IMG/VR virus record: IMGVR_UViG_3300022848_000011
Location: 21,363-85,362 of that record
DNA length: 64,000 nt
From: a virus
Reading direction: 5' to 3' (one strand)
The position numbers were made by a program, and so were the translations under genes. The notes below the pieces were generated by a model, which ran no database searches, was not told the DNA's origin, and was given only the letters and a program-made list of their open reading frames with translations. Each line of letters begins with the position of its first letter. Within the stretch, counting starts at the first letter, position 1. Shown here piece after piece: positions 1 through 64,000 of this stretch.

Positions 1-2
1 TT

Positions 3-2996
3 AGCGACAAAATTGCAGAATTAGAAAGAATAAAAAACAAACTCGAAGATAGTAAATCAACACAAGAATGGTATTATAACTCGGTTTCAAATGTTATCAA
101 TTTAGGTTTAGAAAACCCAGCTTGGCTAGATTTGAATCAGGTGCCTAGTTTAGAACAATCTTCTGTAGCAAATAATAATGTGTTGTCACAATCAGATGTG
201 GGCGTTTTTTACTTTGACTGGAATAGTGATTTTAGAAAAGAAGGAGATTATTTTCTAACATGGGAATGGCAACCTTTAATTGCTGGAGATACTCTATTTG
301 GTCACGAAAAATTCACAGTTTTCCCAGATAATAAACTTACAGTTTCTAATCCTAAGAAAACCGTACCTGATGATAAATATGATATGTTGATGGAAAGATA
401 TCTTCCAAAACACATTTTAGAAAAATTTTCTTCTAACGATTTAAGTGCAGAGGTAATAACAGAATACAACAAAGCGGTTGGTAAATTATTTCTATTCTTA
501 GACAATCAAGCTAATCAATTATTAGGAATGATTGACCCTAATTCTACCAATGAAGAATATCTACCTTTATTAGCTAATTTATTTAACATTAAATTAAAAT
601 CACAAGATCCTGTAAGATGGAAAGCACAAATAAAAACAGCTATACCTCTATTTAAAAAGAAAGGTACATTATCTTGTCTTAAATCTAATTTAGATTATGC
701 TGGAATGAGATTAGTAAAATTTACCAATCTTTGGCAAATTAAGTCTAAATATTCTTGTCAAGAAAAATTCACGTATCTTACGAACGAATTTAAACTCAAA
801 TACGAACCTATCTTACCACTAAATCAAGATGTTTTTAAACTTTTTATTGAATTAGAAGATGGTTCTTGGAACGAATTAACATCTGATTATATTAATGTTA
901 ATTCAGATGGGACTTTCGAATGGATCGGAGATTCATTGAATGAAGACCCAATACAATTAAAACTAAATGACAATATTCGTATAATATATCAACATACTGA
1001 ATATCCAAATTATGAAGAAGAAACTATTGATTTATACACATTGTCATTACCTATATCAGACACACGATCAAGTATTGATCAAGAATTTCCTCCTATCGAC
1101 TGGAATACAAGGGTTATAGAAGAGAATGATGCAATGTTCGACATTATCATCAATGAAAAACATCCTTTTTTTGACTATTTTCCTTTCGGTAAAATTAGGA
1201 CTAAATTTCCGTATTCAGAAAATGCTTATAACATGGAAGAGTACAATGGTTCATTAAGAGATTCTTTTAATGCATGTGACATAGATAAGTATTTCACTGA
1301 ACCTTGTTATCACTGTTTGTCTAGTAAATATAACATAGAAGTGGAAATCGAAGAACTATCAGATGATAAAATTATAGAATTTACAAAAATACTGGAAGAA
1401 AATGTACCATTTCATCTTTTGCCACATACAATTAGACTTCATAGTTCTTTTCAAGATTTTATTAATGTTCAAGATAAGTCTTTAGATTATATTTTTAAAT
1501 ATAATATTAAAGATACTTTATTGATAAGCTCTCAATATAAATTCATGAGATCAATACCTTTCCAAGAGGCTAACGACAACTTCAAAAGAAATATCATTAG
1601 TAATATGGAATTGGAACTTGGACCAATAAATGTAAGTATAAAAAATAACGAAATCATATTAGTTTGTCCTGGAACTAGCACAACAGATGATATTTTTAAT
1701 AATAAAGGTAATTATAAAAATTTGCAAGAATTAGGTATAAATTTATCTACAACAAATTCTACAATACAAAATAATTCTAATATATTAGAAATAAAGAGTC
1801 CAAGTGTATTAGCTGGGAGTTACACATTGGATAATGTTATTAATAGTACAGCAACTATCATTAATCCAACCTTTGCGGAACCAGTAGATGAGTCTCAATT
1901 TGTTTTTAAAATTTCCAATAAAATTATTTCATCTAGTACTAGTAACATCACTCAAATAAAAACATTTAATTTAAGTGATAAAAATTTTAATCATGAGAAA
2001 TATTCAGTTGTGACACAATGGGATATAGATAAAGGTCATTCATCAGATTCTGTATGGGAAGTTAGAATTGGTATAAACAGTTTTGAAATAATTAACGTTA
2101 ATCAAAATGGTCAAATATTAATCAAAGATACTGGTGTTTTGTCTAATTCCAACCAAACAAATGTTTCTTGGGTTTTGTTAGATAGTAATAATGAAGAAGT
2201 ATTTCAAGGATTACAAGGAGAAATAAAAGTAGATTTTTTCGGAGAAATTGAACTAGATTCTAATAATTTTTTTAATATCACAGATGTCAAAAATATTCTT
2301 AAATTAAACGATGAATTAAAGTATAATTCTAATAATTATAAAATTATCAAATTTTTAGATGCTGAGAAAGTGTTGGTATCTAACTATAATTCTGGTGATG
2401 CTTTAGGGGTTGCCGTTGATGTATATCGTTGTTTAGCCGATAATTTAATTGGGAAATTGGAATACAAGGGACAAAAAATTCATAGTCCTTTAAATTTAGA
2501 ATCAATTTTAAATATACAAAATGGAGCAAATCCCCCAGTACAGCCTATTCGCAATTCTAATAAAGAAAATTATTTGATACTTCTAGGATCACAAAGTCCT
2601 GATTTAAATGATGAAACTTATGATTATTACTATATTAAAGATATAGATAATAATGATGTTGAAGTTGGTGGACCGAATAAAATTTGGACTCTTTCTAATC
2701 AAAACGTTATTTGCAGAATTTATAAATTCACAAAAGAGGATGTAGAAGTGTTCGAAAGAGAAAAACCGCCGATTGAAGGTCATATCTTTGATGATATAGA
2801 AGGTTTGCCTAAAGGGGTTGATAGATCATCTAGTAATGTAATTAAAATTGATTCTATCAATACAGTAAGTATGCTTAGTGATGTTCTGAATAAGAATGAT
2901 AAGGTCGAAGGTCAAAATGATTACTTAGAGCTTAATGAATCAATTAGTTTTAAAATAGAATATGATGATGGGAAAATACAAGAAGGTGAAATTTAA
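3..2996 (+). CDS. Baseplate wedge/tail protein with P2 gpI-like domain; 5' end lies outside the window
   Basis: The frame is open from nt 3 (SDKIAELERIKNKLE...) into the 132..2996 ORF. The segment YLPLLANLFNIKL...WKAQIKTAIPLFKKKGTLSCLK resembles phage tail protein I. It heads a tightly coupled structural operon. Confidence 0.6.
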   Translation, partial: SDKIAELERIKNKLEDSKSTQEWYYNSVSNVINLGLENPAWLDLNQVPSLEQSSVANNNVLSQSDVGVFYFDWNSDFRKEGDYFLTWEWQPLIAGDTLFGHEKFTVFPDNKLTVSNPKKTVPDDKYDMLMERYLPKHILEKFSSNDLSAEVITEYNKAVGKLFLFLDNQANQLLGMIDPNSTNEEYLPLLANLFNIKLKSQDPVRWKAQIKTAIPLFKKKGTLSCLKSNLDYAGMRLVKFTNLWQIKSKYSCQEKFTYLTNEFKLKYEPILPLNQDVFKLFIELEDGSWNELTSDYINVNSDGTFEWIGDSLNEDPIQLKLNDNIRIIYQHTEYPNYEEETIDLYTLSLPISDTRSSIDQEFPPIDWNTRVIEENDAMFDIIINEKHPFFDYFPFGKIRTKFPYSENAYNMEEYNGSLRDSFNACDIDKYFTEPCYHCLSSKYNIEVEIEELSDDKIIEFTKILEENVPFHLLPHTIRLHSSFQDFINVQDKSLDYIFKYNIKDTLLISSQYKFMRSIPFQEANDNFKRNIISNMELELGPINVSIKNNEIILVCPGTSTTDDIFNNKGNYKNLQELGINLSTTNSTIQNNSNILEIKSPSVLAGSYTLDNVINSTATIINPTFAEPVDESQFVFKISNKIISSSTSNITQIKTFNLSDKNFNHEKYSVVTQWDIDKGHSSDSVWEVRIGINSFEIINVNQNGQILIKDTGVLSNSNQTNVSWVLLDSNNEEVFQGLQGEIKVDFFGEIELDSNNFFNITDVKNILKLNDELKYNSNNYKIIKFLDAEKVLVSNYNSGDALGVAVDVYRCLADNLIGKLEYKGQKIHSPLNLESILNIQNGANPPVQPIRNSNKENYLILLGSQSPDLNDETYDYYYIKDIDNNDVEVGGPNKIWTLSNQNVICRIYKFTKEDVEVFEREKPPIEGHIFDDIEGLPKGVDRSSSNVIKIDSINTVSMLSDVLNKNDKVEGQNDYLELNESISFKIEYDDGKIQEGEI

Positions 2997-3466
2997 TGAT
3001 ATCAACAATTGAAACAAAAGGTTTCGTAGATGTTACCATCCAATATGATGATGGGACAACAGAAGTTTCCAACTTTACTAATGCAGTTATGGTTAATGGA
3101 AAGTTAGCTATTAGTAAGATTCTACTAAACCAAATAGGTGATGTAAATAGTTTCTTTATAAATAGGATGCTCTTCGGGGATGGTGGTAGAAATGGTGGAG
3201 TTCCACGTATTATTAACTCCACTAATAATAACCTATATGGAACTGTTAGGGTTGTGAAACCAGTGTCTTCATCGGTTAACCCAAATGATGCTACAGAAAT
3301 AAGATTTTCTTCCACTTTAGGAAAAGAGGATGGAAATGGAATACATATAGATGAGTTAGCATTACAAATGGAAAATGGCGATTTGTTTAGTATGACTACA
3401 TGGAGCGGATTTACTAAAACAAATAACATGCAAATCACATTTGGTTGGAAAATAGTACTTTTATAG
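2996..3466 (+). CDS. Baseplate/tail-collar type structural protein
   Basis: NAVMVNGKLAI...MLFGDGG...GNGIHIDELAL...FTKTNNMQITFGWKI pattern typical of myovirus baseplate/fibre-attachment proteins. Overlaps the upstream stop (TAATG). Confidence 0.55.
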   Translation: MISTIETKGFVDVTIQYDDGTTEVSNFTNAVMVNGKLAISKILLNQIGDVNSFFINRMLFGDGGRNGGVPRIINSTNNNLYGTVRVVKPVSSSVNPNDATEIRFSSTLGKEDGNGIHIDELALQMENGDLFSMTTWSGFTKTNNMQITFGWKIVLL

Positions 3467-3475
3467 GGGAAATAA

Positions 3476-4264
3476 ATGCCAGATTTATCTAATTTAGACG
3501 ATTCTTTTTATAAGCCAGAAGATCCTTATCATTTTCATTACGATAACCTACCAATAAAAAGTTTATTGGAGAAAATTCAATTAATTAATGCTCAAACTGA
3601 TATTAATGCTAATATTTTAAGAGGGTCAAATGGAAGTGTAGGCAGTTTGTCTATTCGGTTAAATGAATCATTGGAAGGTGATGGACGTTTAAAAACAGAA
3701 GCAGTCAATAATTCATTACATAATATTGCTTTCCATGAAGATGGAGAGAAAGATGGTGTTGATTATGTTAAAATGAAACTTGAAGAGAGATCTAAATTAT
3801 CATTAATTGAGAGTGGTGCAAATAATTTAACTATAGAAATTGAATCAATTTCATCAACTCCATTAATAAGCACTGGGCTGTTAAGATTAAAGACAACAGA
3901 CACTATTAATTATAATTACACTCAAAGTGGATTAGAAATTAATACTAACTTTCCTGTTAATTCTGCTCATATACATAACTATAATAAAGAACCAGTTCAT
4001 GCCAATGTGTCAACCCCTGACTATAAAAACTATAAAGTCAATTCTATCAGTTCAGATTATATTGCTGGGAGTCTTAGAGTATATGTAAATGGCATAAGAT
4101 TAAATTCAACCGATCCCGTTAGAGTACCAGAAGCAGATGATGTCAATATTTGGACTTTGACTTATATAGAATCAGAAAATAACACAAGTGGTACATTTTC
4201 TTTTAATAGAACTTTAAAATCAAGTGATATAATTTGCATTGATTTTGACGAAAATTATCTATGA
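3476..4264 (+). CDS. Putative virion structural protein
   Basis: Lies in the structural operon with a GGGGA RBS. C-terminal GSLRVYVNGIRL motif is common in tail/baseplate beta domains. Confidence 0.5.
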   Translation: MPDLSNLDDSFYKPEDPYHFHYDNLPIKSLLEKIQLINAQTDINANILRGSNGSVGSLSIRLNESLEGDGRLKTEAVNNSLHNIAFHEDGEKDGVDYVKMKLEERSKLSLIESGANNLTIEIESISSTPLISTGLLRLKTTDTINYNYTQSGLEINTNFPVNSAHIHNYNKEPVHANVSTPDYKNYKVNSISSDYIAGSLRVYVNGIRLNSTDPVRVPEADDVNIWTLTYIESENNTSGTFSFNRTLKSSDIICIDFDENYL

Positions 4265-4800
4265 CAGACCCCCAATTTTTAATTATTTCTCCTGAAATCA
4301 ACACTGGATTAATCAAAACAACTGTTAGTTCTTTAAAATTCAGGTATAAAAACCCTAGAGTTCTTTGCTCCGTACCTGAATCTGCTATAAAAAATGATAT
4401 TAATTTTATCAAAACATTATGCCCTGTAATTCGTGGCAAAAACACAATAACTTCTTTAATAAATACTGGTGTTAGTCGTATGAAAAAAGATTGGATTGTG
4501 TGGATAGTAGAAGGTGCTGTAGTAAAATGCCCATTTCATCTGAAATATCATAATTGGTTAGCTAGTGAGAACGACATTTTCTTTCCAGTAGGTTTACAGC
4601 ATAATAGACATGGTAAACCTATCAATATTACTACTTGTTTTGAAAATTCAAGTTTAAATGGAGTAATGTTTCATAAACAGATCTTTAATAGAGTAGGTAA
4701 ATTCTCAGATAATCCTTTAGAAATATCTAGAACGGTCTGGCGTCAGGAAGCTGAATCGAAGGGTGGTATATTCAAAGGAGTTTTAGGGGTAAGAATATGA
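4261..4800 (+). CDS. Degenerate GT-A (family 2-like) glycosyltransferase-like protein
   Basis: SLINTGVSRMKKDWIVWIVEG resembles the GT2 'N.G......(D/E)(W/Y)I...D.D' segment, but the DxD is missing. GVMFHKQIFNRVGKF also fits. Confidence 0.35.
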   Translation: MTDPQFLIISPEINTGLIKTTVSSLKFRYKNPRVLCSVPESAIKNDINFIKTLCPVIRGKNTITSLINTGVSRMKKDWIVWIVEGAVVKCPFHLKYHNWLASENDIFFPVGLQHNRHGKPINITTCFENSSLNGVMFHKQIFNRVGKFSDNPLEISRTVWRQEAESKGGIFKGVLGVRI

Positions 4801-5492
4801 ACGAAATATTTGATCAGGCAACATCCATATTAGATAAAACAAAACAAAAAAATAGACACTCTTTATTTCAGTTGCGATATTTTATATTAGAAACAGAACC
4901 TACTATACAAGCCAAAATGATGAAATGTATAGAAGAAATAAAATCTCGACATTCAACACTCATGAATTTAAAATGGGGAATTGAAGAACAACAGGATAAT
5001 ATTAGGTTATCTGAATTAGAACTACAACAAAATAAAAATAATAAATCTGTAGACTCTATACAAGATGAAATTAACAAAATTATTAATAATAAAACTAAAC
5101 GTAAAATTGAAAAATTAAAAGATGATTTAAAAAATTTATATAACACAAAATTAAGTTGTGAAGAAGAATTAAGTTTTTTTGTAAGTGCTTTTAATAAAAT
5201 GAACGAAAAACATGATTTGCGTGATTTAGATGATTTTGATTCTAATTTAGAACTTTGGGACAATAAATATAAAGAAGACTTAAGCCTTTCATTCCTAGTA
5301 AATAAACCTATAAGTAATGAAGTAATACGTTGTATATTAGCCCTTCCAGATAAATCAAAAACCAAAAAAGAATTAAATTCTTTAATTAAAGCTAAATCAT
5401 TAGACAATGATATAGAAAGTGCTAAAAAAATTGAAAATGGAGAAGAATCATGCCAAATAAAATCGCATCAACAGATAAAGATTACTCAATAG
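4797..5492 (+). CDS. Hypothetical coiled-coil protein
   Basis: 231-aa ORF coupled to the upstream gene by ATGA overlap; heptad-rich. Confidence 0.6.
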   Translation: MNEIFDQATSILDKTKQKNRHSLFQLRYFILETEPTIQAKMMKCIEEIKSRHSTLMNLKWGIEEQQDNIRLSELELQQNKNNKSVDSIQDEINKIINNKTKRKIEKLKDDLKNLYNTKLSCEEELSFFVSAFNKMNEKHDLRDLDDFDSNLELWDNKYKEDLSLSFLVNKPISNEVIRCILALPDKSKTKKELNSLIKAKSLDNDIESAKKIENGEESCQIKSHQQIKITQ

Positions 5493-6493
5493 GTGATTTA
5501 TCTGTTTTCCCAGATCAAATAGATAGCACTAGAGAATTATATGAAGTAAGAAATAACGCTGAATCTAATCTAAAACAAAGTGTTTCTTATGATACAAAAT
5601 ATATAATTCTAGAAAATGGAAGTAATTTTCCATCACATGGAATTATCAAAATAGGGGAAACAAATCATCCTGGGGAATTAGTACACTATCAATTACGACA
5701 AGGTAATGTATTAAAGGAACTAACTAGAGGTTTCGCAGGCTCAAGACAAAATCCATGGCAAAGCGGGACACCAGTTAAAAACTCTGTAAGTGCTGAAACA
5801 CATAATGCTGTTAGAGATGCTATCTATAATATCCAAAATAAAAGTGGAACTAGTTATAAACCAGCAGATGGTTCTGTAAATAAATTACTAAAAGATGCAG
5901 AAATTAAATATTTGGCTCCCAAGGCACAATTTAGAGCATTTCCTAAAAAAGGTAGCCCACCACTGACTGTTAGGTTTCAAAGTACTTCTTCAGGAGATAT
6001 TGCTCGTTATCTTTGGGATTTTGGCGATGGTTCTCAATCAATAGACAAAAACCCTTTTCATGTATATAGAACAGAAGGCATCTTTACAGTTAAACTAAGT
6101 GTAGTCACAAGCACAGGAGCTAACGGGATTACTAAAAAAATAGATTATATTGATGTTTCGGATGATGAAAAATTTAAGTTTTTCTATCTTATCCAACAAG
6201 ATCAAACAAAGCCAGCATACTCAGAAAAAACAGCTTCAGAAAAAATATTATCTGGTGAAGATGTTAACGCAGAACCAGCAATCTTTGATTTTGTGGATCA
6301 AACTGACGGAGATATTACTCAAAGAATATGGATATTCGGAGATGGAGAAATAGAAACAGTAGATGATCCATCAATTCATTACACATCACATGTATATAAA
6401 AATCCTGGTAACTATGAACCTAATTTGTTACTCGTTTTTTCTTCAGATAATACTAAGAGAATTTTTTTACAAGACAACATATTGGTAGAATAA
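5450..6493 (+). CDS. PKD (Ig-like) domain virion protein
   Basis: Canonical PKD motifs: PLTVRFQSTSSG...YLWDFGDG...PFHVYRTEGIFTVKL and WIFGDG...HVYKNPGNY. Confidence 0.8.
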   Translation: MPNKIASTDKDYSIGDLSVFPDQIDSTRELYEVRNNAESNLKQSVSYDTKYIILENGSNFPSHGIIKIGETNHPGELVHYQLRQGNVLKELTRGFAGSRQNPWQSGTPVKNSVSAETHNAVRDAIYNIQNKSGTSYKPADGSVNKLLKDAEIKYLAPKAQFRAFPKKGSPPLTVRFQSTSSGDIARYLWDFGDGSQSIDKNPFHVYRTEGIFTVKLSVVTSTGANGITKKIDYIDVSDDEKFKFFYLIQQDQTKPAYSEKTASEKILSGEDVNAEPAIFDFVDQTDGDITQRIWIFGDGEIETVDDPSIHYTSHVYKNPGNYEPNLLLVFSSDNTKRIFLQDNILVE

Positions 6494-8775
6494 TGACAGA
6501 TATAGGAAAAACTAAGTATCCAAAACAAATTGATGATGACACCAATTTGTTTTTAGTACATGATGGTCTAAAATTAAATTTAGCAATTGATTATACTCCT
6601 GGAGATAACTCCATAGCTGTTTCTGGCGATGAAGCTATTTTTAATAGATTTCCTTCGTCTGGAATTATTACATTAACAGAACAATACTCCGAACCCAAAG
6701 AAAGAGCAATAAGTTTTTTTTATGAATCCAAAGGTGATTTATTGTTTAATCAAATACAATTAATCCCAGGATTCAAAGATGTAAAAAAAATAGCAGATCA
6801 TACTACTGTTACAATGAATGTGTATGACATGCATCATAATTCTCTTAAAGATGCCTTAATTGCCACACAGAACTTTATAGGAATCGAAGGTCAAATTGAC
6901 AACGCACCATTTGGTGGCACACTAGAAGGTCGTTTAAACTTTTTGAAAAAGCTTGTGTATTCTCCTAAAGCATGGTTCTCAGTCAATAACCAAATTGGTA
7001 TTGTTCCTTTCTGTGTCACTTTCAAAGATGAAAGTTTTAGATTAGGTGAAGGAGATGTTCAATATCATTGGTCATTTGGTAATGGAGAAGAATTTGACAA
7101 TAACCCCTCTACTCATGTAATTTCTGCAACAGACCTTGTTCCCGAAAGTAATATATCAAATATACCTATAGAGGTATTAGATGAAGATGGTGGAACAATA
7201 ACAAAATGTTATTCGGAACCAGGAGTTTTTGATGTTAAATTAAGAGTTTCTAACGAATATGGGGAAGATATAGTAGAATTCAAAAATCTTATTATTGCCA
7301 AAGTAGAAGCCCCAAAATTAGCTAAATTTAAAATCAAACCTAGATCTACACAATTATCTTATAACGATCCTCTAAAAATTAGGACTAAAACAAATATATT
7401 TGTAGATTTGGAATTAGAAAACGGAGAAGATCCTAATAATTTAGGATATTCTTTAAGAGGAGAGAAGTTGGATGATAGTAAAAATCCAATTGATCCTATC
7501 ATAGAATATACATGGGACATTGCTGATGATGTGAATCACAGAAACTTGCCAATAACTAAAGCTTTATTTTCAGTTGGCGGTATTTATGATGTTTCTGTAC
7601 GTGTTGATACTAAATTTAATAGTTATAGAATTACAAAATATGATAATGTAATTGATGTTATAGAAGATACTAATCTATGGTTGTGGAATTTTACCAATTA
7701 TAACGAGAATTCTTCAGGAGTCGTAAAAGGATATGAATTTGGTTTAGCAAGCGAAACATTCAAGACTCTAGGAAATCAATCTTTGGTAATAAATAGAGAT
7801 AACTCTTTTTTAGATTATCTGAGTGATAATACCTACGAAGATGGTACAGAAGCTAAGGCTAAATATGAATTTGACAGAAATACAAACTTCACCCGAAAAG
7901 GAAGCTTGAGTTCAGGCAATAATGGCATTAATTTAATGATGTATTCTTCAGGAGGTGATTTGAATTCTCAAAAAGTTAAAATAAATCAATATAACGGTTT
8001 TTCTGATGTTTACTCCAATGTAGATGATGTTAACAATAAACCCTGGAATTGGATAGCTTTAAATTCTGCTAGCAATACTCATTTTTTGCTTGGAACTGGG
8101 GAATTGTCGACGAATAATTTTGAAAATGATGTTGTTGACGAAATGCAACAATTTAATTTATCTGCCTTAGTAGCGACTAGCCCTAAACAATTAAACAGCA
8201 CTTATTTTGAAAATGGAGCAGAAGATCTCTTAAGAAACGTATCTGTATTTAACTCAAGTGGTATTCCTGTTAATGGTTATTTTTCATCTTACAGAAGTGC
8301 ATGGAAAGATAATTCTGGCTATATATTAAAAAATAGTGGTGTTAACAACTTCTTTAGGTTAGCGAGTTTTTATAAAACAAATGGATCTGTAGTAAACGAG
8401 ATTAACACAATAACTAAACTAAACGATTTATCTGGCAGAACCGTACTGGAAGGTCAATTAGTACCTATGAATAGCGGTTTATTTTTCTTTAATAACTCTG
8501 GTCAGGTTTCAGCTTGGAATATTAATTCAAATGTTTGGGAAACGCTTCGACAAAGCTCTGCCACTCTTGCATTTAGATCTTTACAAGATTCAAATGTTTC
8601 ATCTTTTGATAATGAATCTAATACTCTTTTGGTAGCTTCTGATAATAATTCAATGGCTTATCTTAGTTATGATTATAGCGAATCTTCTTTTATAAAATTT
8701 AATTTAACTAATAAAACGTTTTCTAGTGCAGGGGGAAGACCAATTGGTAAACAGTTTATGATGGGAATATTCTAA
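6493..8775 (+). CDS. PKD domain virion protein
   Basis: PFCVTFKDES...YHWSFGNG...YSEPGVFDVKLRVSN. Shares its N-terminal domain with both neighbours. Confidence 0.75.
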   Translation: MTDIGKTKYPKQIDDDTNLFLVHDGLKLNLAIDYTPGDNSIAVSGDEAIFNRFPSSGIITLTEQYSEPKERAISFFYESKGDLLFNQIQLIPGFKDVKKIADHTTVTMNVYDMHHNSLKDALIATQNFIGIEGQIDNAPFGGTLEGRLNFLKKLVYSPKAWFSVNNQIGIVPFCVTFKDESFRLGEGDVQYHWSFGNGEEFDNNPSTHVISATDLVPESNISNIPIEVLDEDGGTITKCYSEPGVFDVKLRVSNEYGEDIVEFKNLIIAKVEAPKLAKFKIKPRSTQLSYNDPLKIRTKTNIFVDLELENGEDPNNLGYSLRGEKLDDSKNPIDPIIEYTWDIADDVNHRNLPITKALFSVGGIYDVSVRVDTKFNSYRITKYDNVIDVIEDTNLWLWNFTNYNENSSGVVKGYEFGLASETFKTLGNQSLVINRDNSFLDYLSDNTYEDGTEAKAKYEFDRNTNFTRKGSLSSGNNGINLMMYSSGGDLNSQKVKINQYNGFSDVYSNVDDVNNKPWNWIALNSASNTHFLLGTGELSTNNFENDVVDEMQQFNLSALVATSPKQLNSTYFENGAEDLLRNVSVFNSSGIPVNGYFSSYRSAWKDNSGYILKNSGVNNFFRLASFYKTNGSVVNEINTITKLNDLSGRTVLEGQLVPMNSGLFFFNNSGQVSAWNINSNVWETLRQSSATLAFRSLQDSNVSSFDNESNTLLVASDNNSMAYLSYDYSESSFIKFNLTNKTFSSAGGRPIGKQFMMGIF

Positions 8776-8794
8776 ATACATTTGAGGACTTAAC

Positions 8795-11700
8795 ATGAAC
8801 AGAATATTTCCACCATCTATAAATTATCCAAATGGACTTGACAATGATTATACATTGTTCCTAGTCCACAATACTACCGAATCTGTCTTATCTGAAAATA
8901 ATTCGGCTTGGGCTTTAGAAATAAGTATCGAGCCTGTTGATCCAGACCAATTAGAAATTTGGGCAGACAATGGGTTTGCTAATTTAAATGGGGAATTATT
9001 ATATTATGATACGGTAGAAAAAAACGAATTTGGCAAAGTAATTAAATTAAAAAATTGTGCTAGAAACATAGGTGGGAAACGAACTGTTTTTCAGAAAAAA
9101 GGAACTGATATACGAAGCTATGTCGTTGCTGAACACCATAACCAATTAACTCAATCTACTATTGCTACAGAAAGATTCTTAAAAGAAATAGAAGATCAGT
9201 TATTATTATTAAATGAAGAAAATACTTGTAAAGATGATGCTTTTTGCCCAGATGTTAATTTTAATATAGAAATCAATGAAGAATTAACTAATGATTGTGA
9301 TGGAATTGTTATTGATTATACAATAAACATAGATGGTGGGTTTTCTAATTTCGAGTTAGATTTTGGAGACGGAAGATCTACAAATAATCCTACTTCTGGA
9401 TCTTATACTTTTCCTAAAAACACAGTAATTGATCCTATCATTAAAATATCTAATAATAACTGCACAATAATACAATCTCCTTTAGTAAGAAATGAATCAA
9501 ATGAACCTCAAGAACAAATTGTCAATAATGTTAATTTAGTACCAATACCACAAATACCAGATTTGCCAGCTTTAACTGTTGGAGATTTAGATGTAGCTGT
9601 ACCGGAAATAGAATTTCCACAATTTTTTGGTCCATGTATCAATTTAAATGGATTTGAAATCAATCCAATTAATATACCTAGTATAATAAGCTTTGGTTCT
9701 CTTAATATTCCTAGTATTATAAATTTTAGTCCTCTTAATATACCAAGTATAATAAGCTTTGGTCCAGCCCCTAGTTTTAGTCCAATAGGCTTTGGTCCTA
9801 TAAGCATACCAAGTGTAATAAACTTTGGTATAGCCCCTAGTTTTAGCCCAATAGGATTTGGTCCTGTAAGTATACCAAGTATAATAAGCTTTGGTCCTGT
9901 AAGTATACCAAGTATAATAAGCTTTGGTCCAGCCCCTAGTTTTAGTCCAATAGGCTTTGGTCCTGCTCCTGAATTTAGTCCGATAGGATTTGGTCCTGCT
10001 CCTAGTTTTAGTCCAATAGGATTTGGGCCTGTAAGTGTACCAAGTATGATAAGTTTTGGACCTTTGAATATACCAAGTATGATAAGTTTTGGACCTTTGA
10101 ATATACCTAGTATAATAAGCTTTGGACCTCTTAATATACCAAGTGTAATAAGTCTTACTACAGTAGATTTCCCTAGTTTGATAGAATTTGGACCTGTTGA
10201 TTTCCCTAGTATGATTAACTTTGGGCCTGCTGATATTCCTTATATAATTACATTTGGACCTGTGGAAGTTCCTAGTATTATCGAATTTGGAACTGTTGAT
10301 ATACCTAGTATTATCGAATTTGGAGAAACGAATATACCTAGTGTTATTACATTTGGACCTGTTGATATTCCTAGTATTATTATATTTGGACCTGTTGATA
10401 TACCTAGTATTATTACATTTGAACCTGTTGATATACCTAGTATTATTACATTTGGACCTGTTGACATACCTAGTGTTATTACATTTGGACCTGTGAATAT
10501 TCCAGATGAAATTACATTTGGTCCTGTGGATTATATCCCAGATGAAATTGGTTTTGGTCCTGTTAATCTTCCCAGTGAAATTGGTTTTGGTCCTGTCAGT
10601 ATTCCCAGTGAAATTGGTTTTGGTCCTGTCAGTCTTCCCAGTGAAATTACATTTGGTCCTGTGGATATTCCAGACGAAATCACATTTGGAGAAGTAAGTA
10701 TTCCTAGTGAAATCACATTTGGAGAAGTAAGTATTCCTAGTGTTATTAACTTTGGCGAGGTAGCTTTTCCTAGTGTTATTAACTTTGGCGAGGTAACTCT
10801 ACCTAGTATTATAAACTTTGGTGAAGTGAGCATTCCTAGCGAAATCACATTCGGTGAAGTAAGTATTCCTAGTGAAATTAACTTCGGTCCTGCTCCTGAT
10901 ATTGGACCTGTTTCATTTGGTCCAGCACCATCTATAAGTGTCACTATACCTGATAGTATGGATTTGAATGTTGATTGGGGGACTATACCAATAATTACTA
11001 TAACTCCAACACACATTGATCCTATACATGTAAATGTTACCTTTGATCCAATGCCTCCCATCCCTCCCATATTAATCAGTTTCACGGGAGATGCTATTCC
11101 TGTTAATGTTGATTGGGGAATTATACCACCTGTAGGGGTGGTCTGGGGTCCTACACCTACAATCGATCCTATTCAATTTGGTCCTGCTAATATTTCACCT
11201 GTTCAATTTGGTCCTGCCAATATTTCACCTGTTCAATTTGGTCCTGCTCCACCGCTTACTGTTACTTGGGGTCCTACACCGACTTTAGAATGTAACGTAA
11301 CTGTTACTTGCCCAAACTCTGCCATGGCTGCACAATCGAATAAAAATTTCACTGAAGAAGACTTTGTAGATGATTTTGAATCGATGGAAATTGAAACTGA
11401 GGGAATTGGAATACCGTCAGAGATTATTATCAGGGCTCCTAAATTTCCTGAAATAAAAATACAGCATGATATTCCAGAATTCATCGAATTAAAAGCTCCA
11501 GATTCTATAGATCTTAATGTGAAACTAGAAAGCAATTTACCTAAATCGATTGAATTGAACTCTTCGAAACTGCCCAAATCAATCCAATTATTAACAAATG
11601 GATTAGAAAAAGGAATATTACTAGATTCTTCTAATGTTTCTATTAAACTTGAGATGCCTATGGAACTTCCAAAGTTACAAATAGATACAAGTAAATTATC

Positions 11701-11905
11701 AGAAGGCATACCTGTAACTGGAATTCCTGATTCGATCCAGGTAAATATGCCAAGTGAAATCACTGCAAAGTTTGAACTCCCTAAAGATTTAGAGGTTCCA
11801 TTAGTATTTAAGGGCGATCCCATTCCTCTTAAGCTCGACACTTCATCATTTAATGATGACGATGATGGACCTTGTTTTAGACTACAACCTTGTGGGAAAA
11901 ACTAA
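8795..11905 (+). CDS. Large virion protein with PKD-like domain and long 11-aa tandem repeat
   Basis: Shared N-terminal domain, LDFGDG PKD motif, then dozens of FGPVDIPS(I/E)I(T/S/G)-type repeats. GAGGA RBS. Confidence 0.75.
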   Translation: MNRIFPPSINYPNGLDNDYTLFLVHNTTESVLSENNSAWALEISIEPVDPDQLEIWADNGFANLNGELLYYDTVEKNEFGKVIKLKNCARNIGGKRTVFQKKGTDIRSYVVAEHHNQLTQSTIATERFLKEIEDQLLLLNEENTCKDDAFCPDVNFNIEINEELTNDCDGIVIDYTINIDGGFSNFELDFGDGRSTNNPTSGSYTFPKNTVIDPIIKISNNNCTIIQSPLVRNESNEPQEQIVNNVNLVPIPQIPDLPALTVGDLDVAVPEIEFPQFFGPCINLNGFEINPINIPSIISFGSLNIPSIINFSPLNIPSIISFGPAPSFSPIGFGPISIPSVINFGIAPSFSPIGFGPVSIPSIISFGPVSIPSIISFGPAPSFSPIGFGPAPEFSPIGFGPAPSFSPIGFGPVSVPSMISFGPLNIPSMISFGPLNIPSIISFGPLNIPSVISLTTVDFPSLIEFGPVDFPSMINFGPADIPYIITFGPVEVPSIIEFGTVDIPSIIEFGETNIPSVITFGPVDIPSIIIFGPVDIPSIITFEPVDIPSIITFGPVDIPSVITFGPVNIPDEITFGPVDYIPDEIGFGPVNLPSEIGFGPVSIPSEIGFGPVSLPSEITFGPVDIPDEITFGEVSIPSEITFGEVSIPSVINFGEVAFPSVINFGEVTLPSIINFGEVSIPSEITFGEVSIPSEINFGPAPDIGPVSFGPAPSISVTIPDSMDLNVDWGTIPIITITPTHIDPIHVNVTFDPMPPIPPILISFTGDAIPVNVDWGIIPPVGVVWGPTPTIDPIQFGPANISPVQFGPANISPVQFGPAPPLTVTWGPTPTLECNVTVTCPNSAMAAQSNKNFTEEDFVDDFESMEIETEGIGIPSEIIIRAPKFPEIKIQHDIPEFIELKAPDSIDLNVKLESNLPKSIELNSSKLPKSIQLLTNGLEKGILLDSSNVSIKLEMPMELPKLQIDTSKLSEGIPVTGIPDSIQVNMPSEITAKFELPKDLEVPLVFKGDPIPLKLDTSSFNDDDDGPCFRLQPCGKN
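9660..11280 (+). repeat. Coding 33-nt (11-aa) imperfect tandem repeat array
   Basis: Units such as TTTGGACCTGTTGATATACCTAGTATTATTACA recur in frame. Boundaries are approximate. Confidence 0.9.
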
Positions 11906-12714
11906 TGAGAATAAAAAAATCTAATAATAACAGTTATGTTAATGAATCTGGATTTTGGATTAGGGATTTTACACAAATAAAAAATAGAAGTATTGATATA
12001 AATAAATTCTTTGATAAAGAAGATATGGATTTATTTATAAAAAACGAAAAAATGAATAAAAGATTAATGAAAGCAACTAAGCCTAAAGAACAAAAAAAAG
12101 TTTTGATTGTTTCTGATGGTTATGCTTTAAAGGAAAAACAATTATTTTTAGACAATATTGATAATAATACATATGTTATATTGACAAATAATTCTATTAG
12201 ATATTGGGAATTAAATCATAATATTTATTTGGTAAATAATCCATATGAAGATTGTCTCAAGTATATGTCTAGCAAGATTAAAAATTGTTTATCTTCATGT
12301 AGAACTAATCCTAATTACTTAAATAAAATTAAGTCAAATATTACTTTATATCAACCAACAAAAAATTCTTTTTATTCTGGGGTTTATGATTGGTATAATG
12401 TTAAATTAGATGATTATAGAAGTAGTATTACTGCTGCATTACATTATGCGTATTTAATGAATCCTGAAAGAATTTGTCTTTTATGTACTGATAGTTGCCA
12501 CGAAATTAAAAAACCTGGAATGGTTCAATCATTTTATGGTTTATATCAATATGAACAAAATTTTTTATCAGAAAAAATACTAGATACTATGTTGTTTTGG
12601 CTTCTTGATAAGGATGTAGATGTCAGAATTCATTCTTCTGGACATGAGTATAAAAACGCCAAATACATAGAAGAGGAAAATATATTAGATTTTATAGGTG
12701 GTAAAAATGAGTAA
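11890..12714 (+). CDS. Maf/DUF115-like (sialyltransferase-like fold) protein
   Basis: KKVLIVSDGYAL...SSITAALHYAYLMNPERICLLCTD resembles the MAF_flag10 'SV...AL.LA..MG...I.L.G.D' motif. True start is probably ATG 11905. Confidence 0.45.
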   Translation: MWEKLMRIKKSNNNSYVNESGFWIRDFTQIKNRSIDINKFFDKEDMDLFIKNEKMNKRLMKATKPKEQKKVLIVSDGYALKEKQLFLDNIDNNTYVILTNNSIRYWELNHNIYLVNNPYEDCLKYMSSKIKNCLSSCRTNPNYLNKIKSNITLYQPTKNSFYSGVYDWYNVKLDDYRSSITAALHYAYLMNPERICLLCTDSCHEIKKPGMVQSFYGLYQYEQNFLSEKILDTMLFWLLDKDVDVRIHSSGHEYKNAKYIEEENILDFIGGKNE

Positions 12715-12976
12715 TTTCAGGGATTGGGAATTAGATCAACCAAATAAACCAAGTAAAAAACAGAATCGGTTAGTTGGGAGATACGTCGAGAGTAGAGTCA
12801 AATCGAAAAAGATTTACAATGAAATGGAAGAAGGCGAAGCAGATTCTTTAAAAGAACTGGTAATTGACTTTACTGGTAGTGGAGGAGTGATCAAGGAAGT
12901 AAATGGAGAGCATTATTTAATCGAAACAAAAGTAGGAAACTTCTTTATTCATAAACGATTCCTACGATTAATTTGA
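12707..12976 (+). CDS. Hypothetical protein (begins MSNFRDWE)
   Basis: ATG at 12707 after AGGTGG; in frame with the ORF-track call. Confidence 0.6.
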   Translation: MSNFRDWELDQPNKPSKKQNRLVGRYVESRVKSKKIYNEMEEGEADSLKELVIDFTGSGGVIKEVNGEHYLIETKVGNFFIHKRFLRLI

Positions 12977-13374
12977 TCGGAACCTTTTCTCAACATAGGT
13001 TTTTTTATATTAAGCTGATTCGCAACCACATTCGTAATTTTTGTGTTTGCGAATTTTTTTTGTGATCTAGATTCTAATTTGATTCCTTTCTTATTCAGAG
13101 AACTTTCCCAATCAGCTAAGTTTTTACCTATTTCTAGTTTTATTTCATTACTTCTTAAATCTTCTTTTGAAAGAGAGTTAATAAATTGGCTAACTTCCGC
13201 AGGAAGTAGTCGTAGATTACTTCCATTAATTTCTATTACACCTGTATTATTATTATCACAAGGAAAAGATTTAATTAATTTAGCTTCTTTTTGGTTTCTC
13301 TTTAGACTGTAAAGAAATAGGTAGTTCATAAATTTCTCGCAGGACGTAATCCAATACTTTTTGGGTGTTTTCAT
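12949..13374 (-). CDS. Hypothetical protein
   Basis: 141-aa ORF; the real start may be ATG 13329 (MNYLFLY). Confidence 0.5.
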   Translation of the reverse strand: MKTPKKYWITSCEKFMNYLFLYSLKRNQKEAKLIKSFPCDNNNTGVIEINGSNLRLLPAEVSQFINSLSKEDLRSNEIKLEIGKNLADWESSLNKKGIKLESRSQKKFANTKITNVVANQLNIKKPMLRKGSDQINRRNRL

Positions 13375-13718
13375 CTTTATTAAAGTTAGACAGAAAAATA
13401 TTTAATGCTTTTTGGGATTCCTTAATGATATCTTTTTCCATTTTTCAACACACTTATAATAAAATTTGTATTTGTTACTTTGGTAATGATGCCTTAATTA
13501 TAAAACAATTATTCAAAATTATAAAAGAACTAGAAAAAAAACATCAAGATATAGTATTTAGTGTTTGTTTAAGAGATGATCTGGAAACCGAAGAAAAAAA
13601 CATAAAAAAAACAAATTTTAAAAAAAATGATTTTGGCTACACTTATGTATTAGAAGGAAGTCCGACAGACAACTTGGTAAATATTTTACGTAAAGATTTT
13701 GATATCTTTAATAAATAA
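13365..13718 (+). CDS. Hypothetical protein
   Basis: ORF fills the gap; the real start may be ATG 13425. Confidence 0.45.
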   Translation: MFSSLLKLDRKIFNAFWDSLMISFSIFQHTYNKICICYFGNDALIIKQLFKIIKELEKKHQDIVFSVCLRDDLETEEKNIKKTNFKKNDFGYTYVLEGSPTDNLVNILRKDFDIFNK

Positions 13719-13771
13719 TACCGAAGACGCAACAATTAAATAAGTTTTTTAAAATTCTATTGGAGAATTAG

Positions 13772-14347
13772 ATGAGTGTTTTTAAAGTTAAGTTAAGTAC
13801 TGGTAAGCAAGGTCGATTAGATATTGACCCAAGAACTAACGAGCCATTTGACGTTTCGAAGCAAAGAACCGTTTACGTAATGGGTCCTGGGAAAGTTAAT
13901 CGTAAATTGGTTGATGGTGAAACCTTCACCGATTGTAATTACTGGAAGAAGTTTGCTTATCCTGCTATGCCTTTGGATGAAGCATATCTTGAAGTCGTAA
14001 CTGATGATGGATCTGTTTACAGTGAAGATGGAAGTAATGTATATCCTAAGGTTTACGATCTTTCGGTTACTGCTACATCAACTTATGTTGATAATGCCGT
14101 TGATATCGTTGGTGATAATGGTAGTTATGCAATGTTTACACAAATCACTAACAAGCATGAAACTCAAGATTTAAAGATGAAGTTAAATGGAAGTGCTATT
14201 TTGGATCTTCCTGCTAACAGTGTCCAAGTTTTCAATGCAGGTGATTTGGATATCTCTAAGATTGAATTCGACAACAGTGAATCAGGTGCCGTTGGACCAG
14301 TATTAGTTCAAGTTGTTCTTTCAATTGCCTCTGGTTGTAACAGCTAA
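13772..14347 (+). CDS. Putative abundant virion protein
   Basis: GGAGA RBS, upstream TAAATA, codon usage like the capsid gene, followed by a terminator. Confidence 0.55.
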   Translation: MSVFKVKLSTGKQGRLDIDPRTNEPFDVSKQRTVYVMGPGKVNRKLVDGETFTDCNYWKKFAYPAMPLDEAYLEVVTDDGSVYSEDGSNVYPKVYDLSVTATSTYVDNAVDIVGDNGSYAMFTQITNKHETQDLKMKLNGSAILDLPANSVQVFNAGDLDISKIEFDNSESGAVGPVLVQVVLSIASGCNS

Positions 14348-14370
14348 TTTCAGCTAATTAATCAAATACT

Positions 14371-14410
14371 ATAAGACTTGTGGATTATGTCTGCAAGTCT
14401 TATTTTTTTG
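14371..14410 (+). terminator. Rho-independent terminator
   Basis: ATAAGACTTGTGGA-ttatg-TCTGCAAGTCTTAT stem followed by a T tract. Confidence 0.7.
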
Positions 14411-14425
14411 TACTTTACTAAAATA

Positions 14426-15352
14426 ATGGTTAAAGTAATATCTAAGTCACCTATAATTAAAACAAAATTATCACCTATATCATATATAAAAAATTACAAT
14501 AAAATATTGTTAAAAAGACATACAGGTGGTCTTGGTGATATCTTGATGCATAGAATGTTATTCAAAAACATAAAAAAACAAATACCTAAATCCAAATTAC
14601 ACTTTGCATGTCCTTCTTACTATTTAAAGGCTGTTGAAGATTCTGAGTTTTTAGATCAAGTAATTGATGTAAATAATGTAAATGATTCAGAATATGCAGT
14701 TGTTTATACTACTACCCATCAAGCTAATAAATATGAATCATGCATAGCTCCAGAATCGGATAAACACAGATCTGATATTTGGGGGCAATCTTTTGGTTTA
14801 GAACTTAAATATCATGATATGGATTTTAACTTAAACCAAAATCTAATTAATCAATACAAAAATAAGTATGGAGATTTTATTTGTTTTTGCCCTGTTTCAG
14901 CTATATTAACCAAAAACCTTCTTAATCACCAAATAGATGTTTTTCTAGATAATTTCACAAATTTGATATGTTTGCATAAGAATAAAATAGATTATTTACC
15001 AAATAATCTTAAACAAATAAACAATACTTCTATAAGTGAGTGGATGCATATAATCGCTGCTTCAAAAGGTGTTATATCTGTTGATAGTGCAGCTTTTCAC
15101 ATGGCAGGTGGTTTAGGAAAGCCTTTACTTGGTATTTTTACATATGCAGATGGTACTATTTATGGCAAGTATTATGATCATATATTGATACAAAAACATA
15201 GAAAAAATGGAAATTGGGATTGTGGACCATGTTATTCTTGGTCTAATTGCTGTAAAACTAAACAAAATATAAAACCTTGTTTGACAGAAATTAGTAAATA
15301 TGAGTTGGTTGAAGGCATAAATACATTTAAAGATAAATATAATTTAAAATAA
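14426..15352 (+). CDS. Glycosyltransferase family 9 (heptosyltransferase-like)
   Basis: GGLGDILM and VISVDSAAFHMAGGLGKPLLGIF are GT9 signatures; C-terminal CGPC...C...CL. Start moved to the ATG after the terminator. Confidence 0.85.
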   Translation: MVKVISKSPIIKTKLSPISYIKNYNKILLKRHTGGLGDILMHRMLFKNIKKQIPKSKLHFACPSYYLKAVEDSEFLDQVIDVNNVNDSEYAVVYTTTHQANKYESCIAPESDKHRSDIWGQSFGLELKYHDMDFNLNQNLINQYKNKYGDFICFCPVSAILTKNLLNHQIDVFLDNFTNLICLHKNKIDYLPNNLKQINNTSISEWMHIIAASKGVISVDSAAFHMAGGLGKPLLGIFTYADGTIYGKYYDHILIQKHRKNGNWDCGPCYSWSNCCKTKQNIKPCLTEISKYELVEGINTFKDKYNLK

Positions 15353-15375
15353 TTGCTAAAGTTACTAATTTAAAG

Positions 15376-15609
15376 GTGAGGCTAATGCCAAATTTAATTA
15401 AAACAGGAGATACAAAGATAATTACAAAAGATGGGGAAGTCTTTGTAAACATATCGTTGGAACTTAATATTAAATTAGATGGTAACAATTTGTCGATACA
15501 GGCAAATGATACTAATGAAATTAAAAAACAAGAAGATAAAACTGATTGGGTAATACCAAGTTTTAAAAGCAAAAATAAAAAGAAAATAAATTTTGGCGAT
15601 AAAGAATAA
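15376..15609 (+). CDS. Hypothetical protein
   Basis: Small ORF directly upstream of the actin-like gene; likely start ATG 15385. Confidence 0.6.
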   Translation: MRLMPNLIKTGDTKIITKDGEVFVNISLELNIKLDGNNLSIQANDTNEIKKQEDKTDWVIPSFKSKNKKKINFGDKE

Positions 15610-15629
15610 AATAATAGAAAGGTGATAAA

Positions 15630-16640
15630 ATGAATGTTTTGGGTTTCGATGTTGGTACTTACAATTTAATCTCTTGTTCAAGACAAGAAAACAATTACGA
15701 ATACAAAAGAGAAGTAAATGGTTTTGTCAAGTTAAATATTGAATCTAGAGCAATATTTAACATGATGGAAAAATCAGGCGTAAAATTAGTAGAATTCCCT
15801 GATGAAAACGTGGCTTATGCACTAGGAAAAAACGCTGTAGAAATGGCACGCACTTTACCTAATGTAGAATTGTTGCGTCCTATGAAAGATGGGTGTCTTA
15901 ATCCAAAAGAACATTATGCTCAAGAAATTATGAGTATGATGATTCACGGAATGATAGGAGAAATCGAACAAGACAATACAACTCTTTTTTATAGTGTCCC
16001 TGCGAATGCACTTAATGAAGAAACTGATGCTGATTACCATCAGAAAGTGTTACAACAAATTTTTGATGATTATGAAAGTGATCAGGGTTTTAAACTTGAT
16101 GCCAGACCAATCAATGAAGCATTAGCTCTTGTGTATGCAGAACTAGAAGAAAAAGCCTGGACGGGGATCGGGATCTCATGCGGGTCGGGGATGGTAAATA
16201 TTTGTTATTCTATATTTGGAGCACCCGTCTTCCAATTTTCTATTGTAAATAGTGGTGATTGGATTGATAAACAAGCATCAAAAGCATTAGGTGAAACAAC
16301 TACCACCTATGTAAATAGACAAAAAGAAAAAATCGACTTCACAATACAACAAGATGAGCTAGTTTTCAGAGCAATCAAAACTCAATATGAAATCATGATT
16401 CATAATACTGTTAATAAAATTGTTGAAGGATTCGAAAAAGCAGGACATAACACAAGAACAGATAAACCCGTTGATATTATTTTGGCTGGCGGAACCGCAA
16501 CTCCAAACGGATTCGAAGAATTGTTTAAAGAAGCATTAAATAAAGTTAAATTGCCGATTAAAGTTGGAGAAATTATCAAGCCCAAAGAACCAGTTAAATC
16601 AGTAGCAAGAGGTTGTTTGGTTGCTGCTGAAAATGCATAA
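15630..16640 (+). CDS. Actin-like ATPase (volactin/MreB-related)
   Basis: Phosphate-1 GFDVGT, connect-1 INEALA, phosphate-2 ISCGSGMVN, adenosine ILAGGT, connect-2 SVARG. GAAAGGTG RBS. Confidence 0.9.
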   Translation: MNVLGFDVGTYNLISCSRQENNYEYKREVNGFVKLNIESRAIFNMMEKSGVKLVEFPDENVAYALGKNAVEMARTLPNVELLRPMKDGCLNPKEHYAQEIMSMMIHGMIGEIEQDNTTLFYSVPANALNEETDADYHQKVLQQIFDDYESDQGFKLDARPINEALALVYAELEEKAWTGIGISCGSGMVNICYSIFGAPVFQFSIVNSGDWIDKQASKALGETTTTYVNRQKEKIDFTIQQDELVFRAIKTQYEIMIHNTVNKIVEGFEKAGHNTRTDKPVDIILAGGTATPNGFEELFKEALNKVKLPIKVGEIIKPKEPVKSVARGCLVAAENA

Positions 16641-16670
16641 TTAGTAAATTAAAAGAAAGAGAGAAAGAAT

Positions 16671-16904
16671 ATGGATAAGAAAGTTTCAGATTTAGGAGCA
16701 GGTGCCTATTTGTTAATGCATGGCTATAAAGTTATTGGAAGACAAGGCAGAGATATTATGTTTGAAGTAGAAGGTGAAAATGCAGATAGAGAATTCGAAG
16801 AAAGAAAGATGGAATACTTATCTAGCGAATTTCACAGATTTGATTCATATATAATGTCATTAAAGAAAATGAGTGATAATAGTTACTATGGTAAAAAAAG
16901 ATGA
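16671..16904 (+). CDS. Small DUF5659-like protein
   Basis: SDLGAGAYLLMHGYKV pattern resembles DUF5659 phage proteins. Confidence 0.5.
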   Translation: MDKKVSDLGAGAYLLMHGYKVIGRQGRDIMFEVEGENADREFEERKMEYLSSEFHRFDSYIMSLKKMSDNSYYGKKR

Positions 16905-18232
16905 GTGAACAAAACAGTTTTGTAAATCCAATGGAACAATTAAAAGATAAGTTCGACAAAGAGATTGAAACATTAATTGATAGAGAGTTAATTGCAAAAT
17001 TGGAACCAATCATTAATCAACAAAGGCAACAAGTAAATCCGCAAGTTGATCAGCAACCTACGCAAAGTAGTATGGGGCGACCCACCACATCAACTGATAA
17101 TATGGCTAGATCAATTAACTCCACAGATCAACAAAGATCTTCACAGAGAAATAACCAAGGAGTGATTAAATCGCCTAAGTGGAAAGGAATCAGGGGCTTG
17201 TGGCGATCTATTTGGAAAGGTAATTCTTTTGATAATCCAGACTATCTTAATAATTTAAGATTAAACAATCAATTACCTTGGCAAAATAGAAAGAATGAAA
17301 ATTTAATTACCTTAGAAGAATATAGTCATTTGAAAGAATGTGCAAATATGTTCTTTGAAGATAATTTTGATTTCCAACACCTTAACGAAAACATGAGTCT
17401 TGCTGGACCAATTATAGCAAATTTCAAACAAGAATTAGTAAAAACCTTGAGAGATCAATATACCCGAATAACTAAGTTCCTCAAAGACCAAGATAACAAC
17501 ACTGAACAACCAAGTCATCCTGTCGCTGCAAGTATGCCACCTGCTTCGACAACTACAAGTAGATCTCAAGACGTAGAAATTGAAGATGATGACGATGATG
17601 ATGATGAAATAAAAGGAATCGAAAGAGAACTAGGAATAGATCCTAACATTAATGATTACTTGGATGATGAAGAAGACGATGATGATGAAGACACTACTCC
17701 AACTGTTCGAAATCAAACATCAGATGCAGAAGATAAAGCTAGAAAAGATGCAGAAGATAAAGCTAGAAAAGACGCAGAAGATAAAGCTAGAAAAGACGCA
17801 GAAGATAAAGCTAGAAAAGACGCAGAAGATAAAGCTAGAAAAGACGCAGAAGATAAGGCTAGAAAAGACGCAGAAGATAAAGCTAGAAAAGACGCAGAAG
17901 ATAAGGCTAGAAAAGACGCAGAAGATAAAGCTAGAAAAGATGCAGAGCCAGATGAGTTAGATGATATTGAAGATGATATTGAAGATGATATTGAAGATGA
18001 TATTGATCTTAGCAATGTAAGTATAGAAGATTTGATAGACAGGTTACCAGAAAGACATAAACTTACTGGGCAGAATAGTTATCAGGATTTAAAGCAAAAA
18101 TTAAAAAATAATAACATGTCTCAGGATGAATTTGACCAAGAATTAGATGATCTTAAAAACACATTTAGCAATCTTGCCCCATCAAAAAAATCCACCAAAA
18201 AAGATTACACAGACACTTTTGAAGATTTTTAG
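16901..18232 (+). CDS. Acidic low-complexity protein with (DAEDKARK)9 repeat
   Basis: ATGA overlap with the upstream gene; poly-D tracts and repeat visible. Confidence 0.75.
   Translation: MSEQNSFVNPMEQLKDKFDKEIETLIDRELIAKLEPIINQQRQQVNPQVDQQPTQSSMGRPTTSTDNMARSINSTDQQRSSQRNNQGVIKSPKWKGIRGLWRSIWKGNSFDNPDYLNNLRLNNQLPWQNRKNENLITLEEYSHLKECANMFFEDNFDFQHLNENMSLAGPIIANFKQELVKTLRDQYTRITKFLKDQDNNTEQPSHPVAASMPPASTTTSRSQDVEIEDDDDDDDEIKGIERELGIDPNINDYLDDEEDDDDEDTTPTVRNQTSDAEDKARKDAEDKARKDAEDKARKDAEDKARKDAEDKARKDAEDKARKDAEDKARKDAEDKARKDAEDKARKDAEPDELDDIEDDIEDDIEDDIDLSNVSIEDLIDRLPERHKLTGQNSYQDLKQKLKNNNMSQDEFDQELDDLKNTFSNLAPSKKSTKKDYTDTFEDF
17723..17938 (+). repeat. 9 x 24-nt coding tandem repeat
   Basis: GA(T/C)GCAGAAGATAA(A/G)GCTAGAAAA repeated nine times. 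Confidence 0.95.
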
Positions 18233-20547
18233 AACCATTTCTCCAGTTGTTGCCATCCTGGGGAGCGTGATGTATAGTACTTTTTAACATAGTTATGAAT
18301 TAAACTACTGTATTTCTTTGATTTTGGATCAATATAACTAGAGAATTTTGGATTTTGGATCAATTGTTTGATTTTTGGGTCCAGTTCAATCATACTTGAT
18401 TCATAAGATAATTTCTTTGATATTTCTTTTGCCTTCGTGTCAATTTCTTCTTCTGTAACTGAATGATTAGTTTGTTGTGCTATTTGTTGTAATGCATGTT
18501 TTGCTGCTAAAAAATATTTACCAGCAACTAATGTTTTTGCAGATATATCATTGTCAGAATGATCGTGTGTTACGGTACTTCTAATTTGATTCAAGAACTC
18601 TGGATTATTTGTTAATTTATCCCATCCTGCCTGAATCTGAGAATGAATCACGTCAATTCCGTGGGAAGTCTGTCCGTGTTGTCCATCTTTCCACATAGAA
18701 GGGTCGAAAGGTCTTGACTTTCTTCCCCATGTAATTCCCAATTCCTTTGCTTTATCTTCAAGACTTTTATCACCAGACAACAACTGTTCTAGATCTTCCA
18801 TTGATTGTCCTTTGTGAATTCGGTTTTTCAATTGAAAAACCATTCCTGCAAAGGTATATCCAGATTGGAAAGCAGATTTTCTCATTAATCTTCGAGCATT
18901 GTCCAATGCTGATTTTTGAACAGTACCTTTTTTATAATCTTTATAGATTTGAATAAATGGCATAAAGGCTCTAGAACCTAATCGATTTCTAAAATAGGTT
19001 GTTGCATTTTTGACAATTTCATCTTGTTTAATTTGCATGGTATGGTGTGCAACTTTTGAAGCAGTATACAACTTCTTGATGTATGCATCAACACCTCTGG
19101 TGATTTCGTCAGGAATTCCACCTGTGCTTCCAATTAATTCTTTAGCATCTTTCCAAAATTCATTTGGGTTAATTTTAAGTTGTTGTAATGCGCCATGAAC
19201 TGTTTCTTGCTGTTGCCAATTAATATTAATTGTTCCAAACCCTGACCATCTTGTGTGAGGGTTGTTTAATTTAGGGTTAAAGTGATGTATGTTCCAATCT
19301 TCTACGTCATATCTTGGAGCACTTTTCAAGACAGTTTCATATTCTTCTTTGTAACGATCCCTGATTGATTCTAGAATTTCAGAAAAGGTTTCGTCTGGTA
19401 CATCTAGAGGATCATTATAACCTGTTTGTTTTGTGGTCTTTTTAATGATATCAATCAAAGAAAACTTAATTTTTAATTCCTTTAATTTTTCTTTATATTT
19501 TTTTCTTTGGACATGTTTTGGATCTTTCCCAATAACTGGCTTTTTGTTTGATGGATCGTCTAACCAAGAAGTAATTTGTTCTATTTCTTTGTTTAAGTTT
19601 GAAAGATTTACTGGATTAAGCATACTTCTATACTTTGATATATCTTTATCAGAGATATCTACATCTAATTCATCATGAATATTTTTTGCTACGTTATGTT
19701 TTCGTATAGATTCACTAGGAATCATTTTAGCTGGTCTCAAGATGGGTAAATACTGTTTGATTTGAATCATTTCTCCTGAATCTGCCCAATAAGCATACCA
19801 TATTCTTTTTCCATCTTTTGTTCTACCATACTTTTCACCATGTCCAGGGAGTTTACCAAGACCTTCCTTTGTATGAACAACTTTATCAGAACCCTTACCA
19901 CCACCTATTTTTAATTTTTCTATAACTTCACTGTCTTCTGGATGTTCACCCAACCATCCATCTTTTATACCTTGATACAAACTAGACAAACGATCTCGTG
20001 CCACTTTTTCGGTCATTCCAACCATTCCTTTACTTGCACTTAAACCTTTTCCTCTTTTATTTCCGTCAAGTACATAACCTAATGACCCAAAGTTATTATT
20101 TTTAGCATGCTGAATGTATTTCTCTTTCTCTGTCGATTTCAGTTGAGAATACATGTGATCATCGACATCAGCAGTTACTTTATGAAGCAAGTGCTTTCCA
20201 TAAGTTCTAACTTTTGGAAAAATTAACTCTCCAGATTTCCTACCATGCCTATATGGTAACTTGGGATTTGCATACTTAGGAATATTACCATTATTTTTTG
20301 ATATTTCAAAAATATCATAAAGCAGCTTGTCATAACGATAGACTAAAGCTTTTGCCCATAATTCTGGCGGGAATTGTTGTAAAAAATCAATATCATGTTG
20401 ATCAATGAATATAGGAGTTTTTCTTTTCTCGTGAACTGTATGAATTTCATCTCCGTCACTATAATCAACAGCCGCCGCTGCCATTTCGTTAAGGTGATTA
20501 AAATCTAATGAATTGACGATGTTTTTGATGAAATTTCCCATAAACAT
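18229..20547 (-). CDS. Large hypothetical protein
   Basis: 772-aa ORF. An N-terminal LNE could be a prohead-protease site. Confidence 0.75.
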   Translation of the reverse strand: MFMGNFIKNIVNSLDFNHLNEMAAAAVDYSDGDEIHTVHEKRKTPIFIDQHDIDFLQQFPPELWAKALVYRYDKLLYDIFEISKNNGNIPKYANPKLPYRHGRKSGELIFPKVRTYGKHLLHKVTADVDDHMYSQLKSTEKEKYIQHAKNNNFGSLGYVLDGNKRGKGLSASKGMVGMTEKVARDRLSSLYQGIKDGWLGEHPEDSEVIEKLKIGGGKGSDKVVHTKEGLGKLPGHGEKYGRTKDGKRIWYAYWADSGEMIQIKQYLPILRPAKMIPSESIRKHNVAKNIHDELDVDISDKDISKYRSMLNPVNLSNLNKEIEQITSWLDDPSNKKPVIGKDPKHVQRKKYKEKLKELKIKFSLIDIIKKTTKQTGYNDPLDVPDETFSEILESIRDRYKEEYETVLKSAPRYDVEDWNIHHFNPKLNNPHTRWSGFGTININWQQQETVHGALQQLKINPNEFWKDAKELIGSTGGIPDEITRGVDAYIKKLYTASKVAHHTMQIKQDEIVKNATTYFRNRLGSRAFMPFIQIYKDYKKGTVQKSALDNARRLMRKSAFQSGYTFAGMVFQLKNRIHKGQSMEDLEQLLSGDKSLEDKAKELGITWGRKSRPFDPSMWKDGQHGQTSHGIDVIHSQIQAGWDKLTNNPEFLNQIRSTVTHDHSDNDISAKTLVAGKYFLAAKHALQQIAQQTNHSVTEEEIDTKAKEISKKLSYESSMIELDPKIKQLIQNPKFSSYIDPKSKKYSSLIHNYVKKYYTSRSPGWQQLEKWF

Positions 20548-20556
20548 ATTTATAAT

Positions 20557-20916
20557 TCAAAATACATTTTCTATATCATCAATATTTAATTTATTGTTTT
20601 CGACTACTGTTTTTTTTACTTTACCATTCATTTCTTCTTTTACTTGTTGAATAATCTTTGCATCCATAGGATCATTAGGGTTTAGTGATTCTTCTTCAGA
20701 AATACTTACAATATTATCTAAATTAAACCAGGATTTAGTTTTCTTTGGAGAAAATACATTTTCTAGCAACAAGCCTTTTTCGTCAACAGATATGACTTTG
20801 CCCATGAAGTAATTATGAATTGTTTCTATAAATTTATCACCATTCTCTTCTCGGTAATTTCGATTAATACCTAGCGTTGTTATTGTACAGATTTTATTTA
20901 CAAATATATTTTTCAT
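20557..20916 (-). CDS. Hypothetical protein (possible Sm/SH3-like barrel)
   Basis: FMGKVISVDEKGLLL...WFNLDNIVSI; coupled to primase by overlap. Confidence 0.55.
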   Translation of the reverse strand: MKNIFVNKICTITTLGINRNYREENGDKFIETIHNYFMGKVISVDEKGLLLENVFSPKKTKSWFNLDNIVSISEEESLNPNDPMDAKIIQQVKEEMNGKVKKTVVENNKLNIDDIENVF

Positions 20917-21968
20917 AGTAGATTTAATTGAATATCAAGGGGATCGAAGTTTTTTGTTTTAAGAACATATTCTCTTATCAACTTTGGATTAACTTTATTG
21001 ATAATTGAATTCCAGTCTTTGTAACCTTTCGGCGGGTTTATATATTCAATTTTATTGAACCCTAAAGATTGCATTTTTTTACCATTTTCTATTAAGGCAT
21101 CAACACCAGGACCATCGAAATCGAATGCTAAAACAGGATCATAATCTTTTAGTATTTTGAGTTGACCTTCAGATAAGTATTTTCCTCCACTCGCACAAGC
21201 CCACACACCGCATCTAAAGAGACTTAACGCATCAAACTCCCCCTCAGTCACATACACCTTAGAACCCTTCTCAGGCCAATCCGGGAAGAATAAGACATCT
21301 TCTTTAGTAACACCGCTTTCTTCCCCAGCAGCTAAATATTTTGGAGCTTTTTCATAAGAGCCAAAATATCTACCATTAAAAAAGATAAGTTTCTTATTTT
21401 TGTCATAATAAGGGATAATAATTCTATCCCGATAAAACCCTGAAGTACAAACAAAGAAAAAACTTGCTGTAAAGCCTCTAGATTTCAGATATATGTCACA
21501 TTTCCTTCGTATTGGACTAATAGTAGGTATATCACTAACTAAACAAGTTCCAGGTGGCAATTTACATTCTTTAAACTCTTTTTGTACTTTTACTTCTTTT
21601 TCGACTTGTTGATCTTGATTTAATAATTCTTGAAATCTAATTTGGAGATCATCTATTGTAGCATCTCTACAACCTAAGGTTTGTAACGCTTCCCAATAAT
21701 TACAGCCATCGACTTGCATTACTAAAGATATCAATGACCCTCTTTTGTCGGTTTTCCAACAACGAAAGACACCATGTTCTACATTTTTCTTTCCACCACT
21801 AGGATTACACCACAAGTGTTGTTTAGAATCATCACAAAACACTGAATTAATTTTTATTTCATCATTTTTAATCTTTACAGGATCGAACCTAGCGTTTGCC
21901 CATTCTAGGAATATTTCAAAAGGTATGCTCATTTTTTTCTCTTTCAGATATTTTAAAGTAAAAGTCAA
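20913..21968 (-). CDS. DNA primase (DnaG/T4 gp61-like)
   Basis: N-terminal Zn-binding region; RIIIPYY...FFNGR; Toprim VTEGEFDAL and FDFDGPG; KDWN. Likely start 21932. Confidence 0.9.
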   Translation of the reverse strand: MTFTLKYLKEKKMSIPFEIFLEWANARFDPVKIKNDEIKINSVFCDDSKQHLWCNPSGGKKNVEHGVFRCWKTDKRGSLISLVMQVDGCNYWEALQTLGCRDATIDDLQIRFQELLNQDQQVEKEVKVQKEFKECKLPPGTCLVSDIPTISPIRRKCDIYLKSRGFTASFFFVCTSGFYRDRIIIPYYDKNKKLIFFNGRYFGSYEKAPKYLAAGEESGVTKEDVLFFPDWPEKGSKVYVTEGEFDALSLFRCGVWACASGGKYLSEGQLKILKDYDPVLAFDFDGPGVDALIENGKKMQSLGFNKIEYINPPKGYKDWNSIINKVNPKLIREYVLKTKNFDPLDIQLNLL

Positions 21969-22011
21969 ATCAAATCAAGATATTATTCGAGTTAAAGGAC
22001 TTTAATAGGTC

Positions 22012-22836
22012 ATGAACATTAATCATCTATCTGTTTCTAGATATAATCTGTACAAAGAATGCGAGCAAAAATACAAATTCAAATATCATTTAAAGGTGCC
22101 TTCTCCAAAAGAAGAGCAATTTCATTTTACTTACGGAAAAGTGATTCACAAAGTAGCAGAAGAGTTTATCGAACTAAAAGGTGAAAAAAGTCTGCAAGAT
22201 ATTTTGCTCAGTATTTTAACTGGAGAAATGTCTTTAGAAAGATCTGATCAACCTGGGAAACGTATAAACTTGCCGAAAGATTTCCAAGTAAGGGTTCCAG
22301 ACCACCTACGTTCTATTGAGAAACTTAATAAACAAGTAGGAGTAAGAGGAGAACTTGAATGGGAATTTAAATATGATTTAGATCCACCTAATGAGAAATT
22401 TGTATACGGTTTTATTGACAGAATTATTCAAGAAAAAGATCATTTTTTTGTATTAGATTATAAAACAACAAAAAAGGGTGGTTGGAGAAAAAATATCAAT
22501 ACAGTAAAAGATGATATTCAATTAAAAACATACGCTCTTATGGTAAGGGAACATTATAACGTCCCTGCAAAGAATATTTATACAGCTTTGTATTATCTTG
22601 AAGGGGCTGATTTAATTGGTGCTAGATTTACAGAAGATGATTTAGATAAAACTAAAGAAGAATTATTAAAAAGTTATAATAGCATACAAGATAAAAACCC
22701 AGATAAAGTCTGGGGTAACGTTGGCTTCCAATGTGAAAGATGTGATTATAAATCTTTATGTCCGTTTGTTGCTAACGGAAAAAATCGGATTTCCATTGGG
22801 GCAAAGGCGTATGAACTTCCTGAGGGATGGGTATAA
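22012..22836 (+). CDS. PD-(D/E)XK exonuclease, RecB/AddB/Cas4-like
   Basis: LSVSRY..YKEC, GKVIHKVAE, GFIDRI, VLDYKT, QLKTYA, and CERCDYKSLC (1+3 Cys Fe-S arrangement). Confidence 0.9.
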   Translation: MNINHLSVSRYNLYKECEQKYKFKYHLKVPSPKEEQFHFTYGKVIHKVAEEFIELKGEKSLQDILLSILTGEMSLERSDQPGKRINLPKDFQVRVPDHLRSIEKLNKQVGVRGELEWEFKYDLDPPNEKFVYGFIDRIIQEKDHFFVLDYKTTKKGGWRKNINTVKDDIQLKTYALMVREHYNVPAKNIYTALYYLEGADLIGARFTEDDLDKTKEELLKSYNSIQDKNPDKVWGNVGFQCERCDYKSLCPFVANGKNRISIGAKAYELPEGWV

Positions 22837-23731
22837 ATTCAGGGGGATATGTCTTATTTGGGGTTGCCCTGTCTAATATTTTTATATCTCTAGCCAAGTG
22901 GTTATTTATTTCAAGTAAATAATTAAATTTGTTTTCTTTGAACTTACTGTAAATTGCAGATAATGGAGTAAAATAACCAATACCAGATCCACTTTTGGTG
23001 TCAGAAGTACCCCAACATACACCTATGTAAATATTATCATTAGTAATCATACCACCACCAGAACGTCCAGGACGTGGACTATTACGCCTAAAAATAGCAT
23101 CAACACCACGATATTCTACAAACTCCATTTCATATCTAGCTACTTCTCTTCCGCCATCACAACCAACACTATTATATAAATTTCCTTTGTTTATAATATA
23201 GTCTTCTTTTGCAATAGGAAAATACCTAGGAACCCAATCTGGTTTAAAGCTTAATAAGCTTACGTCAAAACCTCTATCATTACTCCAAAATAAAACATCA
23301 GCATCATATTTTTTAGGACTGCTTAATTTTTTATTGTTTTGATACCAAAATATTAATTGAGCTTTTTGAGGATTTTTTTGCAATTCCACGGCTGTTTTAT
23401 TACCTGCCCATAGATGACCACAAGAAATAACGTATGCCGTATTATTTTTTGAGTTATAATAACAAATTGTCCCAGAACCTGATCCTTTTTGGACTTGAAC
23501 TTTAGGAGAAGCAGATAAAAATTTCCAGTATTCACTTTCTCTTTGTTCTTTTGGGGCTGATTGAAAAAATGATAATTGTGGAGTAGAGTTTTCAACAATC
23601 GGCATGTCGATTGTTCCCTTGTCGGCAATTTTACCAACAATAGGATCACTACTCCATTGTTTATGGTACTTGAAAACTATCAAGAAGATAATGCTTAATA
23701 TTAAGACTATGAGCGTTTTGTTTTCTTTCAT
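22772..23731 (-). CDS. Membrane-anchored trypsin-like serine protease
   Basis: N-terminal hydrophobic helix; GSGT, SCGH (His), DVSLL (Asp), GRSGGG (Ser). Confidence 0.85.
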   Translation of the reverse strand: MKENKTLIVLILSIIFLIVFKYHKQWSSDPIVGKIADKGTIDMPIVENSTPQLSFFQSAPKEQRESEYWKFLSASPKVQVQKGSGSGTICYYNSKNNTAYVISCGHLWAGNKTAVELQKNPQKAQLIFWYQNNKKLSSPKKYDADVLFWSNDRGFDVSLLSFKPDWVPRYFPIAKEDYIINKGNLYNSVGCDGGREVARYEMEFVEYRGVDAIFRRNSPRPGRSGGGMITNDNIYIGVCWGTSDTKSGSGIGYFTPLSAIYSKFKENKFNYLLEINNHLARDIKILDRATPNKTYPPEFIPIPQEVHTPLPQWKSDFFR

Positions 23732-23769
23732 GATAATTATTTAAAGAGTAATTACACTATAATAGAGAT

Positions 23770-24324
23770 ATGAAATTATCAAATATAAAACCAGATACGA
23801 TTCTTTTTTGTTCTCATACAATATTCTTAGATAAAAAAGAACGAAAAATTTTATCTAACGGAAATGATTTAATAGCTGAAGGTGTTTATTCTTTTGTATG
23901 GTATATTTATAATATGGAATCTAAAATATTTCTATGCACTGAGCCAATTGAAGAATCATTTGTTACATATGAAATAATAGCAACCAAACCAGAACCAGAC
24001 ATTATACTAAATAAACAAAAGAATGGTTTCAAATTAATTCTCCCGCAATTACCCTCAGACTATAAGATCCCCCAACCAATTTCTATAGAATTATTGACAC
24101 AATTAACATTTGAAGACAAATTATTGTATGAAAAAAAGAGAAGAAAATGGTTTGTCGAAAACCCAATTCCTCCAAATATAGAAATGCTAAAAGACAAGAA
24201 AAAATATCCAGGAAAATTAAATTTTCAAATGAAAAAAAGATTTGTAATAAATAATAAAAATATAGACAACATCAACTTTATTGACATCAAATCCAAGGAA
24301 TCACTAGTAAAAAGTTTTATTTAA
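23770..24324 (+). CDS. Hypothetical protein
   Basis: 184-aa ORF preceded by ACTATAAT. Confidence 0.6.
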   Translation: MKLSNIKPDTILFCSHTIFLDKKERKILSNGNDLIAEGVYSFVWYIYNMESKIFLCTEPIEESFVTYEIIATKPEPDIILNKQKNGFKLILPQLPSDYKIPQPISIELLTQLTFEDKLLYEKKRRKWFVENPIPPNIEMLKDKKKYPGKLNFQMKKRFVINNKNIDNINFIDIKSKESLVKSFI

Positions 24325-24818
24325 CTTGTACTATCTCTTAATGATAAACCTAATTGTAGACTGATAAATTCTGAATTAGCAACAATAGTTGAATTAGGAA
24401 GCCTTACAGATGAAATCAATAATCCCTCTGAAGAAGGAGATGTTGATAGAAAGAAATTGGTGACAGGACCCCAAGACCCACCATCAGACCTAAATGTAAT
24501 AATTGGTGAATTGATCTGAAAAGTCCCATTTTGCTCTTCAATTGTTTCAAAAGAACTACTCGTTACGAATTGTCTTTGATAACCGTTTATACTAGGCTCA
24601 GATTGTATTGTTGATAACGTATCATCTGCACTTAATGACGATCTAGCATCTAATCCAAAATAATAATTCAATGGTCTTGTTTGTAAACCAAAACATACTT
24701 CAAGCATAAACTTCTCTCCTTCATCATGCAATATGTTTTTTAAGTTTTTATAACTATACAAAAGTTCATTTTCTCTATAATGATTTAATTCTTTAATTGT
24801 TACTAGACCGCTCCACAT
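24321..24818 (-). CDS. Putative tail/baseplate structural protein
   Basis: NILHDEGE...EPSINGYQRQ...ITF...GGSWGPVTNFFL pattern seen in phage tail proteins. Confidence 0.55.
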   Translation of the reverse strand: MWSGLVTIKELNHYRENELLYSYKNLKNILHDEGEKFMLEVCFGLQTRPLNYYFGLDARSSLSADDTLSTIQSEPSINGYQRQFVTSSSFETIEEQNGTFQINSPIITFRSDGGSWGPVTNFFLSTSPSSEGLLISSVRLPNSTIVANSEFISLQLGLSLRDSTS

Positions 24819-24921
24819 TAGTTTATCCTCAAAATAATTTCTACTTACTTAAAGTAGTTAGATTTATTAAATTATGATAATGTAAAGACTAAATAAAATA
24901 ATTACTCTGTTTGGTATCACA

Positions 24922-25641
24922 ATGACCAAAAAGCTTCCAAAGATCATAGGTGCTTTATTTTTATTTGCAATGTTTACATTGTTTTTATCTTTAGAAACAC
25001 AAAAGAAATATTCTGTTGAAAAATATAGAAATACATATACTAATCAATATGTTTCAAAAACAGGTGTAATTAATCCTGTAGGAACCCAATCATCAATAGA
25101 GTACAAAAATAGAGTTCCAAACTATACAGGAATTCAATGTGTTTATTCATCTATCGAGACTTTAGGAAGACATGCTGGAGAAATAAAACTAATTGATCCA
25201 CCAATTACTTCTAGAAGTAATTGTAAATCCTATTCAGATCCTTATAGAGCAGGTAAAATTTTAACAGATCTTGGAGTTAAGTTTAAACAAGAATATAATG
25301 ATAGATCTTTATCTTTGGATTTATTGAAAAAATCCTTATCAGAAGGAAGAGGGTGTACTTTTTCTATACCAGGACACGTTATGGTAGCAGTACATTACTC
25401 AGAAGAAGAAGATAGATTTTGCTGGATAGATAATAGTGATAGATCACTAAAAGTTCAACAAACTAGTATTGCAAACTTTCACAAAATGTGGAATGGTTGG
25501 GTTTTAGTAATATACACTGATAATGATCTTTTTCATTTCAGAGAAAGAATCAAGAATATACCTATTATTGATAGATTAAACCTCAATTATGAGATACCCA
25601 AAGACTATGTTCCATTTCCAAAAAATAATGATTATAATTAG
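24922..25641 (+). CDS. Membrane-anchored papain-fold (C39-like) cysteine peptidase
   Basis: N-terminal TM helix; QCVYSSIETLG (Cys), PGHVM (His), WIDNSD (Asp/Asn). Confidence 0.65.
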   Translation: MTKKLPKIIGALFLFAMFTLFLSLETQKKYSVEKYRNTYTNQYVSKTGVINPVGTQSSIEYKNRVPNYTGIQCVYSSIETLGRHAGEIKLIDPPITSRSNCKSYSDPYRAGKILTDLGVKFKQEYNDRSLSLDLLKKSLSEGRGCTFSIPGHVMVAVHYSEEEDRFCWIDNSDRSLKVQQTSIANFHKMWNGWVLVIYTDNDLFHFRERIKNIPIIDRLNLNYEIPKDYVPFPKNNDYN

Positions 25642-26008
25642 TATTTTATTTTTATTATTACTTAATGCTAGTTGTGAACCAGCAATCGTATCTCCAATTG
25701 TGAATGGCTACATTACATGGCAAAATGGTGAAGCCCATAAATACTACGAAAATAATGATGTTATTATAATAAATGCAACTAAAAGAGCGTGTTTAGATTT
25801 AGGGTTAAAAATTAAGAAAAATATTAGAAGTCGCTATTATTATAATATAATAGCGACTTCTAAAAATGACTTTAATATCAAGATAAAAAAAATCAATAAA
25901 AATATATCTAAAGTTTCTATAAGGATAGACTTTATGGGAGATAAACCATTTAGTGAATTTATTTATAAAAAAATAGACGAAGAAATACCTAGAATAGTTT
26001 ACTATTAA
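25589..26008 (+). CDS. DUF3568-like lipoprotein
   Basis: Hydrophobic signal with lipobox LNAS-C; ATKRACLDLGL...SKVSIRIDFMGDKPFSEFIYKKI resembles DUF3568. Confidence 0.6.
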   Translation: MRYPKTMFHFQKIMIIISILFLLLLNASCEPAIVSPIVNGYITWQNGEAHKYYENNDVIIINATKRACLDLGLKIKKNIRSRYYYNIIATSKNDFNIKIKKINKNISKVSIRIDFMGDKPFSEFIYKKIDEEIPRIVYY

Positions 26009-27381
26009 GCGATCTTATTCCTAATAATTTTATCTTCTTCTATATTCCAATAGTTTTTATCTCCCAAAAGATCCTTTCTATTAATATAATCTATACAAAA
26101 TTTACTACTTTGAATTATAGACATAAAATCACTTTTTTCTATATCGATTAATTCATTGTTAGAATTAAAATAGTATGCATCGTCACTAGGAACATCTAAT
26201 TTATAATTTGCTAAATCATTACTTAAAGAAGAAATATCACCACTATCAATATAACTAGAAAGTTTAATCTCTCTTCCGTTATCTACTACAATAGATTTTA
26301 AATCACCTTCTTCTTTTATTTTTAATTTAGTATCATCCAACTGATCAATCACCTGATCTAAAGTTAATTTGTTGAATATTTTTACTTTAGGTCTAACAAT
26401 CTTCCAATCAAGAAAAACTTTATGTAAAATATCGTGTTTTTCTTGATTGTCTTGTATTTGTCTTAACATAGTTTTTGCGACAGATCCAAGAAACAAAATT
26501 TGTCTTGGAGCTTTAGTAGCAGCAGAAACTAAATCGAAATATGCTTCATCAATTGTTTTCAATAAAATTTCTTCTTTGTTTATTTTGTTTTTAGACCTTA
26601 ACTCGAACAATAAAATAAAATACTCATACCAAGCACTTAAAAACACTCTTCCGAAACTATGACATTCAGCAATCAATTGATTGTTTTTTCCTTCTTTGGG
26701 TAATAAAAGAGGGTCTTTATATTTAAACTTGACAGTTGCATCTCTTAACGAATGAGACAAAGATCCGTTTTGTCCATTTGACATTTTATGAAGAAGAATG
26801 CCGAACTCTTCAGCTAAACTAGAAGCAATATTTTTGTTCCTAATATTATCTTTTGTTTGTTTTATAAATAATTCTCTAGTTGCTTCGTATTGCAGAATCG
26901 AGAAAATAGCATATGCATCAGCAAATGTTTCATGAAATGACCATACTTCTAAACTCACAGTATTCCACAAGTCGGGTCTTATAGCATCTAATAATGCATG
27001 ACCTAATTCATGAGCAACAATGTCTTGAGAGTCACTTGTATATAAGATTGGTTGATTCTTACTTTTACCAACAAAGAAAGAAAGCGATCTTCTATCATAA
27101 TACGCATTATAATTATATCCTGCATTGGGATGAATCATGAGTCTTCTAGTTCCTGCCCAGCTTTTTACAAAAACATTAGACATACCAAGAAATTTATTTA
27201 TCCCGTTTGACAAAGTTACTTGTATATTATTTTTCCTATATAAATTATTTTCATTCAATTGATTTATAAATATTTTATAAGCAAGTCTACCAGTTATCTC
27301 ACGAGGCAGGTCCACTTCTTGTGTTAAGTCAGGTGTAGATGGGTCATTTATCAAATAATTATGTTTATTTTCCATTTTCAT
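26005..27381 (-). CDS. Zinc metalloprotease (M4/M36 gluzincin-like)
   Basis: NAYYDR, DIVAHELGHALLD (HExxH), FHETFAD, ECHSFGRVF. Confidence 0.85.
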   Translation of the reverse strand: MKMENKHNYLINDPSTPDLTQEVDLPREITGRLAYKIFINQLNENNLYRKNNIQVTLSNGINKFLGMSNVFVKSWAGTRRLMIHPNAGYNYNAYYDRRSLSFFVGKSKNQPILYTSDSQDIVAHELGHALLDAIRPDLWNTVSLEVWSFHETFADAYAIFSILQYEATRELFIKQTKDNIRNKNIASSLAEEFGILLHKMSNGQNGSLSHSLRDATVKFKYKDPLLLPKEGKNNQLIAECHSFGRVFLSAWYEYFILLFELRSKNKINKEEILLKTIDEAYFDLVSAATKAPRQILFLGSVAKTMLRQIQDNQEKHDILHKVFLDWKIVRPKVKIFNKLTLDQVIDQLDDTKLKIKEEGDLKSIVVDNGREIKLSSYIDSGDISSLSNDLANYKLDVPSDDAYYFNSNNELIDIEKSDFMSIIQSSKFCIDYINRKDLLGDKNYWNIEEDKIIRNKIA

Positions 27382-27424
27382 TCTCCTTAATTAAAAAAAC
27401 CTAATTATTTATACATGGTGTTAC

Positions 27425-28030
27425 ATGGTTTCCTTCGAAGATAAATTTAATAGACTAAAAGAACAACGAGTTATAGAGGCTAATAATAAAAAATTAATTG
27501 GAAACAAAGGCAAAATAAGGTTTATTTTGAATTTATTTGGAGAAGAGATTTACGATCAAGGAGAAATTGATTTTAACCACAATACCGTTTATTCTAACCC
27601 TAATAATTTATTAGAAAGTATGCCTATGTTCGATATGTACGAATCTGGGACTAGTGTTAATGATAACAAAAGGTTTGAAGGAGATGTTTGGAAAAATTTT
27701 AATCCAAATTTTATACAAGGTCATACTAATATAGTTGGACTATACTTTGATGGGTTATCTATGGGAATGCATATAGAATTACAATATTATTCAATTGAAG
27801 AAAAACTAGAAGTTACTTGGCAAGGAAGAATTGTATTACAGGAAATTTCTGGGGATTTAATTCGATTCACGCCTGCCAAAGATTGGGAAGAAGCAATTGA
27901 TAAACTTCATCTATTAGCAACAAAGAAAAAGAAGATAACTACTAAGACAGACAAACAAAAAAATGCGACCTTACAAGAAGGTCGCAAAAAGAAGATCCTA
28001 GATCATATAAAAGATTTTTGGGGTGTTTGA
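27425..28030 (+). CDS. Hypothetical protein
   Basis: 201-aa ORF, no recognised motif. Confidence 0.65.
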   Translation: MVSFEDKFNRLKEQRVIEANNKKLIGNKGKIRFILNLFGEEIYDQGEIDFNHNTVYSNPNNLLESMPMFDMYESGTSVNDNKRFEGDVWKNFNPNFIQGHTNIVGLYFDGLSMGMHIELQYYSIEEKLEVTWQGRIVLQEISGDLIRFTPAKDWEEAIDKLHLLATKKKKITTKTDKQKNATLQEGRKKKILDHIKDFWGV

Positions 28031-28648
28031 TTACATGACAAATAATACATAAATAATTCCTGCAACAATAGCAGCCATCACTCCGTACAATAACCAATCC
28101 ACCCAATCATTATTAGCAGAATTGCCATCATATTTTTCTTCAAGAGTACTTTGAACAGAAACCTTTTCTTTCGGTGCTGTTAAAGGACCAACTCGATTAA
28201 GATACTCATCAAAAGCATCCCGAATATCTTGTCTGACATCATCACGAGAAACACATTCTGAATTACGTACAACATCTTGTGATGTTATGGTTTTTTGTGA
28301 ATTAAGTGCTTGACGAGAAACAAGATGTTCTACAACCGTTAGAGGAGCACTTGGATCTGCTGATTCCTTGACCCTGTCAATGACTTCACCAGTAGCTTCA
28401 TCAATGTATTCTGTTTCTCTTTCATATACACAAGGACGGCGTTTCTCAACTACTCTTTGTGCTAAATTTTTCTGAATTGGCGGTTCAACATAAACCTCAG
28501 TTATAGTTTCACCGTCACATTCGGTACCTTCATCAAAAACATGTCTTTCTGCTCTACGACCATCTTCGTAAAGAAATTGTCTTTTATCTTTGCTCATTCT
28601 ATTCCTCTTTTTTACTATTGGATCTTCTTTTATATGATGCTTAGTCAT
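28031..28648 (-). CDS. Hypothetical protein with C-terminal transmembrane anchor
   Basis: Ends in WLLYGVMAAIVAGIIYVLFVM. Confidence 0.7.
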   Translation of the reverse strand: MTKHHIKEDPIVKKRNRMSKDKRQFLYEDGRRAERHVFDEGTECDGETITEVYVEPPIQKNLAQRVVEKRRPCVYERETEYIDEATGEVIDRVKESADPSAPLTVVEHLVSRQALNSQKTITSQDVVRNSECVSRDDVRQDIRDAFDEYLNRVGPLTAPKEKVSVQSTLEEKYDGNSANNDWVDWLLYGVMAAIVAGIIYVLFVM

Positions 28649-28704
28649 ATTAAAATAGTTGTTAAAATTCTAAAAACATCAATTAATATAATTATTTTTC
28701 TAAA

Positions 28705-29613
28705 TTATGGAGGTGTAATCAAATCGCCTGCCTCTAATGTATGAGGAACAGAAAATTCCCGTAAAACATTCCCACTTCCATCTAATTCTGTAATATTTTT
28801 TATTGAAAAATCGCCAGCTTCAGCACCAGCAGGATATACAATTTCTTCAACTGTTGATGCTGATGCAACATTGCTTCTAGACTTGAACATAAATGTCGTT
28901 GATTTACCTACAAGTAATTCCCAATCTGCCTTAGTTACAGATGAATTATAATTTTTTGATTTACCAAATTCATCTTGATTATTTTCGATCACATCATCAT
29001 CTACTTCAGAATCTCCTCCACTATTAGAAGGACTCAATTCCACAAGCATGTTATTACCGTCTTCAAACGCTAATAAACCATTAGAATTGCGATTAAAAAC
29101 AGTATGCCGCCTAAAGTAAGAAGGTAATTGTGCTACACCAGCCCTGTCATTAAAACCAAGAACTGATTCTGCTTGACCATTCATGATATAAAACTTCATT
29201 CTATCAGCACTTCTCTTCTGCTCAAGAACAATTTTATTATTTTGGAAAGACGCTTTAAAAAAGGTTGCAAATAAATCATTCTTGTTAAGACTATCAACAA
29301 TCTGATAAGGTTTAACATTAGATGAATCTATTGTGTAAGTCAATTCTGAATCTTCTGTTAAATCATATTCAGAAGTCATCCAATTCAAAAAATTTGAATC
29401 TATTGCATATCTGATTTTTAAAATATTATTGTTATTATCATCTGAATCCGTACCACTCAAATCATAACCATCTTCAGTTGGTCTCCAATTAGCAACTGAT
29501 GTCAATGATCTTCCTGAATTGATAGGACATTTAAAAACAGGGCTTAATTGCCTATCTTCTAATGATAAATTTCCATAAAAGTCAGCGAAAAATGGATTTT
29601 GAAACCATGCCAT
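28705..29613 (-). CDS. Hypothetical protein (possibly virion)
   Basis: 302-aa ORF with AAGGT RBS and upstream TATATA. Confidence 0.65.
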   Translation of the reverse strand: MAWFQNPFFADFYGNLSLEDRQLSPVFKCPINSGRSLTSVANWRPTEDGYDLSGTDSDDNNNNILKIRYAIDSNFLNWMTSEYDLTEDSELTYTIDSSNVKPYQIVDSLNKNDLFATFFKASFQNNKIVLEQKRSADRMKFYIMNGQAESVLGFNDRAGVAQLPSYFRRHTVFNRNSNGLLAFEDGNNMLVELSPSNSGGDSEVDDDVIENNQDEFGKSKNYNSSVTKADWELLVGKSTTFMFKSRSNVASASTVEEIVYPAGAEAGDFSIKNITELDGSGNVLREFSVPHTLEAGDLITPP

Positions 29614-29688
29614 AATTGAATTACCTTATCAGTTAATTTAAAAACACACAATTATGTAGTGTTTTTGTTTTAATATAGTTTATATATT

Positions 29689-29733
29689 ACACAAAAATAG
29701 GGATAATATCAAACATTATCCCTATTTTTGTGT
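29689..29733. terminator. 19-bp perfect inverted repeat, probably a bidirectional terminator
   Basis: ACACAAAAATAGGGATAAT-atcaaac-ATTATCCCTATTTTTGTGT. Confidence 0.75.
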
Positions 29734-29742
29734 CATTTATTC

Positions 29743-30075
29743 TTAAACACCTTCGGTCAAGACTGACAGAATTCCTGATTTTCGTAGTGTACTTAGTTCT
29801 AATTCTGATTTTTTAGCAGACTTTCGAAGGGGAAGACGCTTATCAACACTCTTGATTTTAGCTATTTTATCCAATCGGTAACTTTTAACGGGTGCCGTTT
29901 CTAAAGTAGAATAAACACTTTTTCCACTTCTCAATTCATATCCTGTAACTACATTGCCTGTTCGCTCAATAATAGCAACCACTTTCCTCACAGGATGTGA
30001 GTGCGATCCTTTGTAATAAAATCGCCAAATAGGGGTCTTCTTAACTAAATTAATATCATTCATTATATTCTCCAA
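29743..30075 (-). CDS. WYL-like domain protein
   Basis: RFYY...R.V......VTGYE...VKSYRLDKI matches the WYL 'R.F(R)LDRI' signature. Confidence 0.5.
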   Translation of the reverse strand: MENIMNDINLVKKTPIWRFYYKGSHSHPVRKVVAIIERTGNVVTGYELRSGKSVYSTLETAPVKSYRLDKIAKIKSVDKRLPLRKSAKKSELELSTLRKSGILSVLTEGV

Positions 30076-30078
30076 AAT

Positions 30079-30624
30079 TTAAAATTTTCTTAACATTCGT
30101 AACATTTCATTCGCATCAGATCTAGAATGCATAATTTGATCTTCTAAGAAAATCTCAATATACTTTCCGTCTACTTTAACTTTATCAACGTTACTTTCCT
30201 GTAACAATTGTGTATCTTCAATTCTTTTTACATAATTATTTACAACCTCATCTTCAAGATTAATGGCTTGTTGTAACAAGGAACTAACATCGTTTTTTGC
30301 TATAATATTTTTAGGAATATCACAATTACTTAATTTTTCATTGATGTTATTTTTACCTGAAAAATTAACGTAAACACCATGCCTAATAGACAAGCTGAAA
30401 ATAAGATTTCGAAATTCATCCACATGACCCATTTCACTCTTAGCTTCTTCTAAAAAGAACTCTCTGTATTCTAATCTTTCAGGACCCGCTATAGAAGAAG
30501 CTGCCTCTAAATAGAATCTCATGTGAGACATTTCATTACAAAAATCATCGATTAACACATCAATCATTTTTGTAATTATTTTTAATGGATCATCAGTCGT
30601 CTTTTTTTGCAAAACCAATTTCAT
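30079..30624 (-). CDS. Ferritin-like (bacterioferritin-type) protein
   Basis: NEMSHMRFY, EEAKSEMGH, LEDEVVNNY helices carry di-iron ligands. Confidence 0.7.
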   Translation of the reverse strand: MKLVLQKKTTDDPLKIITKMIDVLIDDFCNEMSHMRFYLEAASSIAGPERLEYREFFLEEAKSEMGHVDEFRNLIFSLSIRHGVYVNFSGKNNINEKLSNCDIPKNIIAKNDVSSLLQQAINLEDEVVNNYVKRIEDTQLLQESNVDKVKVDGKYIEIFLEDQIMHSRSDANEMLRMLRKF

Positions 30625-30877
30625 CTCCTATAAGTACAAGCTTTACACGTTGTTGAAAAATAGCATTTACCAACAACTTACCACTTATTTTATCTTCAAC
30701 AAATCTAATCACTTTCTCTATATCATCTAATTCTGTTATATCCGACTCTATACACGTTTTTATTACAGAATCAATTTCTTCTTCAGAGATCAAACAAAAC
30801 TTATCGTCTTTTTCTACCCAATTCAAGTCATCCATTGGTATAATATCATTTAATTTTTTTAAATCTAAATCATTCAT
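30593..30877 (-). CDS. Hypothetical protein
   Basis: 94-aa ORF in the operon. Confidence 0.6.
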   Translation of the reverse strand: MNDLDLKKLNDIIPMDDLNWVEKDDKFCLISEEEIDSVIKTCIESDITELDDIEKVIRFVEDKISGKLLVNAIFQQRVKLVLIGDEIGFAKKDD

Positions 30878-30883
30878 AATAAA

Positions 30884-32008
30884 TCAATGTTGGTGGAAAG
30901 GAACATCTGGGTGACCATGATCATGAACATAATCCATTCTTTGAAAATTACTGTAATCAAATACCAGATGTTTGTCATCTTGACTAATTTCCCAAGCTAA
31001 TTCAAGTGCATAGTTAGTAATTTTTTCCATGCCTTCATAATTAATTTTATCTGCCGTGTCACTAGGAGTGTGGTAGTGGGGGTGACCACCTGTATGTAAG
31101 AAAGCAACTGGAATACCCCTGTTGTAAAAAGGTGCATGATCGCTACCACCAGAACCTCGACTCGTTATTTTCTCAGCAAAATCATACTTTTGATTCAAAT
31201 TTTCTATTATTCTTTTCAAATCTAAAGATGATTCTCCTTCATTAAAACCAACACTAAACATACCCTTACCCAACCAACCCACCATATCCATATTAACCAT
31301 AGCAACATGGGATTTAATATCAGGATTATTCATTGGAAATAAAGGTTTAGAACAGTAATAACGAGAACCTAATAAACCCATTTCTTCAGCAGAATACGCT
31401 TGGAAAACAATGGTTCTATCTGGTTTTAATTGAGAAATACCTTTAGCAACTTCTAATAATACAGCAGTTCCACTTGCATTGTCATCAGCACCAGGATGAA
31501 TCTTATTACTTGTTCTTGATCTAGAATACTGTGGCCCGTAACCAATGTGATCCATGTGCGCCCCAACAATCACTACTTTATCAGGTGATTTACTGCCTTC
31601 TATCCAACCATAAATATTTTCTGTCCATAAATCACCCATTTCACGATTCGGACCAGGATTGACTCTTCGTATAGGAATTCTTTGCCTAATTGTTTTTAAA
31701 CCATAACTCTTAAATTTGTCTTCTATAAAACTAGCAGTAAGTTTATTCCCTGTTTTACCAGACATTCTTCCTTCAAATTCATCAGAAGCTAATTTATAAA
31801 CCACATCCTTTAGATTATCTAAAGAAATTTCCTCTAAAACATCTTGAACTGTCTTGTTTTGTGGCTTTTCTGCAATTGGAGCAGTTCTTTGTAGTAATGG
31901 AATTGTTTCATCGCTTGTTTTTTTTGATTTTGATACAAAAATAATAATCGAAAAAAACAATAAACTAAACATCATCAATATTATTTTGACTTTTTTGTCT
32001 TGACTCAT
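30884..32008 (-). CDS. Membrane-anchored M28 family aminopeptidase
   Basis: N-terminal TM; GAHMDH, GADDNASG, SAEEMGLLGS, NMDMVG, SDHAPF, YHTPSD. Confidence 0.93.
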   Translation of the reverse strand: MSQDKKVKIILMMFSLLFFSIIIFVSKSKKTSDETIPLLQRTAPIAEKPQNKTVQDVLEEISLDNLKDVVYKLASDEFEGRMSGKTGNKLTASFIEDKFKSYGLKTIRQRIPIRRVNPGPNREMGDLWTENIYGWIEGSKSPDKVVIVGAHMDHIGYGPQYSRSRTSNKIHPGADDNASGTAVLLEVAKGISQLKPDRTIVFQAYSAEEMGLLGSRYYCSKPLFPMNNPDIKSHVAMVNMDMVGWLGKGMFSVGFNEGESSLDLKRIIENLNQKYDFAEKITSRGSGGSDHAPFYNRGIPVAFLHTGGHPHYHTPSDTADKINYEGMEKITNYALELAWEISQDDKHLVFDYSNFQRMDYVHDHGHPDVPFHQH

Positions 32009-32225
32009 CTTGTTCCTCTTTTGGTTTTTCGGAGTTTGCTTTTTCTTTGAAGAAAAAACCTAAAATATAATTATTGAACAAAAAAGAAATACAAATTCCT
32101 CCAATTGTTCTTAGCAGCCACCAACCAAATGATGTTGCTGTGACTGGATCAACAAATTGTTTTTCAATTTTGTGATTTTCTTTATCTTCGTTAAATTCTT
32201 CATCACTCAAATTATTAATTTTCAT
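31965..32225 (-). CDS. Small membrane protein
   Basis: Central hydrophobic segment FGWWLLRTIGGICISFLF. Confidence 0.55.
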   Translation of the reverse strand: MKINNLSDEEFNEDKENHKIEKQFVDPVTATSFGWWLLRTIGGICISFLFNNYILGFFFKEKANSEKPKEEQDESRQKSQNNIDDV

Positions 32226-32280
32226 TTATTTTTTTTGCGTTTTTACCAAATTGTGTGCTAAATAATATAAAAGGTTAATT

Positions 32281-33222
32281 ATGTCAGAATATAAAATAAA
32301 CAAAAGTTTGCAATATCCTAATGTAGAATTTCAAGATTATTACAACAAGTTCGAAACGGTTGAAGATATGCTGGCTGGTTTGGAGTGGAATGATTTTTTC
32401 TCTCACTTTTACGAAATTAGCAGAGAAGAGCAAGAAATACTAATTGGTGAATCTCTCCAAGAACTTAACATGTTCAATGAGGCAAAACAATCTGAAGAAC
32501 TTTCAAAATGCGCAAATAGTTTCAAGTATTGGTGTCATCGCTATGTTGAAATTTATCATTACAAACATGGACAAATCCCATTTATTAACTACAAATACCA
32601 AGATCGTGTAATAGAAGGTTTCGAAAACAATAAATTTAATATAGTTTCAAAATTCAGACAAGCTGGATTGACTACACTTAGTTTGTTGAAAAGCATACAT
32701 AATTGTTTATTCAAAAATGATCAAAAAATCAATATAGTATCCAGAACAGATCGTGAAAGCATTGATGCAAGTTATATTACCCAACAAGTTATGGATAATT
32801 TGCCTAAATGGATGTATGACCCAAAACAAAATAATACTTCAAAATATGAGAAAAAATTCCATACCACAAATTCTCGCATTTATTTCAATACCCCACTATC
32901 TACAATTGGACAATCTAGTACTTGCTTAATCTTCAATGAAGCAGCTTTCATTGAAGATATGGAGAAACATTGGGAAGCTATGTATCCAATTATTGCTAAT
33001 GGCAGTAGTGTACAAGTTTTTTCAAGTGTTAATGGAATAAATAGTTGGTATAACAAAATATACAAAGAAGCTATTAAAGGTAATAATCAATTTAATCCAA
33101 TTGCAGTTGACTATTGGGAACATCCTACGTTTTCAAATCCTGAGTGGGTTGAAACAGTAAAATCGAACTATAGTAAAAAAATATGGAAACAAGAATTCAT
33201 GAGAAATTCTTGCGCATACTAA
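32281..33222 (+). CDS. Truncated terminase large subunit paralog (ATPase domain only)
   Basis: Collinear with the first ~330 aa of the next gene (FKYWCHRYV, SKFRQAGLTT, EAAFIE.M..HWEAMYP, SVNG, DYWEHP). Walker B reads FNEAAF. It stops before the nuclease domain. Confidence 0.85.
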   Translation: MSEYKINKSLQYPNVEFQDYYNKFETVEDMLAGLEWNDFFSHFYEISREEQEILIGESLQELNMFNEAKQSEELSKCANSFKYWCHRYVEIYHYKHGQIPFINYKYQDRVIEGFENNKFNIVSKFRQAGLTTLSLLKSIHNCLFKNDQKINIVSRTDRESIDASYITQQVMDNLPKWMYDPKQNNTSKYEKKFHTTNSRIYFNTPLSTIGQSSTCLIFNEAAFIEDMEKHWEAMYPIIANGSSVQVFSSVNGINSWYNKIYKEAIKGNNQFNPIAVDYWEHPTFSNPEWVETVKSNYSKKIWKQEFMRNSCAY

Positions 33223-33232
33223 TGAGTATACT

Positions 33233-35062
33233 ATGTCTAAACACAAAAGCAATGAAGGACCACCAAAAGATTTAAAATACCCCACTATAGCCTTTGAAGA
33301 TTATTATCATAAATTTGAATTTGTCAAAGATATAATTAAAGATCCTGAATGGGATAAAGTATTTTCTAATTTCTACAGATTTAGTGATGAGGAAATGGAT
33401 ATTCCATGTGGCGAAACTGTACATGATCTCAACGTTTTTGAACCAAAACAACAATACCAAGAAATAATAAAATGTACTAATAACTTTAAATATTGGTGTC
33501 ATCGTTACGTGAAGATCCTTCACGCAAAATATGGCACAATACCTTTTATTATGTACAATTATCAAGAACGTGCTATTGATAATTTTGAAAATCATAGATT
33601 TAATATGATTTCTAAATTTAGACAAGGTGGATTAACTACTATTGGCGCACTCTGGGGTTTGCACAAATGCTTGTTCAGAAATGATCAACAAATCTATATG
33701 CTTTCCAAAACAGATCGTGAAGCCGTCGCAGCAGGTGATATTGTCAAAAAAGCAATGGATAATTTTCCTGAGTGGATGTATGACAAAGAACAAGCAGAAA
33801 TATCAAAACACGAAAAGAAATTTAATGATACTGCATCTAAAATTTGTTTTTATACACCCGAAGCCGCTCGGGGCAAAACCGCCACCTGTCTAATGATTGA
33901 CGAAGCAGCTTTTATTGAAAAAATGGACGAACACTGGGAAGCTATGTATCCAGTGGTATCAACTGGTGGTAGTGTTCAAGTTATATCTACAGTTAATGGT
34001 GTAGGCAACTGGTATGAAGAAACTTATAGTGAAGCTCTAGAAGGTAATAATTTCTTCAATATTATTGAATTAGATTACTGGGAACACCCAACATATGCAA
34101 ACCCTGAATGGTCTAAGGTTGCAAAAGCAAATATGGGTGAAAGGAAGTGGAGACAAGAAGTCTTAAGAGATTTCTTAGATTCAGGAAATACCTATTTTAC
34201 TTCAAATGTTATTCAAACTATAGACTTATTTACTCAGAAAATCAAACCACACAGAACGCTATTTGAAAAATGGCAAAACCCTAATTATGATAAACTAAAG
34301 TGGGAACCAGGAGCATTACATATATGGCAAGAACCTATTGAAGGACATGAATATTTACTAGCTGGTGACTGCGCAGAAGGTATAGGAGAAAATGGAGATA
34401 ATTCCTGTTTTCAGCTTATTGATATTAATCGAGTAGAACAAGTAGCTGAATTTTACAGTAACAATGTACCTCCTCACATATTTGCCCAAATAATTAACCA
34501 AATAGCACTGTATTACAATACATGTAGTGTCGTTATTGAAAATAATACTATTGGTGGTGCTGTTATAAATGTTTTACAACATGAAGTAAATTACGAAAAC
34601 ATCTATCATGAACCATTATCTAACAGACAAAGCAAGCCTGGGATAAGAATGTCCCCGCAAAATAGAAAGTTGTATCTAGAATCATTAGCCAAAAGATTAA
34701 CAAACGGTAGTTTCGTAGTTTATAGTAGAAGGTTTCTTCATGAATTAAATACATTTGTTTTTGATAATCAAAAAAACAGAGCAGAAGCACGTAAAGGAAG
34801 ACACGATGATGCTATTATAGCAATGTCAATAGCTATCTATACAAGAGATGAAGCAATAAGAGGGATGCCTGTAGGTGGTGGTGTAAGCACTACTACAAAA
34901 GATGTTATTAGTAGTAGTGTTTTCGAAGAAATCAAAAAAGAAATATTAGAAGATGATTGGGAGGATGAAGACTATGATTTTGAATCATCTTTAGAAATAG
35001 ATATACTTAGACCAATGTATGGGCAACCTCATTCAAAAATTCTTGAAGAGTTCGGGTGGTAG
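33233..35062 (+). CDS. terL: Terminase large subunit (T4 gp17-like)
   Basis: YQE adenine motif, KFRQGGLTT, MIDEAAF, ISTVNG; RNase H-like nuclease AGDCAEG...HDDAI. Confidence 0.95.
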   Translation: MSKHKSNEGPPKDLKYPTIAFEDYYHKFEFVKDIIKDPEWDKVFSNFYRFSDEEMDIPCGETVHDLNVFEPKQQYQEIIKCTNNFKYWCHRYVKILHAKYGTIPFIMYNYQERAIDNFENHRFNMISKFRQGGLTTIGALWGLHKCLFRNDQQIYMLSKTDREAVAAGDIVKKAMDNFPEWMYDKEQAEISKHEKKFNDTASKICFYTPEAARGKTATCLMIDEAAFIEKMDEHWEAMYPVVSTGGSVQVISTVNGVGNWYEETYSEALEGNNFFNIIELDYWEHPTYANPEWSKVAKANMGERKWRQEVLRDFLDSGNTYFTSNVIQTIDLFTQKIKPHRTLFEKWQNPNYDKLKWEPGALHIWQEPIEGHEYLLAGDCAEGIGENGDNSCFQLIDINRVEQVAEFYSNNVPPHIFAQIINQIALYYNTCSVVIENNTIGGAVINVLQHEVNYENIYHEPLSNRQSKPGIRMSPQNRKLYLESLAKRLTNGSFVVYSRRFLHELNTFVFDNQKNRAEARKGRHDDAIIAMSIAIYTRDEAIRGMPVGGGVSTTTKDVISSSVFEEIKKEILEDDWEDEDYDFESSLEIDILRPMYGQPHSKILEEFGW

Positions 35063-35358
35063 GTAATATGAAAAAATATGAAACAATTTTAAAACTTCTC
35101 AATGAAGTTCAAAAACATACAAAAGATTATAAAGATAAAGAAATAAGAAAAACTGTATCTAAACTTATTGAAATCGTCGAGTCCAAAACTAAAATTAAAT
35201 CAAATTATGACAAAAAAATGACTCCATTAGAGAGTTGGAAACTTAATTTAGAAACAGGTAAATTACAGCATCCAATTAGTGATGAACTTGCACAAAACGC
35301 ATTAGATAATTTAGAAAATATGATCGAAATAGAACTAAAGAAAACTTCAAACAACTAA
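35056..35358 (+). CDS. Hypothetical protein
   Basis: Short ORF after TerL; likely start ATG 35068. Confidence 0.55.
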   Translation: MVGNMKKYETILKLLNEVQKHTKDYKDKEIRKTVSKLIEIVESKTKIKSNYDKKMTPLESWKLNLETGKLQHPISDELAQNALDNLENMIEIELKKTSNN

Positions 35359-35934
35359 TACATTATTTTTTTTACAAACATAAAGACAATTTTCATAACT
35401 ATTATTACAACTTTGAATTAAACTAGATTTAACATTAAATTCTACTGAATCTATTTCAATAGGATTTAAACTAACATTGGTATTAAACATATTGTTTATT
35501 GCTGAAGTAAACTCAGGTTTAGAAAATGACGACTCAGTCAATAAAATTTTATTAATTGATTTAACTGAAATTTCCTTAATCCTTTGTATTCTGCTTTGAT
35601 AATAATCAACAGCCCTTTGGGTCGCATAAGGTTCGGAAAAAGCATCTATGATTCTAGGCAAAGCTAAACTTGGTTTAGTAATGAAATTGATCATATATAC
35701 TATATCCAAAAGAGCTTTACACCTGATGCTGGAATTGTTTAGTATTATGTCACCATATATAGCAGCAGAGTTTTTACAAGTATGATGTGTACTAAACAAC
35801 CAATCTAAATCATCAGGATGTGTATATAATGAATGGGTTGTTTGTACAGAAAACAACTCATTTTGATTCAATTGATGAATTAATTCAGAAAATTTGCTTC
35901 CTATATGTGAATTAATAAAAGTTACTCTATTCAT
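35347..35934 (-). CDS. Hypothetical protein (weak sulfotransferase-fold resemblance)
   Basis: VTFINSHIGSKFSELIHQLNQN resembles a degenerate PAPS-binding loop. Confidence 0.4.
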   Translation of the reverse strand: MNRVTFINSHIGSKFSELIHQLNQNELFSVQTTHSLYTHPDDLDWLFSTHHTCKNSAAIYGDIILNNSSIRCKALLDIVYMINFITKPSLALPRIIDAFSEPYATQRAVDYYQSRIQRIKEISVKSINKILLTESSFSKPEFTSAINNMFNTNVSLNPIEIDSVEFNVKSSLIQSCNNSYENCLYVCKKNNVLVV

Positions 35935-35943
35935 AGTGATATT

Positions 35944-38499
35944 ATGGCTTGGTGGGATATTTATAAAACATGGAACTACAACCTTAGTAGAGATCCATTA
36001 AATCAACAATCAATAGAAGATCGTGCAATTGGAGGAGGATTAACCTCTCCCGGTGGTGTTCCTGATATTCGTGACCAAAATGTTGGAGGTATGACCGATA
36101 CAAACTTCCGACAATCTAATGATTTTATCGACCTTCAAACTGTAGAAGATAGATTATCTAGATATAAAGAATACGAAAGATTATTATCAGTTCCAGAAGT
36201 CGAAATGGCATTAACTGTCATTGCTGATGAAGCCTGTATTGCAGGCAACACTATGATATCAACACTGTTTGATGGATATAGAACCATAAGTTGGTTGGAA
36301 AAACGATGGCAACAAGATCAAAAACCGTTTTTAACCTATTGTTGGGACTTTGAAAAAGAAGACTATACTCTTGACTGGGCCTATAATCCAAGAAAAGTTA
36401 AAACAGAAGAAACTGTATGGGTTGCTCTTGATGATGGAAATCATTTTGTCACCACGCTTGACCATAGAATATTACTTAGTAATCAAGAATGGAGACATGC
36501 AGGTGATCTAAGAGAAAAAGATGAACTTATCCCTTTTTACAAAATGCCACCACATCCTGAATTAAATAACATTAAACACAATCAATTTTCTAGAATACGT
36601 ACAAATAAATATGGTTGGGTCAACGAAAGACAATTTGTTGATATATGGAAAGGTCAAGAACCAGATCAAAAAACATTAGAAACTCTTAGATATGGTAACT
36701 ATATCGCAAATGGATTCACTCGTGAACAAATCGCTCACATGTTCGAAAGAGATACAAGAAGCCATAATGAATGGGTTAAGGATATAGGATTTACACATAA
36801 AGAACTTAGATGGTTGGGGAAAAAAGAAAAAACCCGAAAAGTTATTGGCGTTTTTCCTCACAAAGTATTAGACGTATATGATCTATCAGTGAAAACACAC
36901 CAAAACTTCTGTACTGATGCAGTCGTTATGCACAATTGTCAAGAAGACGATGATGGTAATTTATTCAAAATATTATCAAAAAATGAGGAAGTGGTCAAGG
37001 AATTAGAAACGATTTGCTTTGGGAAAAGATATCTCAACCTGAATAGAAACCTAAGAGGGAAGATTAAACGACTTTGCCTAAAAGGCGATCTGTTTGTTGA
37101 ATTACTTTCTGCCCCAGAAATGCCGAAAAAAGGTGTTCTGAAACTAGCAGAATTACCACCAGAAGAAATGTTTAAAATTGTTACAAATAAAGATCGAGTT
37201 GTTGAATACCAACAATCAGGTAATGGACCCGATATTGATGTTTTGATGAAATCGACAGATGATGATATCGAATTACAAAAGAGTACTGCTATTAGATTTC
37301 ATCCAAAACAAATCATTCACTTCAAACTAGGTGACGAAAAATCATTCTTCTATCCATACGGTAAATCAATAGTAGAACCAGCTAGAAGTCCTGCTCATCA
37401 ATTAAGACTCATGGAAGATGCTGTAATGGTATATCGATTGGCTAGAAGCCCAGAAAGAAGAGTTTTTTATATTGATGTTCAACAATTACCTCCATTCAAA
37501 GCAGAAGCATTTGTTAGTAGATTTAAAGATCAATTCAAGAAAAAGAAAGTTGCTTTAGATAAAGGAAAAGGAGGAGCTTCTGCTGTCGAAGAAAGATGGC
37601 ATCCACCTGCTATTGATGAAGATATTTGGTTGCCAATTCGACCAGGATCAAATACTAGAATTGAAACATTACCTGGGGCTACGAATTTAGGTGAAATTGG
37701 AGACTTAGAATATTTCCAATCTAAATTATTTACAGCATTAAATTTTCCAAAAGATTATTTTAATACTGATGATATCTCCAAAACGAGAATTACCCTTTCT
37801 TCACAAGATGCTAGATTTGCAAGGATGATAGAAAGAATACAAGGAGATGTTGCTGATGGCATCCATCAATTATGCGAAACACATTTAGAAATGCGTGGAT
37901 TTCCATATGAAATGTACAGAGATATTAAAATAAAAATGACTCGTCCATCTCCTTATAAAGAAATAAGCGAAATGGAGGTAATTAATCATAGATTAAATAT
38001 TATAGCTCAATTAAAAGGTATGATGATTATGAGTGATTATGATCTATTAACAAGATATTGGAATGCTACAGAAACAGATGCTGAAGATATAATTGCTAGA
38101 GCTAAAGCTCAAAAAATGGAAGATATGAAATTTCAAATATTAGGGCAAAATCCAGCATTATTAGGAATGGGAATACCAGGACAAGAAGGTGATGAAAACG
38201 AAATGGGAACAGGTGCTGATGGGCCAAATCCAATGTTAGGACCTACACCTGATAAACAACCAGATGGTAACCAAGAAAATAAAGAATCTCCAGATGAACA
38301 AAATATTAATCCCGATAATCCCGAAAAAGATAATTTAAATAATCAAGATACAGACTCTCAACCTAATATGGATTCAAAAGTCGAACCTTTACCAATACCA
38401 TCTGATGAAGATCTTGAAAAATATAATCTAGAATTACAAGATTATGACAGATATCAAGATGCTGAAGATATTGATTTTGGTACCGAAGAAGGATTGTAA
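35944..38499 (+). CDS. Portal protein (T4 gp20-like) with intein
   Basis: YGKSIVEPA...QLRLMEDAVMVYRLARSPERRVFYIDV...IETLPGATNLGEIGDLEYF are gp20 signatures. Confidence 0.95.
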   Translation: MAWWDIYKTWNYNLSRDPLNQQSIEDRAIGGGLTSPGGVPDIRDQNVGGMTDTNFRQSNDFIDLQTVEDRLSRYKEYERLLSVPEVEMALTVIADEACIAGNTMISTLFDGYRTISWLEKRWQQDQKPFLTYCWDFEKEDYTLDWAYNPRKVKTEETVWVALDDGNHFVTTLDHRILLSNQEWRHAGDLREKDELIPFYKMPPHPELNNIKHNQFSRIRTNKYGWVNERQFVDIWKGQEPDQKTLETLRYGNYIANGFTREQIAHMFERDTRSHNEWVKDIGFTHKELRWLGKKEKTRKVIGVFPHKVLDVYDLSVKTHQNFCTDAVVMHNCQEDDDGNLFKILSKNEEVVKELETICFGKRYLNLNRNLRGKIKRLCLKGDLFVELLSAPEMPKKGVLKLAELPPEEMFKIVTNKDRVVEYQQSGNGPDIDVLMKSTDDDIELQKSTAIRFHPKQIIHFKLGDEKSFFYPYGKSIVEPARSPAHQLRLMEDAVMVYRLARSPERRVFYIDVQQLPPFKAEAFVSRFKDQFKKKKVALDKGKGGASAVEERWHPPAIDEDIWLPIRPGSNTRIETLPGATNLGEIGDLEYFQSKLFTALNFPKDYFNTDDISKTRITLSSQDARFARMIERIQGDVADGIHQLCETHLEMRGFPYEMYRDIKIKMTRPSPYKEISEMEVINHRLNIIAQLKGMMIMSDYDLLTRYWNATETDAEDIIARAKAQKMEDMKFQILGQNPALLGMGIPGQEGDENEMGTGADGPNPMLGPTPDKQPDGNQENKESPDEQNINPDNPEKDNLNNQDTDSQPNMDSKVEPLPIPSDEDLEKYNLELQDYDRYQDAEDIDFGTEEGL
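36235..36936 (+). mobile_element. 234-aa intein in the portal gene
   Basis: Block A CIAGNT, block B TTLDHRIL, block F VYDLSVKTHQNF, block G VMHN followed by extein Cys. Confidence 0.92.
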
Positions 38500-38525
38500 A
38501 TAATAATCTTCTAGAAAATTTAGTG

Positions 38526-38557
38526 AAAAGAGCAGTAAAATAGACTGCTCTTTTTTT
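38526..38557. terminator. Bidirectional terminator between convergent genes
   Basis: AAAAGAGCAGT-aaaatag-ACTGCTCTTTTTTT. Confidence 0.75.
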
Positions 38558-38561
38558 GTAA

Positions 38562-38819
38562 TTATTGCATAGAAGGATCTGATTCAACATCATTTGGATT
38601 CTGTAAAACTCTTTCTTCTTGATCCGTGGTTTCTTCGTCTTCTTCCGAAGAATTTTCTAATGCGTCTTTAATTTCATCATCTTTATCAGCAAGTGTTTGT
38701 AATAATTGCATCAATTCTGTTTTGTATTTTTCCTTGCATATATCTAAAGCTTTATCCATATTACCTTGGAAAAACTGCTCGTTTTCATATAATTTAACCC
38801 AATTTGTAAATTCTAACAT
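38562..38819 (-). CDS. Small acidic protein with capsid-targeting-like N-terminus
   Basis: Begins MLEFTNWVKLYENE; AAGGA RBS. Confidence 0.6.
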   Translation of the reverse strand: MLEFTNWVKLYENEQFFQGNMDKALDICKEKYKTELMQLLQTLADKDDEIKDALENSSEEDEETTDQEERVLQNPNDVESDPSMQ

Positions 38820-38998
38820 ATTATTTCCTTTTATGTGATTTTTAATAAATGAATGTATTTTATATATTAAAAAATAATATTTTTAAAATCTAGATGATAT
38901 ATAATATTAATTGTGGATTATTACTATTCCACTTAAACTTAGGTTTACCTATATTAAAAATAAAATAACACAAATTTGTAGTCAGGAGTTAAAAAGTC

Positions 38999-40849
38999 AT
39001 GCCAATAAAAAGAAGACTAATTGATTATAATGTGTTCGAAAATATTGAAAGAAATAGTCTTTCAAACTACAGAACCGAATTAGAAGCTGCTGCCCCAGTT
39101 GTTGCAAAAGCACTTGGATCAGCACAAGCTGAATTAAAGAGCTATGGAAATGAAACAGCATTATATGAAACCATTGAAGGTAATCATATTTATGCAACTT
39201 TCAATATTCAAGACGGTTATGTAAATTTCGAAAACATTGAAGAGTTGGTTTTGAATGAAGAAAGTGAAATTCAAAGTCGTAAAGAGATTGTCAAAGATCT
39301 TCTAGAAGCCTTATTGGCTAACAAACCAGAAGTTGCCGATCAAAAATTCAACGAATTCAATCATTTGCCAATTAGTAAAAGAACACTTGAAGAAGTTCGT
39401 AAACAGAGAGTTGTTCCTATTAGAAAAACAGTCAATGGCAAAACCAAAACTGTTGGTTATAAGAAAGCTAAGTGGGAAGTAAACCCTAAACACAAAGAAT
39501 CTTCTGCTCTTACCAACAAGAGAATGAAAAGCAAGAAGAAAAATAATAAAAAATTGACCGATGGTCAAAAGAAAATGCGGTCTTTGAAAAGAAAAGCTGC
39601 TGGGCATGGTATTAACGAATGGGTCAAGTTAATTGGAAATTTGAACAGCTACGTTGAATTTAGACTTATGACTCCAACCTTGAAAGAAACAAATGTCAAA
39701 CACGACGTTAAAGGTAATGTTGTAGGTTTAAGAATACCTACCAGACAAATCGTTAACGAAGCAAAATTACTTCAATTTGATTGGGATACAATTAATACTG
39801 ATTGCATTATCCTAAGAAAAAAAGCTAAGAAGTTGTCGGAAAATACCGAATTCTGTAATGCAGTTGCCAACCTCAAGAAACAAAATGCTCTATCCAATAA
39901 TGAAGAATTGATGGAATCTTTGGAAGCTATTGTTGTTCAATTCCCACAAGTAATCTATCTGACTGAATCAGAATTATCCGTAGTTATTAAAGAAAGTTTA
40001 GAGTTCGTTCAAGCTTCTAATTATGATGATAACTCTTGTGATTTTATGGCAGAAGGTATCTTGCGTACTGCGTATGACACTTATACTGATAAAGTAAATG
40101 ATATTTTAAAATTATCTGGAAGTCGCTTGTCGGAAGAAGCAGAAGATCCTTATTTAGATTTCTCGAAAACAGTTGCTGATTTTTATTCACACCTAGAAGA
40201 AGCATCCGAATTAGAAAAACAAGCTTTTGTTGATATCTACGAAGCACTTCGTGAAGTTTATCAAATGGCTTATGAAGATGAAAATGAAGTTGTTCAATAT
40301 GAAACAGCTACTCACTTAGATTTATTACTTCCAATTATCAGAAATGAATCAGTCGCTGATCTAGATGTAATGGAAGCTGCATCCGATTGGTTGAAAGAGT
40401 TGTTAGAAACTAACTTGGAAACCCAAGCTTGGAATGTTTCTAATAAACCTCACATGACTCTTAATGGAGATCACCCAGAATTAGCTAATAAAGCTAGAAA
40501 GTCATACTCGCCAGCTTCTGATTTCTCAGGAGATTGGGGTGATAATGCACCAGCTAGTGATGGAAGCAGCTACAGAGGAAGTGAAGCAGATGAAATGAGA
40601 TCTGGTTCATGGGGTAACTTGGGTGGAGATACTTATCCAGAATTAAGTAATCCATACGTTCCAAAACCTTTTGGTGATTATAAGATGAAAGGTGAAAAGT
40701 CTGTGGAAGACGATAATGATACCCTAGCTTATAAAGGTGGAAATGATACATGGCCTAGCTTGAAAAATACAGTATCTCCAAATGCAGAAACTCCACAAAG
40801 CTATAAAATGAATCATGGAAAAGAAGACGATTTAGTAGTTGACCAATAA
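38999..40849 (+). CDS. Putative prohead core/assembly protein
   Basis: Lies between portal and protease (T4 gp67/gp68 position), AGGAG RBS, many L/I-x-E sites. Confidence 0.6.
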   Translation: MPIKRRLIDYNVFENIERNSLSNYRTELEAAAPVVAKALGSAQAELKSYGNETALYETIEGNHIYATFNIQDGYVNFENIEELVLNEESEIQSRKEIVKDLLEALLANKPEVADQKFNEFNHLPISKRTLEEVRKQRVVPIRKTVNGKTKTVGYKKAKWEVNPKHKESSALTNKRMKSKKKNNKKLTDGQKKMRSLKRKAAGHGINEWVKLIGNLNSYVEFRLMTPTLKETNVKHDVKGNVVGLRIPTRQIVNEAKLLQFDWDTINTDCIILRKKAKKLSENTEFCNAVANLKKQNALSNNEELMESLEAIVVQFPQVIYLTESELSVVIKESLEFVQASNYDDNSCDFMAEGILRTAYDTYTDKVNDILKLSGSRLSEEAEDPYLDFSKTVADFYSHLEEASELEKQAFVDIYEALREVYQMAYEDENEVVQYETATHLDLLLPIIRNESVADLDVMEAASDWLKELLETNLETQAWNVSNKPHMTLNGDHPELANKARKSYSPASDFSGDWGDNAPASDGSSYRGSEADEMRSGSWGNLGGDTYPELSNPYVPKPFGDYKMKGEKSVEDDNDTLAYKGGNDTWPSLKNTVSPNAETPQSYKMNHGKEDDLVVDQ

Positions 40850-40863
40850 TAAAGGAAGGTATT

Positions 40864-41613
40864 ATGAAAATATTATTAGAACATAGTTCCATCCCTGGTA
40901 CTACTTACGAAGAAAGCTTGATTTGTGGAAGTGGAGGTTTCGTTTTTAATGAAATGGATTTCCACGAATCTTCTAATTCGGGAGTTTGTAAATTCCGTGG
41001 TAAGTTCCAAGAAGCTGGAGCCGTAAATAAAAATAAAAGAATCTATCCATACGAAGTCTTAGAATCAAATGTTAAAGGTTTGAACGAAGCTATTGCAAGT
41101 GGAGGATTATGTGGTGAATTAGATCACCCAACCGATAGTATAATTCACTTTGCTAACGCTTCCCATAAAGTTACCAAACTATGGTGGGAAGGAAAAGTTT
41201 TAATGGGTGAAGGAATTATATTAAATACACCTGCCGGTAAAATACTCAAGGCACTTATTAATGATGATGTAAGAATCGGAATTAGTAGCCGAGGAGTAGG
41301 AAACGGAAGAGTTAACGAACAAGGAATATTAGTTATTGGAGAAAGTTATAAATTAATAACTTTTGATGCAGTAGCTGACCCTTCGACGAATAAAGCATTC
41401 CAAAAAAGAATAAACGCTAACGAAAATATACTACCACAACAAATAATAACTAATAATTTTCAAGATAATTTTAATAAAAATGATAATACTTGTATAAATA
41501 ATAGACAACAAGAATCCAACGTAGCCAGCGGGGTTACAAAAGAATTGTTGTTAGCTGCAATCGGCGGCATCCTTAAAAAGGATCTTAACGAAACTAGGTC
41601 GAGGTTAAGTTAA
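40864..41613 (+). CDS. Prohead protease (T4 gp21-like)
   Basis: NKNKRIYP, GELDHP, ASH, NTPAG, IGISSRGVG, TFDAVADPS. Confidence 0.95.
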   Translation: MKILLEHSSIPGTTYEESLICGSGGFVFNEMDFHESSNSGVCKFRGKFQEAGAVNKNKRIYPYEVLESNVKGLNEAIASGGLCGELDHPTDSIIHFANASHKVTKLWWEGKVLMGEGIILNTPAGKILKALINDDVRIGISSRGVGNGRVNEQGILVIGESYKLITFDAVADPSTNKAFQKRINANENILPQQIITNNFQDNFNKNDNTCINNRQQESNVASGVTKELLLAAIGGILKKDLNETRSRLS

Positions 41614-41614
41614 C

Positions 41615-42541
41615 ATGGAAAAATTAATAGAAGCTCTCACTAAACTTCTGCCAGAAGATCAACTGCAACAAATCGATGAGATTAAAGCAGCCGTCGAGCA
41701 GGAGTTATCTTCTTATAAAGAAGAACTTGAGAAAGAATACAACGCAAAACTTGATGAAGCTTACGAGCAATTGCAATCTGAAATTAAAGAAACAGAAGAT
41801 ACTGCTACTAAAGGTTATCAAGAAGCCCACACAATTATTGAAGACCTTCGTAGAAGACTTCAAACACAACAAAATGAATTTGAAGCTACTATGCATGAAG
41901 AATATGAAGAAGCTTACAAAGTTATTGAAGAAGAAAGAAAGAAGAATGAAACCATTGAAGAAGACTTGTATTCAAGATTCGAAAATGATCTCACCGAAAT
42001 GAAGAGTTATATGGTTGAAAAAATCACTGACTATCTAGAATTCAAAAATATTGACATCTACGAAAATGCTCGAAGAGATATTTTGAATGATCCAAGATTG
42101 GTCGAACATAAAGTTGTTCTTGATAGAATTACTAATGAATTGTCCGATTATATTGACCATGATCAATTTGCTATTATCAATTCAAATAAGATTGAAGAAG
42201 CTACTAAAGAAAACGAAACACTTCGCTCAACCTTAAGAAGATTAGAAGCAAAGAATATTAACCTTGATACAAGAAACAAGAAACTCGATGAAGCTGTTCG
42301 TGGTCTTCAAAGTGTTATCAATGAAAGCAAAGTGAATGAAGAGAAAGAAAGAGAAGTATTGGCAGAGAATGTGTCGGGGAGAGGTAATACCGTTTCTAAA
42401 GATCGTTTAGAAATCGTCAAGGAATCAGTTAGTCCTACAGTCGAAACTGTAGAAGGAACCGATTCTACATTGTCAGAAGCATTCAATCAAGCTGACTTAG
42501 AGCAGATGAGAAGAATTGCCGGTGTGACAAACAAAAACTAA
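41615..42541 (+). CDS. Prohead scaffold protein (T4 gp22-like)
   Basis: Acidic coiled coil between protease and capsid genes. Confidence 0.8.
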   Translation: MEKLIEALTKLLPEDQLQQIDEIKAAVEQELSSYKEELEKEYNAKLDEAYEQLQSEIKETEDTATKGYQEAHTIIEDLRRRLQTQQNEFEATMHEEYEEAYKVIEEERKKNETIEEDLYSRFENDLTEMKSYMVEKITDYLEFKNIDIYENARRDILNDPRLVEHKVVLDRITNELSDYIDHDQFAIINSNKIEEATKENETLRSTLRRLEAKNINLDTRNKKLDEAVRGLQSVINESKVNEEKEREVLAENVSGRGNTVSKDRLEIVKESVSPTVETVEGTDSTLSEAFNQADLEQMRRIAGVTNKN

Positions 42542-42563
42542 TAATTTTTTCTAGAGGAAAATA

Positions 42564-44012
42564 ATGTCTAATTTTAACGCAGAATTTTTTAATGAAGCTA
42601 CTAAGCTTGAAAGCAGTTGGAAACAGACTGGTCTTTTAGAGGGAATTGGAGACAGACACGAAAGACTCTGCACCTCAATTCTTCTCGAAAACCAGAGATT
42701 GGCTAACCTTTTGATGGAGAATGCTACAGGAACTGATGATATCGCTGGATTCAAAAGAATCAGCATTCCAATGGTTCGTAGAATTTATCCACAATTGATC
42801 GCAAACAAAATTGTTTCCGTTCAACCGCTATTAGGTCCTACTGGACTTGTATACTACCTACGCTTCCGTTATTCATCGAATAAGGGTGCTGTACGTGGTG
42901 GTGATAATAATGGTGGTTATCCTGGAGATGATGCCAATTCCTTGCAACAACTTGCAAGTGGTGATGGAAATCTTCACGAAATGTACTCTTCACAAGTTGT
43001 GGAGAATGAAACCACTAGCACTGATGCTGGTGATGACACACTCTCAGTCTATAGCCCACTTGAACACACTCCAATCCTTCCTGGTACCATCACTGGTACT
43101 GTTTATGATGGAACCGATGCTGTTCAAAACTTCATCGTTGATCAAAATGGTGCCTTCAACTTCAGTGACATTGGGGCTCCTTCAGCTAAGGTCACCGCTG
43201 CTACCCTTGATCTTACCAATGGTGAAATGACCTTCACTTGGAATGTTGCTCCTGGTCCTAACCACGTTGTTATGAGCTATGAGTATAACATGGAATGTAA
43301 TCAAGATATTCCTGAAATCAATCTTGGTGTCGAAGATGAATCAATCACAGCTAAAACTCGTAAGTTGAAAGCTGTTTGGTCATACGAAGCACAACAAGAT
43401 TTGAGATCACAACATAACTTGGATGCAGAAGCTGAATTAACTTCGGTTCTTGCCCAAGAAATTAATCTTGAAATTGACCGTGAAATCATCCGTGACCTTC
43501 GCCAAAATGCTGGTACTGTCTCCTCATGGGACTTCTCAACTTCACTTGGTGATACCATCAAGGAAAAGTATGAAGCTCTATATGTGAAACTTATGGAAGT
43601 TTCGGCTGTTGTTCACCGTAAAACCCTTCGTGGTGGTGCTAACTGGGTTATCTGTAGCCCTGAAGTGGCAAGTATATTTGAGACCGCAACCGCCGGATTT
43701 GCGCCAAGTCCAAGTGATACATTCACTTCGTCATTGGGTATCCAGTATGTCGGTACTGTGAATCAGAAGTTTAGATTGTACAAAGATCCATTGTTCCCGA
43801 CTTCACAAGTCCTTATGGGATATAAAGGAGAAAGTTATATGGATTCAGGATATTTCTTCTGCCCTTATGTTCCTTTAACTCAAACACCTACTGTGTTGGA
43901 CCCAGAATCGTTCTGTCCAAGAAAAGGTATATTGACACGTTATGGTAAGAAACTACTTAGAGAAGGTGCAAAATTTTATGCAAGGGTATCAATTCACAAT
44001 TATTCAATATAA
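42564..44012 (+). CDS. Major capsid protein (T4 gp23-like)
   Basis: VRRIYPQLIA..IVSVQP, AKTRKLKAVWSYEAQQDL, EINLEIDREII, FFCPYVPL, PRKGILTRYG. Confidence 0.97.
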   Translation: MSNFNAEFFNEATKLESSWKQTGLLEGIGDRHERLCTSILLENQRLANLLMENATGTDDIAGFKRISIPMVRRIYPQLIANKIVSVQPLLGPTGLVYYLRFRYSSNKGAVRGGDNNGGYPGDDANSLQQLASGDGNLHEMYSSQVVENETTSTDAGDDTLSVYSPLEHTPILPGTITGTVYDGTDAVQNFIVDQNGAFNFSDIGAPSAKVTAATLDLTNGEMTFTWNVAPGPNHVVMSYEYNMECNQDIPEINLGVEDESITAKTRKLKAVWSYEAQQDLRSQHNLDAEAELTSVLAQEINLEIDREIIRDLRQNAGTVSSWDFSTSLGDTIKEKYEALYVKLMEVSAVVHRKTLRGGANWVICSPEVASIFETATAGFAPSPSDTFTSSLGIQYVGTVNQKFRLYKDPLFPTSQVLMGYKGESYMDSGYFFCPYVPLTQTPTVLDPESFCPRKGILTRYGKKLLREGAKFYARVSIHNYSI

Positions 44013-44049
44013 TTAGTGCATAAGTACACCGTACTCTATAAATAGTAAT

Positions 44050-44085
44050 AAAACCTCGTTGATTTTCGGATTAACGGGGTTTTTT
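44050..44085 (+). terminator. Rho-independent terminator with UUCG loop after the capsid gene
   Basis: AAACCTCGTTGATT-TTCG-GATTAACGGGGTTT followed by T tract. Confidence 0.85.
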
Positions 44086-44210
44086 CGTAGAAAAACTGTA
44101 CTTACGAAAACATTTGTATGCTTACTACAATTAATTTGATTTAATTTTCGAATAATCATTGAATTGGTGTAGTTGATTCACTATATTAAAGCATTCACAG
44201 GTGTTTATGA

Positions 44211-45380
44211 ATGAAAATAGAAAAAATCGAAAAAAAGTTCAGTGAAAATAACTTGAAACTTCTTGAAAAAGAATATTTAGGCAAATATGTCCCTCTTCAA
44301 TATGAATGTAGTTGTGGTAATTTGGATGAGGTAACATGGGGAAGTTTTTGTAGAAGAAAATACAAAGAGACATGTAAAAGTTGCAGATGGGAAAAAGTCG
44401 GAAAAGATCCAAGTAATAATCAAAATAAACGAATGGGTTACTGGAAAAATTGGGATAATGTTAAAAAAGAACTTGAACAAAGATTTCCTGGTCTTATAAA
44501 TCAAGGTATTTTTCCAACATTTAATATGTTAAGAGAGCATGGAATAGATGGACAGCTAATGAGAAATCACGGAACATTAGCTTCTATATCTAAAAAAATG
44601 AATTGCAAAATATTATCAAGTTATTTAACTAGAGATCATCACACGGTTAGAAGTTATGCTGAATTAATTCTAGATGAATATTTGTATAGCAGAGATATCC
44701 AACATGTGCCAGAGGTTAAAATAGGTAACTATAGATGTGATCAAAAAATAGGCAAATACTATATAGAAATATGGGGGTATACGAACAGCAACCACCCTCT
44801 AGCTAAAGAATATAACAACAAAAGACTACTAAAAGAAAAATACTATCACGAAAATAATCTTGATTTGATTTCTATCGAAAGAGAACAACTGACACGTAGC
44901 TTTAATGATGCTGAATTGTTTTTAAATGACATGTTTGCAAATCTTGGTTTTTGTGTTGATAAAATAATAAATTTTGACGTTAATGTTTTGAATGAAATTA
45001 AAGGAAGTTTTTGGTCTGAAGATAAAATAGTAAATGAACTTCAAATCATGTGGGACACAAATGGTATATTTCCTAATATCAAAAAAATTAAAATGGTAAA
45101 TGGTTTATTTATGTCTTTGTATGACTATGGCGGATTGAAATATTTCAAAGAAAAAATGAATGTTCCTGAACAAGATAAGACAATAAAATGGACACAAAAT
45201 AAAATATTAGAAGATTTGAGAACAATTACTCTAAAAAAAGGTAAATTTCCATATACAACAGAACTTCCAAGTGATTTAAAACATGCTATTTATAGAATGA
45301 GCAAAAAATTAAAAATAAACTATCAATGGTATCGAGCAAAAATAGAAGATCAATATGCCAAACAAACTGACGATAGATGA
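44211..45380 (+). CDS. Putative homing endonuclease (Zn ribbon + PD-(D/E)XK)
   Basis: YECSCGN...CKSC; RSYAELILDEYL...RCDQKIGKYYIEIWG...KEKYY. Confidence 0.65.
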   Translation: MKIEKIEKKFSENNLKLLEKEYLGKYVPLQYECSCGNLDEVTWGSFCRRKYKETCKSCRWEKVGKDPSNNQNKRMGYWKNWDNVKKELEQRFPGLINQGIFPTFNMLREHGIDGQLMRNHGTLASISKKMNCKILSSYLTRDHHTVRSYAELILDEYLYSRDIQHVPEVKIGNYRCDQKIGKYYIEIWGYTNSNHPLAKEYNNKRLLKEKYYHENNLDLISIEREQLTRSFNDAELFLNDMFANLGFCVDKIINFDVNVLNEIKGSFWSEDKIVNELQIMWDTNGIFPNIKKIKMVNGLFMSLYDYGGLKYFKEKMNVPEQDKTIKWTQNKILEDLRTITLKKGKFPYTTELPSDLKHAIYRMSKKLKINYQWYRAKIEDQYAKQTDDR

Positions 45381-47112
45381 AGTATTAAGAAGATATGCTG
45401 ATAAAAACTGGCAGCTTCTTGAAAAAGAATACAAGGGTGCAAGAGAAAATATGAAGTGTATATGCCCAAATGGTCATAAGACACAAATATCATTAAATAA
45501 TCTACAGAAAGGGCAAGGATGTGCTAAATGTAGTGGTCAATACCAAATGACCTATGAAGAAGTTATTGAACTTTTCGAAAAGAACAACTGCAAAATAATA
45601 TCTTCAAAAGAACATTATCATAGCTATAAAGGCACTAATAATTGGGTTTATTATACTTGTGAATGTGGAAATGATTCAAAAGTATCTTTACATCAATTCA
45701 AGAAAGGAACTCGATGTATTAGATGCAAAGGAGAAAAAATATCAAAACTCTTAACAAAAGAATTACCTATAGATAAGATCAAAGAGACTTGCAAGGATAG
45801 AGGTTGTGAGTTAATTGAAGCTTACAGAAAACGAACTGAAGCTAGTGGAATTAGAATACGTATAAAATATAAATGTGAATGTGGTAATATTGCAGATGTA
45901 TTATGGAGCAATTTTAAGAAAAACAAAGATCAACTCTGCTGGGAATGTGGCAAAAAAAAGAAAGCTGGAGACAACTGTTATATGTGGAATCCAGATCGAA
46001 ATCTGGTTGAACAGAATAAACGTTCATACAATTTAGTCAACAGATTGTTCAAAAAATTCAATTTGGATAAAAATGAGACTAAGTCCAGTATTCTTGGGTA
46101 CAATGTAGATGATTTACATAAAGCGATATATAATCATCCATTAATGAATGAGGGGGATTTTGAAATAGACCATGTTTTCCCTATAAATCAATTCAGTTTA
46201 AATAACATAGATGATATGAAACTAATCAATCATCTTAATAACCTAAGACCATTACACAAAAGTTTAAATTGCAATAGAGTTAAAGTATTGCCAGATTACT
46301 GTTTTAATTCTTGGGATACTAATATTTCCGCAGAGCATCATATTATTTCTTGTATTGAAAAAGATTTTTACACAACGATTACTTCAGAAAAAATTGATGC
46401 ATATTTAATCGGGCCTAAAGAATGTACAGAAATACATTATTTATCTAAAAGACTTAAACAGTGTCTAGAACAAAACAAAAAACCTTTCTATTTACATTAT
46501 GGAGAATGGGTTAAGTTTAAAGACAAGTTAATCTCAAGATATAATTCGATTATTGGCGAAAACAACAAACGTTATTTTGGTCGTAAAGGAGAAATCAAAA
46601 GGATAACGTCTCAAATTTGTAAAGACTTTACAAATGAATATCATATTCAAGGTCATTCTGGTGTGACTAAAAGTGCATTAGGCATGTATTTTGATAATGA
46701 ATTGATAGGTCTAGTGTCTTTAGGTGGTCACCCAAGAGATAATTCTAAATTAATTATTGATAGATTGTGTTTTAAAACAAATTGTTATGTCATAGGAGGC
46801 TCTGAGAGGCTTTTTAAAGCCATTGAAAAAGAGGCAAGGGATTTATCATGTGATACATTAATCACTTATTCAGACAGTCGTGTGACGTGTGGTGAGGTAT
46901 ATGAAAGATTGGGGTATAACCCAACTCAATTGAGACCTGATTATTCATATGTATTGAAAACTGATTACAGCCTACATAGAAGTAAGCAAAGTCAGAAAAA
47001 AGGCAACGTAAATTGTCCTATTAATATGACTGAATTAGAATGGTGTAATTTAAGAGGATTGGTTAGAATTTATGATGCTGGTAAAATTCGTTGGGAAAAG
47101 GAATTAAATTGA
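45355..47112 (+). CDS. Hef-like protein: Zn-ribbon repeats, HNH motif, C-terminal GNAT/Mom-like domain
   Basis: Three C-x-C-G/H...CxxC repeats; FEIDHVFP...NHLNNLRPL...N; EYHIQG...VIGGSERL...ITYSD...YERLGY...IYDAGKIRW. Confidence 0.7.
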   Translation: MPNKLTIDEVLRRYADKNWQLLEKEYKGARENMKCICPNGHKTQISLNNLQKGQGCAKCSGQYQMTYEEVIELFEKNNCKIISSKEHYHSYKGTNNWVYYTCECGNDSKVSLHQFKKGTRCIRCKGEKISKLLTKELPIDKIKETCKDRGCELIEAYRKRTEASGIRIRIKYKCECGNIADVLWSNFKKNKDQLCWECGKKKKAGDNCYMWNPDRNLVEQNKRSYNLVNRLFKKFNLDKNETKSSILGYNVDDLHKAIYNHPLMNEGDFEIDHVFPINQFSLNNIDDMKLINHLNNLRPLHKSLNCNRVKVLPDYCFNSWDTNISAEHHIISCIEKDFYTTITSEKIDAYLIGPKECTEIHYLSKRLKQCLEQNKKPFYLHYGEWVKFKDKLISRYNSIIGENNKRYFGRKGEIKRITSQICKDFTNEYHIQGHSGVTKSALGMYFDNELIGLVSLGGHPRDNSKLIIDRLCFKTNCYVIGGSERLFKAIEKEARDLSCDTLITYSDSRVTCGEVYERLGYNPTQLRPDYSYVLKTDYSLHRSKQSQKKGNVNCPINMTELEWCNLRGLVRIYDAGKIRWEKELN

Positions 47113-48722
47113 AAAAAATTAATTTAGAAGATATTCAAGAGTGTTTCAAATTGTCTGGATTTACTTGTCTGGAAGATGTTTATATTAATCAAAATTCTCC
47201 ATTAAAATTTAAATGTGAATGTGGAAAAGAAGATACTATTACTTGGAATTCATTTAAAAAGAGAAAGTTTCAATCAGGTTGTGTGTTTTGCAGAAGAGTG
47301 AAATCTATTGATTCTTTTATAGTAGATGCTCATAAAATTCATGATAATGTGTATGATTACTCAAAGTCTAACTACACAAATGCACATACAAATATTGAAA
47401 TTATCTGTAAGGAGCATGGCAGCTTTCTTCAACGTCCTGATGCACACTTACACCAAAAACAGGGGTGTCCAAAATGTGGCATGAAAAATAGGATTAAAAC
47501 TAATAAAACAAATTCCACATTTATTAGCCAAGCCAAAGCTATTTGGGGAAATAAATATTCATATGATCTTACTAAGTATATTTCAAAAGAAATAAAAATT
47601 AAATATGAATGTCGAGAACATGGAGTTATAGAACAATTACCGTCCTTACATTTAAAAAACGGCTGTAATTTTTGTAGCAAAAGAGGACCAAATAAATATT
47701 CTTTAGTACAATTTATCGACAAAGCTAATTCAGTTCACGGAAATACATATGATTATTTCAAGGTTAAATTCAAATCGGTTAACGATAAAATCATTATTAT
47801 CTGCAATGAACATGGAGAATTCGAACAAAGAGCCTCCAATCATATTAATTTAAAGAATGGTTGTCCTCAATGCAATAATTCAAAATTAGAATTAGAATTA
47901 TCATCTTTTGTAAGTGATATTTACCAAGGAGAGATACGATTAAATGATAGAAAGATTATATCTCCTCTAGAGATTGATATCTATTTACCTAATGAGTCTT
48001 TGGGTATAGAGTTTAATGGTAACTATTGGCATAGCGATTTATTTTTAGATAAAAATTATCATTTAACAAAGACAGAAATAGCTGAGTCCTCTGGGCTAAA
48101 ATTGATTCAGATATTTGAATATGAGTGGGACTCTAAGAAAAAGATTGTTCAGTCTAGATTAAACAATCTTCTTGGAAAAAGTAATCGTATTTTTGCTCGC
48201 AATACGACAATAATTAAATTAAATAAAAAGCAAAAAGATGAATTTTTAAATGACCACCACATACAAGGAACCGATTTTTCTTCATGGTACTATGGATTAG
48301 TCCACAACAACAAATTAGTTGCTTGTATGACTTTTGGCAAATCCAGATTTGACAAATCATATAATTATGAATTACTCAGATATTGCAATCGATCAAATTT
48401 AGTTGTAGTGGGTGGAGCAAGTAAATTACTAAATCGTTTCACAAGAGAACATAACGGCTCTATAGTTTCCTATGCCGACCGAAAATGGTCGAGTGGTAAC
48501 TTATACAGAAAACTTGGTTTTTCTTTTATAACAGATACTACTCCTGGTTATAGGTACTATCACATACCTTCTAAAAAAACATTCCATAGATTAAAATTTC
48601 AAAAACATAAAATCGAGCATATGCCATATTATGATGATAAGTTAAGTGCAAACAAAATCATGAAACTTAATAGTTACACAAGAATATGGGATTGTGGAAA
48701 TAGTAAATGGGAATTACGGTAA
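47091..48722 (+). CDS. Hef-like homing endonuclease (DUF723-like repeats, Vsr-like PD-(D/E)XK, GNAT/Mom-like C-terminus)
   Basis: Repeated H...YDYS...IIC.EHG.F.Q....H....GCP.C; LEIDIYLP..LGIEFNGNYWH; VVGGASKLL...SYADRKWS.G.LY..LGF...IWDCG. Likely start TTG 47109. Confidence 0.8.
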   Translation: MGKGIKLKKINLEDIQECFKLSGFTCLEDVYINQNSPLKFKCECGKEDTITWNSFKKRKFQSGCVFCRRVKSIDSFIVDAHKIHDNVYDYSKSNYTNAHTNIEIICKEHGSFLQRPDAHLHQKQGCPKCGMKNRIKTNKTNSTFISQAKAIWGNKYSYDLTKYISKEIKIKYECREHGVIEQLPSLHLKNGCNFCSKRGPNKYSLVQFIDKANSVHGNTYDYFKVKFKSVNDKIIIICNEHGEFEQRASNHINLKNGCPQCNNSKLELELSSFVSDIYQGEIRLNDRKIISPLEIDIYLPNESLGIEFNGNYWHSDLFLDKNYHLTKTEIAESSGLKLIQIFEYEWDSKKKIVQSRLNNLLGKSNRIFARNTTIIKLNKKQKDEFLNDHHIQGTDFSSWYYGLVHNNKLVACMTFGKSRFDKSYNYELLRYCNRSNLVVVGGASKLLNRFTREHNGSIVSYADRKWSSGNLYRKLGFSFITDTTPGYRYYHIPSKKTFHRLKFQKHKIEHMPYYDDKLSANKIMKLNSYTRIWDCGNSKWELR

Positions 48723-48781
48723 ATAAATTAAAACTTTAACCAAAACCAGCTAAATAATAAAAACATGTTTAGGTAATCAAA

Positions 48782-49105
48782 ATGGAATCATTTAAAGTTT
48801 GGTTAGAAAAAAAAGATAATAAAAAACCATATAAAGGATATGATAAAGACGATAATCATCCTGAAGGTGGATTATCAAGAAAAAAAGCGAAAAGTTTAGG
48901 GATTCGGGCTGGAATTGACACTAAAGATGAAGCTAAGAAAAAAGGCGGTTTTGGTAAATTATCAGATAAAACACAAAGTCGAAGAAAAAGTTTTTGCAGT
49001 CGAATGTGTGGTCACAAAAAGAAAAACACTTCATCAAAAACTGCAAATGATCCCAAGAGTAAAATTAATGCATCATTAAGAGTTTGGGGATGTCGCTGTA
49101 ATTGA
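48782..49105 (+). CDS. DUF6321-like basic protein with capsid-targeting-like N-terminus
   Basis: RRKSFCSRM...TANDPKSKINASLRVWGC; begins MESFKVWLE. Confidence 0.7.
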   Translation: MESFKVWLEKKDNKKPYKGYDKDDNHPEGGLSRKKAKSLGIRAGIDTKDEAKKKGGFGKLSDKTQSRRKSFCSRMCGHKKKNTSSKTANDPKSKINASLRVWGCRCN

Positions 49106-49115
49106 GGTAATAATT

Positions 49116-49259
49116 ATGATCAAATTTAAAGAATGGTTAGAAGGTAGATGTTGGAAAGGATACGAACCAGTCCCAGGAAAGAAAGCTTATGCTGATGATT
49201 CTTGTCAACCAAAGAAAAAAGAAGACAAGAAAGAGAAAGGAAAAAAGAACAAAAAGTAA
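49116..49259 (+). CDS. 47-aa basic protein missing from the ORF track
   Basis: GAGGT RBS; MIKFKEWLEGRCWKGYEPVPGKKAYADDSC...; the CWKGY motif is common in T4-like phage proteins. Confidence 0.75.
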   Translation: MIKFKEWLEGRCWKGYEPVPGKKAYADDSCQPKKKEDKKEKGKKNKK

Positions 49260-49299
49260 TTTCGTATTAAATGTAATTGGCACATATTTTGCTTTTTAT

Positions 49300-49388
49300 C
49301 CATCGGCGGCGAGAAAACCCCTACTTTCGTAGAAAGTTTGGGTCGGTACTCCGACCCAAACCTCTTTAGGGTAGGGGATGAAACGCCG
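49300..49388 (+). mobile_element. IS200/IS605-family left-end remnant
   Basis: TTTAT|CCATCGGCGGCGAGAAAACCCCTAC...GTAGGGGATGAAACGCCG, near-identical to 63658..63748. Confidence 0.75.
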
Positions 49389-49541
49389 TGAACTAAAATT
49401 ATCATAAAACATGACGCAAATTAACGCAAGATGAAGCTGATCTCATCAGACTCACTACCTCCAAATTTTCTTCCCCTAAAATTCGGATAAAAAATCAGTT
49501 TCTTTCTCTTAAAAATTATCCGTGGATACTATATAAGATGT

Positions 49542-49670
49542 ATGAATAATCCACAGAAAGAAAAACTGACAAAAGAAATTGTAGTGATGATACAACCATC
49601 ACTTTACGAACAATTCAAAGACAAATGTTCCGAGAACTATGTTTCAGTCAGTCAACTACCCCGACCCTAA
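49542..49670 (+). pseudogene. Ribbon-helix-helix (CopG-like) gene truncated by an IS end
   Basis: KEIVVMIQPSLYEQFKDKCSENYVSVS then runs into the IS hairpin before the second helix. Confidence 0.5.
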
Positions 49671-49685
49671 AGAGGTCGGGGCTTG
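49651..49685 (-). mobile_element. Isolated IS200/IS605 right-end hairpin
   Basis: Reverse complement CAAGCCCCGACCTCTTTAGGGTCGGGGTAGTTGAC nearly matches 63966..64000. Confidence 0.75.
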
Positions 49686-49789
49686 TCATTTTTTAGTTTT
49701 TTCTTTCAAAAAGGAATGTTATCTTATTTTAAGGCACTTGTCAATACTATAATGTTTTAGTTAAATACTTTTAAGGAATTTTCTCAATA

Positions 49790-50626
49790 ATGAAAAAAAT
49801 AATCTACAATTCCAGTATTCCGAGATCAGGAAGTGAGCTTTTGCAAGTAATATTGCACCAAAATCCTCAAATCTACGGCTCTACTACTTCTCCTCTGCTG
49901 GAATACATGTTTGCGGCTAGGAGTAATTATAATTTGCCTGAAGTTCAAAGCCAAGATCCTGAATTAATGCAGAAATCTTTCCTTTCTATGTGTCAGGGGA
50001 TGCAACAAAGTTATTATTCCGCAATTACAAATAGACCTATTGTAATCGATAAAAATAGAGGATACTTGCATTATTATGAATGGATAGAGCAATTTAATCC
50101 AAACCCAAAGATGATTTGCATGGTTCGTGATCTTAGATCAATTGTTGCGTCTATGGAAAAGATTTTCCGTAAAAACAGGCACACCCCTGTAGGTCCAGAT
50201 AATCCATCAACAATGCAAAATTTAACAACAGAGCAAAGAGTCGAACACTGGTTGAATACTCAGCCAATTGGATTGGCTCTCCAAAGAACAAACGATTTGT
50301 TTCAAAGAAATTTAGACAAACATGTTTTATTTGTGAGATATGAAGACCTTTGTAATTTTCCTATCGATACTATGAAAAATGTTTATGATTATCTAGGCAT
50401 TGAGCTTTTTGATCACAACTTTAATTGTATAGAGAAAGAAGTAGTTGAATATGACTCGCACTTTGGTGTATATGGAAAACACAATATCCAAAGACAATTA
50501 GTTCCAGCAGAACTAGATAATTGGAAATCTTACTTATCTGAATTTTCTGGTAAACAAATTCAAGAAAGATTCCAGTGGTATTTTAATAACTTTTACAGTG
50601 AGCAAAAAAATGAGCTTTTTAAATGA
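49790..50626 (+). CDS. Sulfotransferase family protein
   Basis: SSIPRSGS (5'-PSB loop), IDKNRG, MVRDLRSIVAS (3'-PB), VRYEDL. Confidence 0.9.
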   Translation: MKKIIYNSSIPRSGSELLQVILHQNPQIYGSTTSPLLEYMFAARSNYNLPEVQSQDPELMQKSFLSMCQGMQQSYYSAITNRPIVIDKNRGYLHYYEWIEQFNPNPKMICMVRDLRSIVASMEKIFRKNRHTPVGPDNPSTMQNLTTEQRVEHWLNTQPIGLALQRTNDLFQRNLDKHVLFVRYEDLCNFPIDTMKNVYDYLGIELFDHNFNCIEKEVVEYDSHFGVYGKHNIQRQLVPAELDNWKSYLSEFSGKQIQERFQWYFNNFYSEQKNELFK

Positions 50627-50936
50627 TGATATAAAAGATGTTGGCCCTTCAGTAAGCAGAGCCGCAATTCAACAAAAGAATGAGGCGACCAGAGCCTTTC
50701 AACAAATGGTAAGAACTTATGAGAAAGGTTTAATAGATTTTTGGCAACATCCAAGATTTATTCCTCAAGAAATCGCTGATGAATTAGGTGTCGATGCCAG
50801 TGAAATGTTTCGTCTACACGGACTTCTTGCTCTAACTATTATGGAAGCGAATCCTACGCAAGTTTTGACTGATGTTGCATCTTTAGGGACTTTTGTAATT
50901 AATGAAGATGGAACAGTAACCGCAGCTAGGATTTGA
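50598..50936 (+). CDS. Hypothetical protein (possibly tail-fibre associated)
   Basis: Lies between the sulfotransferase and the fibre gene; likely start ATG 50610. Confidence 0.6.
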   Translation: MSKKMSFLNDDIKDVGPSVSRAAIQQKNEATRAFQQMVRTYEKGLIDFWQHPRFIPQEIADELGVDASEMFRLHGLLALTIMEANPTQVLTDVASLGTFVINEDGTVTAARI

Positions 50937-50999
50937 AAATTAAAACACCTCTTGTTGTTATATATATATATGAATACACAATAACAAGAGGTAATCGAG

Positions 51000-53372
51000 A
51001 TGTATGTTTGTGAAAGAAATAAAGATGGCACCTTAACTAAAAACAATTGGTTATTGGTAAAAGGTGCTTACGTTTCAGCAGTAACCGTTTGTAAAAACAA
51101 AATAGTTAGAACTGTTGTCCCAGATCCTAATGAATTGCCATTTCAAGAAAATCAAGGAAATCAAGGTCCACAAGGTCCACAAGGTCCACAAGGTCCACAA
51201 GGAACACAAGGTCCACAAGGTCCACAAGGAACACAAGGAACACAAGGAACACAAGGAACACAAGGAACACAAGGTCCACAAGGTCCACAAGGTCCACAAG
51301 GATTAGCAGTAGCAGCAGACTCTTATTGGACTTTAACTGATGGAAAGCTACATCAAGATACTGGAGTCAATGTAGGAATCGATACAGATGACCCTACTGA
51401 GCGTTTACACGTTGTTGGTAACATAAAACTAGATAACGGAAGGATTCTGCTGGGTTCTGATCCTAACCTACAGTCTATTGGAAGGGGAACTTTCGATACG
51501 AATACTGGTGGTCAAAACGGCGTATCTTTGTTTTGCACGGCAGGTTACGAGCTTAATTGGCAAACAGGTAGGCTTTCGAACTATAATGGTGCTTATCAAG
51601 ATTTCTATATTGATACGCCTAATTTATTTGTCAATCCTTCTGTTGGAATTGGTAACACAGCCAGCGGTGACTACTCAAGTGCAATGGGTCGTAGTAATTC
51701 AGCCAGCGGCAACACCTCAAGTGCATTTGGTTATTCCAACACAGCCAGCGGTGAAAACTCAAGTGCAGTTGGTTATTCCAACACAGCCAGCGGTGACCGT
51801 TCAAGTGCAGTTGGTTACCTCAACACAGCCAGCGTCAACTACTCAAGTGCAGTTGGTTACAGCAACACAGCCAGCGGTGACCGTTCAAGTGCATTTGGTT
51901 TCGGCAACACAGCCAGCGGTGAACGTTCAAGTGCAGTTGGTTACCGAGCAAACGCCGGGGCTTTGAACTCACTAGCGGTTGGAATAAATGTATTTACCCA
52001 TACTACTGGTCTAGCCTCAGTTAATTTTGGTGTGTTGAACAACAGCGTTGGTGGAACACTTAATGGCAGCACCGGCGATATAACCGGTACGATTACAGCC
52101 TTAACAACCCAAGGTAGGTTAACTACTGCGGTTGGGATCAGAAACAGCACTACGGGTAACCAATCAAGTGCAGTAGGTTACCTCAACACAGCCAGCGGTA
52201 CTGATTCAAGTGCAGTTGGTCACCAGAATACAGCCAGCGGCAACTACTCAAGTGCAGTAGGTTACCAGAATACAGCCAGCGGCAACTACTCAAGTGCAGT
52301 AGGTTACCAGAATACAGCCAGCGGTACTGATTCAAGTGCAGTTGGTCACCAGAATACAGCCAGCGGCAACTACTCAAGTGCAGTTGGTTACGGCAACACA
52401 GCCAGCGGTGACCGTTCAAGTGCAGTTGGTGTTACCAACACAGCCAGCGGTTACCAATCAAGTGCGGTTGGTCGCCTCAACACAGCCAGCGGTTACAACT
52501 CAAGTGCGGTTGGTCGCCTCAACACAGCCAGCGGTAGCCAATCAAGTGCATTTGGTTACCGAGCAAACGCCGGGGCTTTGAACTCACTAGCGGTTGGAAG
52601 AAGTGTATTTACCCATACTACTGGTCTAGCCTCAGTTAATTTTGGTGTGTTGAACAACAGCGTTGGTGGAACACTTAATGTCACCACCGGCGTTATAGCC
52701 GGTTCGATTACAGCCTTAACAACCCAAGGTAGGTTAACTACTGCGGTTGGGATCAGAAACAGCACTACGGGTAACCAATCAAGTGCAGTTGGTTACCTCA
52801 ACACAGCCAGCGGCAACAACTCAAGTGCAGTTGGTTACGACAACACAGCCAGCGGTGACCAATCAAGTGCAGTAGGTTACCAGAATACAGCCAGCGGTAC
52901 TGATTCAAGTGCAGTTGGTCACCAGAATACAGCCAGCGGCAACTACTTAAGTGCAGTAGGTTACCAGAATACAGCCAGCGGTGAACGTTCAAGTGCAGTT
53001 GGTACCTACAACATAGCCAGCGGTTTGCGTTCAAGTGCATTTGGTCACCTCAACACAGCCAGCGGTGACCGTTCAAGTGCATTTGGTTACCGAGCTAGAA
53101 CTACAATTGCCAATTCAACCGAAATAGGTTACTGGAGTAATAGTACAACTCGTGGCAGTGCTATGAGACTTCATGGTGCTACTGGTATGGCTTCTCATAC
53201 ACTGCAAAATCGAGCAACAGCTTACACTGACGGTGGATCAACAGCCGGTAGTGAAGCAGATGACAGTTTATCAAGAGGCATGTACTCGGTCAGAAGAGAC
53301 GGAGACGTTATACTGATCGATATAAATATTGCTGGAACTATTAAAACACTAAGTCTAGGAACAGCAATCTAA
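51000..53372 (+). CDS. Tail fibre/adhesin with collagen-like segment and YadA-head-like 14-aa repeats
   Basis: (GPQ/GTQ)n; [19 protein letters not shown]; many NTASGxxSSAVGxx repeats; GAGGT RBS. Confidence 0.85.
51155..51301 (+). repeat. 9-nt collagen-like coding repeat
   Basis: GGTCCACAA/GGAACACAA tandem units. Confidence 0.9.
51651..53090 (+). repeat. 42-nt coding repeat arrays with a ~270-nt block duplicated at offset 615
   Basis: AACACAGCCAGCGG...TCAAGTGCAGTTGGT units; 51927..52198 closely matches 52542..52813. Confidence 0.9.
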
Positions 53373-53402
53373 CATTTTGGGTTTATAGCTGCGGTCCAGA
53401 TT

Positions 53403-53436
53403 AAAAGCCAATGAGTTAAAATCTCATTGGCTTTTT
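53403..53436 (+). terminator. Rho-independent terminator
   Basis: AAAAGCCAATGAG-ttaaaat-CTCATTGGCTTTTT. Confidence 0.8.
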
Positions 53437-53508
53437 CGTTGAATCAATAAATTCTTGAAGATTTTCTGGAACAATTACAACATTTGTATCTTAATCGTCC
53501 TCAATCAA

Positions 53509-53968
53509 TGCAGCAATGCTATGAATGCCGACCTTAACGCTGCTCGGAATATTGTTACTAATCTTAGACCTAAGTGTAGAGTCTATGCTTGCAAAAGTGA
53601 GTCCTGATGAACGAGATGAAGCACGTTGGAAAGAACGCAAGCGTCATCGAGACATACAAGATTGTGGTTGGTCAAGTTTTGTCAACAAGTTGAAATACAA
53701 GGCTGAATGGTATGGACGAGAGTTCATACAAGTCAGTCGTTGGTTTCCAAGTTCTCAATTGTGTAATAATTGCAATTACCAAAACAAGGAATTAAAGCCA
53801 ATAGACAGAGAATGGACCTGTTGGAATTGTTGGGAACACAATGATCGTGATTTTAATTCAGCAAAGAACATTTTGGCTGAAGGATTAAGAATAAGAACCT
53901 CTGGAACAGAGGGGATAGCCTATTGTCCTGATGTAAGACCCGCTTTTAGTGGGCTATTGGTTGGATAG
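53509..53968 (+). pseudogene. tnpB: Truncated/chimeric TnpB (IS200/IS605)
   Basis: DLSVESM...GWSSFVNKLKYKAEWYGR...FPSSQLCNNC...WTCWNC...DRDFNSAKNI. A second-frame fragment MNADLNAARNI lies at 53521..53553. The N-terminus and RuvC-I are absent. Confidence 0.88.
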
Positions 53969-54003
53969 GAAGCCCCGACCCTAAAGGGTCGTGGGTAGTT
54001 CAC
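53880..54003 (+). ncRNA. TnpB omegaRNA scaffold and IS right end
   Basis: Overlaps the tnpB 3' end and finishes GAAGCCCCGACCCTAAAGGGTCGTGGGTAGTTCAC. The 5' boundary is approximate. Confidence 0.7.
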
Positions 54004-54215
54004 TAGTAATTACTGGAACAATGCCTGAATACGAGAATAGGGAATATTTAACAAGAGGCAGAAAGTCAGAATCATTCACACGTACTATTAAACTATCTGA
54101 GAAGTTAGGGGAATTCAAAGAACCTAGTAGTACAAGTTTGGTGAATGGAGTTTTGAAGATTCAGTGGAGACCGGAGGACAGAATAGATAAAAAAATTAAC
54201 ATAAAAATCGAGTAA
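54004..54215 (+). pseudogene. 3' half of a small heat-shock protein (Hsp20) gene
   Basis: LVITG...YLTRGRKSESFTRTIKL...SLVNGVLKI is the alpha-crystallin C-terminal half. It begins exactly at the IS right end. Confidence 0.75.
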
Positions 54216-54234
54216 AAAGAGTTGGTTTCTGCTG

Positions 54235-54273
54235 AAACGCAATGTGTGATTTATTTCCACATTGCGTTTTTTT
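54235..54273 (+). terminator. Rho-independent terminator
   Basis: AAACGCAATGTG-loop-CACATTGCGTTTTTTT. Confidence 0.7.
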
Positions 54274-54295
54274 ATTAATAAGAATAAATAAATGT

Positions 54296-55045
54296 ATGAT
54301 AAATACATTGATTTGTTCTTACAAAAGTGGCGATGTTTTGCCATACACTTTGGGTCAACTAGTGGAATGTGATTATATTAATCGCATTTTGGTTACTGAT
54401 GGTCCTCATTTGGGTAACATTAAACCTGGATTTAAAACAGAAAAACCTACGGTTAAAGAAGTTGTTGATTCTTTTTCTACACAAAAGATACATTATGAAT
54501 ATAGTGACGACTGTGAAATTCGTGGTGAGAAAAATAATCGAATCTTAAAGAATGTTTTGGATTGTCAATGGATACTTTGTGTAGACTCTGATGAAGTTTA
54601 CCATGAAAACGATTTGGTTAAATTGGCGGAATTTTTAAAGAATGATCCTGAATGGGATCGATATGAAATTAAAACAATTAATCCATTTCCTGATTTTCAT
54701 CATTGTTTTGAGATTCCTGATTGGAAACCAAGATTGTATCGTTGGTATGAAGGTGCTCAATGTCATCCAAAAGCAGATCGATTGCATCAATACGTGAATC
54801 ATTCTAGTCAAAAATACAAACCTAATGCAGTTCATGGGATGGCTAGACTTCCAAGTGAAATAGCTCAGATATATCATTTGAATGCTTTGCGGGACAATTC
54901 AAAGGGTGATAGAAGAGTTAGGTATATTTCAGATGATACAATTACTTGGAAAGGTGGTCATCAAAAACACACATCTAAAATTTTACCATTAGATATTTCA
55001 TGTTCTCCTAAGTGCATTAGAGAAAGCAAGAAAGATTCTTTATAA
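54296..55045 (+). CDS. Glycosyltransferase family 2-like protein
   Basis: ILVTDG, WILCVDSDE (DxD), PRLYR, IYHL. Start moved to the ATG after the terminator. Confidence 0.7.
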   Translation: MINTLICSYKSGDVLPYTLGQLVECDYINRILVTDGPHLGNIKPGFKTEKPTVKEVVDSFSTQKIHYEYSDDCEIRGEKNNRILKNVLDCQWILCVDSDEVYHENDLVKLAEFLKNDPEWDRYEIKTINPFPDFHHCFEIPDWKPRLYRWYEGAQCHPKADRLHQYVNHSSQKYKPNAVHGMARLPSEIAQIYHLNALRDNSKGDRRVRYISDDTITWKGGHQKHTSKILPLDISCSPKCIRESKKDSL

Positions 55046-55058
55046 CATATATAACTCT

Positions 55059-55592
55059 ATGAATTTTAAAACATATCTTAATGAAAATATTTTTGGAGAT
55101 GACTTCGATATTACTAAAATACGGGCACAACTAAAAGCAAGAGGCAAAATGGTTAGCGTAAAAAAGAAATCGAAAAAGAGTTTCATTGAAATTTATCATG
55201 GATTCAACCAAGATCCAAAATTTTTTAATTACGAATTTGACCCTATTAAATCAGAGCAAGGTTTGTTGTGGTTCACTCATAAATATATTAGAGTTTATAA
55301 TCCAATAGAATATGCTACTGGTAAAGGGGATTATCTTTTAACTATAAAGTTGCCAACTACATTACATTGTAATGTAGTGACATATGAAAATGGTGAATCC
55401 GAGGAAAAAATTGGTGATGAATTAAGAGATATGGCTAATCCTTATGAGAACTGTCGTTATTATTTAGATTTTGATAAGTTGATAGAGTTACCCCAAGGAT
55501 GGTTTTTTACATATAAGCATGAAAAATTTATTGGAACGAACAAGCAATTTAAGGCAAATCCTGGTGACATCACGAAAAATCATTCAATTTAA
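55059..55592 (+). CDS. Hypothetical protein, possible ADP-ribosyltransferase-like fold, capsid-targeting-like N-terminus
   Basis: Begins MNFKTYLNE; IYHG...F...GLLWFT resembles the first two ART strands. Confidence 0.45.
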   Translation: MNFKTYLNENIFGDDFDITKIRAQLKARGKMVSVKKKSKKSFIEIYHGFNQDPKFFNYEFDPIKSEQGLLWFTHKYIRVYNPIEYATGKGDYLLTIKLPTTLHCNVVTYENGESEEKIGDELRDMANPYENCRYYLDFDKLIELPQGWFFTYKHEKFIGTNKQFKANPGDITKNHSI

Positions 55593-56673
55593 TAAAATGA
55601 ATTCCATTTTGTAGTAGACTTTCTTTTTCGTAGATGGGTAGGAGAAACATAGATTTTAATGCAGATTTGAAATTTTTGATTTGTTTCAAATCTGCAACTT
55701 TTTTTGCATCAATTTCTGATATAATCCAATTTCCATCTGTGTAGAATACTTGTGTTTGTTTATTAAATTTATATATTTTTTTATAAATATCCGAGTCTAT
55801 TATTTCTATGTTACTGATTAATCCTTTGAATTTATATTTTAGTTTCAATAAATCAGATTTACTTTTAACATAATCAAATTCAGCATTAAGCACTGTTGCA
55901 AGATCTAAAATATAATCGTGATATTTTTCTTTTACTTCTGTGGAAGCCGCTCCTTGATCACCACTAATTCTTTTTTCATTTGGCGAGTATGTGACCATAA
56001 CATGAGGTTTATTACCTTTGCTGAAAAGAGCTAAAATTGTTTTATCTTTATCATAGGACATTAAACCCGCACTTCCACAATTTTTCATTTGTGTTCCTAG
56101 CAAACCACATTTTGGTCCTACATTTATCCATTTATACCCATTTGGGTATGTTTTGAGAGGTTTAGTTTCTTTAAAAACTCTTTGTTTGTCATATTTATCA
56201 GATGCTTCATGGAAGGTCATTTTTTTATAAGGAGCTAAATTAGTTAATTTTCCACTCTTTATGTCTTGAATAACAACATTTCTAAAGAATGTGTTTTTTG
56301 AAAACATATCTTTCAGTTCTTCTAATAATTCTTTTCTTTGGTCTTCTAGGTCATAATCACTGTAATTTTCTTCATCTTCATAGTCCATATCAAAATATTT
56401 TAAGGCTTTAATATAATTGTCTTTGTTAAATGTAGAATCATAGAAATATGCAAGTTCATATAAGGAGTTTTCAGATCCATTAATTGGTCTAATTTGCCTG
56501 AACCAATTGTCATTTTTACCGTTATAATATTCTTTAAACCATCTTGCAATCAAGGTTGCGTGTTTAGGGAAATCGATATAAAATAATCTTGCTATAGTTT
56601 CTGGGTAGCCTAATCCTGTTATTATTTCTTTTGATTCTTTTATTAAAATCCAATTCTTAAAATTCATAATCAT
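55570..56673 (-). CDS. PcfJ-like domain protein with capsid-targeting-like N-terminus
   Basis: GYKW...LGTQMKNCGS...ILALFSKGNKPHVMV; begins (MI)MNFKNWILIKE. Confidence 0.5.
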   Translation of the reverse strand: MIMNFKNWILIKESKEIITGLGYPETIARLFYIDFPKHATLIARWFKEYYNGKNDNWFRQIRPINGSENSLYELAYFYDSTFNKDNYIKALKYFDMDYEDEENYSDYDLEDQRKELLEELKDMFSKNTFFRNVVIQDIKSGKLTNLAPYKKMTFHEASDKYDKQRVFKETKPLKTYPNGYKWINVGPKCGLLGTQMKNCGSAGLMSYDKDKTILALFSKGNKPHVMVTYSPNEKRISGDQGAASTEVKEKYHDYILDLATVLNAEFDYVKSKSDLLKLKYKFKGLISNIEIIDSDIYKKIYKFNKQTQVFYTDGNWIISEIDAKKVADLKQIKNFKSALKSMFLLPIYEKESLLQNGIHFIKLNDFS

Positions 56674-56730
56674 TTACCAGTTAATTGTACATATATAGTT
56701 TGTTCATTGACATAAACTAACGTAATTATA

Positions 56731-57741
56731 ATGAAACATATAATAATAGCTTCTGATGCTTGGGAGCCTCAAATAAATGGTGTTGTCAGAACTTTAAACA
56801 ACACCGTAGACATTCTCCGAAGAATTGGTCATAAGGTATCTGTGATAAATCCTTATTTATTCAAGACAATTCCTGTACCGTTTTATAAAGAAATACCTAT
56901 AGCGTTATGCTATAATTTTGATAAAATCAATAATGTGATTGAAGATATAGATAATACTTATTTCCATATAGCAACAGAAGGTAATGTTGGTAGATTATTA
57001 AGAAGATTTTGTCATACTAATAATTATAGGTATACGACTGCATATCATACAATGTTTCCTGAATATCTTCAAAAAATCCTTAGAATACCTCCTGAATGGA
57101 GTTATTATTATTTTAAGAGATTTCATCAAAGATCATCATGTGTCATGGTCCCAAACAATACATTAATTCAGAAACTAAATGAGTATGGTTTTAATAATGT
57201 AAATTTATGGTCAAGAGGTGTTGATATTGATGTTTTTCATCCTTGTTATCGTCCTCCAAACGAAAAGCCTGTTTTAGTGTTCGTAGGGAGAGTTTCCCAT
57301 GAAAAAAATATAGAAGAATTTCTTAAAATTGAGGGCAATTACACAAAGAAAATCATTGGTGATGGTCCTTTAAGACATAAATTAGAAAATCAGTATCCAG
57401 ATGTAATTTTCACAGGTTATAAACAAGGATATGATTTAAAGAAGGAATATTGTAGTGCTGATGTGTTTGTATTCCCTAGCAAGACGGATACATTTGGTTT
57501 AGTGATGTTAGAGGCTTTAGCTTGTGGTGTTCCTGTAGCAGCATTTCCAGTTAATGCATCATTAGACATATTTAAAAATCAGTCGGGTGTTGGTTTTTTG
57601 AATAATAATTTAAAAATCGCAATAGATACTGCAATCAAAGAAGGTGACAAAGTAAAAAGTAGACAATTTGCACTTAATCATTCATGGGAAAAATGGACAG
57701 ATGTTTTCTCGAATTATCTTGTAAAGGCTAAAAATGAATAG
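56731..57741 (+). CDS. Glycosyltransferase family 4 (GT-B)
   Basis: SDAWEPQINGVVRTL, HIATEG, RGVD, FVGRVSHEKN, ADVFVFPSKTDTFGLVMLEALACGVPV. Confidence 0.93.
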   Translation: MKHIIIASDAWEPQINGVVRTLNNTVDILRRIGHKVSVINPYLFKTIPVPFYKEIPIALCYNFDKINNVIEDIDNTYFHIATEGNVGRLLRRFCHTNNYRYTTAYHTMFPEYLQKILRIPPEWSYYYFKRFHQRSSCVMVPNNTLIQKLNEYGFNNVNLWSRGVDIDVFHPCYRPPNEKPVLVFVGRVSHEKNIEEFLKIEGNYTKKIIGDGPLRHKLENQYPDVIFTGYKQGYDLKKEYCSADVFVFPSKTDTFGLVMLEALACGVPVAAFPVNASLDIFKNQSGVGFLNNNLKIAIDTAIKEGDKVKSRQFALNHSWEKWTDVFSNYLVKAKNE

Positions 57742-58510
57742 AATCAAAACTGTATTTGTTTCTGATATTCATTTAGGATCTAAATATTCTAAAACAAAAG
57801 AATTTTATACTTTTTTAAGATGGGTTGATAAACAGAAACCAGAGAATGTTTATATAGTCGGAGATTTTATTGATGGATGGAAATTGAAAAGAAATTGGTA
57901 CTGGAGTCCTGAATCAAATTTAATACTAAGAAAGTTATTTAGTTTAGCAAAACATGGATCAAAGATATTTTATGTAGCTGGGAATCATGACGAATTTTTG
58001 CGTCATTTTATTGATGAGATTTCAATTTCTGATTTTGCTGGCATTAAAATTGATGACGAGTTCATTTATAAAACAGTTAAAGGAGATAGATTATTAGTAA
58101 TACATGGAGACCAATTTGATGCTGCAATTCAATATGATTTAATTGGAAATAAATTTTGGTTTTTACTAGGAGATTACAGTTATGATTTTTTAATTTCTTT
58201 AAATAATTTTATAAACAAAATTAGAAATATCTTTCATTTAAAGAAGTGGTCTTTAAGTAAGAGTATTAAATTTAAATTTAAACAGGCTGTCAAATTCATT
58301 AGTGATTACGAAGTAATCTTGAGTAATTATGCTAAAGAAAAAAAATGCAATGGTGTTGTGACAGGTCATATCCATTGTCCTGACATCAAAGTAATTAATG
58401 GAATTGATTACTATAATTGTGGAGACTGGGTAGAGTCAAATACAGCTTTAATTGAATATTATGATGGTAGTTTTAAGATATTTTATTTTGATGAAGAATT
58501 AATGTTTTAA
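57734..58510 (+). CDS. LpxH-like metallophosphoesterase (UDP-2,3-diacylglucosamine diphosphatase family)
   Basis: SDIHLG, VGDFIDGW, AGNHD, HGDQFD, GHIH, NCGDWVES. Confidence 0.88.
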   Translation: MNRIKTVFVSDIHLGSKYSKTKEFYTFLRWVDKQKPENVYIVGDFIDGWKLKRNWYWSPESNLILRKLFSLAKHGSKIFYVAGNHDEFLRHFIDEISISDFAGIKIDDEFIYKTVKGDRLLVIHGDQFDAAIQYDLIGNKFWFLLGDYSYDFLISLNNFINKIRNIFHLKKWSLSKSIKFKFKQAVKFISDYEVILSNYAKEKKCNGVVTGHIHCPDIKVINGIDYYNCGDWVESNTALIEYYDGSFKIFYFDEELMF

Positions 58511-59806
58511 TTTTTTTATTACTTTCAACATCTTTTGTTTGTATATTGAATTTAAAGAAGACCATAATTGATTGACTGTGTATTTTTTAAATTCCTTATC
58601 ATTTGTAAGATTGAAATTATTCATTAATTGTTTCTTAACTGAAAGGTCTCCTGAAATAAATAAAATCCACAGTAAACCATCTACCTGTTGATGTCCATAA
58701 CGTCTTAAAAAATTTCTTTCTATTAAATCTGCTGGTAAATTAGCTTGTCTTAATTCGGATGGAGATTCTTGAGATTGTTTTGAATTTTTATTTCTTGTTA
58801 TTTTAACATTGCTTCCTGGCATTCTTGTAAGAGTAAAGAAATTTCCTTTGAACTCAATCTTTATTTGTTTTCTAGATTGTGCAATATTGGGCAATATCAA
58901 ATAATACTGAATATATTCAAAGAATTTGTTGATATCCTTCAGAATTTCAGAAGAAAGGTATCTAAATTCAACAGTTCCTAATTTACCAAACGATCTTAGG
59001 TTGGTTCCATGATATTTTTTGGTATTAATTGCTAAATTTTTAATATCTTCATCACCCACAATTACTTCTTGTTTATTTTTAATTAATTCGTCGATCATAT
59101 ACCAAATTTGTTTATGATTCATAGTTCTGAGGGCTGCCCAATCTTCAAAATTACGATTACGACCTGCATCTTTTTTTAGCTGTTCTTCATCGGCTAACGT
59201 AGTCATTGCTAGTAGATCGAATCCATTTGTATTACTAGGCATCCCTATATGAACGTGTGCAGAACCCTCTCCTGAGAGGGTTTCGTGTTTAAGTTTATCA
59301 AATATTTTTCTAAGTATAGGAAAATCTTTTGTAGTGCAGATAGGAGTTCTTAATTCTATAAATCCTGCATCAAAGCCAATGCCAAATTCTGTTGCTGTGG
59401 CTTCATCAGGTTTAATCAATGAACCAAGAGATTTTATAAATGAAATATATTCATCTATTTTGTTTTGGTGATCTCTACTATTTACACCACTTGATTTTAT
59501 ATTGTATTTAGTTAATGCTACATCTCTGGAGATTCTACTTATGAAGTCATTCAATTTTTCATCATATTCTTCTTCATCCATTTTATCAGGAGATTTACCT
59601 ATTATTTTTAATGATGCTAAAAAATCCTTATATACATCACTACTGTTACGAAGAAGCAGGTCTAGATCATCATTTGAATTATTATTTGCTGGCTTAAATT
59701 CAATTTCTACACCAAAGGTTCCTGGTTGATATTTTTTCAATCCTTTCTTAATGGTTTTGGTTTTGTCGAAATTAACAAATTCAAGGTATCTTTTAAAGTT
59801 TATCAT
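58499..59806 (-). CDS. Putative amidoligase (COOH-NH2 ligase type 2)
   Basis: TFGVEIEF, IELRTP, SAHVHIG, TVEFR; begins MINFKRYLE. Confidence 0.75.
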   Translation of the reverse strand: MINFKRYLEFVNFDKTKTIKKGLKKYQPGTFGVEIEFKPANNNSNDDLDLLLRNSSDVYKDFLASLKIIGKSPDKMDEEEYDEKLNDFISRISRDVALTKYNIKSSGVNSRDHQNKIDEYISFIKSLGSLIKPDEATATEFGIGFDAGFIELRTPICTTKDFPILRKIFDKLKHETLSGEGSAHVHIGMPSNTNGFDLLAMTTLADEEQLKKDAGRNRNFEDWAALRTMNHKQIWYMIDELIKNKQEVIVGDEDIKNLAINTKKYHGTNLRSFGKLGTVEFRYLSSEILKDINKFFEYIQYYLILPNIAQSRKQIKIEFKGNFFTLTRMPGSNVKITRNKNSKQSQESPSELRQANLPADLIERNFLRRYGHQQVDGLLWILFISGDLSVKKQLMNNFNLTNDKEFKKYTVNQLWSSLNSIYKQKMLKVIKKLKH

Positions 59807-59873
59807 AATTTATATATTAATTCAAAATAATAAAAATTAGTTATGTTTAAGTAACTATCAAATTATTTATAAA

Positions 59874-60350
59874 TTACGAAACCGTATAATCATATCCTGT
59901 TCGTCCATCAAACGAGAATGGCAAAATACACTTAGTGCCCGGTAGTGTAACGAAATAATCATATGGGGCGGGGAAATCAGAAAATTGGGGCGCAGTGATT
60001 TCTATATGCCAATTGTTGTTGAAATTACATGGATAAATGATGACCTGAATGATCTCGACGACTCCCCAATTTTCTAGATCAACAAGTTTAACAGGGGGGA
60101 TATTATCTAGACGATATTCATTGTCGATTGGCACCCAAGGTACCTCGACTGAGTATGCGACACCATTATATGTCCATGAAAATGTAAGAATATCAGGTAA
60201 TAATCCTCCACAACATGGAACAGAGCAGCAGTTACAGCATTCGTCCCAACAATCGGTTGATTGAGCTTGGACGTATTGCTGTTTTTTTTGCAACAAACGT
60301 TTTTGAATCTTTTTTTTATTTAATTTTATTACAAATTCTCTATTGGACAT
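59874..60350 (-). CDS. Cys-cluster hypothetical protein
   Basis: DCWDECCNCCSVPCCGGLLPDILTF; visibly more GC-rich than its flanks. Confidence 0.6.
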   Translation of the reverse strand: MSNREFVIKLNKKKIQKRLLQKKQQYVQAQSTDCWDECCNCCSVPCCGGLLPDILTFSWTYNGVAYSVEVPWVPIDNEYRLDNIPPVKLVDLENWGVVEIIQVIIYPCNFNNNWHIEITAPQFSDFPAPYDYFVTLPGTKCILPFSFDGRTGYDYTVS

Positions 60351-60470
60351 GTTTTATATAGGAATAAAAACTAGCTTTTTTTTTGAAATAAAGGTTTTAA
60401 ATATTTTATTCATTTCACAAAATATTATACTATAACTATATATTTTAAACTACACTTATAATACGATAAA

Positions 60471-60743
60471 ATGAATTTCAAAGAATATTTAATGGATATA
60501 GATAACTTAACAGAGAAGAAGTTAACTACTTATAAGATAATATGGTTTATTCCTAGTGAAAGTAACTCTGGTTCTGTGTATACTACATTTTTAGAAGGAT
60601 TTTCACAACAAGAAGTTCAAAAAGAATTCAAAAATTCAGATCGAATGTGGGTACTTGGGAAGAATAATAAGAAAAAATTGGTTCATTTTGGCGGGGAGAA
60701 TCCAGTCATCACCTCTATTACTCCGATTAATCTAAAAAAATGA
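60471..60743 (+). CDS. Small protein with capsid-targeting-like N-terminus
   Basis: Begins MNFKEYL...LTE. Confidence 0.6.
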   Translation: MNFKEYLMDIDNLTEKKLTTYKIIWFIPSESNSGSVYTTFLEGFSQQEVQKEFKNSDRMWVLGKNNKKKLVHFGGENPVITSITPINLKK

Positions 60744-60793
60744 TTATATTTCAACTATTTAATAGTAGATAACTGTTAAATATAGAGGTTATA

Positions 60794-60976
60794 ATGCAAA
60801 ACAAAAACAAGCCTAATAAATTCACCCAAACTTCTAATCTTACTCGAAAACAGACTTGGTTGTTTTATCACGAAGGGTTTGGTTCTGAATTATCTTTAGA
60901 ACCATCTAAAGAAGAACCTCAAAAAAAGATGCCTTTAGATATTGAATTCAATCAAGAGTTAGACAATAATTTCTAG
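60794..60976 (+). CDS. Hypothetical protein
   Basis: GAGGT RBS; 60 aa. Confidence 0.5.
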   Translation: MQNKNKPNKFTQTSNLTRKQTWLFYHEGFGSELSLEPSKEEPQKKMPLDIEFNQELDNNF

Positions 60977-61194
60977 TAAGAATCTTTAATTGCTTTGTCT
61001 ATTTTTGCAGAACGATTACCTTTTCCATCTTTTTTCTGTTTATGGGCACCTGTACGAAAAGACGGTTTTTGATGTCCTGCCCCGCTTTTAATTTCACCTG
61101 CTTTGATGATAAACGAATTATCATCTTTTTTGGGCTGAGGTGTTAGTTGTGGTTTCTTGGTCATTTCTTCATACCATTCTGTGAATTTCTTCAT
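60973..61194 (-). CDS. Small basic protein with capsid-targeting-like N-terminus
   Basis: Begins MKKFTEWYEE. Confidence 0.6.
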   Translation of the reverse strand: MKKFTEWYEEMTKKPQLTPQPKKDDNSFIIKAGEIKSGAGHQKPSFRTGAHKQKKDGKGNRSAKIDKAIKDSY

Positions 61195-61202
61195 CTCAGA
61201 CC

Positions 61203-61409
61203 TTACAATTTAACGTTATCATTTTTATTTAGTTGGTCTACGATTTCTTTTTTAGTATTTTGTAAAATTTCTAAGGCATTTGAAAACAACTCAATATTAT
61301 GTTTTGGGATTTCTAAGGTAACTGGGTGTTTACTGATCACATTACCTTCTTCGTCAACTATTCCATAAACACATTTAAGGGTTGTTTCAAGGTTTATTAT
61401 TTTATTCAT
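61203..61409 (-). CDS. Hypothetical protein
   Basis: GGAGA RBS; 68 aa. Confidence 0.6.
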   Translation of the reverse strand: MNKIINLETTLKCVYGIVDEEGNVISKHPVTLEIPKHNIELFSNALEILQNTKKEIVDQLNKNDNVKL

Positions 61410-61466
61410 TTTTTCTCCAGGTAATCAATACTATATTAGTATGTTTTAAATCAAAATGGTTATAAA

Positions 61467-61898
61467 TTGAAAAGTAAATTATTCATTGAAAAGAGTCCAA
61501 TGTATTGGATTTCACCTTCTGGTAAGGTCACGGGTATATCTAATGGATATAGGCACATTGAACATGTCATTTCAAATCCATCTTATTTTAACTTAAAGCC
61601 AGAGTACTTAGAAGAGGTGTATAAAAAATATGATGAAAAAATTCCTTCTGAGGGAAAAGCCAGAGAAGAAATCATGATAGAATTAATGAAGAAAGGCTGG
61701 ATTAGAATTCGTTTAAATAAAACACCTTATAGCTGGGTTTTGCAAACTTACCAATTTAGTCATTCTGTAAAAAGAAACATTGCTGAATGGATATTTTCCA
61801 TGTTATTGATTGGTTACACTCAAGAAGAAGAAATGCGATTAATGAACATTTCTTCTTCTGAAGAGAGAATATCATTCAAAGATTGGTTAACTGTTTAA
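61467..61898 (+). CDS. Hypothetical phage protein
   Basis: YWISPSGKV...H...LMKKGWIRI motif recalled from large-phage proteins. Confidence 0.6.
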   Translation: MKSKLFIEKSPMYWISPSGKVTGISNGYRHIEHVISNPSYFNLKPEYLEEVYKKYDEKIPSEGKAREEIMIELMKKGWIRIRLNKTPYSWVLQTYQFSHSVKRNIAEWIFSMLLIGYTQEEEMRLMNISSSEERISFKDWLTV

Positions 61899-62462
61899 GT
61901 TAAACGCTTTATGTTTAAAAGGTGGTAATTGTGATGTTACTAAATTATAAATTTTGTACGCATTTTCTATTTCGAAATTAATTTTGGTTCCTCGTGAAGT
62001 AATTTTAAGGTTTGCTTCGATATCAATTGCTTTAAAATATTTGACAATTTTCTTACTTCCTTCTTCACCCCAGATATGGGTATTTAAAATTATTTTCTTA
62101 TTTTTAACTTTGGCAGCATCAGCAAACCATACAGAGATTGCAACATCTTGGAGCATATCCAATGTTTCTGATAAAAGTCTTCTTTTATCATCTTTATCAT
62201 AGAAGGTAGTCCTCAATTCTGAGAAAATAGGGTAACACATTGAGTGCCATCTATATGTTCCATCATTTGTAATGTTTCCTTTTGTAGATAAGGATTCAAG
62301 TTCAGATGCTTTCCATTGCAGCCATTCTAAGTCTTTTGATCTCATTGACAAGTAGATGTTTTTGCCTTTTTTGGGTCTAACTAAGGAAGATCCGCCTAGA
62401 ATTGCTCCTTTTATAATATTTGACTGTCTATTAGACAATTTAGGATTAAATAAATGAGTCAT
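61887..62462 (-). CDS. LAGLIDADG (type 2) endonuclease-like protein with degenerate active sites
   Basis: IIKGAILGGSSL, EWLQWKASEL, LRTTFY, AISVWFADAA, ILNT. Confidence 0.75.
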   Translation of the reverse strand: MTHLFNPKLSNRQSNIIKGAILGGSSLVRPKKGKNIYLSMRSKDLEWLQWKASELESLSTKGNITNDGTYRWHSMCYPIFSELRTTFYDKDDKRRLLSETLDMLQDVAISVWFADAAKVKNKKIILNTHIWGEEGSKKIVKYFKAIDIEANLKITSRGTKINFEIENAYKIYNLVTSQLPPFKHKAFNLNS

Positions 62463-62575
62463 AGTTCACCTTGTTTAAAATTTTAACCAAACTATTCATA
62501 TTTATACATTTAGGATTCATATATTCTTATGTAATTTAAATTATTTTGATGGTTCAAACCACAAGGAGATATAAA

Positions 62576-62929
62576 ATGGGAGTTACTACTACTACTGGAG
62601 CAGGTGCTGGAAATTCTTACGGTGGAATTAAAGGTCCTCACAACAAAAGAAATTTTTACGTTTCTAAACTTACCCCACACGTTGTTGCTGCTGGCAAGGT
62701 CACCCTAGTTGGTGGTGCTGCCACTGTCACATTCCCATCGGCATTAGCTGGTGGTGCTGCAAAATACAGTGTTCAATTGACTGTCATGGCTTCTGCTGGT
62801 GCTGGTCACGAAGTTTCTGTCACTGCAATGACTGATAATTCAGACGGTGATTTAGCTTCGTTTGCAGTTGCTGGAGCAGGTGCTACCGACGTTGTTATGT
62901 GGTCCGTTGTAAGATTAGGAAATGCATAA
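62576..62929 (+). CDS. Small Gly/Ala-rich putative virion protein
   Basis: AAGGAG RBS before ATG 62576; AGKVTLVGGAATVTF...YSVQLT beta-rich motif; followed by a terminator. Confidence 0.6.
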   Translation: MGVTTTTGAGAGNSYGGIKGPHNKRNFYVSKLTPHVVAAGKVTLVGGAATVTFPSALAGGAAKYSVQLTVMASAGAGHEVSVTAMTDNSDGDLASFAVAGAGATDVVMWSVVRLGNA

Positions 62930-62973
62930 TTATAAAATCTTTTAAGGTTGGTCGAGACCTTATTAGTTGCTAA

Positions 62974-63004
62974 AGGGGGTTAGAGTTTTTCTAACCCCCT
63001 TATT

Positions 63005-63006
<2 letters not shown>
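62974..63006. terminator. Terminator between convergent genes
   Basis: AGGGGGTTAGA-gtttt-TCTAACCCCCT followed by T-rich sequence. Confidence 0.75.
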
Positions 63007-63604
<598 letters not shown>

Positions 63605-63657
63605 TATAAACCTCTCTATTTAAATTGCGATACGGAGCTTGTAACATTATTATTTAT

Positions 63658-64000
63658 CCATCGGCGGCGAGAAAACCCAAACTTTCTACGAAAGTTTGGG
63701 TCGGTACTCCGACCCAAACCTCTTTAGGGTAGTGGGATGAGAGCCGCCAATTAGAAAAAACATAATTAAACTTGTTTTTTAACAATATGTTACTATAATA
63801 TGTTACTATAATATATTTGCTATGATAACCAAATGGCAAACACAAAAACGATCCTTTAGTTAGGATCAAATCTTCAAGGCGGGAACCGCCCGAAGTAAAA
63901 AGCCTGTGGACATGATATTAGACTTGTATCCTTAATTGGAAATAAAGCAATTGTGAGTGAAGCAGGAAGCCCCTACCTCTTTAGGGTCGGGGTAGTTCAC
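63658..64000 (+). mobile_element. 343-bp non-autonomous IS200/IS605 derivative: left end, omegaRNA scaffold and right end, no tnpA/tnpB
   Basis: TTTAT|CCATCGGCGGCGAG... left end; GGCGGGAACCGCC...GCCTGTGGA...GAAGCAGGAAGCCCCTACCTCTTTAGGGTCGGGGTAGTTCAC right end. Confidence 0.8.

What the first reader, a model, noticed from the sequence alone, without database searches (positions are those of the whole stretch)
15376..18232. Phage operon built around a volactin-like actin: candidate viral cytoskeleton
Seen: an intact actin-fold ATPase co-oriented with a small upstream ORF, a DUF5659-like protein and an acidic protein with a charged helical repeat. From recall, motifs RPMKDG, LFYSVPA, YHQKVL, PINEALA.VYAEL, TGIGISCGSGMVN, GDWID, GGTATPNGF and SVARG.LVAA fit the haloarchaeal cell-shape actin volactin better than MreB or ParM. 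Established: phage cytomotive filaments are mostly tubulin (PhuZ), with few actins such as AlpC of CGP3. Inference: a filament plus adaptor system that positions phage DNA or capsids, or reshapes the host.
Basis: partly seen in the sequence, partly recalled or inferred. Interest (0 to 1): 0.78.

Follow-up and report, generated by a model that had tools for sequence, protein, structure and literature searches.

The report
Volactin-family actin operon of huge phages
A clade of uncultivated half-megabase phages that have no tubulin all carry one well-conserved actin-like gene with two small dedicated neighbour genes, which probably builds a phage-made filament inside the infected bacterium, though no experiment has tested this.

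Summary
ORF 15630-16640 is an intact actin-fold ATPase. It matches Pfam Volactin end to end (213 bits, cut-off 35), and MreB and MamK only weakly.

The window is part of an 85 kb IMG/VR record estimated 17% complete, with a T4-like capsid, portal and terminase. The same gene (52-63% identity) is in 72 viral loci, GenBank LR756511.1 (595 kb) and complete 572 and 533 kb genomes. Five genomes tested had one copy each and no tubulin.

A terminator hairpin follows the upstream 191-aa gene in 41 of 47 distinct junctions. The unit then reads:
- a GT9-like glycosyltransferase;
- a 74-aa protein with a conserved C-terminal peptide;
- the actin;
- a small alpha/beta protein that is weakly DUF5659-like;
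- a hypervariable repeat protein.

The small protein-actin-small protein triad is complete in 53 of 53 loci with both flanks. The acidic protein is conserved only by position.

In trees the phage clade lies inside the Volactin family, far from MreB, but outside the haloarchaeal branch.

Polymerisation and function are inferred, not shown. A complex prediction of the actin with the upstream protein gave weak support only. I found no paper describing this. I rate it a new variant of a known kind (phage cytoskeletal systems), of moderate to high interest.

The parts
14371..14410 (+). Intrinsic-terminator-like hairpin (15 pairs followed by a T run) just after the 191-aa gene. It marks the upstream end of the actin transcription unit.
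   Evidence: Found and read. A hairpin plus T run lies at the same junction in 41 of 47 distinct related junctions, with unrelated stem sequences. The counts at the GT-UP, UP-actin and actin-DN junctions are 0 of 48, 0 of 43 and 1 of 38.
14427..15352 (+). GT9-like (heptosyltransferase-like) glycosyltransferase, first gene of the unit. The listed TTG start at 14378 lies inside the terminator hairpin, so ATG 14427 is the likelier start (inference).
   Evidence: Pfam Glyco_transf_9 at E 1.7e-6, 28 bits against a cut-off of 22. NCBIfam heptosyltransferase models match below their cut-offs. It is present upstream of the actin in 50 of 53 loci with both flanks, and also 2 kb from the divergent actin of L073.
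15385..15609 (+). 74-aa protein (UP74, called 'UP77' in my scripts). It has a conserved N-terminal part, a variable linker and a conserved C-terminal peptide W-x-[IV]-P-D-F ... K-[IL]-N-F-G-K. Candidate actin-binding regulator or adaptor.
   Evidence: Family alignments. Present in 62 of 62 loci with at least 1.5 kb upstream, and within 60 nt of the actin in 48 of those. Where it is separated, a GIY-YIG/NUMOD3 homing endonuclease gene was identified in the gap in the one locus scanned, L036. Complex prediction with the actin gave weak support: 0.38 against a best control of 0.00. No Pfam, PHROGs or NCBIfam family.
15630..16640 (+). Volactin-family actin-fold ATPase, 336 aa, intact.
   Evidence: Pfam PF25216 at 213.2 bits, full length. 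AlphaFold2 model with pLDDT 86.1 and pTM 0.85. Best structural matches are MamK filament (Z 26.4, rmsd 3.3, 293 aligned), BeeR (25.0) and crenactin (23.9). D7, G9, T10, E163, G185, G187, G287 and G288 are invariant in 30 sequences.
16671..16904 (+). 77-aa small alpha/beta protein (DN), weakly DUF5659-like. It is a single domain here, but a tandem pair of about 153 aa in most relatives.
   Evidence: Family alignments. Model pLDDT 88.5 with topology strand-helix-strand-strand-helix-helix. Present in 59 of 59 loci with at least 3 kb downstream. Pfam on 23 relatives gave LidA_Long_CC in 12 and DUF5659 in 4.
16901..18232 (+). 443-aa acidic repeat protein. It is the local form of a hypervariable gene that always follows DN.
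   Evidence: pI 4.49 and repeats. Sequence relatives in 3 of 72 loci. A plus-strand gene of at least 150 aa starts within 500 nt after DN in 61 related loci (62 counting the window). Of the 50 distinct genes, 31 hold in-frame tandem repeats. The link to the commonest form (c14) is weak and indirect.

Best explanation
**What it is.** The 336-aa ORF encodes an actin-like ATPase of the Volactin family. It is a single-copy, strongly conserved gene in a clade of uncultivated phages of about 0.46-0.6 Mb with T4-like capsids. These phages have no tubulin.

**The unit.** It lies in a five-gene transcription unit that begins right after a conserved terminator:
1. a GT9-like glycosyltransferase;
2. a 74-aa protein with a conserved C-terminal peptide;
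3. the actin;
4. a small alpha/beta protein of unknown function;
5. a hypervariable, repeat-rich protein, acidic in this window.

**How it most likely works.** The actin binds and hydrolyses ATP and forms filaments in the infected bacterium. The two small proteins would act as its dedicated regulators or cargo adaptors, and the repeat protein as a long flexible tether. Together they would organise replication or virion assembly in space, much as the PhuZ tubulin spindle does in other jumbo phages and AlpC/AlpA does in prophage CGP3.

**Shown:** family membership, fold, conserved nucleotide-binding loops, conserved gene order, operon boundary, distribution.

**Inferred:**
- polymerisation, about 0.7;
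- partner binding, about 0.5 for the 74-aa protein;
- the spatial-organisation role, about 0.35-0.4.
For: **Family and fold.**
- Pfam Volactin at 213 bits against a cut-off of 35, full length.
- Volactin itself forms dynamic filaments in Haloferax volcanii (PMC10869688; abstract and passages read).
- The model has pLDDT 86.1. Its best structural matches are filament formers: MamK Z 26.4, BeeR 25.0, crenactin 23.9 and MreB 23.6.
- The loops at the ASKHA phosphate-1, phosphate-2 and adenosine positions are invariant in 30 sequences at 52-63% identity, plus one at 32%.
- In 3 of the 72 viral loci and one MAG contig (L077) a LAGLIDADG intein sits inside the actin gene. In L068-L070 it lies exactly inside the phosphate-2 loop, GIS^CGSG, which is typical of sites under strong constraint.

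**Distribution.**
- 72 IMG/VR loci and LR756511.1, 595 kb.
- One copy in each of 5 genomes, 3 of them at least 91% complete (572, 533 and 459 kb). Tubulin is in 0 of these 5.

**Linkage.**
- The triad is complete in 53 of 53 loci with both flanks.
- It persists although other genes lie inside it in some loci. The one gap gene scanned between UP and the actin (L036) is a GIY-YIG/NUMOD3 homing endonuclease. The one scanned between the actin and DN (L022) is terminase-like.
- A terminator is conserved before the unit and absent inside it.

**Partner.** Complex prediction of the actin with the 74-aa protein gave weak support: score 0.38, best of 3 controls 0.00. The mark was reached by 58 of 80 solved complexes and 2 of 110 mismatched pairs. 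At 0.60 or under it was reached by only 7 of those 80 and by both mismatches that passed. The runs agree in at least 83% of contacts, and the partner's pLDDT is at least 51.

**Relatives.** Other Volactin-family proteins are fused to HU or ParB-HTH DNA-binding domains. This shows that some members are coupled to DNA.
Against: - No experiment or expression data exist for this clade.
- Structure alone does not separate it clearly from non-polymerising ASKHA proteins: DnaK's nucleotide-binding domain scores Z 22.4 against 26.4 for MamK.
- No member of the family has a solved structure. A profile of 30 sequences finds nothing in the PDB at E <= 0.01.
- Conserved gene order among related phages is weak evidence of functional coupling, because neighbours outside the unit (the 191-aa gene and others) are conserved as well.
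- The two small proteins are found only in this clade and not next to more distant viral volactins.
- They are not basic, and DN has no recognisable fold match (best Z 4.8).
- The complex score is in the range where passes are more often wrong than right.
- The first gene of the unit is a glycosyltransferase, which this model does not explain.
Confidence: 0.6

Rival explanations
1. Host-shape or host-size manipulation. The phage actin copolymerises with, replaces or disturbs the host's MreB-type cytoskeleton. This would change cell shape or block division, so that the cell can hold very large virions.
For: Volactin's described role is in cell-shape transition (PMC10869688). MreB is among the closest folds, with Z 23.6. 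The unit starts with a GT9-like glycosyltransferase, a family that acts in cell-envelope synthesis.
Against: Similarity to MreB is remote. The NCBIfam MreB models give 30 and 24 bits against cut-offs of 293 and 366, and the tree places MreB across a long branch with 100% support. Copolymerisation with host MreB is therefore unlikely. The translation begins directly with the phosphate-1 strand and has no N-terminal extension of the kind that anchors Gram-negative MreB to the membrane. That comparison rests on recalled knowledge.
Confidence: 0.15
2. A non-polymerising ASKHA ATPase. The protein works as a monomer or dimer, for example as a chaperone-like or sugar- or nucleotide-handling ATPase that acts with the glycosyltransferase. 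On this view the Volactin family is not uniformly cytoskeletal.
For: Hsp70 nucleotide-binding domains score nearly as well in structure comparison (Z 22.4). The gene is co-transcribed with a glycosyltransferase, and that glycosyltransferase is also near the divergent actin of L073. One family member is fused to a Wzz/BY-kinase polysaccharide module (P0221).
Against: The best-scoring folds are all filament formers. The only characterised family member polymerises. No Pfam or NCBIfam kinase or Hsp70 family is listed for the protein.
Confidence: 0.12
3. A ParMRC/AlpAC-type DNA segregation system. It would keep the phage genome as a plasmid-like episome, or move replicating genomes, with one of the small proteins as the DNA-binding adaptor.
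For: A small gene lies upstream of the actin and another downstream, as with alpA-alpC and parM-parR (PMC4446434, passages read). Relatives are fused to HU and ParB-HTH domains. IMG/VR classes one 533 kb record as a provirus.
Against: The gaps between the genes are only 20-30 nt and hold no iterons. The only tandem DNA repeats nearby are in frame and coding, with periods that are multiples of 3 and unrelated sequences between loci. Both small proteins are acidic to neutral. DN has no clear fold match, only weak KH-like rows at Z about 4. The genomes carry T4-type lytic modules.
Confidence: 0.1

Closest known systems
Volactin (VolA, HVO_2015) of Haloferax volcanii, Pfam PF25216
   Same: Same Pfam family, matched over its full length. 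The window protein is 32-35% identical to haloarchaeal family members on Haloarcula, Halogeometricum and Natrinema replicons. Size and domain layout are the same.
   Different: The phage clade is a separate, well-supported branch (97-99%) inside a 100%-supported group of unlabelled metagenomic sequences. It is not nested in the haloarchaeal branch. It is encoded by a bacteriophage-type genome of about 30% G+C with Shine-Dalgarno-like sites. Its partners are different: the haloarchaeal loci show none of the phage neighbours. HVO_2015 itself could not be fetched and compared.
AlpC/AlpA/alpS of Corynebacterium prophage CGP3
   Same: A phage-encoded actin-like protein co-transcribed with a small upstream partner. 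It is proposed to organise phage DNA replication in space (PMC4446434).
   Different: The actin family is different by profile assignment: the window protein is Volactin. No AlpC sequence was at hand, so identity to it was not measured. There is no sign of a DNA-binding adaptor or of binding-site repeats. The phage here is a lytic-type huge phage, not a cryptic prophage. There are additional conserved partners.
PhuZ tubulin spindle of nucleus-forming jumbo phages
   Same: A phage-encoded cytoskeletal NTPase in very large phages. It positions the replication compartment and delivers capsids (PMC13282480 and PMC13359090, passages read). This is the proposed functional analogue.
   Different: PhuZ is a tubulin, not an actin. 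Tubulin is absent from 5 of 5 genomes of this clade (for actin copy number, for tubulin). I did not search for a phage-nucleus shell protein.
ParM/ParR/parC plasmid segregation and MamK, MreB and BeeR filaments
   Same: The same actin fold: MamK Z 26.4, BeeR 25.0, MreB 23.6 and R1 ParM at Foldseek rank 50. ParM is also followed by a small gene.
   Different: Sequence similarity is marginal: MamK 30.8 bits against a cut-off of 400, and MreB 30.4 against 293. No ParM family match is listed. There is no centromere-like array.

Membership tests
Volactin family (Pfam PF25216) | Profile score above the curated gathering cut-off, over the whole domain | tested here: met
   213.2 bits against a cut-off of 35, profile positions 3-321 of 321. 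The genome search gave 212.8 bits.
Volactin family (Pfam PF25216) | Groups with known archaeal members rather than with MreB in a tree | tested here: met
   All 150 (FastTree) or 55 (IQ-TREE quick) Volactin-type rows, including 3 haloarchaeal ones, are separated from MreB at 100% support. The phage clade is not inside the haloarchaeal branch. ParM, MamK and FtsA were not in the trees.
Volactin family (Pfam PF25216) | Dynamic ATP-dependent filaments in cells | not testable with these tools
   Shown for H. volcanii volactin only (PMC10869688).
ASKHA / actin-fold ATPase | Two-lobed fold with conserved phosphate-1, phosphate-2 and adenosine loops | tested here: met
   The model has pLDDT 86.1 and Z 22-26 to actin-fold chains over about 290 residues. 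D7, G9 and T10 lie in the first hairpin, G185 and G187 in the hairpin at 179-195, and G287 and G288 after strand 281-286. All are invariant. Assigning these loops to the named motifs rests on established knowledge of the fold, not on a residue-level alignment.
MreB (Pfam PF06723; NCBIfam NF010539, TIGR00904) | Full-length match above the curated cut-off | tested here: not met
   Pfam gives 33.4 bits, but only over residues 59-131, which is 73 of 327 profile positions. NCBIfam gives 30.4 bits against 293 and 23.6 against 365.75.
MamK (NCBIfam NF040964) | Score above the curated cut-off | tested here: not met
   30.8 bits against a cut-off of 400, although MamK is the best structural match.
ParMRC / AlpAC-type segregation locus | Centromere-like repeat array next to the operon and a DNA-binding adaptor | tested here: inconclusive
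   The gaps of 20-30 nt hold no array. The nearby repeats are coding. The small proteins have median pI 5.3 and 6.2. DNA binding cannot be tested here, and a site elsewhere in the genome is not excluded.
DUF5659 (Pfam PF18903), for the 77-aa downstream protein | Profile match | tested here: inconclusive
   The window protein has no match at E <= 0.1. Of 23 relatives, 4 match with best E 2.4e-4, and 12 of 23 match LidA_Long_CC positions of about 72-137, one above its cut-off at 32.8 bits against 26.5. The Atlas rows at 0.87-0.88 are leads only.
PhuZ/TubZ-type phage tubulin system | Tubulin-family GTPase in the genome | tested here: not met
   PF00091 was found in 0 of 5 genomes of the clade, and in 0 of the 3 that are at least 90% complete.

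The most novel reading that the evidence does not exclude
A previously undescribed actin-based cytoskeleton encoded by a widespread clade of half-megabase phages that lack tubulin. Its parts would be a Volactin-type filament, a peptide-bearing 74-aa regulator, a dimeric or tandem small alpha/beta adaptor, and a hypervariable extended tether. Together they would form a four-part machine that positions phage DNA, capsids or a replication compartment. That would make it the actin counterpart of the PhuZ spindle, built from partner proteins with no known family.
Probability: 0.33. Interest if true: 0.82.

Novelty: new variant of a known kind. Interest (0 to 1): 0.64.

Why it matters
Phage-encoded cytoskeletons are known mainly from the PhuZ tubulin of nucleus-forming jumbo phages and a few actin-like proteins of prophages and plasmid-prophages.

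Here a different actin family, described so far only as a haloarchaeal cell-shape protein, is a conserved single-copy gene of phages of about 0.5 Mb from many metagenomes. It comes with clade-specific partner genes. This offers three things:
- a concrete, clonable system for asking how the largest phages organise infection without tubulin;
- a wider known range for the Volactin family, which also includes bacterial HU and ParB-HTH fusions;
- a family with no solved structure as a target for filament cryo-EM.

I found no description of it in print. The search for 'volactin' found 17 papers, of which I saw the 14 listed titles and abstract openings, and none is on phages. 'PF25216' and 'DUF5659' found 0 papers. 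In the jumbo-phage papers PMC7824862, PMC13282480, PMC13359090 and PMC7162821, searches for 'actin' gave only unrelated words.

Tried and rejected
**Genomic context by exact protein look-up.** I used the search for related loci instead.

**Taxonomy of distant relatives.** The listing of cluster members gave no names or accessions for any of the 10 representatives asked about. Most rows of the trees are therefore unlabelled, and HVO_2015 itself could not be fetched. Three haloarchaeal replicon genes stand in for archaeal volactins.

**Fold of the 77-aa downstream protein.** Foldseek against the PDB found no match at E <= 0.001 (best 0.28, designed ferredoxin folds). VIA-align wide gave a best Z of 4.8, with KH-domain rows at Z about 4. 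This is below the level that means anything, so no fold is assigned.

**Sequence link to solved structures.** phmmer found only MreB at E 0.3. A profile of 30 sequences found nothing at E <= 0.01.

**Promoters.** The sigma-70-like scan found fewer sites than shuffled sequence (35 against a mean of 48.8). The T4 late-promoter word TATAAATA was not enriched: 18 against a mean of 13.1, and 13 of 100 shuffles were as high. No promoter is assigned.

**Expression.** No RNA holder was listed among the sequencing runs. Read laying was not used. The runs that hold the stretch are labelled salt lake metagenome, 2018: 10 rows hold half of the words or more, each under its own study code, possibly from one campaign, and possibly including the source sample.

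**Direct homology of the 443-aa acidic protein to the common downstream family c14.** The profile gave E 0.16 in a set of 51 sequences, which is not significant. The only link is an indirect chain through L004, L002 and L066 (E 8e-7 to 1e-5 against c14; tblastn 46% over about 53 residues to L004).

**Partners outside the clade.** Profiles of the two small proteins and of the 191-aa protein found nothing in 8 other viral volactin loci (L073, L092-L097) or in the 3 haloarchaeal loci. Only the glycosyltransferase recurred, in L073. Viral scans with the sister representatives P0123, P0129 and P0126 gave 4, 0 and 1 loci, none with these partners.

**Rows left out.**
- One search dropped 26 of 150 representatives: fragments and intein-bearing proteins with under 80% of columns filled.
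- One of 7 MreB loci (L084) was left out, because the start of its 461-aa frame was unclear.
- One search used 60 of the 156 rows.
- One search left out L073 (32% identity), and it counts loci, not distinct sequences: 56 distinct actins among 72 loci.

**Considered and rejected.** I rejected the idea that the 24-nt array in the acidic gene is a centromere. In related loci the arrays have periods that are multiples of three and unrelated sequences.


Full report
**What is in the sequence.** It matches Pfam Volactin (PF25216) at E 8.4e-63, 213.2 bits against a cut-off of 35, across profile positions 3-321 of 321. MreB_Mbl matches only residues 59-131 at 33.4 bits. NCBIfam gives MamK 30.8 bits (cut-off 400) and MreB 30.4 bits (cut-off 293). 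PHROGs has no family for it.

**What the element is.** The window is bases 21363-85362 of an 85 kb IMG/VR virus record that CheckV rates 17% complete. It encodes a T4-type major capsid protein (Gp23, 293 bits), a T4-type portal that carries an intein, a large terminase, a DnaG-type primase and tail-like proteins. G+C is about 30%. Both the actin gene and the gene before it are preceded by AAGGTGA-like ribosome-binding stretches. Runs labelled salt lake metagenome hold the stretch.

**How widespread the gene is.**
- A protein search found 1074 relatives at E <= 0.001. The best 120 are 57-63% identical and sit on contigs of up to 634 kb.
- A scan of IMG/VR returned 72 loci, 71 of them at 52-61% identity. 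They include contigs of 572, 533, 459, 254 and 245 kb.
- GenBank's uncultured phage LR756511.1 (595 kb) has the gene at 52.7% identity, and LR745208.1 (485 kb) has a distant one at 30%.
- In the species-genome collection only 6 loci matched. All are in MAGs of mutually discordant phyla, one on a 546 kb contig. Four of them (L074-L077) carry the same phage neighbour genes, so they are most simply phage contigs binned with bacteria.
- Five genomes of the clade each have exactly one Volactin gene and no tubulin. Three of them are at least 91% complete, and one has terminal repeats.

**Fold and active site.** With a 30-sequence alignment, AlphaFold2 gives pLDDT 86.1 and pTM 0.85. Foldseek's top matches are MreB, MamK and BeeR. 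By VIA-align the order is MamK filament (Z 26.4, rmsd 3.3, 293 aligned), BeeR (25.0), crenactin (23.9) and MreB (23.6), with DnaK's ATPase domain at 22.4 and eukaryotic actin at 22.3. The fold is therefore certain, but structure alone only mildly favours filament formers.

D7, G9, T10, E163, G185, G187, G287 and G288 are invariant. They fall in the hairpins and loops where the ASKHA fold has its phosphate-1, catalytic, phosphate-2 and adenosine motifs. That assignment uses the secondary structure and established knowledge of the fold.

In three viral loci and one MAG contig the gene is interrupted by a LAGLIDADG intein. In the three viral loci it is inserted exactly at GIS^CGSG in the phosphate-2 loop, with Cys at both splice junctions. 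The Atlas lists a 57-member viral cluster of such intein-bearing volactins. No solved structure is related by sequence.

**Place in the family.** A search of 1.84 billion representatives found 877 relatives at E <= 0.001 and 231 at E <= 1e-30. I built a FastTree of 156 rows and an IQ-TREE (quick, LG+C20) of 60 rows, with 6 or 5 MreB sequences as outgroup. In both:
- the Volactin-type rows separate from MreB at 100% support;
- the window's phage clade is one branch (99% and 97%) inside a 100%-supported group with 11 or 8 unlabelled metagenomic representatives;
- three haloarchaeal genes (32-35% identical to the window protein) form a different branch (99% and 98%);
- two other viral volactins (L073, LR745208.1) lie in a third.

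The phage gene is thus a deep lineage of its own, not a recent capture from haloarchaea. Other family members are fused to HU (an Acidobacteriota-labelled cluster of 69), to a ParB HTH domain, or to a Wzz/BY-kinase module.

**The neighbours.** In the 71 clade loci, the small upstream protein is present in 62 of 62 loci with at least 1.5 kb upstream. The small downstream protein is present in 59 of 59 with at least 3 kb downstream. Both are present in 53 of 53 with both flanks, and the glycosyltransferase in 50 of those 53. These counts are of loci, with 56 distinct actins among the 72.

Where the genes are not adjacent, other genes lie between them. Of these I scanned one of each kind: a GIY-YIG/NUMOD3 homing endonuclease between the upstream gene and the actin (L036), an unassigned gene (L023, no significant Pfam family) and a terminase-like gene (L022) between the actin and the downstream gene.

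*Upstream protein.* Its real start is probably ATG 15385, giving 74 aa. It has a conserved N-terminal part, a variable linker and a conserved C-terminal peptide W-x-[IV]-P-D-F...K-[IL]-N-F-G-K.

*Downstream protein.* It is a small alpha/beta domain (model pLDDT 88.5). It is single here and in a few relatives, but a tandem pair of about 153 aa in most. It has no fold match worth naming and only weak family links.

*The 443-aa acidic protein.* It has sequence relatives in 3 of 72 loci. However, a plus-strand gene of 150 to 1250 aa follows the downstream gene in 61 related loci (62 counting the window). Of the 50 distinct genes, 31 hold in-frame tandem repeats of unrelated sequence. Their repeat density is three times that of the rest of the loci (0.064 against 0.021). 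The commonest form carries an N-terminal R-G-x-W-D-R-F-K-N motif, and the window protein has G-I-R-G-L-W-R-S-I-W at a similar place. Homology is only indirect.

**Operon boundary.** A 15-pair hairpin with a T run lies just after the 191-aa gene (14371-14410). A hairpin plus T run is at the same junction in 41 of 47 distinct relatives, with different stem sequences. None is found at the next two junctions (0 of 48 and 0 of 43) and one of 38 at the actin-downstream junction. The unit is therefore glycosyltransferase, 74-aa protein, actin, 77-aa protein and repeat protein, and it ends against a convergent gene. No promoter could be assigned.

**Test of one partner.** Complex prediction of the actin with the 74-aa protein, both given as alignments, returned weak support: score 0.38, best of 3 controls 0.00. 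The mark was reached by 58 of 80 solved complexes and 2 of 110 mismatched pairs. At 0.60 or under it was reached by only 7 of those 80 and by both mismatches that passed. The runs agree in at least 83% of contacts, and the partner's pLDDT is at least 51. This is a hint, not evidence of binding.

**Interpretation.** The most economical reading is a phage-encoded actin-type filament system with clade-specific accessory proteins. It would serve spatial organisation of infection in very large phages that lack the PhuZ tubulin. The analogies are to PhuZ and AlpC/AlpA.

Against a ParR/AlpA-type DNA adaptor: the small proteins are acidic to neutral, and there is no room for a repeat array next to the genes. 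The rivals that remain open are host-shape manipulation, a non-polymerising ATPase working with the glycosyltransferase, and episome segregation. Polymerisation, partner binding and function are all untested.

**Novelty.** I found no paper on phage volactins. Supplements were closed and may list such genes. The Atlas already labels viral clusters automatically as 'Volactin domain-containing protein', so the bare annotation exists in databases. The conserved operon, the partners, the absence of tubulin and the clade-wide distribution are what is new here. I file it as a new variant of a known kind (phage-encoded cytoskeletal systems).

Noticed in passing
L068:4604-6730, L069/L070:4426-6540, L077:5336-7507; proteins P0121, P0127: In some phages the actin gene carries a LAGLIDADG intein of about 370 aa. 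In L068-L070 it is inserted exactly in the phosphate-2 loop (GIS^CGSG), with Cys at both junctions. L077 has an interrupted actin frame of 723 aa at the same profile position (183/184). The Atlas lists a 57-member viral cluster of such proteins.
   Followed up: partly
window 35944-38499: The T4-type portal gene of this window also carries an intein (Intein_splicing at residues 154-331, ahead of the Portal_T4 match at 345-716).
   Followed up: no
window 14371-14410 and the same junction in L002-L069: A terminator hairpin is conserved in position but not in sequence after the 191-aa gene, in 41 of 47 distinct junctions. The next gene's ATG follows within about 10-25 nt, often after an ACTCT/ACTAT-like word, and without an obvious ribosome-binding site in many loci. 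It may be a clade-specific promoter or a leaderless start.
   Followed up: partly
proteins P0173, P0182, P0221; Atlas cluster: Volactin-family domains are fused to HU (a cluster of 69, labelled Acidobacteriota), to a ParB HTH domain, and to a Wzz plus BY-kinase-like ParA module. This suggests DNA-linked and envelope-linked roles for bacterial members of a family known only from haloarchaea.
   Followed up: partly
L036:5237-6004; L022:7544-9232; L023:7020-7883: Extra genes lie inside the conserved triad in some loci. L036 has a GIY-YIG/NUMOD3 homing endonuclease between the small upstream gene and the actin. L022 has a 562-aa terminase-N-like protein, and L023 an unassigned protein of about 290 aa, between the actin and the downstream gene.
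   Followed up: partly
window 11890-12714 and L023:1677-2567: The conserved 274-300 aa gene upstream has a weak, below-cut-off match to MptE-like/DUF115 (E 7.8e-5, 23 bits against 34.6). From recall, that family includes Maf-type glycosyltransferases. Together with the GT9-like gene this hints at a glycosylation module next to the tail-like genes.
   Followed up: no
window 51000-53372: A 790-aa protein has collagen repeats, 11 YadA-head repeats and an ice-binding-like beta roll. It sits in the window's G+C peak (0.39-0.46 against about 0.30 elsewhere) and is probably a fibre or adhesin.
   Followed up: no
L073:5905-6993 and 8648-9937: A viral contig with a distant volactin (32% identity) lacks the two small partner genes but has the same GT9-like glycosyltransferase family 2 kb downstream (E 3.5e-63 to the clade's profile).
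   Followed up: no

Follow-up and report, generated by a model that had tools for sequence, protein, structure and literature searches.

A nuclease-less paralog of the large terminase ATPase domain encoded immediately upstream of terL in a huge phage

A nuclease-less paralog of the ATPase domain of the large terminase (TerL), or "truncated large terminase", was found immediately upstream of terL in an uncultured huge phage. The paralog is an ATPase-only copy of the TerL N-terminal domain that ends at the ATPase/nuclease boundary. It arose by tandem duplication in its own lineage, with the whole N-terminal domain kept and the nuclease dropped, and it is under purifying selection and is not a decaying relic. 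Its likeliest role is to partner or regulate TerL without catalysis of its own. The window, which is the whole stretch of 64,000 nt that was analysed (positions 21,363 to 85,362 of the IMG/VR record IMGVR_UViG_3300022848_000011), carries the paralog on the plus strand at 32281..33222 (313 aa, 37.3 kDa, pI 6.0). A 10-nt spacer (33223..33232, plus strand) leads from its TAA to the ATG of the full-length terL at 33233..35062 (plus strand, 609 aa), whose product is of the T4 gp17 type with an ATPase and an RNase H-like nuclease domain.

The first-pass annotation had described these genes as a tandem terminase duplication whose first member is collinear with TerL, diverged, free of frameshifts and cleanly ended at the domain boundary, and all of this was borne out. 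BLASTP comparison with the adjacent TerL showed 165/313 identical residues (53% over the full paralog length) and 75% positives with an E value of 1e-130, in an alignment that is collinear over residues 1-309 with a single 4-residue gap. Neither stops nor frameshifts were found in the paralog frame. The Pfam family Terminase_6N (PF03237, cut-off 22 bits) is matched by the paralog with 26.4 bits, over residues 126-307, and by TerL with 39.7 bits, and is the sole Pfam family at E <= 0.01 for the paralog. The Terminase_6C nuclease was matched by TerL only (residues 379-535), so that the paralog lacks the C-terminal RNase H-like domain of a functional TerL, and it stops about 60 residues short of where that domain starts in its neighbour. 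The paralog also matches the PHROG terminase families phrog_5989 and phrog_2 (E 1.2e-19 and 2.1e-14, respectively).

Both expression signals that had been pointed out before the paralog are present in the 55-nt divergent intergenic region 5' of it (32226..32280, plus strand), namely the ribosome-binding-like AAGG at 32271-32274, 6 nt before the ATG, and TAAATA at 32259-32264. The latter is unproven as a promoter, because the promoter scan was at shuffle level (22 sites vs 23.0 expected from shuffles) and called no site there. No common motif was seen upstream of the paralog, terL and portal genes in four phages. The terminator scan found no terminator-like site within 31800-36000 and hence none between the paralog and terL, which suggests that the two genes are probably transcribed together.

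Phylogenetic analysis placed the paralog as the sister of its own TerL (support 99/98) in a tree of 29 rows, with a branch of 1.31 vs 0.20 for TerL, and a quick tree of 39 rows agrees with this grouping, both trees being built from hand-picked subsets of the relatives. The paralog evolves about 4-6 times faster than TerL, with a branch dN of 0.25-0.27 vs 0.06-0.07, and omega is about 0.22 for the paralog vs about 0.05 for TerL when the saturated dS is split equally, values that are rough because of the saturation. Substitutions were not spread evenly: the paralog kept 61/78 of the invariant sites and 2/8 of the sites that are less than 50% conserved (Fisher p 3e-4). This count was made on 118 of 120 listed relatives, those of at least 590 aa, and on the 208 sites at which 80% or more of the rows have a residue and the window TerL has that of the majority. 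In simulations of neutral substitution, 0/5000 runs arrived at 53% identity with the frame still free of stops, whichever mutation model was used, and the mean was 9-12 stops. Neutral decay with dN/dS near 1, named beforehand as the finding that would mark a mere relic, is contradicted by these runs and by the omega of about 0.2.

The substitutions included changes at catalytic positions. Residues 69-276 of the paralog are homologous to the T4 gp17 ATPase domain (2O0H, 3CPE and 3EZK; E 1.7e-15) with the same motif order. The Walker A region KFRQAGLTT (residues 124-132; 32650..32676, plus strand) keeps Lys124 and the P-loop Arg126 and is thus like that of the cognate TerL, KFRQGGLTT, except for Gly to Ala where T4 has Leu; both proteins have Leu at the position of the T4 Walker A Lys166 and the invariant Lys six residues earlier. 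The YQ adenine site and the SxVNG C-motif region are also kept. In the Walker B strand LIFNE (residues 216-220; 32926..32940, plus strand), Asn219 replaces the Asp and the catalytic Glu220 remains, so that LMIDEAAF in TerL reads LIFNEAAF in the paralog. Upstream of it, AARGKT in TerL reads STIGQS, with both the invariant Arg and Lys of AARGK gone, and Ile209 (32905..32907, plus strand) stands in place of the family-invariant Arg (TerL R213, T4 gp17 R245). The two replacements reported at first pass, IFNEAAF for MIDEAAF and TIGQS for ARGKT, were both seen in the alignment. TerL R213, K215 and D223 are invariant in 118/118 full-length relatives and all three are altered in the paralog, which therefore has neither the Walker B double acid nor the conserved alpha2-beta3 Arg of functional TerLs. 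In sum, unlike T4 gp17 and P74-26 TerL (4ZNI), the paralog is without the nuclease and has other residues in place of the Walker B Asp and of the Arg equivalent to R245/R139.

The lost Arg aligns with T4 R245 and, in a weak profile match (E 1.6), with the Arg of PDNLRG...ILDEAA in the P74-26 ATPase chain. From the chain numbering and a published passage, the aligned P74-26 residue would be R139, which the available text describes as the trans arginine finger of P74-26 TerL and whose change to Ala also abolishes DNA binding and cleavage. According to the part of the source available, R139 sits between alpha2 and beta3, T4 likewise has an Arg there, and the trans finger of T4-type TerLs is without biochemical confirmation (PMC5727402).

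Comparisons with related phages showed that the gene itself is rare and its architecture recurrent. For TerL, 909 relatives were listed, with a best identity of 61% and on contigs of up to 634 kb, and the closest sampled ones are single copy. For the paralog, a word-indexed search over 172-548 aa returned only its own cluster and one 36% relative, and a HMMER scan of 1.84 billion representatives found none above 46% identity besides its own cluster; IMG/VR scans with the paralog and with TerL, each as a single query, gave no match. An ATPase-only copy is present in 3/20 related huge-phage records and absent in 17/20, these records being 18 fragments (5-59% estimated completeness), one of 100% and LR756511.1, which has no estimate. 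The absence from relatives that the first-pass annotation had listed as a sign of a relic is therefore largely true, in that no orthologues exist beyond near-identical copies in the data searched, and untrue for analogous copies, which occur in the three records. Since most relatives are without the paralog, its function is dispensable or lineage-specific.

Among the three, IMGVR_UViG_3300042261_002269 (L102) carries the ATPase-only P0185 in the same tandem position as in the window, and its gene order is that of the window: a minus-strand ORF, the ATPase-only gene, terL, a small ORF and a portal gene with an intein. IMGVR_UViG_3300013121_000017 (G001) has a 266-aa ATPase-only gene that follows the portal gene and is not in front of terL, and a 527-kb record (G015) has a 289-aa ATPase-only ORF that is not adjacent to terL. 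The three copies have the same domain content as the window paralog, end like it just past the QE motif and have likewise lost the family-invariant Arg. Their identity to the window paralog is 28-36%, and each clusters with or close to its own TerL. Unlike the window paralog, those of G001 and G015 retain the Walker B DE, and P0185 has Glu in place of the Walker B Asp. A joint clade of the window and L102 tandem copies was rejected over the whole domain (AU p 1.2e-5), for a group chosen after the tree was seen, and the L102 copy appears to have arisen independently of the window's. Sliding windows showed raised identity between copies: in the window pair, codons ~141-200 have a third-position identity of 0.75 and the same codon at 17/19 identical residues, and in the L102 pair the N-terminus is more similar than the rest. 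Such stretches fit both independent duplications and one old duplication with gene conversion, and do not decide between them. That a second phage, apparently independent, has the same two catalytic positions altered points to a specific selected function and not to drift.

A relic duplicate drifting to loss, or an assembly artefact, might be suspected from the absence of the paralog in the closest sampled relatives, from its long branch and from terL being usually single-copy; a preprint, in the text available, takes terL as a marker of mis-assembly. The exact paralog protein is recorded on 6 contigs from three sources (JGI/IMG, Logan and ENA), as many as TerL, and a one-residue variant on a seventh. 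This record of the identical pair argues against an assembly artefact, and reads of the two copies cannot be confused because 47% of residues differ. With the open frame that no neutral run retained, the conservation gradient, the low omega and the same arrangement on the unrelated contig L102, we regard this explanation as extremely improbable and, in our view, refuted.

Ten ATPase-only proteins of the clade could be compared by motif, 6/10 of them without known genomic context, so that they could be halves of split terminases. P0131, P0134, P0160, P0260 and P0002, for which the only sources are Logan or ENA, have no genomic context, and neither IMG/VR nor JGI metagenomes yielded the contig of P0272, the best matches there being 43% and 44%. 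Of the ten proteins, 10/10 have the Walker A Lys and Arg, as do 118/118 TerLs, and 10/10 have the catalytic Glu; the invariant Arg is lost in 8/10 and the full Walker B DE is kept in 8/10. The last figure would favour a still-active ATPase with its own job, such as that of an auxiliary translocase subunit or one in a separate DNA transaction, as would the retained Walker A Lys and Arg, YQ, catalytic Glu and SxVNG region of the window paralog and the purifying selection on it. The change of Asp to Asn in Walker B alone does not prove a loss of ATP binding or hydrolysis. Nevertheless, an active enzyme seems unlikely to us, given that this Asp is changed in the paralog and in no TerL among the 118, that the Arg and Lys of AARGK are both lost and that the L102 tandem copy is altered at the same two sites. 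In T4 gp17, substitutions of D255 are lethal.

Viral packaging motors are regarded as rings of identical TerL subunits assisted by an unrelated small one. Nuclease-less TerL copies in Rak2-like phages, T4 (vs.8) and the present huge-phage clade hint at an unrecognised accessory component, and the paralog is also relevant where terL serves as a single-copy marker. The window pair is young (53% to the parent), and therefore the order of residue losses can be read from it. The residues expected to bind the nucleotide in cis are retained (the deviant Walker A Lys with the Arg, YQ at the adenine site and the catalytic Glu), and those gone are the Walker B Asp, which would hold Mg2+, and the Arg that would be used in trans to fire the neighbouring subunit. 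We therefore read the paralog as a putative non-catalytic TerL-like binding protein, and the pseudo-ATPase packaging regulator proposed at first pass would fit the same residue pattern. Its homology, origin, selection and residue states follow directly from the sequences; that it binds TerL and affects packaging is inferred. Docking on TerL may occur at the ring interface or by way of the N-terminal extension that both proteins share, and the paralog may thereby tune how the packaging motor is assembled, initiated or fired. According to the available part of one study, a terminase ATPase domain in isolation can pentamerise alone (PMC5727402). We place about even confidence in such a protein modulating the motor without hydrolysing ATP as a ring member. 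A wider and more tentative possibility is that huge phages have repeatedly and independently made a TerL duplicate into a non-firing subunit, one that binds ATP and accepts the finger and cannot donate it. It would serve as a regulatory or "special" subunit or as a substitute for the small terminase (TerS) in a heteromeric motor, and the window pair would represent the first steps, in which the finger Arg and the Walker B Asp have gone and Walker A and the catalytic Glu are still there.

T4 gene 16, encoding TerS, stands directly upstream of gene 17, and the paralog holds the slot directly upstream of terL, as do the copies in L102 and in Pectobacterium phage vB_PcaM_CBB. Replacement of TerS by the paralog, which would then recognise phage DNA and recruit or stimulate TerL, is a special case of the non-catalytic partner, and one to which we give little credence. 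The three paralogs of known context are all more basic than their cognate N-domains (net charges -5/-11, +8/-7 and +3/-2, paralog first), as would suit it, and no TerS family was matched in the neighbourhood in Pfam or PHROG. A search of the whole record with PF11053 (TerS) gave no match, nor did its controls, and the paralog itself matches no TerS family. Directly downstream of terL lies a small 100-aa ORF (35056..35358, plus strand) with no Pfam or PHROG match; it is syntenic in four related huge phages and can be aligned among them, whether or not they carry the paralog. This conserved small helical ORF could be the real TerS; as a candidate small packaging partner or alternative TerS it is speculative. 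Moreover, most relatives package without any paralog, and the G001 copy lies after the portal gene. A T4-type portal gene with an intein follows in the window (35944..38499, plus strand; Portal_T4 1.3e-71, Intein_splicing 3.2e-09), with synteny kept in relatives. On the other side of the paralog, a 374-aa ORF lies on the opposite strand (30884..32008, minus strand). A similar-looking 365-aa ORF holds the same place in L102, judged by eye from the translations side by side.

The first-pass annotation had also offered the paralog as a decoy for defences that sense the terminase ATPase domain. Such a decoy or sponge would mimic the TerL domain and soak up Avs1-3 and Upx or bind them without triggering them. 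The paralog faithfully reproduces the domain recognised by EcAvs2 and Upx, and EcAvs2 makes contact with the ATP bound to terminase and with the hydration shell of the Mg2+ (available text of PMC13601566), so that recognition could be altered by the change of the Walker B Asp to Asn. The fast evolution and patchy distribution of the paralog are also typical of conflict genes. However, the same text reports that isolated ATPase domains of 5/5 tested terminases strongly activated EcAvs2 and that T4 vs.8 was toxic with it (PMC13601566), and such copies therefore look like extra triggers and not blockers. Double mutants with Asp-to-Ala changes in Walker B and the nuclease still triggered Upx in most cases, as far as the available account goes, and the paralog gene, 10 nt ahead of terL, is part of the packaging operon and does not sit with early or anti-defence genes. 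The decoy thus finds no backing in these experiments and we consider it quite improbable. The paralog does bear on terminase-sensing immunity, in that isolated ATPase domains trigger Avs2 and Upx in the part of the work available.

An ATPase-only terminase gene before terL is already in print, and the window gene is a further instance. Terminase paralogs go unmentioned in the accessible portions of Iyer et al. 2021 and the HPGC preprint. A "truncated large terminase" upstream of terL is reported, in the available parts of two papers, for Rak2-like jumbo phages, such as CBB_274 of vB_PcaM_CBB, and also for the Sinorhizobium phages phiM12 and phiN3 (Buttimer et al. 2017, PMC5259590; Kim et al. 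2020, PMC7760394). A further stand-alone protein, T4 vs.8 (219 aa), is described in the available text as homologous to the T4 terminase ATPase domain, with both Walker A and Walker B kept (Evans et al. 2026, PMC13601566). Like the window paralog, vs.8 is terminase-ATPase-like, without a nuclease domain and from a T4-type phage, but the two have no detectable BLASTP similarity (best E 0.29), and the vs.8 gene (record position 64253-64912) is distant from gene 17, whereas the window paralog adjoins terL.

The Rak2-like architecture is the closer match. CBB_274, like the window paralog, consists of the ATPase part only, ends at the same domain boundary, has degenerate catalytic motifs and is co-oriented with and immediately upstream of the full terL; it overlaps CBB_275 by 14 nt, and the window paralog lies on the same strand 10 nt before terL. 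The two are not orthologous (BLASTP E 0.019 over 84 residues), the window copy being the sister of its own TerL, and the Rak2-like and window copies are the same kind by architecture and of separate origin. CBB_274 is old, with 21% identity to its own TerL, and is without the Walker A Lys and the catalytic Glu in an alignment by eye. In contrast, the window copy is young at 53%, arose within its own lineage and still has the long N-terminal extension, the Walker A Lys/Arg and the Glu.

The window makes up the final 64 kb of an IMG/VR virus record of 85 kb. CheckV rates this record 17% complete, so it is a fragment of a ~500 kb phage. It carries two co-oriented terminase ORFs separated by 10 nt, one of 313 aa (32281-33222, +; the paralog) and one of 609 aa (33233-35062, +). 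The longer ORF had Pfam matches to both Terminase_6N and Terminase_6C, matched T4 gp17 structures at E 3e-33, and is a T4 gp17-type large terminase (TerL); 909 relatives were present in the protein collection, the closest 61% identical and many on 250-630 kb contigs. The paralog was 53% identical to the first 313 TerL residues (165/313, E 1e-130, one 4-residue gap), had Terminase_6N as its only Pfam match and ended at about the end of the ATPase domain. The tandem terminase duplication described in the first-pass annotation was thus confirmed, and the motif changes it gave (MIDEAAF to IFNEAAF, ARGKT to TIGQS) were exact; its interpretation, a packaging regulator or a decoy for host defences, was supported in part. 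An assembly artefact was discarded as the source of the paralog because the identical 313-aa protein occurred on six contigs from three sources, a count equal to that of TerL; a one-residue variant was on a seventh contig. A terminator scan found none between the paralog and terL.

Family residues at least 99% conserved were altered at 22 positions in the paralog, and these clustered in three places: AARGK (A211S, A212T, R213I and K215Q in TerL numbering), Walker B (D223N) and the stretch following the C-motif (G258N, N259S). The deviant Walker A lysine and P-loop arginine (KFRQAGLTT), the YQ adenine site, the catalytic glutamate and SxVNG were retained. TerL R213 aligned with T4 gp17 R245, and D223/E224 with T4 D255/E256. 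The family profile placed PEAARGK...IIDEAAF over PDNLRG...ILDEAA of the P74-26 ATPase chain 4ZNI in a weak match (E 1.6), in which we infer from the chain index 144 and the Arg-to-Glu spacing of 11 that the aligned arginine is R139, the trans arginine finger. According to the accessible text of PMC5727402, R139 lies between alpha2 and beta3, as does an arginine in T4. The paralog has kept the residues binding nucleotide in cis and has lost the Mg2+-holding aspartate and the putative trans-finger arginine. A deviant Walker A, KFRQGG[L/I]TT, was seen throughout the TerL clade (TerL residues 128-136, 33614-33640; paralog 32650-32676), with leucine or isoleucine at the position of T4 gp17 Lys166 and an invariant lysine six residues before it (118/118). 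We take this motif to resemble the lambda gpA-type Walker A, with its lysine at the front.

Pairwise comparison of the paralog with TerL gave a dN of 0.32 and a dS of about 2.4, which is near saturation. Branch dN, estimated with three outgroups, was 0.25-0.27 for the paralog versus 0.06-0.07 for TerL, corresponding to omega of about 0.22 and about 0.05 when dS was assumed to be split equally. Conservation was counted at sites where the window TerL agrees with the majority of 118 full-length relatives: the paralog retained 61 of the 78 invariant positions, 46/75 of those 90-99% conserved, 15/31 at 70-89%, 6/16 at 50-69% and 2/8 below 50% (Fisher p 3e-4). When the TerL N-domain was mutated without selection to 53% identity under two mutation models, 0 of 5000 simulations stayed free of stops under either, the mean being 9-12 stops. 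Neutral decay, named beforehand as the outcome that would count against function, was therefore not what we found, since conserved sites were preferentially retained and neutral runs never stayed open. On sequence evidence, selection maintains the paralog, which copies the motor domain and lacks the nuclease.

When N-terminal domains were compared in a maximum-likelihood tree (careful search, 29 rows), the paralog came out as sister to its own TerL with support of 99/98 and terminal branches of 1.31 versus 0.20, and a quick 39-row tree agreed on this placement. The nearest sampled relatives, the huge-phage loci L004 and L005 (N-domain 66% identical to the window TerL), lacked a second copy, with 5 kb of upstream flank covered. 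No orthologue of the paralog was found in an index of 5.8 billion proteins outside its own 90% cluster, and among 50% cluster representatives it stands alone. The paralog thus arose by tandem duplication within a lineage of which few members have been sampled, and it then evolved several times faster than TerL. Within aligned codons of about 141-200 (paralog 32701-32880, TerL 33665-33844), the same codon was used at 17 of 19 identical residues and third-position identity was 0.75 versus 0.50 overall, with no rise in amino-acid identity; this stretch may mark an old conversion tract or reflect nucleotide-level constraint.

Other ATPase-only copies were rare in related phages. Screening of 145 loci with an ATPase match, some of them repeat views of the same contigs, gave only three contigs with two ATPase-domain places: the window's own, IMGVR_UViG_3300013121_000017 and that of L102/L109 (IMGVR_UViG_3300042261_002269). 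Second copies were found in 3 of 20 related records searched whole. Separately, with an E-value cut-off of 1e-5, 2070 GenBank phage records matched the paralog, at 2071 places, so that exactly one record has two. In the 190-kb record IMGVR_UViG_3300042261_002269, the gene for an ATPase-only protein of 293 aa (P0185) precedes that for a 604-aa TerL by 47 nt. P0185 is 49% identical to this TerL, with the finger arginine changed to proline and the Walker B aspartate to glutamate. The gene order of the record is that of the window: minus-strand ORF (~370 aa), paralog, terL, small ORF, minus-strand gene and portal with intein. The ~370-aa ORFs directly upstream of the paralogs (window 30884-32008, -; L102 8835-9932, -) look alike by eye, and none is at that place in the related record LR756511.1 or in IMGVR_UViG_3300013121_000017, both without a tandem copy. 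The 266-aa copy of the latter record (262 kb) directly follows the portal gene and has cysteine for the finger arginine, with DE kept. In a 527-kb record rated 100% complete, the second copy is a distant relative of 289 aa at a site remote from terL; this ORF (L155 1330-2199) and the next (2267-2782) share a near-identical 25-residue N-terminus, MLRRD.LKIMGGAVLLPSLPAPKKE, which resembles a twin-arginine or signal-type leader and is odd for a terminase-like protein.

Six more representative-library proteins, 287-394 aa long, also stop at the ATPase-domain boundary. Among the ten ATPase-only proteins, these six and the four described above, the finger arginine was retained in 2/10, versus 118/118 full-length TerLs. 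All ten kept the Walker A lysine and arginine and the catalytic glutamate, and eight kept the Walker B aspartate, the two exceptions being the tandem copies. Every paralog of known context grouped with or near its own TerL in the 29-row tree, and the AU test rejected a joint clade of both tandem copies (p 1.2e-5), a group named after the tree was seen. This pattern would fit duplications that occurred independently, or a single old duplication whose copies were homogenised by gene conversion; patches of raised synonymous identity are compatible with the latter.

The paralog would fold like the TerL N-domain, bind TerL or its partners and act through binding instead of ring-type hydrolysis. In a mixed ring, a subunit that can receive a finger but has none to offer would shut down a single active site, or it would cap an assembly. 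All three paralogs of known context were shifted to more basic charge, which is compatible with DNA contact (n=3). The paralog could also take over TerS-like recruitment, a role for which there is a rival candidate: in four related huge phages (window 35056-35358; L001 8054-8434; L090 6386-6805; L102 12765-13127), terL is directly followed by a conserved small ORF of 100-139 aa. It had no Pfam or PHROG match, its four copies align with a common C-terminal L..MI..E..K motif, and it is conserved in phages both with and without the paralog; it may be a small packaging partner. The T4-type portal gene at 35944-38499 carries an intein (Pfam Intein_splicing, 3.2e-09), as do its counterparts (L001 9575-12148; L090 7476-10034; L102 13446-16127); the site looks identical by eye in all four (ADEAC...HNC), so the intein appears old in this clade.

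That the paralog is a decoy for terminase-sensing defences, as the first-pass annotation had also proposed, is improbable. In the available text of Evans et al. 2026 (PMC13601566), EcAvs2 is activated by isolated ATPase domains of five terminases, and T4 vs.8, a stand-alone terminase-ATPase-like protein, is toxic with EcAvs2, behaviour that points the opposite way. Sequence comparison found no similarity between vs.8 and the paralog. For Rak2-like phages, "truncated large terminases" are reported in the accessible text of Buttimer et al. 2017 (PMC5259590), where CBB_274 of phage CBB has an incomplete gp17 domain. Such genes are also reported for the Sinorhizobium phages phiM12 and phiN3 (Buttimer et al. 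2017; Kim et al. 2020, PMC7760394). CBB_274 (235 aa) runs into the start of the TerL gene CBB_275 in the record of that phage; the two proteins are 21% identical and end at the same boundary. CBB_274 is of the same kind as the paralog by architecture but not orthologous, because the two match only at E 0.019. The huge-phage literature available to us in part yielded no description of such paralogs. With the window paralog, a kind already in print gains a new member, one that arose independently and is unusually young.
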